Shown piece after piece: positions 1-64,000 of a stretch of 64,000 bases of DNA (position 1 is the stretch's first letter; every line of letters begins with the position of its first letter). Origin of the DNA: Yuukianura sp. NJ FZ-2021. Its lineage: Eukaryota. Location of the stretch: positions 3,844,001 to 3,908,000 of the forward strand of contig CM102284.1 in NCBI GenBank assembly GCA_046563655.1, read 5' to 3'. A program made the translations under genes and the position numbers. The notes under the pieces were generated by a model. The model worked only from the letters and a program-made list of their open reading frames with translations, was not told the origin of the DNA and searched no databases.

Positions 1-1576
1 GAAGCGCTATGTCAACAATGTTTTTTCAGAGCCTTTGAAGACGAGATTCACAACACGATTGTCCAAAACCAATTGTTCAAGCAAGGAGATTTCGTTGCGG
101 TTGCCGCTTCTGGAGGAAAGGATTCAACAGTGTTAGCCTATATTATGAAAATCCTGAACCAGCGACATGGATATGGACTCAAGCTCATTTTACTATCAGT
201 GGATGAAGGAATCACTGGTAAGGAATTGTCGTTGGCTGAAGTAGTTATTTTGGATTTTGTGATCATAACTAACAATGCATTATGTTTTAATAGGGTATCG
301 GGACGACAGTTTGGAGACTGTCAAACGGAACGAGCAACAATATGACATTCCACTGAAGATCTTCTCTTACAAGGACTTATATGGATGGACAATGGACGAA
401 ATCGTACGGGAAGTAAGTGGGCATGGATCTCCGAAGTTTTATTTACTAAAATTACACTGGTAACTCATGCAGGAATGTGGCCTTACCTAGGTTGGACGCA
501 AGAACAACTGCACATTCTGTGGAGTGTTTCGACGACAGGCGTTGGATCGTGGTGCCATGGCCATCGGGGTCGATAAAATCGTAACAGGACATAACGCGGA
601 TGATGTCGCCGAAACGATTCTGATGAATCTGTTGCGCGGAGATGTTGCAAGGTTACAGAGGTGCACAAATATTGTTACGGTATGATCCCAATTCTATGTA
701 TTCATGTGTTCAATGGATTCTTTATGTCCTACGAAGTATAGCTTTAAACCTCGCTTCACTTCCTTGATTCATTTGTAGGGAGCTGAAGGCGCCTTGCCAA
801 GATGTAAGCCATTCAAATACACGTACGAGAAGGAAATCGTTTTGTACGCTCATTACAAAAGTCTGGATTATTTCTCCACTGAATGCATTTACTCCCCGAA
901 TGCCTACAGAGGTCACGTTCGAACGCTCATAAAAGATTTAGAACGTATCAAACCTTCGTCTATAGTAGACATAATCCACTCGGGTAAGAAAAGTTCAAAT
1001 TTATGCTTACGCATCAATTTTACGCTTAATCGGCTTGCAAATTGTGTCCTCTCCTAAACTAAACGAATCTTTTTCTTTATAGGCGAATCGCTGTCAATTC
1101 GTGAAGGTGTGAAGATGCCTACTCAAGGAACTTGTTCCCGTTGTGGCTACATTTCGAGTCAAGAGCTTTGCAAGGCCTGCGTGATGCTGGAAGGTCTCAA
1201 CAAGGGAATGCCAAGGCTCGGTGTTGGCAAGAGTTCCAAAGTACCGGAAGCACTTTCCACTCTCGATACAAATGCAAATACGAAGAAACCGTTTGTGCCT
1301 AAGATTCGTAGCAATCGCAAGTGCAAGAGTTCAACGAAACACTGGAGGAATTCGGATGAAATTGGCAGTGGAAAGTGCGGAGATAGCGGCGGAGGACGCG
1401 GCCACGACTGTGCTTGTTCAAAGCAAGATACTAAAATTGTCAATACACCGGAAGCGGATATGCTGGATCACAGTTGTTCAGTTGCTGAAGTTTCTCATAA
1501 TACCTTTGAAGATGGTGAGTTGGACATTGAAAACTTAGGAGTACTGGCAAAGAAGGTTCTATCTTTATCACATTAG
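1..1576 (+). CDS. CTU1: Cytoplasmic tRNA 2-thiolation protein 1 (Ncs6/CTU1), 5' end outside window, spliced
   Basis: PP-loop [72 protein letters not shown]. Approximate exons 1-217, 294-412, 491-679, 779-983, 1083-1576 with GT-AG introns. Confidence 0.95.
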
Positions 1577-1670
1577 ACTACTAGGACGAAAGTTACGGAA
1601 ATTTTTACAACTACGATTTATTACTTAAAATTTTTAAATAAAGACAAAAGACCTACACAGAATTTTGGTG

Positions 1671-2953
1671 TCAAGAAATGTACGCAGCATGAGTACGTGA
1701 GTAACTGCTTCGACAGACCGGACAGAGACCATTTAGCCTGTCTAGACAATCGAGACAAGCGATGACATGACCACACGGCATCAAAATGACTTCTCGAGGA
1801 TTTGTCAAGCAGATAACGCAGAGATGGTGCTCGGTGCGTGTACTTGTATTGCCATTGTCACTTTCAGCTTCGACTGGTCGTTCGCTCCGTTCTGTTCGTT
1901 CTCTGAGGATCCGGTCTCTCATTTGCTTTCGTTCGTAAGCGCGCCACAGCTTCATTGCTTTTCGAACCGTGAAAACTGCAGCCACACCGTAGAAGAAATA
2001 AGCAACTATTCTCAATCCATTTCTTCTGTTTACCATGCGTTCAATTATATCTGTTGATAAATTAGAATCGTTTTAACTAATTAAGAGCTTCTGGAGGTCA
2101 GCAATATACTGGAAATGGGCACTTACGTTCTAATGGGTACGTCGAAATGATGTAAGGAAATTTGACTGTATCCATTGGTGTGCTGAGACGCACCTTTCCA
2201 GCAGTGACAGACAATTGACCGACAGCAGTGACATTGGTGTCTAAGGTAAGTAGTTTCTCAGTTGTTTCTATTCCCGTTGAAGCATTGCCCATAAAATACC
2301 CCATCACTGTTGAAGCAAATCCAGGTATCGATGGAGTAAACTTTGTCGACACACCCGATAGAAGATTCTCGTGCACTGCTTGCAGTGGATCGACAAGTTC
2401 AACGATTAAAGAAGTTTCGTCGGAGATACTTTTCAGCCCAAACGGCACATCATTCAGTGTAGATCCAATTTCACGCACTGAACCGCCCCTAAAATAATTA
2501 AAACTAGGACATTTTCTGCACATTTTGGTACTTATACGAAGTAAATCATACCAGAATCCGTTCCCGTATCTTCGCATGCTGTGTTCGTTTATTGAAATCA
2601 TTTGTATTACTCCAGCATGCCCACTTTCGCTCTTGATTAGCTGAGGTCCTAGTTGTTTCACTCCACCACGGATTGAGATGTAGGGCACAGTCGTCTTGCC
2701 CCTAAGTACATTTTCCAGCGATGGACCGACTTCCACATTTTGTACATTCTGATAGAATAAACGAGAAGGATAAAAATTATTGAGTGTAATTTGAACAAGC
2801 AGAAGTATTTAGTGAACTAAATTAAATCGTATATCACACTTTTAAATTCCTGATGGCTTCGGCATCACTGGATGAAAAATAGTAGACGAGCGATCCCACT
2901 ACCGAACTCGTTGCCAGCAAGAAGGTATTCAAATCCAACCATTCAAAATCCAT
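1671..2953 (-). CDS. MUL1: Mitochondrial E3 ubiquitin ligase MUL1/MAPL-like (GIDE domain, TM, C-terminal RING)
   Basis: ATG at 2953 (MDFEWLDLNTFLLA, hydrophobic N-terminus), GIDE-like region (GIETTEKLLTLDTNVTAVGQL), TM helix, RING CVICLTNPREVILMPCGHVIACLDC...CPVCR. Four exons. Confidence 0.88.
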
Positions 2954-4085
2954 GTCGAACTAATAGCTTGGATGACTAATACTGAAGTGGTGCAGGTGAA
3001 CCGGTGAACTGGTCAGTATCGTGCGTGTATTCTGATCTGAATCTGGCATCTGGATCTGGAATGACCAGTAATAAAATCAATACAAGCGTTCACTTACTCA
3101 CTGATCAATTACCACTGATCACAGCCGTCGCCGTCTTTAGAACATGAGTATACACAAGAGACAAGATTGACCAAATACAGATTACTATTATAGGATACAT
3201 GTAATAGAAGCAATTTTTGGCTAATGATCTTACCAAGTTCAATTTTTTTTTACACAAATCGTTTCTCCCCCAAATTATCCACTAATCGCCGCTAAATTTT
3301 TTTCTGTCCTGTTACTATTCCCCATAAATAAGCCATAAACAAACAAAAGTCAGACTGGAGCCAGTTTATAGTGTTGCAGGAGATGAAGCAGCTGATTTGC
3401 GAAAAGTCCGCGTCTCTTCAAGCTCTAAAATTCTTCAAATACGCAGATAAACAAAACATTTTACATTTGCACGCCAGACTGAAGTAAACTACTGCTGAGC
3501 TGAGATTGCATAACCTAATAACCATATCCAATTCCAATCAGTAATACTCGCAAACCTCGGCAAACCGATATTGGGCCGGTCGAATTCATACATCACTCAC
3601 TGCTAGGAGGACATCACTGAGCGATATAATCACCGGATTATCTTTGACCTCGTCCTGCAAGGATTTCTTTTTCATTCCCACCTCTCGACGAGATTTTGGG
3701 TGTCCACGTTTAGTTTGGACCATTTGCTGAGCTAAGGTAAGGTAAGAAGCAAGAAAAAATCGTCGATGGGTTGAAGAACGTAGTGAATGTCAAGTCTAAT
3801 GCTGATATTTTCCGGAATTTTGATTGATTGTTTCGGGTATTGTGAAATCCGAATCCCGCGGACATGAATAACCATGGAATCTTTTGTGACTTTTACAATG
3901 GAGTGTCAGATGTCAGATATAATCGTTTAATTTCATGTTCTTTTTTTTATAAGAAACAAGCGAATTAGTTGGGAGAGTAATAATCATGCCGTCGTGCTCA
4001 TGCATGCAGTATATTGAACTGCCCTATCCAATACAATTTTATATGGTAATGGTAGCTATTTTAACATTCTTCTTCGTTTCCTTAG

Positions 4086-4852
4086 ATGGATATGGAGACG
4101 GATAGTCCGAACGCCAATACGCAGCAAGAGCGAAAGCAGCCTGGTCATGTTCAAGATGTCAACACAAATCGCCAGACACTGAACACCGCAGAATTCTCTG
4201 AGTCGCAACCAAAGTTGGTTACGTCTGATAGGAAATTCCCGGTGTTGGATTTAGGGGAGCAACAAATCGTCACTTCTACGGATCCCATTGCAATTCCAAG
4301 AGGCAGAGCCGGCAGAACTACTCCTTGCTCAAGTCCCGTCATTATGAACAACGTTGGATCACCCTGCGGTGGGTTCGGATTGCCACTGCCAAGCCCGATT
4401 ATCACCAAACGCACTCGCACACCGTCAACGTAAGTTAAATCGTCAGTAATAACAATGAGCAAGGCAAAGTTCTATTTTGGTATTTTTTTAGATGCGAGCG
4501 GGCAATGGATAACCCAATTGAGAAAGGGAAGATTCGTTATTTCAGTCGAACCAAAGGACATGGATTCATTGCAAACGATAACGGAGGAGAAGACATTTTC
4601 GTCCATATCTCTGAGTATGTCGTAATGGTTATGTTATTTCTTTTTTCACATTGGAAAGTAATTGATTTATGTCGTTTCAGTATCGAAGGTGAATATATCC
4701 CAACAGCCGGAGACGAGGTAACCTACCGTTTGTGTCCGATTCCACCAAAGGTTGAGAAGTTTCAGGCAATTCATGTTCGGATCGTTCATTTCACGCCGGA
4801 CGTGCACAAAAAATGGGATTCTCCAGTGGAAGAAATGGAAAAAGCAGAGTAA
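4086..4852 (+). CDS. CARHSP1: Cold-shock domain protein, calcium-regulated heat-stable protein 1 / CSDC2-like
   Basis: LPSPIITKRTRTPST, GKIRYFSRTKGHGFI, DIFVHIS, EGEYIP, GDEVTYRLCPIPPKVEKFQAIHV. Approximate exons 4086-4429, 4493-4614, 4681-4852. A non-coding upstream exon probably ends near 3736-3741 (AG/GTAAG). Confidence 0.88.
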
Positions 4853-5628
4853 GAATGCAATACCAGACCAATTCAGTGTATTATACTTCTAATCCACAAG
4901 ATGGAGGTAACCATTGAGCGAGTACTAGTGAATGCTGGCTGAACTCGCTCGTTAACACTTAAGTAGCCTCAGCAGCGTTCCGAGATTTTAACCATTTTTG
5001 AATATTCCAAAAACTCGTAATAGGAAGCGCCTTCGTCTTTTTTCGTGCGCTTTCGTTTATGTTTTTTCAAGGCATTGATTTTTAATGCATTAGTAGCTTT
5101 AACTGTAAGTTTAGTTTACACAATCGTTTTGTTTTCGTTGATTTTATTGCACGCAATTTTTGTTTTTTGTTTTAGCGAGGATACAAAAGTTCCAAGTAAC
5201 TTGGTTACTTGAGACAGTGAGGCTACCTGGAATTTTTGATTTGCACGAACTTTCTTCAATCGCTGCTCCCCTAACCTTACCAAAAGCTTCCGTTTGCACT
5301 GTCTACTGCTACGGATTCATCTAATTTCCAATTACTTTTCAATTACAAATCTATCTTATAATCAATTCTATGAAAAAATAATGCAAGTAAATTACCCATG
5401 TCATCCTCTTTGTGGAAGATTGTGGGATTTCTGGACAACTAATTGTCGCATGTGTTAAAACGAACGAGGCTTAGGGAGAGTGAACATTATTCGATTTTGT
5501 AGTAGTACCTACTAATAACATCCATATGATAACAATATTTAAGACTTTCGTGGAATAAAACAATAAATTGATTTCCATTCCAGTTCTGGATTTATTTCGA
5601 ACCAACTCGTTCGAATATAGAAGTCAAT

Positions 5629-7688
5629 TCAAAACAAATCTAGATCAAAGTCCTCTGGAAGTTGAACTTTCGGAGGCACGGCTATATCGGAAAGATCTTC
5701 TGGAATTATTGTCGGCCCTTGCTCTTGTGATTTTAAATCCTAATCAAAGCATTAGAAGATATGTCGCACAATAAGGTATTTTAAGTATATTTTTTTTAAT
5801 GTGCTATTAGCTTACGGTATCCATTTTGGTGTCGAATTCTCCAAGGTCACGGTCTTCATCTAGAAACATTAGGAACTGATCGTTCTCATACGTTGGAAAA
5901 AGGTATCTGGAACAAAAATATTTCAACAGTGAGAAATATTTCAATTTTGCAATCATACAATCGGCGGGTACAACTCCAGCAGATGCATGGTAAAAACACA
6001 TACTCGGCTTGGTCCCATTTGATCAGATCCGGGAATTCTGAAGATTTGGATTGATGTTCATTGAGATAATGATTAGCAAGGGCCTGCTTGTCCTCTTGTT
6101 TGGAGTCACAGTAGAAGCAAAGATTCTGATAAATATTTCTGCGGATGAAGTTAACAATCTTCACCTAAATTAAAAAAAATGAATTTTTATCAATATACAT
6201 AAGTTAAAATGCTCCTTTGATATTTGAGGTCAAGTACACACCTTTTGATAAAAATCGTAGTTTGCTGTTAGGGATAAGAAGTCAAAATTGTGAGAGTGTT
6301 GCATATGATCCAAAGTTTCTTGAAAGTTTTTAAATTGCTCAGGACAAATTAGACACACGATTTGATTAGTTTCATCTTTGAGTTCAACCCAATCTTCCTC
6401 TATACGCTCCTCCTCAACATCTTCGTCCTAAATTCAGAAGAAAGATAAAGTAAACCTCGATTAAGTTTAGAAACAGGAATAAGTGTTTAGTAGTTAAAAA
6501 GTTATGCTTACTTGCAGTGCTTGCCAAGTTTTGCCAACTTCTAAATAGTTGACCATATAAAATCTATCGTACTCTGGATTTAGCGGATTGATTCGCTTGT
6601 GAAGTTTTTTCCTCATGTGTTCCTTCAGAGTGGTCCTGTCCTTAAAGACTTTTTCGCAGTAGATGCATATCAAGCTTAAAAAGTATCATGAGTTTAATGT
6701 TTAATCTATCTTATCCTTACTTTCTAATTCTAATCAATGTCGACTTACGATTCCAGTTGTTTTTCAATTTGAGTGAGAAAGTCCTTCACAAAAACGATGT
6801 TGTCCGGTTGGCCAACGTGGAAGGCGTGTTCTTCTGCCATATGCAAAAACAGGTTAGCTCTATTCCCGTTACAAACTGTTTTGCAAAAAAGAGGGCACTT
6901 GAATGAAAAATCCGTCTGCTCACGCTCCAACCGATTAATCTCCAGGACAGATTCCTTGAAACAAAATTAATAGATAGGTAACTTCAAATATATTTCTCCT
7001 AACATAAACATAAACGTAGTATGTAGTAAGCTGAAGCGGTTGCTTACAAGCCGTTCAGACCACAACTGTGCACGGAGTCTAGCGTCTTCAGGAACGACGG
7101 GTGTCAACATATAGTACTTATGCCGAGTTTCGGAATCAGCATTTTCTCGACGCTTCTCATCCGACAGAGTATTTTTGGAGATGGTTTCTGCAGACGTAAT
7201 CGGTTGATCCATCCAGAAAGCTACACAATAGTCCTCCATTTTGAATTCAGGAGCTCCGAAAATCTCTCCCAACCGAGATAAATACCTGGTGCACCAATAA
7301 AGATTGTAAGAAACGCTTGAACATCAATATTAGTTTTAGAAAGGAATACAAAGGTTATTAGAAACAACCCTTACGCATGCAAGTTAGCAATCTCTGCAAC
7401 ATTATCTATGACGAGGTTGTGCTCTACAAGAAAGTGCCGGAGGAACTCTTGCGTAATTTGAAACGTCTCGAGCAGTGGATCCGTCAAACCAACAAGGTCA
7501 AATGAACAGGATTTAAAAGGACACGGTGTCGTGGTTTGCCGATTGAAGTCCTGCAGAGCCTTTTCCAGCTGCTTCGTAATTTCTGACGGTTCAGATGAAT
7601 TGGCGCCACCACTCGCCGTTGTATCCGAATCCGAAATTTGCACTCCTTGACATGCAAAAGTCAAAGCTTCCAGTATTGGTTCTTGCAT
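5629..7688 (-). CDS. ZNF277: Zinc finger protein 277-like
   Basis: HFLVEHNLVI, CPLFC...HMAEEHAFHVGQPDNIVF, CIYCEKVFKDRTTLKEHMRKKLHKRINP, YDRFYMVNYLEVGKTW, KIVNFIRR, YLFPTYENDQFL. The last exon (about 5629-5739, DLKSQEQGPTIIPED...) is inferred from a GTAAGC donor near 5815; read-through would stop at 5807. Confidence 0.88.
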
Positions 7689-8120
7689 TTCTTCCCCAGT
7701 AACTTCTGTAATGCAGTTTTATTTTATTAGTTTAACTTTTCCAAGTCATAAATTCAATTCCTTTATATTTCCACTGATGAAAAAAGAAACCTACCAAATC
7801 TTTCTGAATCCAATAAGGCCTGACCGTGACCAGCTCCCTGCTCAACTTCAATACTACGTAACTTGTTAAGTCCAACCCGGAAGAGCACTGAGGATGACGA
7901 TTTATTTAATTAATCGATTAAATTAACCGATCAGATCCAGAATACACAGAATTCAAAACAAAATCCATACAAAACAATTAAGGTGGAAAAATAACACAGC
8001 CCACGTTCAATTTGAAATTACCGTATTCCCGCCCTTTCTTAATTCTTGAATTTAACTTTTAAAATTGTAAACAAAGGCATGCGCAGTACCCTGTGCAGGG
8101 GTCAGTGACCTTTTACATTA

Positions 8121-8186
8121 TGAGTCAACGGGGAATCCCTTCTGACGTCACGGGAATCACCCCTGACGTCACTAGTCCATGAGTCA
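8121..8186. promoter_or_regulatory. Cluster of AP-1, CRE and kappaB-like sites upstream of ZNF277
   Basis: TGAGTCA 8121-8127, GGGGAATCCC 8130-8139, TGACGTCA 8143-8150 and 8164-8171, TGAGTCA 8180-8186. Confidence 0.5.
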
Positions 8187-9259
8187 TCGCAAGCTAATAA
8201 TAGATTCTAACGTTCTACCAACTTCTACACCCCGAAAACTAGTTAAATTAACTCAATTACTTCACATAATTCAATTTATAAATAATTTGCAATGAAAACA
8301 CACATCACGTGTTAAGTTTGAATTTAATTCATCATATTAGTAGCTGACTTGAGTAAAATGTAAAGTGCGACGGGGGTCAAGGGTTCAAAAATGTCGGGAA
8401 CTGTAGGACTTTAAACCGGAAATAACAATAGCCTAGTAATTACTAAATTAATTTTACTATTAAATTAATAGTTTCACCTTCAATTACGTTTACAAGGTAC
8501 AGTTAGTCATCTCAGTCATCATCACAGCAATTCCCAACAACGTTATCCATTCGAGCTCTTCTGTTCTGTAGATCCACCATTTTACCCTCATCATCATCCC
8601 TTTAACAAAAACAAGTTTGGTGGTAGTGGTTGATAGAATGTGATTAACTAATTAATCTAATTACTAACACCTAATGTTGAAGGAATAACAAGTGAATCGT
8701 GTTCTAACTAAAATCTATTAAATACTTAAATACTAAATAGTACACCACTGTACACTGTTAGTTACTCAAGTGTAAGTGAATGAGCGAGTTAATATCGTTT
8801 TAGTTAAAGACATTATTGCAGTAAAATTGTCAACTATTCCTAAATAGTCGTTCTAAAAACAATTAATCAAACAATACTTTTGTTTTCAAAAGTCATCAGT
8901 GCAAGTATTGGTAATTAAATTCAAAATGCAAAGTCAGTCCGCTAAAACGTTTACAATCAGGATTTCAATGTCCTTGAAATTTTCAAGGACATTGGGCCCT
9001 TCCGAAACCAATGCTCAACACTTGAACAAGCACAATAAAAACAATTAATTACTGGAGTTAAATGGAAATACTTAACTTTTACAAAGAACACGAAGTGTTT
9101 ATGGAAAATGAAAGGTTGAGGTTGTTGAGTTAATTGTGCATTAAATAGGTTTTACAGTATAATTTACAGTGATTCTTCAAAATCCATCACAAAGTCTTTC
9201 CTTAAAGCAGTTTTAACATGCACTTTGGGGTTATTACTGGCAAAACGTTGGTCTTCTTC

Positions 9260-12200
9260 TTATGCTTCTTCATCTTCTTCGTCAACTTTACTTAGTTTTG
9301 AGCATTTTGCAAAAATGGTGGGAATCAGTACAAAAAGACTGGAGAAAAGAATAAAAATTCCTGCAATCCAAAATGACCAAGAACTCGTCAGAGTCCAGTC
9401 ACAGATCAAACCGGCAATCGGAGGACCAACAAGGTTTCTGTAAACAATTTTTTAATCAACAATATGTAATTAACAGTCATTACGTCAGATTAATGAAGTA
9501 AACAATAATAAATCATTATTGTCTTACCCAATGCCTTGTATTAACAATAGAAGGCCATAAGCAGAGGCAAAGCGTTCTAAGCTTACAACCTGGAATGTTC
9601 AGAAGTAAATATATTATTATTAGTTTTTGTTGACTTGATGTATCTAAGGTCAACTTTTGTTTTTAATAAGCTGACCTTAACGAGTATGACCGAAGTGAGA
9701 GAGTAGTTGGCAGCGATTGCCAAGCCGTAGAGTCCACAGACCATGGCTAAGGGGATGTAACCCCAGCTCAACATAGTGGGAACCATTATGGCGGAAAATC
9801 CACACACGATCATACAGATCCCATACACCAAAGAAGCGTCAATCCATTCTTTGTCTCCCATGTACCCCAAACTCAACTGAAATCCAAAAATTAACCTTAC
9901 AATTTTCATGTGAACGAACAATTTTTGCAGTTATAACGATTTTCTTACATTTCCAACCATGTTGAAAAGTCCAAGAATGGAAATGAGGTAGGACGCTTCG
10001 TTTTCGCTGTAGTTTAGATGCAATGCAGAGTCTTGGAGGTAAATGTACGCAACATCATACCTTAAAAAATTAGTAAGTGTAATTACTTTTCAAATTAACT
10101 GCGATCATAACTCTCAAAAGTTGGAAACTTACCACATGTAGAGCAGAAAGTTTGAGAAGATGAACAGAATGAATCTCCGACTGCAGGCAAGACTTCGCCA
10201 CTGGAACAGAGCATGTATCCATTTGCAAATGTCGGACACTACAGCCTTCCATTCCTAAAACAAACCAAAATCAATTTAAATCGTGACCTTGAACTTTTTT
10301 CAAGGTCATTTGTATTACTACCGCTTAGGGACTTACATGAGTCGTGTGCTCCGTTGTGGCAACGGAGATTATGTCAGGACAAGAGGAGGCGGGGCGAAGT
10401 CTGTAGCGCTTCAATGACAGAACAGCACCACGGTATGTCAAGGAATGACGATGAGCACCAGCATCCGAACTGAAAAACCAACTTTCATGAAATTTTTTTA
10501 AAAAGATCAAAAATTTTTCATATTTAGTTTGAACTTTGAATGAACAACTTGGCTTCAAAACATTGACGTTAGCAGACCATGACGATTAAAATTGACGTTA
10601 CCTGTTAGGCACTGTTGGTTGGAACTGCGTTTGAGGAAGTCCATGGACAGTGGATGTATTGCATGCATTTGAGTGGTGTCTCTTTGGTGGAGTTCCACCT
10701 CCAAGACTTTCAATTCCAGTAAAAGGTTGATTTGGTACTTGAGTGTTGACTCCATTTTTGTTTTTGTAGTAGCGAGGAGGTGACTTCCGAATGGAATCGC
10801 TGGCTGGTCTGGTAGGAGTAGTTGGGGAATTATTGCTCAATTGATAAATGGCATGAGGTGGAATTGGTCTGCGCGGAGTGTCTCCAGCCGCAATTGTTTG
10901 ATTCCTGGCCCTGGACGCAATACGAGCAGATCGTTCTTGGTCTTGGACAAAAGTGGGAATGCAAATGGCCGATGAGCAGAGTCTCTTGGGGTACGAGGCC
11001 GTGGTGTCTCCATTTGCAGAAGAATCCAGACTGGGTGAATTTCTAAACAAAAAAAGAAGATTACAAACCACGATTACACATCTCGAAATAAATCGATTAC
11101 TCTTGTTTTCTTGGATTACTTTAATTTCCGTGAAGATCTAGATTTCTTTGTCCATTCCAGGTCACGCATGACGAGTCCACAGCAACACAAGTACAGAAAC
11201 GGGATAGACAGAATTCTAGTGGCATTTTGCCAACCAAATTTTGCTGAGCATAGGAAAAGTTAAAAATTACTTGTAAGTTCATTAAATGATTGCGCTGTTA
11301 AAGTATAATTAACTTACTAATTAACAATTGTGTTAAAGGCGAGAAAATAAAAGTTCCTATTCCACCGCCACAGACTGAAATTCCAGTGGCAAGAGAGCGT
11401 CGTTGTTCAAAGTAGTAGGCAACACTAACTACTGCAGCGACATAGCACAGGGACAGTCCGAACCCAGTGATCATTCCGAAAGTAACGTAGAGCATTTCAA
11501 TTGAGGCTAAAGAAAAAAATTCAAAATTCAAAATTTTATCAAATTTCAAATTGGAGCTCATTTCCATTTCTATTACAAAATTTTATAAAATTACTGCTGC
11601 AAATGATTTCAACTCACTTGCAAAGGAAGACAGAATGAAGCCGAGTGAAGATAAAAAGCCACCGACGACAGTCACTTTGCGACAACCGTATCGATCTGCA
11701 AGGGACGAAGCGATTGGACCAGACAAAAGTGGCATTGCAGCTAACAGGCTTCCGATCCAAGCTAAATACATACAAATGCATTACATAAATACTGAATACT
11801 TGCGATTTCGAATGTGCTCCGTAAGTTAAGTACCAAATTCAACAACAACGTGGCAATTCCAACTCAACTTCGAAAACCCAAAGTATAACTAACCTGTAGC
11901 TGATTTGGATTTTTGGAAATACTCTTGAAATTCAATAAAGAAAGTTCCAAAGGAGAAAGTGACGCCGTCAGCCACCATGTTGATGAAGAACGCTGCAGCG
12001 ACCACGACCCACCTAATGTCAAAGATTTCAAAAAATATTTAAAATTTCAAAAATATTTCAATTTTCTAAAATTCTTACCCCCAACCCCCATCAGGGGCTT
12101 GTCGTTCCAAAGTAGAAGACGCTTCCGATTCATCTGACGAGTCTTCCCCAGAAGAGTCTTCGGGTAACAGCGGCTTGTCACTGTTCGGTATTTCCGGTTT

Positions 12201-12482
12201 ATTAGAAGGTTCGTCTTCAGTGTCTTCCAGCCCCATCGCTGAATCCGCAGCGTCTTCTTGAGCGTTGTGACACAAGGGTTGTTGTCCTTCCCGTAAAATT
12301 GATTTAGGCAGACTTCCTTTTCTAGACATTTGGAAGTCCTGGCGATGTTGACTTGAGATACTTGTGCTTCGGAGTGGATCACTTTCCGAAATGCAGTTAA
12401 GACTAACTGCTGACGGAGTAAGTGTTCCTGACTGGTAAATTGTTTTGTTGGGTATATCTCGGTTACTTGAGTCCAATCCCAT
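9260..12482 (-). CDS. Monocarboxylate transporter (SLC16/MFS family) with long central loop
   Basis: APDGGWGWVVV motif, WIGSLLAAMPLLSGPIASSLADRYGCRKV, YYFEQRRSLATGISVCGGGIG, LTYRGAVL..RYRLRPASSCPDI, NLVGPPIAG. Many short introns, stop at 9260-9262. Probable non-coding first exon near 13095-13300. Confidence 0.9.
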
Positions 12483-14217
12483 TCCACCATCTCCCTCATT
12501 CGAAATTCACAGGTCAAGTCCAAATCACGAAGATCCTGATTTCAAACTACAGAGATTCTGAAAACCAAAACAAAATAATGTAAGAGCATCAAGCATTCCA
12601 AGGAATTTGTGGGAAGATTTGTACTAAAGACTTCTCATGGAGGGGTCACAGTCGTCATTGTGCCATTTCGTCATCGTCATTGTCACTTATTGTGAAAAAG
12701 ACGTGGGAAGTAAATAGAACTAATTTGAAATGGCTTATTTGCAAACAGTGAAATGGGATATGCAAAGACGATTGACTTTGGGGGAGCTTGTTTACATTTG
12801 GAAAATTACCAAATTCAGTTTCTTTCAACTTGCTTTACAAGAGAAAATGAGCATAAAGATCATAAAAATTTACATGAGTCAAAAAAAAATTGACGCTGAT
12901 GACAGATCGACTTCGACAGTTGAGTCAGTTGTTCAAATTTTGCAAAAACGAACCTGAACTCACCAGTTTTTACTAAAACAAGATGAAAATTTAAATTGCT
13001 TCAAAAAATGATGTCAATGTCCTTAGATATAGACAGGGTTCAAAGTGTAAGTTCAGCGTATCGCGGTCAATGTACAATTTTAAGTGGAACTCACCTGAAG
13101 ATCGGTAGGAGTTGACAAGATTTCCTTCCTGGTTGACCAAAACGCTTAACCAAAACGTGATCTTCAAGTGTCAAGTTCAGCACAATTGGAACTATTTGCA
13201 CACACTTGAAAACGATGACAATAGAAGAGCAAACCATAGAAAGTTGAAATCTGAAAGCTGAATTACATTACTTCCTTGCTTGTTGGCTGCCTACCTCCTA
13301 CTGACGTACGTCAGTTGGATGGCTATGTCTTTTATAAAGTTCCGAACTTAACTCCTGATTTTACATAAGGCTGAACAAATATGCAGAATTTGATTTTTAA
13401 CAGCTAGATTTTAACAGTTTAACTTACCTAACACAATAATTAATCTACAAGTAATGAAATTTAACGCAGTTATAAAATGCACAGACACGGCTTACGTATG
13501 ACAGAAATTGAAGTCTAACTAATTCATACATTAACAACTGAAGAGCTTAAGATTACAAATTTGTGATCGATTAGACAAATCCAAAGGTTACGATTACCCC
13601 AGGCAGCAGTTGTGGTCGTGTACTTGTGACCAAATTTCTTACTTTTCCAACTACTCATTCCGGAAAACACTTCAGTTAATTAACAATTAATTGAAATTGA
13701 AATTTCAGTTTTCAACCTAACCAAACCTACTAAGGTGTAAGTGTAAATGTGACTTTGACTCTTACTGTAAAGTATCCACATCACAAAACAACTATTTTCT
13801 CCACAGTTTACTCGTGGAGAAAAGCCAAGAATCTGAATTAAATTAGCAGATTCAAATCGTACTTAAACTGTTTTGTTGTAACTCGTGAGTTGTATTCAGT
13901 CCAACAGATCTTGTCAAGCCAAGAATTTGTGACGTTTTGCAAAATCTCCAAGGTTAGTTTCTCATTTGAAGGAACTTTCTCATCCCAAATATTTTTTCTG
14001 ACTCTGTTCTGTTCTAAAAAAAAGTGCACTTGCCAAAAACGTAGAACACACAAGAACTGGAGCACATTCAAAATTTCCTACCGGGACTTGTCATTGGGTA
14101 AGGGCATGAGAGATGTTACTCAACAACACTATCATTTATATCCTTTTCAAACTTTCTAGACTTTCTCCAGACTAAAAAACCAAACCTTAAGCCCTAGTCT
14201 GCATTGCCTTTACAGTA

Positions 14218-14593
14218 ACCAGCCACTTATGGGCGGTCACTTCTGCACCAAAAATGTAACGGGCTGTCATGTAACCCATAAGCGTTGTTATGCATATACG
14301 CGGTGATGTATGGACCAAAATTCTTATGGTAGGTCACGTATCTACAGGCATTGTTATAGGCGCTGACGTACGGACAAAAATTCTTATGGACGGTCACGTA
14401 TCGACAAGCATTCTTATGGACGGTCATGTGTGGACATTACTGACGGTGACCTTTGGATATTTCTAAAAGTAAGGTTTAATATAGTTCTAGGCGTCCATAC
14501 AGTGTTATAGTCTAAACAAACTCTCCAAGGTTAATTCAACTGTATTGCATAAAAAAAAACCTTTAAATGAGTGACCGTCCACAACAGTCAGGG
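14218..14593 (+). mobile_element. Non-autonomous element with internal ~30-nt degenerate tandem repeats (TTCTTATGGACGGTCACGTA core)
   Basis: Repeated TTATGG(A/G)CGGTCAC units and an inverted GTGACCGTCC near the right end. Both ends and an internal stretch align with the reverse complement of 38368-38543. Confidence 0.6.
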
Positions 14594-15506
14594 AACTTTC
14601 CTGGACTGGGCCTGGTGAAAACTGGAGTAAGATTGGACGCATGCGCAGTTGGACGTTGCGGACTTTCTCTCTCCTTGGAAAGTCACAATGCCCTTAATAG
14701 AATTCAGACCTCGGACTAGAAAGTTTCCACACTAGAAACTTTGCCAAAAACAATGAAAAAAAGCCACAAACCCTTCTTCCGTCTATTATTTAGCTCCAGC
14801 AGAACTCCACTGACGTCTCATAAGGCATAAGGGAAAGGGGGTCTATGCTTTTACAACATCCGAAGTTCTGCTTTCTCCCTTCAACCAGAAACAAGATTTC
14901 GAGAACCTTTTAAGCCTGAGTCATTCATATCTATCAAAAAATCACGCAACGACGTGGCCTTTGCCTTCATGTTTTCAACAATTTTCTTTTAAAAACCACT
15001 TTCTCCTTTTCTTTTCTCTCCTTTCTATCATGCTATCTTAGACTTTCATCTTACAGGAGAGAAAATAAACATTTGAAAAGAAAATGTGGCAAAAGAAAAC
15101 AATTTTTCAAATGTCAAGATATGCCTTTAGTCACCTTATGCGATTCTTGTGTGAACGGCAATTTGTACAGTGTACAATGTATACCGTGTAGCACAAATAT
15201 TGGACAATGAAAGCCAAGCTAAAGTTTAGTTTCCTAGTGTCGGTGCTACAAATTGCTCCAATTTTGCACTTCTTTTGTGAAATATTGTGAATAAAGTTCT
15301 TTATTGATTTTGATAAAATTTGTATTACACTTTGATAATAAACCATCTGTCGACTAAAAATATCTCAAATGACCTCTAAAAACTTTGAAGTGTGGTGGAA
15401 AATCATTAATATACTTAATATTTTATAGGATTTGCTCTTGCCCTAATTTATAAAATTTAATATTCCAGGTTTAATTTAAAAAGAAAATTAAGTGGAAAGC
15501 GTTAGA

Positions 15507-17891
15507 TCATTTCTTACGCTTTTTGGAGGGCGCTACGTCGGTATCGTGCTGTGCAAGGTCAAGTCCCAAGTCGGAAATAAATCGATTCATGGTTTTCTTC
15601 CGTTTCTTGTCAGCGTTTCCCTCGATTGCACGAGCCCAGTCCGCTTGGTTTCGTTTGTAAGCACTCAAACCATACTTTATGGCTAAGAACTTTCCAAAGG
15701 AATTGGCATTCAGCTGTGCCTCCCGTGGAGCCAAGGCAGAAGCAATCAGTTCCTTTTGCTTCAAATTGCAAACCGGAAACAGGTTATCCAACACTCGAGC
15801 GCCGAATTTTGTGCATGACATTGTCACAAAGTATTCCTGGAACAAAAAAAAAGTTATTCAGTCCCAAGTTCAAAAAAGAAAAAGTTGAAATTCTTTTACG
15901 AAGTTCAAAGGAAATGACATTTTGGTTTTTGGCAGAAAGCCAAAAACTCCAATTTTTTTTGTCTTGCTATAACCTTTAGCTGCAGTAGCAGTTTTTCTTT
16001 GTTCTTCTCTCCCACAGTTTCACTTTTGAAGAAAGCGTCAATCACGTAACTCCCTTTGGGGTCTTGGGCAATTTTCGATAGTTTGGATCCATCCATGTCT
16101 AATACAGCGGTGATTATCTACGTGTGAAAAATCAAAAGATGAAAAGGTTGGCGCAGGAAATTAAATTGAAGTTCCAAATGATTCAACAAAGGATGTACTT
16201 GGAAGCACTTAGAGGATATTGTTTTGTCGTACCTTGTAGGGCTTATGGAAGTTGAGAATGTGCTGAGTGGTGAGACAGCCTTGAAGTTCGGTCATAAAGG
16301 AAACTGTACCATCTTCCTTTGGTTGAAACGTTTTGCCAAATCGGAGCAGCACTTCAAAGAAATTTTCCCGCTTGGCTTCACTCTCAGTTTTAAGCAGTTC
16401 TGCCAGTTTTATCGTTAGGATATTCTGCTTGCACTTTAGTCTTCGACACGCTTCTGCCATTGACGTGATAACTGAGAGATACCTTGTGTCGTATATCTCT
16501 TGGAAATGATTTTCCAGTTCTTCGAACATTTCTTCAAACTGAAAGAAAGAACTTTAGTGAACAAAAATGCTGTTAGTAGCATTTTATGTATGAAAGGCTT
16601 ACAATTTCTTTTGTAGGAACAGCAAGGAAGAGACGTTCTATGAAGTAGTGCCCTGCTTCAGTCTTTACAAATGTCAGCATCCGTCCTTTGATATACTTTT
16701 CATAGATAGATCCAAATAACGTTGGTTCTTCAGATACAACGGAGACGCAGGCCTCCAACGAACGCAACCGACAAGGGAACTGCATCAATTGGTCGGCTGC
16801 GATGGCTTCTTTTGCTGTTAAACATTTCAAGGTCACAATGGGTTGAAGGAAACGAGTATCTTCATTGAGAATTAAAATTCAAATTACCTTGCATTACACC
16901 TTTCATTGCCAGATCGTCTTCCACTGAACGCAGTGTCACCAACAAGCACTGAACAAAACCGCTTGTAACTTCGTTCTGGAAAAGATCTAGAAAAAAAAAA
17001 CAATGTCATGGGTGTGAATCAAGGCACTCGTACGTCGGAAATAGTAATTTACCGCCAAATTGAGGCCAACTGAGGAATTGAGTCGCAAATCCATTTAAAA
17101 GCTTCCTATTCTTCGTTTGGAATTTCCTTAACGTAGTATCGTCTTCAGAAAGTGGTAATGGTTTTATGACAGGAGGAATTGAGAGTCTGATGCTGGATGC
17201 GTTATGTTGCAGTGTTTTGGCAGAGAAAAGATGTACAGTTCCACCCAGGCACTGGCAAACTTTCCGCATGCAGTGATTCGCATATTTGTCAAAAACGAAT
17301 TCCTCAAAGTTATTGACAATAAATTTGGAAGTATTCCGGAACCATTTCACCAGCTTCTTATTTCCCATCCTCTTCTCACTGATTACTTCAAGGAGTTTCT
17401 CCAGCACATGAGATGCAAAAGGATCCGTACAAATTGTTCGTAATGAAGGCGTAAAACTTGTGGCAAAACGAAGCAGTATCTCCTCGTTGTTGGTCAAACT
17501 TATCAAGGTCTCCAATACTCTGGACGCGAACTGATTGCTTGCTAAATTCACTTCTTCGTTTTCTGTCTGGGTGAAAGCATTGTCCACGAACATTTCTATG
17601 AAAAGACAAAGCAAAACAAAATCTTTATCTATCCCATAGGAAATCAGATTACAGTAATTGCGTTATTGAACTAGTACTAGTACCTCGTTCTTCATCTGTC
17701 TCGAACTCATTCTTATTGCAAAGTTCGAATACGCGTAGGAAGTAATTGTACACATCTGAACTGATTTCAAATCCTTTTCCTAATTTTCCTTGAGATCCGA
17801 ATTTCTTCATACGTGACATGAGACCACTTTTTCGCTTCTTTCGCAGTCGTCCATCGTTTCCGTCCTTCGTTCGACTGTATTCCTCGCTCAT
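15507..17891 (-). CDS. NOP9: Nucleolar protein 9 (Pumilio-like repeats)
   Basis: LASNQFASRVLETL, ICTDPFASHVLEKL, FDKYANHCMR, IAQDPKGSYVIDAF, MSCTKFGARVLDNL, basic C-terminus (PSKKRKK). ATG at 17891, multi-exon. Confidence 0.88.
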
Positions 17892-18540
17892 CGTTTCCGA
17901 TTTCCGAATCTCCGAATGATTCTCACCTACGAATGTCAACCTGAGGACACAGCGCTGAAGACTAAAATCCTACAACGTCTAGAATATAAGCACAAATACG
18001 AAATCAATTAAATGCTGTCAATGCCACGGACCGTGGCCCACGGTCATTTGATCTTGTTTGATGAATTGCTAAAACCGTGTTTGAAAAAAATAGAGCCGAG
18101 AGCGAGCACATTTTCCAGAAACCAGATTCGTAAAATTTTTGCAGGTTTTTAAATTTTAAGTTTCGCGGGCATATGCTTGGTACTGTCGCAGAAGAAGTTA
18201 CTATACACGGAAGACGGAATCCACAACCTGTATGTCGTAGATGTTCATCAACTTTGTGAAATCGGTTATTACCCGTAATTAAGTAATTGAAAAAGTTTTT
18301 TGGATACTAAAACAGTAACCAGTGATTAGTAAATATAAAACAGTATTACAAGTGGCAGAAATAAGTATTTTCAATTAAAAGAAAAATAGATTTTGTTATG
18401 ATTTAATTTAATTTGCCCATACGTGTATGGTGTAATGGAGGTGTAGTGGGGCACGTTACACAAAGTGTTCTACAAAATATTTTTCACACCTTGCTTTGCT
18501 TGTGCGGTTTTTGTGATCGAAACTTTTTGTCTTTTTTGGG

Positions 18541-18891
18541 CAGAGTTCGGCACTTCTGCTGCGCTCCCAAACACGCGATCCCCGATCTTCCGGCCTTACC
18601 CCGCGATCTGACCCGCTGCGATCCCCGATCTATGAGCCTACCCCGCGATCCTGACGCGATCCACTCAGAAGGAGAAGGATCGCTGCTTCCGATCCCCGAT
18701 CCCCATGCTGTTAACATTAGGAGCGGGGATCGGGATCGCAAGAAGATCGCAAAATACCTTGCGCTCCTTTGCATCCGATCCCCGATCTTTTTCAAAAGAT
18801 CGGGGAGCGGCGCTCCCCGTTCCCAAAAGTGGGATCGGAGATCGGGGATCGCGGGATCGCTGTGCCGGGATCGCATAAGTGCCGAACTATG
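18541..18891. mobile_element. hAT-type MITE (351 bp)
   Basis: TIRs CAGAGTTCGGCACTT / AAGTGCCGAACTATG, perfect 8-bp TSD TTTTTGGG (18533-18540 and 18892-18899). GC-rich interior made of CGATC(C)/(G)GATCG motifs. Confidence 0.88.
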
Positions 18892-19106
18892 TTTTTGGGG
18901 ATCTCTGACGAGTTCTGGAGTGATTCATTGATTAATTGATTAATTTATATTAATCACGATCAATTCGTGTTTTTGGAGATCATTTGCAGGAATTCTTGTC
19001 TTTGAGTCTGTAGTTTGCCTCCTTCACACACTTCCGGTGTGTCATTCCAATTTCTCCGTTTCAGTCATCTTTTTCAATATCCGGTAATCAGTTTTAGCAA
19101 GCTAAA

Positions 19107-21558
19107 ATGGCCATGCACGTACCGAAAGCCCCTGGATTTGCATCCATGCTCAAGGAAGGCTCCCGGGTAAGTAAATGTCAAGTGAATGGTACAAACTATA
19201 CGTTTGCAAAACACTGATTTGGGGATTACTGAGTTATGGACGTCATATTTTTAGCACTTTTCTGGGATGGAAGAATCCGTATATCGTAACATCAAGGCAT
19301 GCAAGGAGTTTGCAGAGAGTCTGAAATCTGCCTATGGACCATGTGGAATGAATAAAATGGTTATCAATCATCTCGAAAAATTGTTCGTCACAAATGATGC
19401 TGCTACTATTATGCAAGAGTTGGATGTAATGTGGCAATTTCATACCGATACTTTTCGAATATTTTCATCAAAAGAAATATGAAAGTTTTCTTATGTTTTG
19501 TGTTACTCTTACCAATAATTTTCTAGGTTGAGCATCCTGCCGCTAAAATCATGTGCCTGGCCTCACAAATGCAGGAACAGGAAATCGGTGATGGAACAAA
19601 CTTTGTCATCATTTTCTGTGCAGCTCTCCTTGAGGGTGGTGGAGATTTACTGCAAATGGTTAGACAATAAATTATTATCCTTGTTTCGTAGGCTCGCCTT
19701 GTACCTTCGTTTTGTATCTATGAACTGAATGGCCTACCTACCTATGAAACTATTTTTGTGTTCTAGGGCCTCACTCCGTCCGAAATTGTGAGCGGCTACG
19801 AACTGGCTCTGGATAAGGCACTCGAAATTTTGCCAACTCTGGTATGTGATGAAGTAAAAGACTACCGCAACGAAGATGCCGTTTTAAACGTAATACGATC
19901 TGCGGTGATGAGCAAACAACTTGGATGTGAAGATGTTCTTGCCAAACTCATTACCAGAGCCTGTGGTAAGGAATTTTAGATGTTTCTGGTATGAACTCAT
20001 TAAAATATAGTAGTTAGCACAAGCACTCTTTTGGTGTTTCAGTTTCCATTCTGCCGGAAAACACGACATTCAACGTGGATAACGTCCGAGTTTGCAAAAT
20101 TTTGGTGAGTTATATTACTGTAGTGCGTTCGTGTTGGTCGTTTCGTTAGTGATTGGATTACGGAACTTTCTAGTTCAAGTTCATGTCGAAGTCAACCAAG
20201 CGCTTTTTGTTCGGTTTCAGGGGTCTGGTATGGGAAAATCCGAAGTTGTCCAAGGTCTTGTTTTCAAGCGTAATGTGGACACAACGATTATCAAGAAAAC
20301 TAATGCTAAACTAGTTGTGTTTTCTTGTCCATTGGACATTACACAAACCGAGACTAAGGTTTGATCAGAGATTAAAATTCAGAAATTGTTTAACCTTGAC
20401 CACCTAATTTACCTAAATATCGGACTTATTTTGACACAGGGCACCGTGCTCATCAAATCCGCCCAAGAATTGAAAAACTTCAGCGCTGGAGAGGAAGCAC
20501 TCCTTGAAAATCAAATCAAAGAGATCGCTGATTCAGGAGCCAGTGTCGTCGTGACTGGGGGAAAGATCGGAGATATGGCTATGCACTTCTTGAACAAGTA
20601 CAACCTCATGGCTGTCCGTTTGATGAGCAAGTTCGACTTGCGAAGAGTGTGTAAGGCAACCAATGCATCAGTTTATCCAAAGATTGAGAAACCAGAGGTG
20701 GAAAACCTGGGATATGCGGATGAAGTTTACCTTGATGAGGCAAGATATTATTTTCTGCAGTAAATTCTCCATCATAATTCATAAGGCTAACATGTACTGC
20801 TAAATATTAGGTTGGAGACACCGCTATCGTTGTATTCCGAGTTGGCACAGTCGAATCCAGAATTTCCACCATTGTTTTACGTGGTGCTACGGATAACTAC
20901 CTGGACGATATGGAACGAGCTGTCAATGATGGAGTCAACGCCTTCAAAGCACTGACGAGGGTATGACACTCACGTGTTATCGCCTTATTTCAACGCAAAC
21001 TTTTATTTCCGTCCACAAATGTGATTGTTTTTACTTGTTTCTTCAAAAATAGGACGAGAAGCTTCTGCCAGGCGCTGGTGCAACTGAATTGGAACTCGCT
21101 CGGCAAATCAGCAGCTACGGTGACACTCTCCCTGGTTTGGAGCAATACTCTGTCAAGAAGTTTGCTGCAGCTTTTGAAGGCTTTATCAAAGTTTTTGCCG
21201 ACAACTCGGGAATGAACGCAAGTGAAGTTCTAGCAAAACTCTATGCCTTGCACCACGACGGAAAAGTCACCTACGGTTTCAATATTGAGGTAAAACAAAA
21301 TTCTGGACCCGTTTGCCCTCAAACGATTTGCTTGTATCTAAAAGGTTCTTGGTAACTGCGCAGGACGAAAGTGACGGAACAGTGGACGTCAAGGAGAAAG
21401 GGATCGTGGACGTGTATTTGGCTAAACTCTGGGGTATTCAGTATGCAACAAATGCTGCTTGCACGATTCTGAAGGTTGACCAAATCATCATGGCGAAGAA
21501 GGCAGGCGGTCCGAAAGCCAGACCGGTCAAGGGTGGTGGCACCGGGGATGACGACTAA
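19107..21558 (+). CDS. CCT8: T-complex protein 1 subunit theta (chaperonin CCT8)
   Basis: MAMHVPKAPGFASMLKEG, SAYGPCGMNKMVINHLEKLFVTNDAATI, QEIGDGTNFV, ETKGTVLIK, TILKVDQIIMAKKAGGPK. Nine introns, one of them GC-AG. Confidence 0.97.
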
Positions 21559-22272
21559 CTCACTTCCGAATTAGGATTAACTTCCTCGGTAAAGCTTTGC
21601 TTCTCAATTGTTAATTGTCCTGAAAATTCATTACTAATTAATTATACTAGTTAGCTTAGCTAATGTGGCATTTTCTATTTAAATAACATTCTTGGCTCTT
21701 TAGTTTTGTTTTCCGTTGATCTTTTGCCATTTTCCAAGTTACCCACAGAGGTTTTCTTTTCTAAAATTGAATAAAAAATTTAACTCAATATTACTGTAAT
21801 GTAAAGTTCTAAAGCAAAAGGAAGGTCTGGTTTATCGTTTTCATATGTTAGGGTTGCAAAGCTCCGAACACGATAAACCAAACCAGCGATTTGTTGGAGA
21901 AACTCAATGCTTCTTTGTAAATGTTTGTCTTAATCTTGAGAGCTTCAAGTTGACAGAAAACAGAACCAAATCTCTCATTTTTTATAAATCTAAAATTGAA
22001 CGCTAATTTTTGTTTCGAGCGTAGTATCTGACCAAGGATCTACCAAGTTCAAAAACATGTTTTTCAGTTCGGCACTTGAAATGTGGTTCAAGAACACTGA
22101 ACTTTATTCCTCATGACAAAAGTCTAAATGGACATGTATGTCTATTAATGCAATGTGTAGTTATGTGCAACTTTTTGTGTTATGTCATCCGTATCAGTTT
22201 GACCTGATGATGAGCGATGACATTACTGATGACATAACTTTAGAGAATATTCCTGAACAAAGCAGTTCGTGT

Positions 22273-22869
22273 CGAAGCACGCCAATACATCAAAAAAAAG
22301 ACATCAGCTGAAAAGACATCAACACGAAAGACATCAACCAGAAAGACATCAACACAAAACACATCAACAATGCAAACACATCAACAATGAAAAGACATCA
22401 AAACTAAAAGACATCAACAGAAATTTTATTTTTATACCCGGATATAAAATTTGGGATTTTTTTTTCAAAATTTTGAAAAAAAAGTAAGTCTGGCCATACT
22501 ATCACAGTTAGCAATACTGATGACGTGTGGCTAGCTTAGCCTGCGGTACCGCGCCGAAGGCGCGGCGTTAGGTTTGGTAAAGCACGCCAAAGGGATTACG
22601 TCTGTAGGTTCGATTGTCTAAGTCCGGCTTATTAAATTTTCAAAATTTCAAAAAAAAATCCTTATTTCTTTTCTGTTGATTTCTTTTGGTTTTGATGTCT
22701 TTTTATTGTTGATGTGTTTGTATTGTTGATGTCTTTTGTATTGATGTCTTTTGGGTTGATGTGTTTTTATAGTTGATGTGTTTGCATTATTGATGTCTTT
22801 CTGGTTGATGTCTTTTGTGTTGATGTCTTTTCAGTTGATGTCTATTTTTTGATGTATTGGCATGGACCC
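22273..22869. mobile_element. Foldback-like non-autonomous element with long modular inverted repeats
   Basis: Left arm of AAAAGACATCAAC-type units mirrored by GTTGATGTCTTTT units on the right. Termini GCCAATACATCAAAAAA / TTTTTTGATGTATTGGC. Direct repeat GTTCGTGT at 22265-22272 and 22870-22877. Confidence 0.82.
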
Positions 22870-23373
22870 GTTCGTGTGGTGATAATTGATGTTTCATCAC
22901 CCGTTTTTATCCAGACGAATCCTGGTCTGTTTATGGAGAAAGCCACATGAGAAGTGTTTTTAGATTTAAAGTTGAAAAAATAAATCAACCATCGCGTTGG
23001 TTGACACGTAACAGTTGAAGTGGATTTTGAACTGAAACCGTGTTATCTTCCCTTGACGTCAGCCTTGGGTTGTGGTCATTTGTAGAGGGAGGGACACTAA
23101 TTTTAGTAGGATAGCGTCCGTGACATGGCAATGTCAAGCCAAACATTGGAAATTAATCTGAAGCTGATGGTTGAAATGATGAGGGCATAGTAACCGAGAG
23201 ATGAAATTATGTAGCGTCTAACGGATCCAGGCGTTTGTGAAGCTTGGCCACTTGACAAAGTCGAGTATTTATCCAGGACGTGCCCTCGCATTGGTCTCAG
23301 TCTTTGCTTGCTCACTGCAGTAGTGACATCCTGCTTCGCCTCTCGTCTACTTTTTTCAAAATACTTCAGCGCC

Positions 23374-25470
23374 ATGACTGGAAACCGCAACCCCGAAATC
23401 AAATATACTGGCGTAAGTTAGCATTTCTCAAAGTTTAGCTTCCTACTTGTCAAATTGACTAATTGTGGATAATTAATCAATGGAATTGTCAAATTTTGAT
23501 TACAGATCTTCATCAACAATGAATTTGTCCCATCCAAGAGTGGAAAAGTTTTTCCAACTCTGAACCCATGTACTGGCAAGAAAATTGTGGATATTGCTGA
23601 GGGAGACAAGGTGAGTAAACTTTTTTTCTCAAGATTTTAAGATTTTCAAGGTCATTTCATTAGTTTTGAAATTGAAAATTTCTTGGTTTGCATTTTTTCA
23701 GGCCGATGTCGATGCTGCAGTCGTAGCTGCAAGAGCTGCTTTCAAGCCTGGTAGCCCATGGCGCTCAATGGACGCTTCTGCTCGTGGAAAGTTGATGCAC
23801 AAGGTAAGTTTTCAATTCACATAATTCACAAACCTACTAATCAAAAATTTTGAGGAATTCTATTTTCATAAATTGTTTATGACTCTTTCTTTTGTAAACT
23901 AGCTTGCTGATTTGATCGAACGCGACCGTGCCCAACTTGCAGCCCTCGAAACGATTGACAATGGGAAGCCATACACAGATGCTGACTTTGACATTACCTG
24001 CGCCGTGGATGTGATCAGGTACTTCGCTGGATGGGCCGACAAGATTCACGGAGACACCATTCCAGTCGGTACGTCGACAACCGTCCTAACTTCTGTTAAA
24101 TTAACAAAAGATTCGAAAAAGTTCAAGGTCACTCCTAAATTGTCAAGTCGAGAGTCCAAATGCATGCAATTTGTAATTATAACTTTTTTTATTTCTCCTA
24201 TTTGTGGAAGGAAGTGCTAATTAAGTGGCTTTTATTTCACGGCCATGACTAATTAGAATTGAATGTTAATTAAGATTTTGCGGGTTTCAGCCTGTCAGGC
24301 TCATCTTCATTTGCTTTTTTTCTCTAGATGGAAACTTCTTGACATTTACCCGAAAAGAACCAATTGGAGTCGTCGGCAGTGTCATTCCATGGAACTATCC
24401 AATTCTTATGACATCATGGAAGCTCGGACCAACAATTGCCACTGGATGCACCATGATCCTCAAACCAGCCGAACAGACGCCTCTGTCAGCCCTTCACATT
24501 GCATCACTCTTCAAGGAAGCTGGATTCCCACCAGGAGTTTTCAATGTCGTCCCAGGATACGGACCAACGGCGGGAGCAGCCATTTCCAATCACATGGACA
24601 TTGACAAAGTTGCATTTACTGGATCCACGGAAGTAGGACGCCTCATCTTCGGTGCTGCTGCTCAGAGCAACTTGAAGCGTGTCACACTCGAACTCGGTGG
24701 CAAGAGTCCACTCATCGTCTGCGAAGACGCAGACGTCACCGAAGCAGCCACTATTGCCCATGGAGCCATTTTTGCCAACCATGGACAAAATTGTTGTGCT
24801 GGCTCTCGCACATTCGTCCAAGCCAAGATCTACGACGAATTTGTGAAGAAGGCAACTGAGTTGGCCAACGCCCGTGTCGTTGGTGATCCATTTGTTGAGG
24901 GAACTCAGCAAGGACCACAAATTGACCAAGATCAACTGGACAAAATCGTTGACCTCATTGAATCTGGAAAGAAGCAAGGAGCCAAGGTTCAGTGTGGAGG
25001 AGCCCGACATGGGACTGAAGGCTACTTCGTCAAGCCCACTGTGTTCTCAGATGTCACTGACAACATGAGAATCGCCACTGAAGAAATCTTTGGACCAGTC
25101 CAACAGATTCTGAAGTTCGATACTATGGATGAAGTCATTGAACGTGCCAATAGTACCAAGTATGGTCTTGCCGCTGGAATCATCACCAAGGACATCAACA
25201 AGGCTCTCACGTTCATCCAACACGTCCAAGCTGGATCTGTCTGGGTCAACTGCTACGACGCTGTTGTTCCACAGGCACCATTCGGAGGATTCAAGGAATC
25301 TGGACAAGGGCGTGAACTGTAAGATTCTAACAACCAAGCCATAAAATTTCAATTTACTTAAAATCTTTTTGATTTCACATTAACTTTTTTATGTTTTCAG
25401 CGGAGAGGCTGCCCTGAAGGAGTACTTGGAAAGCAAGACGGTTACGATTGCCCTTGACCAAAAGCTTTAA
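23374..25470 (+). CDS. Aldehyde dehydrogenase, ALDH1A/ALDH2 family (no obvious mitochondrial presequence)
   Basis: [50 protein letters not shown], catalytic [24 protein letters not shown]. Six exons, stop at 25468-25470. Confidence 0.96.
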
Positions 25471-26346
25471 GATACACGCTCTGTTTTCATCTTAAATTCA
25501 TCTAGTTTTCCTGCAAACCTTGTTACACCTTTCTCTTTTCAATTTCTTCAATAAAAATGTCAAAGATGCTATTACTAAACTCCAATCATATTTTTTATAT
25601 GTCCTTTCGAGGTTTTTTATTGGTGGAAATGCTAGATAAGCTTGCAGAAATGAAATAATGAAAAGCTTCATAAAGATTCTCCATTTCCTTTCTCTGAATC
25701 TGCCATATTAAAGTTGATCTTGAAGTGTGAAATGATCATTTTGAAAGAAGTACTCAGGCAGTCAATAACCAGAAAAACAGGAGTAGCAGGAAGATTTATT
25801 TTAGCTAAGTCGGATATGGAAGTGTGAAACCAGAAATTAGTGAAAATGTCTGGAAGGCGTGCCAAAGGGCTGTAAAAATAACACTAATGGAACAGGAACA
25901 AGAAGCGTATGATTGCATAAGGATATGAACATGATCTCATCCCTTGGATATAGCTCAAGGTTAGGAACCTCATTTCTATCAAAGTCTCCTTGCCAAACAC
26001 ACACAACATCATTTTGCACAAAACAATCCACTTGGCACAAGCGCTTCAAACAAAAGGGAAAGACAAGCTGTGCTGTAGTCTCACTTTTTTAGATTTCAGC
26101 CCCTGTTCAAACAAATTTACTCTCAAGTCATCACAAGTTAAAGCAAACTAAAACTTAAATTCAAACAAACTCAACTTTTCAAGAACCAATTAACTCTGAA
26201 AGCGTCACGTACTCCACTTGAATCGGTTGAGCTAACTTTCTGGAAGATTCGGCACTGGACAGCACTTGAAGTTGCAGAGATTCGTTGGGTCACGTTGAGG
26301 TCATCTCAATTTAGAGATTAACTAACAAGGCCAATTACTACATACA

Positions 26347-26354
26347 TATAAAAG
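26347..26354 (+). promoter_or_regulatory. TATA box of the GNAT gene
   Basis: TATAAAAG about 25 nt upstream of an Inr-like TCACTC (near 26370), followed by a GTAAGC donor at 26392. Confidence 0.5.
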
Positions 26355-26521
26355 TGCCTCTCACACGCTTCACTCCGCAAAGTTAAACTCGGTAAGCTTA
26401 GGTTTTCACTTTCTCTCTCTCTGTTTTCAACAAAGTTCCGAATTGCAAATTTCCAAATTTGCAAAAATTGGCAATTATGTTTCCAGTTACTACCGCCAGC
26501 AGTGATTCTCCACGGAGAAAA

Positions 26522-27064
26522 ATGCCTACCATTCAACCTTCAACGGAAGACGACATTCCGGAACTCATGACCTTAGTTCACAGTGCCTACAGAGGTGAAG
26601 GGTCAAAGGTCGGCTGGACAACAGAAGCGGATCTTCTGGACGGCTCGAGAATAACTGCAGAAACAATGAAGAGTTACATTGACAAAAAGAATGCCGTTTT
26701 CCTGAAATACGAAGAACAAGTTGAATCTCCCGAAGACGTTCAGATTCTCGGTTGTATATTTCTAGAAAAAGTGGTCAAGAAGGATGAACTGAAGTGTTAC
26801 CTCGGACTGCTCACCGTGGCACCTCAAATGCAAAGTAAAGGAATTGGAAAGCAATTGCTACAATTTGCATTTGATTGGGCCAAGAACCAAGGATGCTCTG
26901 CCGTATTCATGACCGTCATTTCCTGTCGTGAAGAACTTATCAAATGGTACAATAATGTCGGATTTGTCGATACCGGCGAACGGGAACCATTTTTTACCGA
27001 CCCCGAATTTGGAATTCCGAAACAACATCTCGAATTTGCAGTTTTAGAAAAACGACTCGACTAA
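26522..27064 (+). CDS. GNAT-family N-acetyltransferase, bacterial-type, intron-free CDS
   Basis: 180-aa ORF with LVHSAYRGEGSKVGWTTEADLLDGSR, acetyl-CoA motif YLGLLTVAPQMQSKGIGKQLL, MTVISCREELIKWY..GFVDTGEREPF, LEFAVLEK. The upstream in-frame ATG at 26477 lies inside a predicted 5'UTR intron (26392-26486). Confidence 0.9.
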   Translation: MPTIQPSTEDDIPELMTLVHSAYRGEGSKVGWTTEADLLDGSRITAETMKSYIDKKNAVFLKYEEQVESPEDVQILGCIFLEKVVKKDELKCYLGLLTVAPQMQSKGIGKQLLQFAFDWAKNQGCSAVFMTVISCREELIKWYNNVGFVDTGEREPFFTDPEFGIPKQHLEFAVLEKRLD

Positions 27065-27453
27065 AGTGAAAAACCGATAAGCCCCGCCTATATGTCAAGT
27101 CAACAACGATCAATAATCCTCAACCTCAAGTGTGCAGCTTACTCCAAAACAATCTAAACGTATCCTAAATTTTACTTTAATTATACAAATTGTAATTGTT
27201 ATAGTTGTTACAAAAACTCCAATAATCAAACGCAACGTGGGCTTTCAGTTTCTCGCATTTCATTTGAACTCTAAATGGTGACTATAATATTCCTTCTTCC
27301 AAAATTCATAAAAAGTGTCAAGTGTTGTATACTGGAGCTTTTTAATTATGCTTTCAAAGCTCGATGTTCAGTTTTAAACAAGTTGGTTAAATAAATTACG
27401 CTCAAAGAAGTGTGTTCTTTTGAACAAACTTGTGCTATTAAGTTTAAATTGAA

Positions 27454-30253
27454 TCATAGTATTTTAGCCAGTGTGGCTTTTGCGCGTAGCGATTTCTTCT
27501 TCTTGTTTGCAGCCGCTGTAGCGGCACAGTAGTCGATGAGTTTCGGATCCAACGGAATCGATAGTCCGGTGAGACGAGCAAAGTAAATCCGAGCAGCTTG
27601 GTGATTCACGTGAATTTTTTCAACAAATGTTTGTTGGTAGGCCTGAAAATAACAAACAAATCATCCAAAAGCGAAAAATGACACTGATGAAAGCTAAAAT
27701 GAAAAGAATACAACGAGTAATGAAATTTTTTAGCACATACTCCTTCCAATTCCTCCAGTTTGCCATGAGACACAGCTTCTTCTTCTGTAAGCAAAACGCA
27801 ATTCCACGGTGTCCACGGTTCAGCCTTGTTCCAGCGACAAAGGCGAAGAAGGTAGCGGTTGTCCATTCCGCTCAGCGCTGATTGGCCATGCCAAAGCTGC
27901 TCAACCAAAAACTGAAGGTCATAAACCTGGAAACAGCAAAATACAGAGGTCAAGGTCATGATTTAGCAAACAGTAATTTTTATTACCAATTGTATTGTCT
28001 CTTCTTACGTCAATAAGATACGCCACTGAGTTCTCAACGTTCAGTTCCTGCTCATCAGTCCTCAGTTCATCAAGCATACAACGGTAGAGGTTGAGATCAG
28101 CTCGGAGGATTGACGTTCTGTAAATTCCCATGCATGTTTGGCAGCGATTGATGATCGTGACGCCATTGATGATTGTGAATTGGCTTCGATTCAAGAGTTT
28201 TCGACAACTCTTGCACTGTACCATATCCTTACGTAGGTTCATAGAGTCAAATGGTGTCTACAAAAACAAACAAAGACATTAATAGCGTCATGAGCAGCGT
28301 CAGTCACTCTCATTTCATAAACAAAATACCTTTTGCAACCGAGCTGCTTCTGGATTAAACGAAGGTTCTCGACAGATTCGATAAAACGCGTTTGCAACTC
28401 TACATACAAGATCAAAAAATTCTAAATTTTTTAAAAATTCAAAACGTTTAAGATTGATATACCTTCGTCTAACACTTTCCAGAAGATCGCTTTGGTTCAT
28501 TTGGCCCAGAGCCAATTCTCTACCGATCAAGTCAACCAAGTACCGTGTCATAGCAGAATCGTGGAACTTGATCTGTCAAAAAATAAAAAGTTAAAAAGTT
28601 GCTTCTTGAAAATATTTTCAAAAAAAAATTTGAATTTTGTAGGTAATCAGTGTATTACGTGGTCGTAAACAGTTTCCAGCAAAATATATCGGTCACATTC
28701 ATCCTCAACTGGTTCTCGGAGCGATGCGTACAATTTGGCGAATTGGCGAGAGACGTATCTGGATGGCGTGTCCCAGGACATGAATTTTCCAGCCTTGTTC
28801 AAAGCCCTTGATGGATTTCCCATCTAATCAACAATGTGAAAGTTAGAAATGAAAATACAATTTTGAAAACACAAAAAAGTGTTGGAAAACCTTGAAAAAG
28901 AACAATTTGTTACCTTTCGAAATGCTCTTTCGATTACTTTCTCCCTGAGTCCCTTCTTGATTCTTGATTTTGCTTTTTCCAAATCACCAAGTAAATCCAA
29001 TTCCATTTCAGTCAGTTGAGCCAACGCTGCCTTCCGATCTGGTCCCCAGCGATTGGCTTCAATGTACTCCAGTTCCTTCTGACGCCATTCATTAATGGCA
29101 CGGTAAAGCAACTCTATGTCCAACTGCAAGAAAAGCAGAAACTAATTAAAAGTTTCATTAATTGCAATTAAACTTGAGATTACAAAGAATTTATTTTAAA
29201 TCATACCATAGTTGTGGGGTTGTGTTGTCTCCGGATTTCGTCCTGGATAATCAAAAGTCGAATTTCCGTTCTCCCTTTTCGAATCTACACAAAGATTTTG
29301 AAATTAATTTATCAATTCTCGCATAGATTTTCAGGTTTTTGTTTAAGTTCCAGGCGCATCCGAATGGTACTGACAAATATGCTGCTAAAATGTTTCCTCT
29401 TTCCATTCTCTTTGAAAATTTTTTCAGAATTCTTGCAATTTGCAAAGTTAAAATATTCTGGATTTGCTGACTTTGCAGAAACTTACGTTTTCTGCCCATT
29501 CGACTCTAAGCAGTAAAGCATTGAGTCTTGCCACTCTTTCTCGAATGGCCAGCCAACGACGCCAGTATTTCTGAATGACGATTGCCTAAAAGAGAGGTCA
29601 AAGGTCACATGCCAAGGTTAAAAGTCCAAATACTTTCGATTTCAGAAGTTAGGTTCGACATTGTGAAAGTTTCTTACAGCTTTGATTCTTTTGCGCTCAA
29701 TGAAGTCCGTCGATGCGTAGTGCTTGGCCCACACGACTCTGTTGTCTTTCTGACACAAGTAGTAGTCACGTCGCTCCGTTTGCTGGTACTGATCTGTCAG
29801 AGTCTGGACGGTCTTCCAAGTGTCATGGAATGTCTGAGCGGAGAAGTCCTCCACTGAATTAAAAAATATCAGTTTCCAAAAAAACAAGTTCAATTTTTCA
29901 GTTTGAATTTTCTTTGGTAATTAACTGTTTTCCGCCATCGATTCCTCTTGAAAAGGTGTTTGCGTTTCAGCATTGTGGTAGAGCACTCCGCATCGCTTGT
30001 CACGGTAGCCTCCCAGATATGCTTTCTCAGTCGTAGCACTTTCCACCACCAAAGTCACCGTTTTAAATCCCGAATCTGCAATAAAAACAAAATAAGTAAC
30101 TTAAAAAGTCATGTTAAGTTGAATCAGGAAGAATTTTTAGAAATTACTTGTGAGAATCACCAGCCTCCGCGTTTGTATTTCACCTTGAGGCTCTTCATCA
30201 GCATCTTCAGCTTCAGCTTCCGTTTCGTCGATATTCTCTTCCAGCTCAGACAT
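27454..30253 (-). CDS. IQUB: IQ and ubiquitin-like domain-containing protein (ciliary radial-spoke IQUB-like), N-terminally short
   Basis: KAYLGGYRDKRCGVLYHNAETQT, IQ motif AIVIQKYWRRWLA, DIELLYRAINEWRQKE, FNPEAARLQKV, IWHG-like LWHGQSALSG, RWNKAEPWTPWNCVLLTEEEAVSH. ATG at 30253, stop at 27454-27456. Confidence 0.82.
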
Positions 30254-32600
30254 AATTCAAAATTATCAAAATTCAATGTAAAATTCAAAAGTTGTTGTTG
30301 AAATTACAAGCAGCAATGCAGCGATTGTGCTAAACAAAAAGGTTGACTTGATTTTCCTCGTAAACGAACACTACAAACTGTTTCTTCGATCGTAACTTTC
30401 TACTTTTCCATCAAAAAATATACGTGACTAAAAACTTTGTTGATTTCAATAAATCAATAGACGATGCGTGTACGATGGCTTAGAAACTTAAAATCCAAAG
30501 AAAATTTCTTTTTCAAAATTTTACATTTCAAATCAAAACTAAAGTTGCGAAAATGCTAACTACTCCGAAAGATGCTGCTTTCACTCTAACATTTCCAAAA
30601 TGACTAAATCAAAATCTAAAGGCATTTTAAATTTGAAGAGCAGAATTTTTACTTTTTTTTCGACAACAACAGTAATATGTATAATTATTATTATTCAATA
30701 TTTGGTATTTGACCATAACGTTTAATCCTTGATAAGTTTATGGTAGGTTTTTGTAATTGTAATTTTTAGTAAGTAGTTGAAGTAGTTTTTAAAGAGTACA
30801 AAGGTTTGTCATTCATTTTAATTGTAAGAGTGATTGGATAGCTGGTGAGCAGTTAAAAACCATTTTTAAATTAAGGGCACAGTTAAGTAGGGACAGAACC
30901 AGCAACTGGGCAAGTAGTGCAACACTCGGATATTTTTGGACGAAAACCAAAGGCATTGTAATAGCTAGTAGCTCCACTAATCATCTTAAATCAGCAACAA
31001 CTTAGCAATTCAAAGGACAAACCACCCCCCACCGCCTTGTTTACACTAACCTTCAACTTAAACAGTAGTAAACCCATAACCTTTGACCCTGAGCCCTACT
31101 TTAGATTTTTTGAAGGGTAGGTTGTACATGTGCGTGTCAACAGTGAAACTTTGCGAGAAACTAGAGTTAGAAGTGCAACTTTTTACTTAATTGAGGAATT
31201 AAATTACAAAGTGAGGAGATAAACGTTTCACAGGTTGTGGAATAATTTTTTTTTCATTTTAAACACACATTAGTACACAAGTGCTTAATAAGAGGAAATC
31301 TAATTGAGAGTTTAAAGCTCTAGATTTTAACAGTAACAATTGAAATGATTTCATAAAAAAGAAGAGCTGAAAATTAAATGACCTCACTTATTTGGCTTTT
31401 GAGTGGCTATTTAACGTGTGTTTTGGATTGGAGAAGTTAAGGTGGTGAAAGGCTTTCTTTTCTAAATCCTAAAGTGCACCTATAATCTAAAGTGCTTAAG
31501 TAACAACAACTTGACAAGTCCTAATTCAAGAGAAAGAAGTTTCAGAGTTTTGGATTTCATGTTTCTTAATAAGGTCAGAGTTAAACGAAGTGAAGAAATA
31601 CGATTTTACAATTAATTGTTTTGTGTATTGAAACTTAAAGTGAGTTTTTGGAGAAAGTTGTTTACTCTCAAGTAAATAATTCCTCTTATAACTCACTTCT
31701 TCTTTCCCTTTCATTATTATTTTCATTATTAATTAGAAGAATTAAGAAAGGAAGTTAGATTTAATTTCTACAACAATAAAGATTGTCGGATTCATCGTGT
31801 CCTTCTCTCACCCACCCCCAGCATCCACACTACCAAAAACACGACAGTTCCCACCATTCAAGTCCACAAGGCAATTTTGTCTAGAGAGAAAGGTATGTGA
31901 GAGGTCCCTAACTTTTCAAATCTAGACTCCTTATTGGGTTTTTACTTTAATTTTGATTAGTTAATTTTGTTAATGAGTAGTATAATGACGTTAACTTTTC
32001 CTGACTAGTTGGGTTGACTTTTTTCTTACTAAAAACTTTCTGGGTTCTCTGAGCACCGTCCACTGTCCTGTCTTAAGTGTTTTTTAACATTTTGTATATC
32101 AAAACAAAAAAGACTTGTAAAACGAAACACAAACTTCCCAACAACTTAAAAAAAACTACAACACGAGGAGCTTCCTTTTTAGCCAATGTCTTTTTCATTT
32201 GTTTCAAGTCTCTCGCAAGCACATTACTCTCCATTTCCTCTCCATTTTATCTGATTTACAAGGAAAATATCAACTCACAGTAGAAAAGTCAGCTTAGTAG
32301 CCCAGCCTAAAACGCTGACTTTTCCATTTGACTTGGATTTCAAAAGTTTCCGAAACATTGTTCCAAAAGAGGAAAGAAAAAAGAGACACTTACAAATGAA
32401 AGTGACCATTGACAACTTGACATTGTCGTGGAGGGTGCGTTAAAGAAAGTAAAGAAGGGGCTTTTTGTTGGATTAGAATAATTATTTCTTGTTATAATTT
32501 CCATTGAAATCATTTTTCCATTTTTTTCATGAAGAGCGCGTGTTGAAGGAAAGTGTTTAGTTTCGTAGCTCCTGTGTTTTCCTTTCCTTCTACTCGAATA

Positions 32601-54860
<22,260 letters not shown>

Positions 54861-56232
54861 GATTCCAAAAATGGGATATTTTGTACAAAATTTCGGACAC
54901 TAAATCCGAATTAACGTGAAATATTTTGAAAAAGTTGACCCTATACCTATCTTCACTCACTTTCACAACTACACTGCAAAAAGGTGTAGACCGCCCCTCT
55001 CCCTAGTCTCTCACGTCCACCAACCTTCACGGTCGCACTAACGCACCCACACATCCTACCACCACCACCCATTTTTCAAAGCCAATTCCAGAATTATAAC
55101 AAATTAGTATATTATTTTTGTTGTTATTTGTGTATGCCTGACTTAATGTTATTTTCATAATTCTTTCTTATAGAAATTATTCTTTATCAATATTTTTATA
55201 ATTGATACAACTTTTATATAAAATACTTTATATTCAGTACGTTTTCAATTTTTTCAAACATTTCATTTTGGGTAAGAAAAAGATTACCTTGTAATCCATC
55301 ATGTAGTAATAGAAGCTAAATTAATACCAGGTATTTACAAATATTTTGAGCGTAACTGCATCAAATGGGTTGAGAATAATTTTCAGAAACTTTAGCGGGT
55401 TTAGTAAGATGATAGTTTTTCTTGAATATTTTGTATTTATTTTGTGCATTACAAATTTATCGAATTTTAAAAGGTATGTTTGTGTTTTTCCAGTGAAAGC
55501 GTAATTAGTTTCTTACGAATGAGCATCAAAACATTCCAAACATAATTTCATCTAATAAATGCCCATTCCTGGGTTTAAAAGGAAAGTGGGTGCTTTGTAT
55601 GTTGTGTCTGGAAGGACTGGAGCTGATTATACTGTTGAGCTGAGTATAGGGACAGGAGCTTTTGTGCTTATTCTTTCTTTTTGAGAACTTCTGTGAAAAT
55701 ACTCATCTCGTTTTTAAGTATAAAGCAAAGCAAAGCCCTTCCTTGAGACAGGGATCGACCACGTATGAAACGTCATATTCTTTGCCATGCTCACTTCCAC
55801 GCACCAAAATTGCACCAAAACATTGGCCAAGGGGGGACAGTCGGTGCAGAACCAATTTCACAAACCATGAGGGGGCAATGCATTCAATGAATTTATTTGA
55901 AATTTGAAACCAAAGGAATTCTGTTTTGTTTTTCTTGAAAATTAGTAAAAACGCATTTTTATTAAAGTTTAAAGTTTAATTCTGAATACAAACTGAAATT
56001 CGCTTTTAGAGAATGTTAGTATCGATTTTAGAATTTGTTTATTTACTGTACGCAGTTACTCATTGATAGTTAATTAAAATTTGCTAACCGGTAAAGTAAT
56101 TATAACCTGAGCAATTGTTAAAATAACTATAGTTATTAAAATTGCCAGTTTTTTAATTGACAACTCCGGCGAAAGTAGCAAATGACTTTTTCTAAAAATG
56201 AACAGCCTTCGCCTTCTTGTTGGCTTTGGATA

Positions 56233-57020
56233 CAGTCTTGTACTGTCTTCCGTCTTCCAGTCTTCACGTCTTCCGAAGAGAAACAGCTGATTCGTCTTCC
56301 AGTCTTCCGTCTTCCGTCTTCCAGAGATTGGCTCGTCTTCCGATCTTCCGTCTTCCGTCTTCCAGAGAATTTTTTGTCTTCCGATCTTCCGTCTTCCGTC
56401 TTCCAAAGAATTTTTTGTCTTCCGGTCTTCCGGCTTCCGTCTTCCAGAGAATCTTTCGTCTTCCGGTCTTCCGGCTTCCGTCTTCCAGAGAATTTTTAGT
56501 CTTCCGGTCTTCCGGCTTCCGTCTTCCAGAGAATATTTTGTCTTCCGGTCTTCCGGCTTCCGTCTTCCAGAGAATTTTTAGTCTTCCGGTCTTCCAGACG
56601 GTGTTTTGTTCTATAGTCTTCCGACTTCCATAGGCTGTTTTGTCTTCCAGTCTTCCGTCTTCCAAAGAATTTTTCGTCTTCCGATCTTCCATCTTCCGTC
56701 TTCCAGAGAATTTTTCGTCTTCCGATCTTCCGTCTTCCGTCTTCCAAAGAATTTTTCGTCTTCCGGTCTTCCGTCTTCCGTCTTCCAAAGAATTTTTCGT
56801 CTTCCGGTCTTCCGGCTTCCGTCTTCCAGAGAATTTTTAGTCTTCCAGTCTTCCGGCTTCCGTCTTCCAGAGAATTTTTAGTCTTCCAGTCTTCCGGCTT
56901 CCGTCTTCCAGAGAGTTTTTCGTCTTCCAGTCTTCCGTCTTCAAATCTTCCGGAAGTCGGAAGAATGAAGCCGGAAGACGTCTTCCATGGAAGAATCTTC
57001 CGGAAGACAGTACATCACTG
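56233..57020. mobile_element. TIR element (CAG...CTG, hAT-like) filled with a TCTTCCG-based satellite
   Basis: TIRs CAGTCTTGTACTGTCTTCCG / CGGAAGACAGTACATCACTG (18/20). Flanks CTTTGGATA / CTTTGGAAA. Interior has about 17 copies of a ~41-nt unit (TCTTCCG x4 plus AGAGAATTTTT). Confidence 0.82.
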
Positions 57021-57626
57021 CTTTGGAAAAGACACGTATCATTCTACGCCACTGTCATCAAATTGTAGAGTTACTCAACACTCCTTACCCCCACACGGTC
57101 ATATTAAAACCAAAAAATTATTTTAAAGCATTACTGTATAAAAACGAAATTAATTATGAAAAAAATACTGAAATTATATTGTGCAATTACCTGAAATATC
57201 GAAATGCTACAAAATTTATGTCGCAGTTGTTGATCAGTTTAATTTTGAAAATGACCAAACTCGCTCGAATCGAGCCAAGTGTGGGTGTAGTGGAGTATTT
57301 TTTTGACAAACCCAAACTTTTTAATGCAATGAAAGTTTTTGAATTGTTTTTGGATTTTAAACACCTCTACTCCAAAGTCAACCTAACTTTGTAACACCTT
57401 GGTTTTAGCAGTCTGTTTCTGCTTTCGGTCCCCTACATTGGATTGATTCTTATTAAAAATTGCTCACTCAACTTCATCATCAACAAAACTGCGGATACAA
57501 TTTGAAATCCAACTCATCACCGGAACCGGGCGGGTCACGAACACGATACTACGTGTGAAGCTGGGAAAGCATAAGGTCAACGGACTTGACTCAATCCACT
57601 GATTCTGCCGTACGTTGACAACTGAC

Positions 57627-60297
57627 ATGGACCTCAAAGTCGTGACAACGTTTTGTCTCATTGTCTTATGTCAGCTTCATTGTCTCAATGGCGATGAACA
57701 TAATCACCTGGTAAGTGACCAACTCGGGAGTTTTTAAACAAAAACGATTGACCTTTCAGCGTATAATGTTGTTTTTTTTTACCTATTTAGTATAAAGCTG
57801 AAGACGAAATTGTACTGTGGATGAACACAGGTAGTAAACTCTAAAAATATGTAGGATTGCTGTTAGCATGCGGGGAATGAAAAGTATTTTTAATTGGATT
57901 TTGTTTTTGATAATATTCTGCACTCGCAGTTGGACCGTACCATAATCAACAAGAAACGTACAAGTACTATTCCCTGCCATATTGCAAAGGGCTGCAAGAG
58001 CAAATTGGACACCCTCATGAAACCCTTGGAGAAGCACTGGAAGGATATGAACTGGAATATTCGCAAGTTGCATTCAACTTCAAAGGTATATTGGTCTAGT
58101 TTAGCATTACCTTCGCCATTTATTTTTGCGGGTTATTTTTGGGTTTCAATGATGTTTTGGTATTTTTAAGTCCATACACCGGTGACATCATACTGCGAAG
58201 TTCCTGAGCTTAATACAGAAGACTACAAAGCATTCGAATATGCAATAAAGAATAGATACTGGTACCAGATGTTCGTGGATAGCCTTCCCATTTGGGGTAT
58301 GTCTACGATTAAAATCTGTTGAAGATGTGTGTTTTATATGTTTGATGTTGTTTAATTTGTTGCTATTTATTAGGAGTTGTCGGGGACGTTGATGACAATA
58401 ATCAGTACTTCATCTACACTCACATGAAGTTTGACATTGGGTACAACGAGGGAAGAATCGTAGATGTCAACATGACGACTGAAGGGAAGACACCACTTAG
58501 ACAAGGAGTGAAAATTGCGTTCAGTTATGAAGTTAACTGGAAGGAATCAACAGTTAAATTCGAAGATCGCTTTGACAAATACTTGGATCCTAGCTTCTTC
58601 CAACACCGCATTCATTGGTTCTCAATTTTCAACAGTTTCATGATGGTCATTTTTCTTGTGGGCTTGGTCAGTATGATCCTGATGCGAACGTTGAGGAAGG
58701 ACTACGCACGCTATGCCAAAGATGAAGAGATGGATGACATGGTACTTTTTCCAATCCGCGTTCCGTGTTCTACGTTTCCGTGAACAGTGGATTATAAAAT
58801 TTCGTTTCATTTCAGGACAGAGAACTCGGAGATGAATATGGATGGAAACAAGTCCATGGAGATGTTTTTAGGACGCCAGCTCATTCTCTAGTGTTTTCGG
58901 CAGTAATGGGTACTGGATACCAACTCCTCGTCGTGACCGTCGCGGTTATTTTATTCACAATCGCTGGAGAGTTGTACACTGAACGCGGATCGCTACTTTC
59001 AACTGCAATTTTCGTCTATGCGGCCACATCTCCAATTAACGGTAAAATAACACAGAAATGCCGAGTCAATTTATTGCTTCTTCTGTCATTCTCGAAAGAA
59101 TATTTTTATAGGATACTTTGGAGCCTCAATTTTTTCACGGATGGGAGGAAAGGTAAAATTATGCCAACTTACTGTTTCAATTCCTTGTACAATTTTTTGG
59201 AACATGTATCAATCTATGTAGAAATGGATCCAGCAAATGCTTGCATCCGTATTTCTGCTGCCATCCGTCGTCTGTGGAACTGCTTTCCTCATCAATTTTA
59301 TTGCAATTTACTATCACACTTCTCGTGCAATTCCATTCGGAAGCATGGTAAGTTCCCTATACGTAAATTATGGAAAAACTCTTTCAATTTCATATTTACT
59401 TTGAATTACTAAATCATTTTGGATTGCTGTTTTTTGTCAGATCGCTGTAACGTGCATTGTACTGTTCGTTGTATTGCCGTTGACGCTAGTCGGTACTGTT
59501 CTCGGTAGGAACATCGCAGGATCTCCAGATCACCCGTGCCGTGTCAATGCAGTTCCCCGTCCAATTCCCGAAAAGAAGTGGTTCATGGAACCCATAATCA
59601 TCGTTGCTCTCGGAGGAATTCTGCCCTTTGGATCCATCTTCATCGAAATGTAGGTCTTGTGGACATTAATTTTGAATTTCATGAACTGAATTTATGAATT
59701 TTCCATTTTTGAAATACCCAGGTACTTCATCTTCACTTCATTCTGGGCTTACAAAATCTACTACGTCTATGGCTTTATGCTCCTCGTGTTTCTCATCCTG
59801 CTCGTGGTTACTGTTTGCGTAACAATTGTTTGCACATATTTTCTCCTCAATGCAGAAGACTACAGGTGACGAATTTATGAATTTTTTCCCGTTCATATCA
59901 ACCGCAGCATGACAATTTTCTGCGGTTAGATTACAGTTTGGTTATGAAAATGAGAATTTTGAAACTAAATTTTGGTTTTTAGGTGGCACTGGGTTTCCTT
60001 CTTCTCCGCTGCGTCCACTTCAGGCTATGTCTACCTCTACTCAATCTACTACTTTATGTTTAAAACCAAGTATGCAAAATGCTGCTAATTTCATTTTACT
60101 ATTACTATTTATATAATATACATATTTATATATAACATATTTGTCCATGCAGGATGTACGGACTTTTCCAGACAGCCTTCTACTTTGGACACATGGCCCT
60201 GTTCAGTCTTGGGCTTGGAATAATGTGTGGAACCGTGGGGTACATCGGAAGTAGCTACTTTGTACGCAAGATTTACTCAACAGTCAAAATAGACTAA
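57627..60297 (+). CDS. TM9SF3: Transmembrane 9 superfamily member 3
   Basis: Signal peptide then [88 protein letters not shown]-terminal KIYSTVKID. Confidence 0.96.
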
Positions 60298-62944
60298 ACT
60301 CTGCATTAGTCCATTCAATTGCTCCACGCGATTCCATCATCGTGATTTATAAGTGCTAATTGTTACTATTTAGTTAAATTTAGTCGTTCAATTACCAATA
60401 TAATTCGGTCAAGTTAATTTAATTTGGTAGAAATCTCAATTCGACCGTAACCAGTCCTGCTTCAGTCCTTAATTCCTTGTATCGATCATAAAGTACCAGT
60501 TACACAAAAATTTTGTGTTTTTAGAAGAACAAAAATTGTCAGCGTTTTTCGAAATATCAGACGCGTCTTATAGGCGAGGAAATACGGTAATTGTAAGATT
60601 TTCCAAAGATGAATTCGTTTTGTTTTGCATCAGGTTACTTTTGTTTTTGTGGGTTTTAAGGTGAACTAACTTAATGTTAACTTAATGTTAATGTTGTATA
60701 AACTAATTTAAAATCACTTAAACTTTGTTATTAGATAGCACTTGCTCTCAGAAGCAGCGCTATTCCCGTTTTAAGTCCCTCCTTAGCTTTATTCCTACAG
60801 TTTGGAATAAATGTTATGAGAACTGATTTTAAATGGGTTTCAACAGGTAGGTCCTACATTTTTTTTCTGTTTTGCAGACTCATTGTCTGTTTTTGGTTAG
60901 GGAAGGGTGTGACAGGTTGGTTGACCTGTTTTCGCAGGTCACTCTTCTTTCAAGGTCACTTCAGACCCCTTTCTTCCTTTGAATTTTGAATGGACAAAAA
61001 CGAAGGGTTTTTGAAGAATTGCCTCACAATTGTGTAAGATTTTCGGTTTTTGAACCAGTTTCTTTGTCAGAGATGCCGACCACCCATTGGCACTCAAAAA
61101 CAAGCTAACACTTTGCTTGCTTTTGGCAGCTACAAGTTGCTTGATTAATTGACACTTTACTTGAACATTGAAATTGAGTTCCAAAATTATTACATGAATT
61201 TCAAAAAAAGTACTCTTACATGAATTTCGAAAAATATGTTGTTTGATCAGCGATTATGATAGGTAGGTGTAGGTTAGACTAATTTATTTAATGACTTTAA
61301 GTAAGTTCCATTAGTTGAGCAACTAATGAATCATGTAGCGTGTGAAAACTGCTAAGCATTTCCTGAGAAAATCTCACACTTACTACGCTTTAAACCAATT
61401 TTTTTTAAATCCGTTTAAAAATGACTCACCTTGAAAAAACTCTGAAATTGCGACGTTATTTTTTTGAAAATGTGGAATGGGAAAACAAAATCTTAGTTTA
61501 ATCTTCGCCTAACCTTAACCTTAGCCTTAACCGTAACCCTGTCTACATTTTTTGAAATTCTGAAAATCAAATGTTTTTGAAAAAAAGAGTTAATGCTTGT
61601 CCCACTTAAAGAGATGATTACAGGTACATAGCAAGTGGAATTTTGAAATCTTTTGAAGTTTTCCTCCAAGATGTGTGTCATGGGTGAAGGTCAAGGTCAG
61701 CCTAAGATCTCCATCCTTTGACTAAATTGTTTCCTCTGATTACGCATGGAGGGAACGAAGATTTGATGGGCCTTAAACCTTAATTTCTCTTTTGTTCCGT
61801 TGCATGTTCCCAGGGACCCCTTCAACTTTTTGAAGCCTTAACCCATCATATATGCCTTAAAACCTAACCTAAACCTTCTAAAGATTTCCAAAATTCTTGA
61901 TCTTCCTGAACACTTGTTATTTTTGAAGGAAGTAACTAAAGAGGGGGAGATAGAGAGGACCAACATCCTTTGTTGATTGTGTAACATTATGCTGTAGCCT
62001 TACAAAAAACCAGGCCAAAAGGCTTTTGTTCTTTTCCCATAGCTTTTTCAAAAAATTCAGGGAGGATTTTGTAAAGATTTTTTTGAAATTTCAAAATTGC
62101 GTCCCTCTGGGCCGTGGGGATGGAAAAAGTCTATTGAAATGTCACCCTCTTCTGTTCAAAAAGTGTAAAGAATTGAAAGTCTTTGGGCGTTACTCAGGGA
62201 AAAAATGGTATAAATCCAGTGGGAATTCCAGTGATGTTGGCACAGTAGAGATGTAGTCACCACATCTTCAAGATCTGATCTTCCTGATCTGGAAGATCAC
62301 TTTTCCTTGTGTCCTCTGTACATACTACTTTGTAAAGTCGTTTTACTATTTTTTACTAACTTTAATTCTTAACGTGTCAGTAGGCTTTACGTAATAAGAT
62401 TCAAATTCCCTAGAGAATTCATGGGAGATTCACAATGCAGATTGAGGATCTCCTTAATGTCTGTTCAAGCAGGAATTCAATTTAAATTCACTTTTAGTTT
62501 TGAAGAGGACACTCAATTCATAAAACGGTAAGATATCCTGTTTATGGTTTATCAAAATTATAGTAATTTTCAATACACTGTTAAGTTTTCATATTTTTAA
62601 ATTACGAAATTATTGGTTAGTGGAAAATGCGCAGTCAGAGGTGTTAAGTGGACTCATTATTTTTTAATAGGTCTCGTGCTAAATCTCCGCCCGCTTCTTT
62701 TGCATTCTAAAAATAAACTTTCATCTCTCACAATCAGCGATCATGGGATGATCCGTCCAGTTCTACTTTTCTAACAAACAACACAACCAACAACAAAGTA
62801 AGCAAACTTTAGCCTAACTTAAGATACCCTAACTTTACTAACCTTAAATTGCTAAATATTTTGGAAATTCGACATTTCAGTTCAAAATTTTTAGCATATT
62901 TTGATTTTTAAATTTCCAGTGCTACTATTCGTTTCGAGTTACCG

Positions 62945-64000
62945 ATGCTTCCCACCTCACTGTCACTTTGCGGAGTTTTTGCCGCCATTTTCCTGTCGTA
63001 CATCACTTGGCTCATCTACAAACGTATTCAGCACTTTCAATTGTTTCGATCTCTCGGAATTCCTGGACCACAACCTTCATACATCTTCGGCAACATCCGT
63101 GATCTACGATATTCCAAAGGCCTGTCTCCTATAGATGTCCAAGGCACTTGGTCCAAGCAGTTCGGAAGCATCTATGGCTACTTCTCCGGAGCAATTCCAG
63201 TCATCGTCATTCAGGATCTGGACATAGTCAAGGACGTCCTTATCAGAAATGCTCAGAAGTTCATCAATCGACCTAAACTGGTGGTCAACACCAAACCAGT
63301 GTCTCATACTCTCGTAGGACTCAGAGGTCAACGATGGAAAGACGTTCGGTCTGTCCTTACTCCTACGTTTTCTGCCTCCAAGATGCGTCAGATGAGTCCG
63401 CTCATGTCACAAAGTCTAACAGAAACGCTGGAAATACTGGACAGGCTCAAAGATTCTTCCGAAGGATTCGATGTCGTTTCATTGTATCAAGGCCTCACTT
63501 GCGATGTCATCAGCAAATGTGCTCTAGCAATGAAAGTTAACTGCCAGGCTGATCCGAACGACCAGTTCCTGTCAGCCGTCAAGGGGTTTCTGGCGCATGC
63601 GCTGAATCCTGTTGTGATCTTTGCCGTCTGTTTTCCCATCGTTGGCAAAGTCCTTGGGATGATCGTCAATCGATTTGCAGTTTCTGGTCAGATGACGACG
63701 ATGATCATAGAAAACGTGGCGAAGGTGCTGAAATTCCGGAGAGAGGAGGCTGCAAAAGATGTTTTGGAGGGAAGATCAACTGGCCAAGCAAAGTACTTGG
63801 ACGTTCTGCAACTGATGATTGACGCAGCTGAATTCAACGAAGAGCGACGTCAACTGACGGATGACGAGATCATTGCCAATGCCTGGGTCTTTGTCCTGGG
63901 AGGATTTGAAACAACTGCAAGTGCTATGGCATTTACAACGTATCTCCTTACGCTTCATCCCGATGTTCAGGAACGTCTGTTTCAAGAACTCCAGTCTGCA
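62945..64000 (+). CDS. Cytochrome P450, clan 3 (CYP3-like), 3' end outside window
   Basis: ORF absent from the track because it has no stop in the window. N-terminal TM anchor, GIPGPQPSYIFGNI, C-helix WKDVR, PTFSASKMR, I-helix AWVFVLGGFETTA, LTLHPDVQERL. Probable 5'UTR intron about 62798-62918. Confidence 0.92.
   Translation, partial: MLPTSLSLCGVFAAIFLSYITWLIYKRIQHFQLFRSLGIPGPQPSYIFGNIRDLRYSKGLSPIDVQGTWSKQFGSIYGYFSGAIPVIVIQDLDIVKDVLIRNAQKFINRPKLVVNTKPVSHTLVGLRGQRWKDVRSVLTPTFSASKMRQMSPLMSQSLTETLEILDRLKDSSEGFDVVSLYQGLTCDVISKCALAMKVNCQADPNDQFLSAVKGFLAHALNPVVIFAVCFPIVGKVLGMIVNRFAVSGQMTTMIIENVAKVLKFRREEAAKDVLEGRSTGQAKYLDVLQLMIDAAEFNEERRQLTDDEIIANAWVFVLGGFETTASAMAFTTYLLTLHPDVQERLFQELQSA

Follow-up and report, generated by a model that had tools for sequence, protein, structure and literature searches.

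A bacterial-type GNAT acetyltransferase gene between native ALDH and IQUB-domain genes of an animal genome: a probable horizontal acquisition

The closest described parallel to the gene considered here comes from ticks and Mesostigmata, for which the available part of a 2026 bioRxiv preprint (10.64898/2026.03.13.711553) reports the capture of a bacterial GNAT gene carrying a 5'UTR intron that is backed by RNA-seq. According to the same part of that source, microsynteny between species supports a single ancestral event, the gene is found in Parasitiformes only and is absent from other arthropods, and the donor is placed in Ignavibacteriota in the results while being called 'Burkholderia-like' in the discussion. 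For springtails, the accessible portions of the genome reports describe many foreign genes linked to native neighbours, as in Folsomia candida (PMC5490193), about 30% of the springtail foreign genes being common to Folsomia candida and Orchesella cincta (PMC5490193; PMC4987106). Soil arthropods are already well known for gene captures of this sort, and the phenomenon is not new. The acetyltransferase reported below is not described in the literature that we found: as far as the accessible portions of the springtail genome papers go, their main texts are silent on it and their supplementary gene lists may include it, and the main text of an HGT compendium mentions neither acetyltransferases nor springtails. 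Among bacteria, the nearest system is a stand-alone 'GWTTEAD' GNAT subfamily, labelled 'RimI-like', 'YhbS-like' or 'GNAT family N-acetyltransferase' at JGI and occurring mainly in Cytophagales, Chitinophagales, Flavobacteriales and Sphingobacteriales.

Within a 64-kb stretch of DNA, hereafter the window, we analysed a gene of this bacterial type. Taken as a whole, we regard it as highly probable that the gene was acquired horizontally from a bacterium, became integrated between an ALDH and an IQUB-domain gene, and has since been inherited vertically under purifying selection, its product probably being an acetyltransferase. The encoded protein resembles the 'GWTTEAD' subfamily in size (about 170 aa), in aligning over its full length (at 43-57% identity, and at 50-59% among the matches that cover 94-100% of the query) and in being present as a single copy, and both share the N-terminal GWTTEAD loop, the Q-x-x-G-x-G acetyl-CoA loop and the C-terminal motifs. 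The animal clade to which it belongs departs from the bacterial proteins by one or two short hairpin insertions, a eukaryotic gene context and a candidate 5'UTR intron. Compared with the tick gene, as described in the available part of that preprint, the architecture is similar, but the host and the nearest bacteria are different, and the intron is predicted in the window whereas that of ticks is backed by RNA-seq. Because the proposed donor differs and no tick-named protein occurs among the best 120 matches of either the word-seeded or the profile search (2 of the 120 being named in each), the most likely interpretation is a capture independent of that of ticks and involving another GNAT subfamily.

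The gene consists of an uninterrupted ORF of 180 codons plus stop on the forward strand (positions 26522-27064; ATG at 26522, stop at 27062-27064), lying in a stop-to-stop frame that extends from 26402 to 27064. Its assignment as a GNAT N-acetyltransferase CDS draws on the ORF itself, on a match to Pfam Acetyltransf_1 (PF00583; E = 9e-13, 48.9 bits against a cut-off of 20.7, with PF13508 and PF13673 also above their cut-offs), on full-length alignment with bacterial proteins and on an AlphaFold model. As the protein aligns end to end with its homologues (94-100% of the query) and no intron-sized gap appears, the coding part is without introns. The earlier note had proposed a 180-aa CDS with no coding introns between ALDH and IQUB genes, and the ORF, the homologue alignment and the neighbouring exons all agree with it. 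Only one GNAT copy is present in the 64-kb window. The GC content of the gene is 0.44 and its GC3 0.42, compared with GC3 values of 0.47-0.49 for host exons and a median of 0.43 (range 0.19-0.81) for the bacterial homologues; since the GC3 of the gene is near both, composition is not discriminating as a transfer signal. A search of the 20-32 kb and 32-36 kb portions of the window against Rfam returned no match.

On the upstream side lies an ALDH1-type aldehyde dehydrogenase gene (23374-25470, forward strand), identified by Pfam Aldedh, its exon map and its tree. Its exons span approximately 23374-23613, 23741-24091, 24324-25319 and 25396-25470 (+), with the stop at 25468-25470; the exon at 24270-25322 matches Pfam Aldedh with an E-value of 8e-138, the last intron reads GTAAGA...TTATGTTTTCAG, and an AATAAA is seen near 25551. 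On the other side, and convergent with the GNAT gene, a multi-exon gene with an IQUB-like domain occupies 27454-30007 on the reverse strand, its 5' end lying further right. It was delineated by Pfam PF25805 and by blocks colinear with a second-species contig described below, and its exon 28315-28575 (-) matches Pfam IQUB (PF25805) at E = 2e-8, with 34.1 bits against a cut-off of 27.8. The GNAT gene begins about 1.05 kb past the ALDH stop and ends 390 nt from the 3' end of the IQUB-domain gene. To call both neighbours intron-rich, as had been done before, suits the IQUB-domain gene but somewhat overstates the case for ALDH, which has one exon of 332 codons.

The ALDH is a native springtail-type gene, judging from sequence similarity and phylogeny. 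The best named match of its exon is from Orchesella dallaii (77%), with insects at 70-76%, Folsomia candida at 72% and environmental sequences reaching 83%. In a quick IQ-TREE of 37 rows, the window ALDH falls into a starred group (99) of 14 rows together with both named springtails and 11 others, outside an inner group of 12 rows that holds Folsomia and Orchesella, while all 18 named insects and one other sequence form a separate starred group (95) of 19 rows. We conclude from this that the host is an arthropod, in all likelihood a springtail or a close ally among the non-insect hexapods, and that it is not near the annotated species. The suggestion that proximity to an ALDH might point to linked detoxification finds no footing in these data, as the ALDH is of the native springtail type and the bacterial GNAT homologues have no conserved neighbour: the commonest family beside them, the M24 aminopeptidase P, occurs on either side at just 12 of 80 loci, which indicates that there is no conserved operon.

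Integration of the gene into this native context is seen in a second species. Using a profile of close GNAT relatives, we found an 11.7-kb metagenome contig (L001) that is colinear with window positions 24712-35085 and presents, in the same order, ALDH, GNAT, the IQUB-domain exons (on the opposite strand) and further conserved blocks. Between the two, the 3' exons of ALDH are 75% identical at the nucleotide level and have one intron at the same place, and the GNAT genes are 71% identical in nucleotides and 77% in amino acids. Two short blocks upstream of the GNAT gene are conserved in pairwise alignment (25909-25924 and 26034-26046, forward strand); these are candidate regulatory elements, or may belong to an upstream UTR exon. 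The rest of the intergenic region upstream of GNAT does not align, from which it follows that the window and L001 come from different, well-diverged species sharing the insertion. The persistence of the ALDH-GNAT-IQUB order in two diverged species excludes a contaminant and indicates vertical inheritance since their common ancestor. L001, which carries the relative P0002, is the only one of seven close relatives to be placed in eukaryotic DNA.

The stretch was also contained in DNA runs, four from one sample (X1-X4) and one from another organism; X1-X4 may represent the window's own assembly sample and are not independent support. Across all bins of the 23.2-32 kb stretch, GNAT included, the summed word depth of run X1 stays between 160 and 330, and two contigs (26079-26532 and 26296-26886) bridge the non-coding upstream DNA and the GNAT coding part. 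The contig of the second organism (27042-27529) takes in the final 22 nt of GNAT and reaches into the IQUB-domain gene. The earlier note had named a chimeric or contaminant assembly as the finding that would speak against its reading; what we found instead is an independent contig that keeps the gene order and an even depth in X1.

Outside its immediate relatives, the protein has a bacterial affinity. In the word-seeded search, 7947 of 8000 scored candidates match it at E <= 1e-3, and below the six closest matches (55-77%) there is a plateau of proteins of about 170 aa, with 50-57% identity over 94-100% of the query. Named matches were scarce (2 of the 120 listed, from Dadabacteria and Cyclobacteriaceae), and one cluster member is a Parafilimonas protein. 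A HMMER scan of 1.84 billion representatives yielded 2714 clusters (50% identity level) at E <= 1e-3, 42 of them at E <= 1e-30. When species-representative bacterial and archaeal genomes were scanned with two peptide patterns, at least 600 matches were obtained, 596 of 600 encoding relatives. The best 80 of these at least 596 relatives comprise 78 Bacteroidota, one Bdellovibrio and one unlabelled genome, a share of Bacteroidota that may be biased by the use of just two peptide patterns; by order, the 78 are distributed as 28 Cytophagales, 23 Chitinophagales, 11 Flavobacteriales, 8 Sphingobacteriales and 3 Saprospirales, with 5 lacking an order. Even within Bacteroidota the family is patchy, as in an even sample of 201 genomes only 15 carry a copy, one each, at E <= 1e-25. 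In the Atlas, the neighbouring clusters are bacterial and carry the labels Bacteroidota, Pseudomonadota and Acidobacteriota, and one cluster is 88% bacterial. No named eukaryote is found among the best 120 matches of either the word-seeded or the profile search, 2 of the 120 being named in each, an absence that counts on the assumption that annotated eukaryote proteomes carry names, as do about half of the ALDH matches. The earlier note had described the family as one of Bacteroidetes, Proteobacteria and Actinobacteria with some fungal members; the best 80 listed are mostly Bacteroidota, Pseudomonadota appear as the label of one Atlas cluster, and no fungal member occurs among the matches listed. 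We infer from the whole both the direction of the transfer and its donor.

The sequences that are closer to the window protein than the bacterial plateau number seven (P0002-P0007 and P0395; 55-77%), and all seven are intact full-length ORFs of 173-193 aa. In an unrooted IQ-TREE of 83 rows (LG+C20+F+G4; bootstrap not fully settled), with which a FastTree on 421 rows agrees, the window protein and P0002-P0007 are monophyletic with support of 99/93, and an inner set of six with 100/97. The stem of this clade, 0.20 changes per column, emerges from a poorly resolved bacterial backbone; the rows nearest to the clade are three sequences (87/85), one of which lies on a 290-kb contig, and deeper forks are supported below 80. 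A profile built from seven clade sequences separates the group from the remainder, members scoring 303-348 bits, the new member P0395 scoring 272, and all others scoring at most 233. The clade has in common an insertion ahead of the conserved YLG motif, and a second insertion, nearer to the N-terminus, is common to all members but P0007. For P0004 as well as P0006 the contig is given as 4982 nt long, which would point to a tandem duplication in one species. As no Folsomia- or Orchesella-named protein was found among the best 120 GNAT matches listed (2 of which are named), the capture may be confined to a different sublineage of hexapods.

The GNAT acetyl-CoA pyrophosphate-binding loop has the motif Q/R-x-x-G-x-G/A. 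In the window protein this loop reads Q104-S-K-G107-I-G109, with no variation at Q104, G107 or G109 across 121 sequences. Overall, the protein keeps all 28 columns that are invariant across the 121 family members, including Y143 and the N-terminal loop residues R24, G25, G31, W32, T33, E35, A36, G41 and R43. The AlphaFold model shows the mixed alpha/beta fold of GNAT proteins and has a pLDDT of 88.1 and a pTM of 0.85, with lower confidence for residues 21-40 (63-73), which in the model probably form a flexible acceptor-binding loop, and the clade insertions lengthen the beta2-beta3 and beta3-beta4 hairpins. Foldseek returned at least 500 PDB chains at E <= 0.001, and all those listed are acetyltransferases or GNAT-family proteins (TM 0.61-0.74, 12-20% identity). 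PDB sequence and profile searches align the acetyl-CoA core only and turned up no solved structure of the subfamily. The best-scoring solved relative by sequence, the ribosomal protein bS18-alanine N-acetyltransferase RimI (9mto; E = 1e-7), has the GNAT core in common with the window protein, but the alignment is confined to the acetyl-CoA core, where identity is about 20%.

Comparison with NCBIfam models did not place the protein in any narrower family. The scores fell far short of the cut-offs for RimI (32.5 against 86.4 for TIGR01575, and 25.2 against 173 for NF007025), which the protein is therefore not, and for the dTDP-fucosamine acetyltransferase WecD/RffC (33.7 against 219 for NF008212, and 30.7 against 195 for TIGR02382). 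The same holds for antibiotic acetyltransferases, namely the streptothricin enzyme STAT (23.2 against 420), AAC(6') group E (20.4 against 140) and Sat4 (16.6 against 380), whose models match the shared GNAT core alone. PaiA and all other NCBIfam matches were likewise far below their cut-offs.

Comparison of the window with L001 gave, for GNAT, a dN of 0.15-0.16 and a saturated dS (undefined by NG86, 3.5 by ML), and for ALDH a dN of 0.09 with a dS of 1.4-1.7. With dS saturated, the dN/dS ratio of GNAT is imprecise, though far below 1. The low dN next to a saturated dS, taken together with the retention of the family-invariant residues, indicates that the enzyme is probably active. The chemistry, the transfer of an acetyl group from acetyl-CoA to an amine, would be as expected from family membership, an assignment that is well founded, and since the acetyl-CoA loop, Tyr143 and the N-terminal loop are kept as in the bacterial proteins, the reaction of the animal enzyme is probably that of its bacterial counterparts. 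A more specific role, in which the captured enzyme would provide a soil-hexapod lineage with bacterial small-molecule acetylation not otherwise present in animals, for example inactivating an amine-bearing antibiotic or toxin of soil microbes, is conceivable and we consider it rather unlikely. Were it true, this would be an animal-encoded, resistance-like detoxification enzyme that dates back to an old transfer, has been kept ever since and has duplicated in certain species.

Four other explanations of the locus have to be weighed. The 50-57% identity to bacterial proteins and the intronless coding part could be due to a bacterial fragment misjoined into an arthropod scaffold, a contaminant or chimera that the runs X1-X4, possibly the assembly's own sample, might share. 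However, no bacterial protein exceeds 57% identity in the word-seeded search, the bacterial-like stretch measures only 542 nt and is flanked on either side, at a distance of about 1 kb or less, by eukaryotic genes with GT-AG introns, word depth stays even from flank to gene, contigs run from non-coding flank into the CDS, and the gene order recurs on the independent contig of a diverged species; we thus regard such an artefact as scarcely credible. That the transferred gene is a silent or decaying relic without function is hard to reconcile with the intact full-length ORFs of the window and seven relatives, with a GNAT dN of 0.15 against a saturated dS, and with the preservation of 28 of 28 invariant residues and of the acetyl-CoA loop. 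The promoter elements being not beyond chance and the upstream region being poorly conserved are in its favour, and we regard it as distinctly unlikely.

The remaining two alternatives concern where the gene came from. An old eukaryotic gene, descended vertically and lost in most animals with no transfer at all, would be compatible with a tree that is unrooted and in which the sister group of the clade is weakly supported, with database matches that mostly lack an organism name, and with an Atlas cluster that is 88%, not wholly, bacterial. Against this, the clade comes out of a bacterial polytomy on a stem (0.20) no longer than the branches between bacterial subgroups, and the best 120 matches contain no named eukaryote although the database includes annotated proteomes of springtails, insects and ticks. 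The explanation would moreover call for a very large number of independent losses, and we regard it as very unlikely. The bacterial gene might also have come by way of an intermediary, a fungus or some other eukaryote that had acquired it first. GNAT transfers into fungi and nematodes are called documented in the available part of the tick preprint (10.64898/2026.03.13.711553), the earlier note mentions fungal members of the family, and the 83-row unrooted tree does not single out a donor; nevertheless, no fungal or other eukaryotic sequence occurs among the closest matches listed, and the nearest labelled sequences are all bacterial, so that such an indirect route appears extremely unlikely. 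Horizontal acquisition of a bacterial-type gene, which the earlier note had put forward, accords with the native linkage, the locus shared with L001, the low amino acid change and the bacterial nature of the nearest outside relatives.

In the scenario that we favour, direct acquisition from a bacterium, the ancestor of a small springtail-like (non-insect hexapod) group would have taken up a stand-alone bacterial GNAT gene, the closest living versions of which would be those of soil and freshwater Bacteroidota (Cytophagales, Chitinophagales). The gene would have landed between the native ALDH and IQUB-domain genes and been inherited vertically since then, diverging into at least eight sequences that purifying selection would have kept. 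Its product would most likely be cytosolic and transfer the acetyl group of acetyl-CoA to an amine, the acceptor probably being bound by the family-specific N-terminal loop (R24...R43).

The locus represents a clean, synteny-documented case in which an animal genome has fixed a bacterial gene: the CDS is intact, the catalytic residues are retained and there are signs of selection. Should the host be a springtail relative beyond the two well-studied species, a group already noted for its foreign genes would gain a datable capture. The parallel with the capture in ticks suggests repeated uptake of small stand-alone acetyltransferases by soil or blood-feeding arthropods. Identifying the acceptor substrate would explain both the bacterial family and the retention of the gene by animals.

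The gene would be expressed, we infer, from a predicted promoter with a 5'UTR intron, both of which are plausible from the sequence. The earlier note had described a box, a donor and an acceptor ahead of the gene, and all three are present where it had placed them: TATAAAAG at 26347-26354, GTAAGC at 26392 and TTTCCAG ending at 26486. The first of these, a candidate TATA box on the forward strand, sits 175 nt ahead of the GNAT ATG and has the correct orientation. With 5 copies in the window against 3.8 expected, a number reached in 32 of 100 shuffles, the count of TATAAAAG is unremarkable and only its position upstream of GNAT is suggestive; by a rough estimate, judged post hoc, chance alone would put a correctly oriented copy into the 300 nt ahead of the gene in about 1% of cases. 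An Inr-like TCACTC at 26370 would imply an unusually short first exon, of about 13-20 nt. The candidate 5'UTR intron, GTAAGC...TTATGTTTCCAG (26392-26486, forward strand), lies wholly ahead of the ATG; its acceptor, TTATGTTTCCAG, nearly repeats that of the last ALDH intron, TTATGTTTTCAG, and its length (95 nt) resembles that of the same intron (about 80 nt). Predicted splicing would drop an ATG that lies in frame further upstream, at 26477; if retained, that ATG would lengthen the protein by 15 residues seen in no homologue. The MPTI start is conserved in the window and L001 proteins and coincides with the bacterial start, and L001 has a candidate GTAAAG donor of its own and, 10 nt ahead of its GNAT ATG, a pyrimidine-rich AG acceptor. 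At the other end of the gene, a candidate poly(A) signal, AATAAA, can be read on the forward strand at 27390-27395, about 325 nt past the stop. Elsewhere in the window, exons of GIDE, PUF/NOP9, EMP70 and P450 type were noted, and in the Atlas the P450 exon lies nearest to a cluster dominated by arthropods, in keeping with the host.

Alignment of the window with L001, an 11.7-kb metagenome contig from a related but diverged species that is colinear with window positions 24712 to 35085, revealed two highly similar blocks, one at window positions 33352-33459 (L001 9173-9280) and the other at 33603-33820 (L001 9377-9586). Both display 89-91% nucleotide identity between the two sequences, with cores that are higher still, whereas ordinary coding exons reach only 66-75% and are saturated at synonymous sites. 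The spacer separating the two blocks is unalignable, and splice-like sites flank the blocks. Searches of the blocks against Rfam, and of the ORFs tried there against Pfam, returned no match. The two blocks may be ultra-conserved exons under additional, RNA-level constraint.

Upstream of the acetyltransferase (GNAT) gene (26522-27064, plus strand), the only sequence conserved with L001 consists of two short segments, 25909-25924 and 26034-26046, lying roughly 480-610 nt 5' of the GNAT start. These are candidate regulatory elements or, alternatively, a candidate upstream UTR exon that had been overlooked. Closer to the gene, one contig from X2, a DNA sequencing run, carries a 3-base insertion (ATA) at 26341, immediately 5' of the TATA-like box; this is a minor length polymorphism of the putative core promoter.

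Two members of the small clade holding the window GNAT protein, P0004 and P0006, share 58-67% identity with it. Because both are recorded on a 4982-nt contig, this suggests that the captured gene has been tandemly duplicated in a related species. Among the 80 Bacteroidota loci encoding GNAT relatives, the sole recurrent neighbour was an M24 aminopeptidase P gene, which adjoins the GNAT gene on the same strand in 12 loci, either upstream or downstream depending on the locus. This arrangement (12/80) is too rare for the two genes to be regarded as an operon.

On the ALDH side, a 607-bp element at 22266-22874, about 0.5 kb 5' of the first mapped ALDH exon, was delineated from run contigs and word depth. 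It is present in the window but bypassed by contigs of three sequencing runs, with "AT" at the joint, and the summed word depth across it climbs from about 250 to 41,000. These features suggest a mobile element of very high copy number, MITE-like and polymorphic for presence or absence. Further along the window, in the stretch 56000-57400, both strands carry numerous long open frames that overlap one another. This stretch shows a strong AT skew (-0.35) and gave only weak, sub-threshold Pfam matches; it looks like a repetitive or compositionally odd region.
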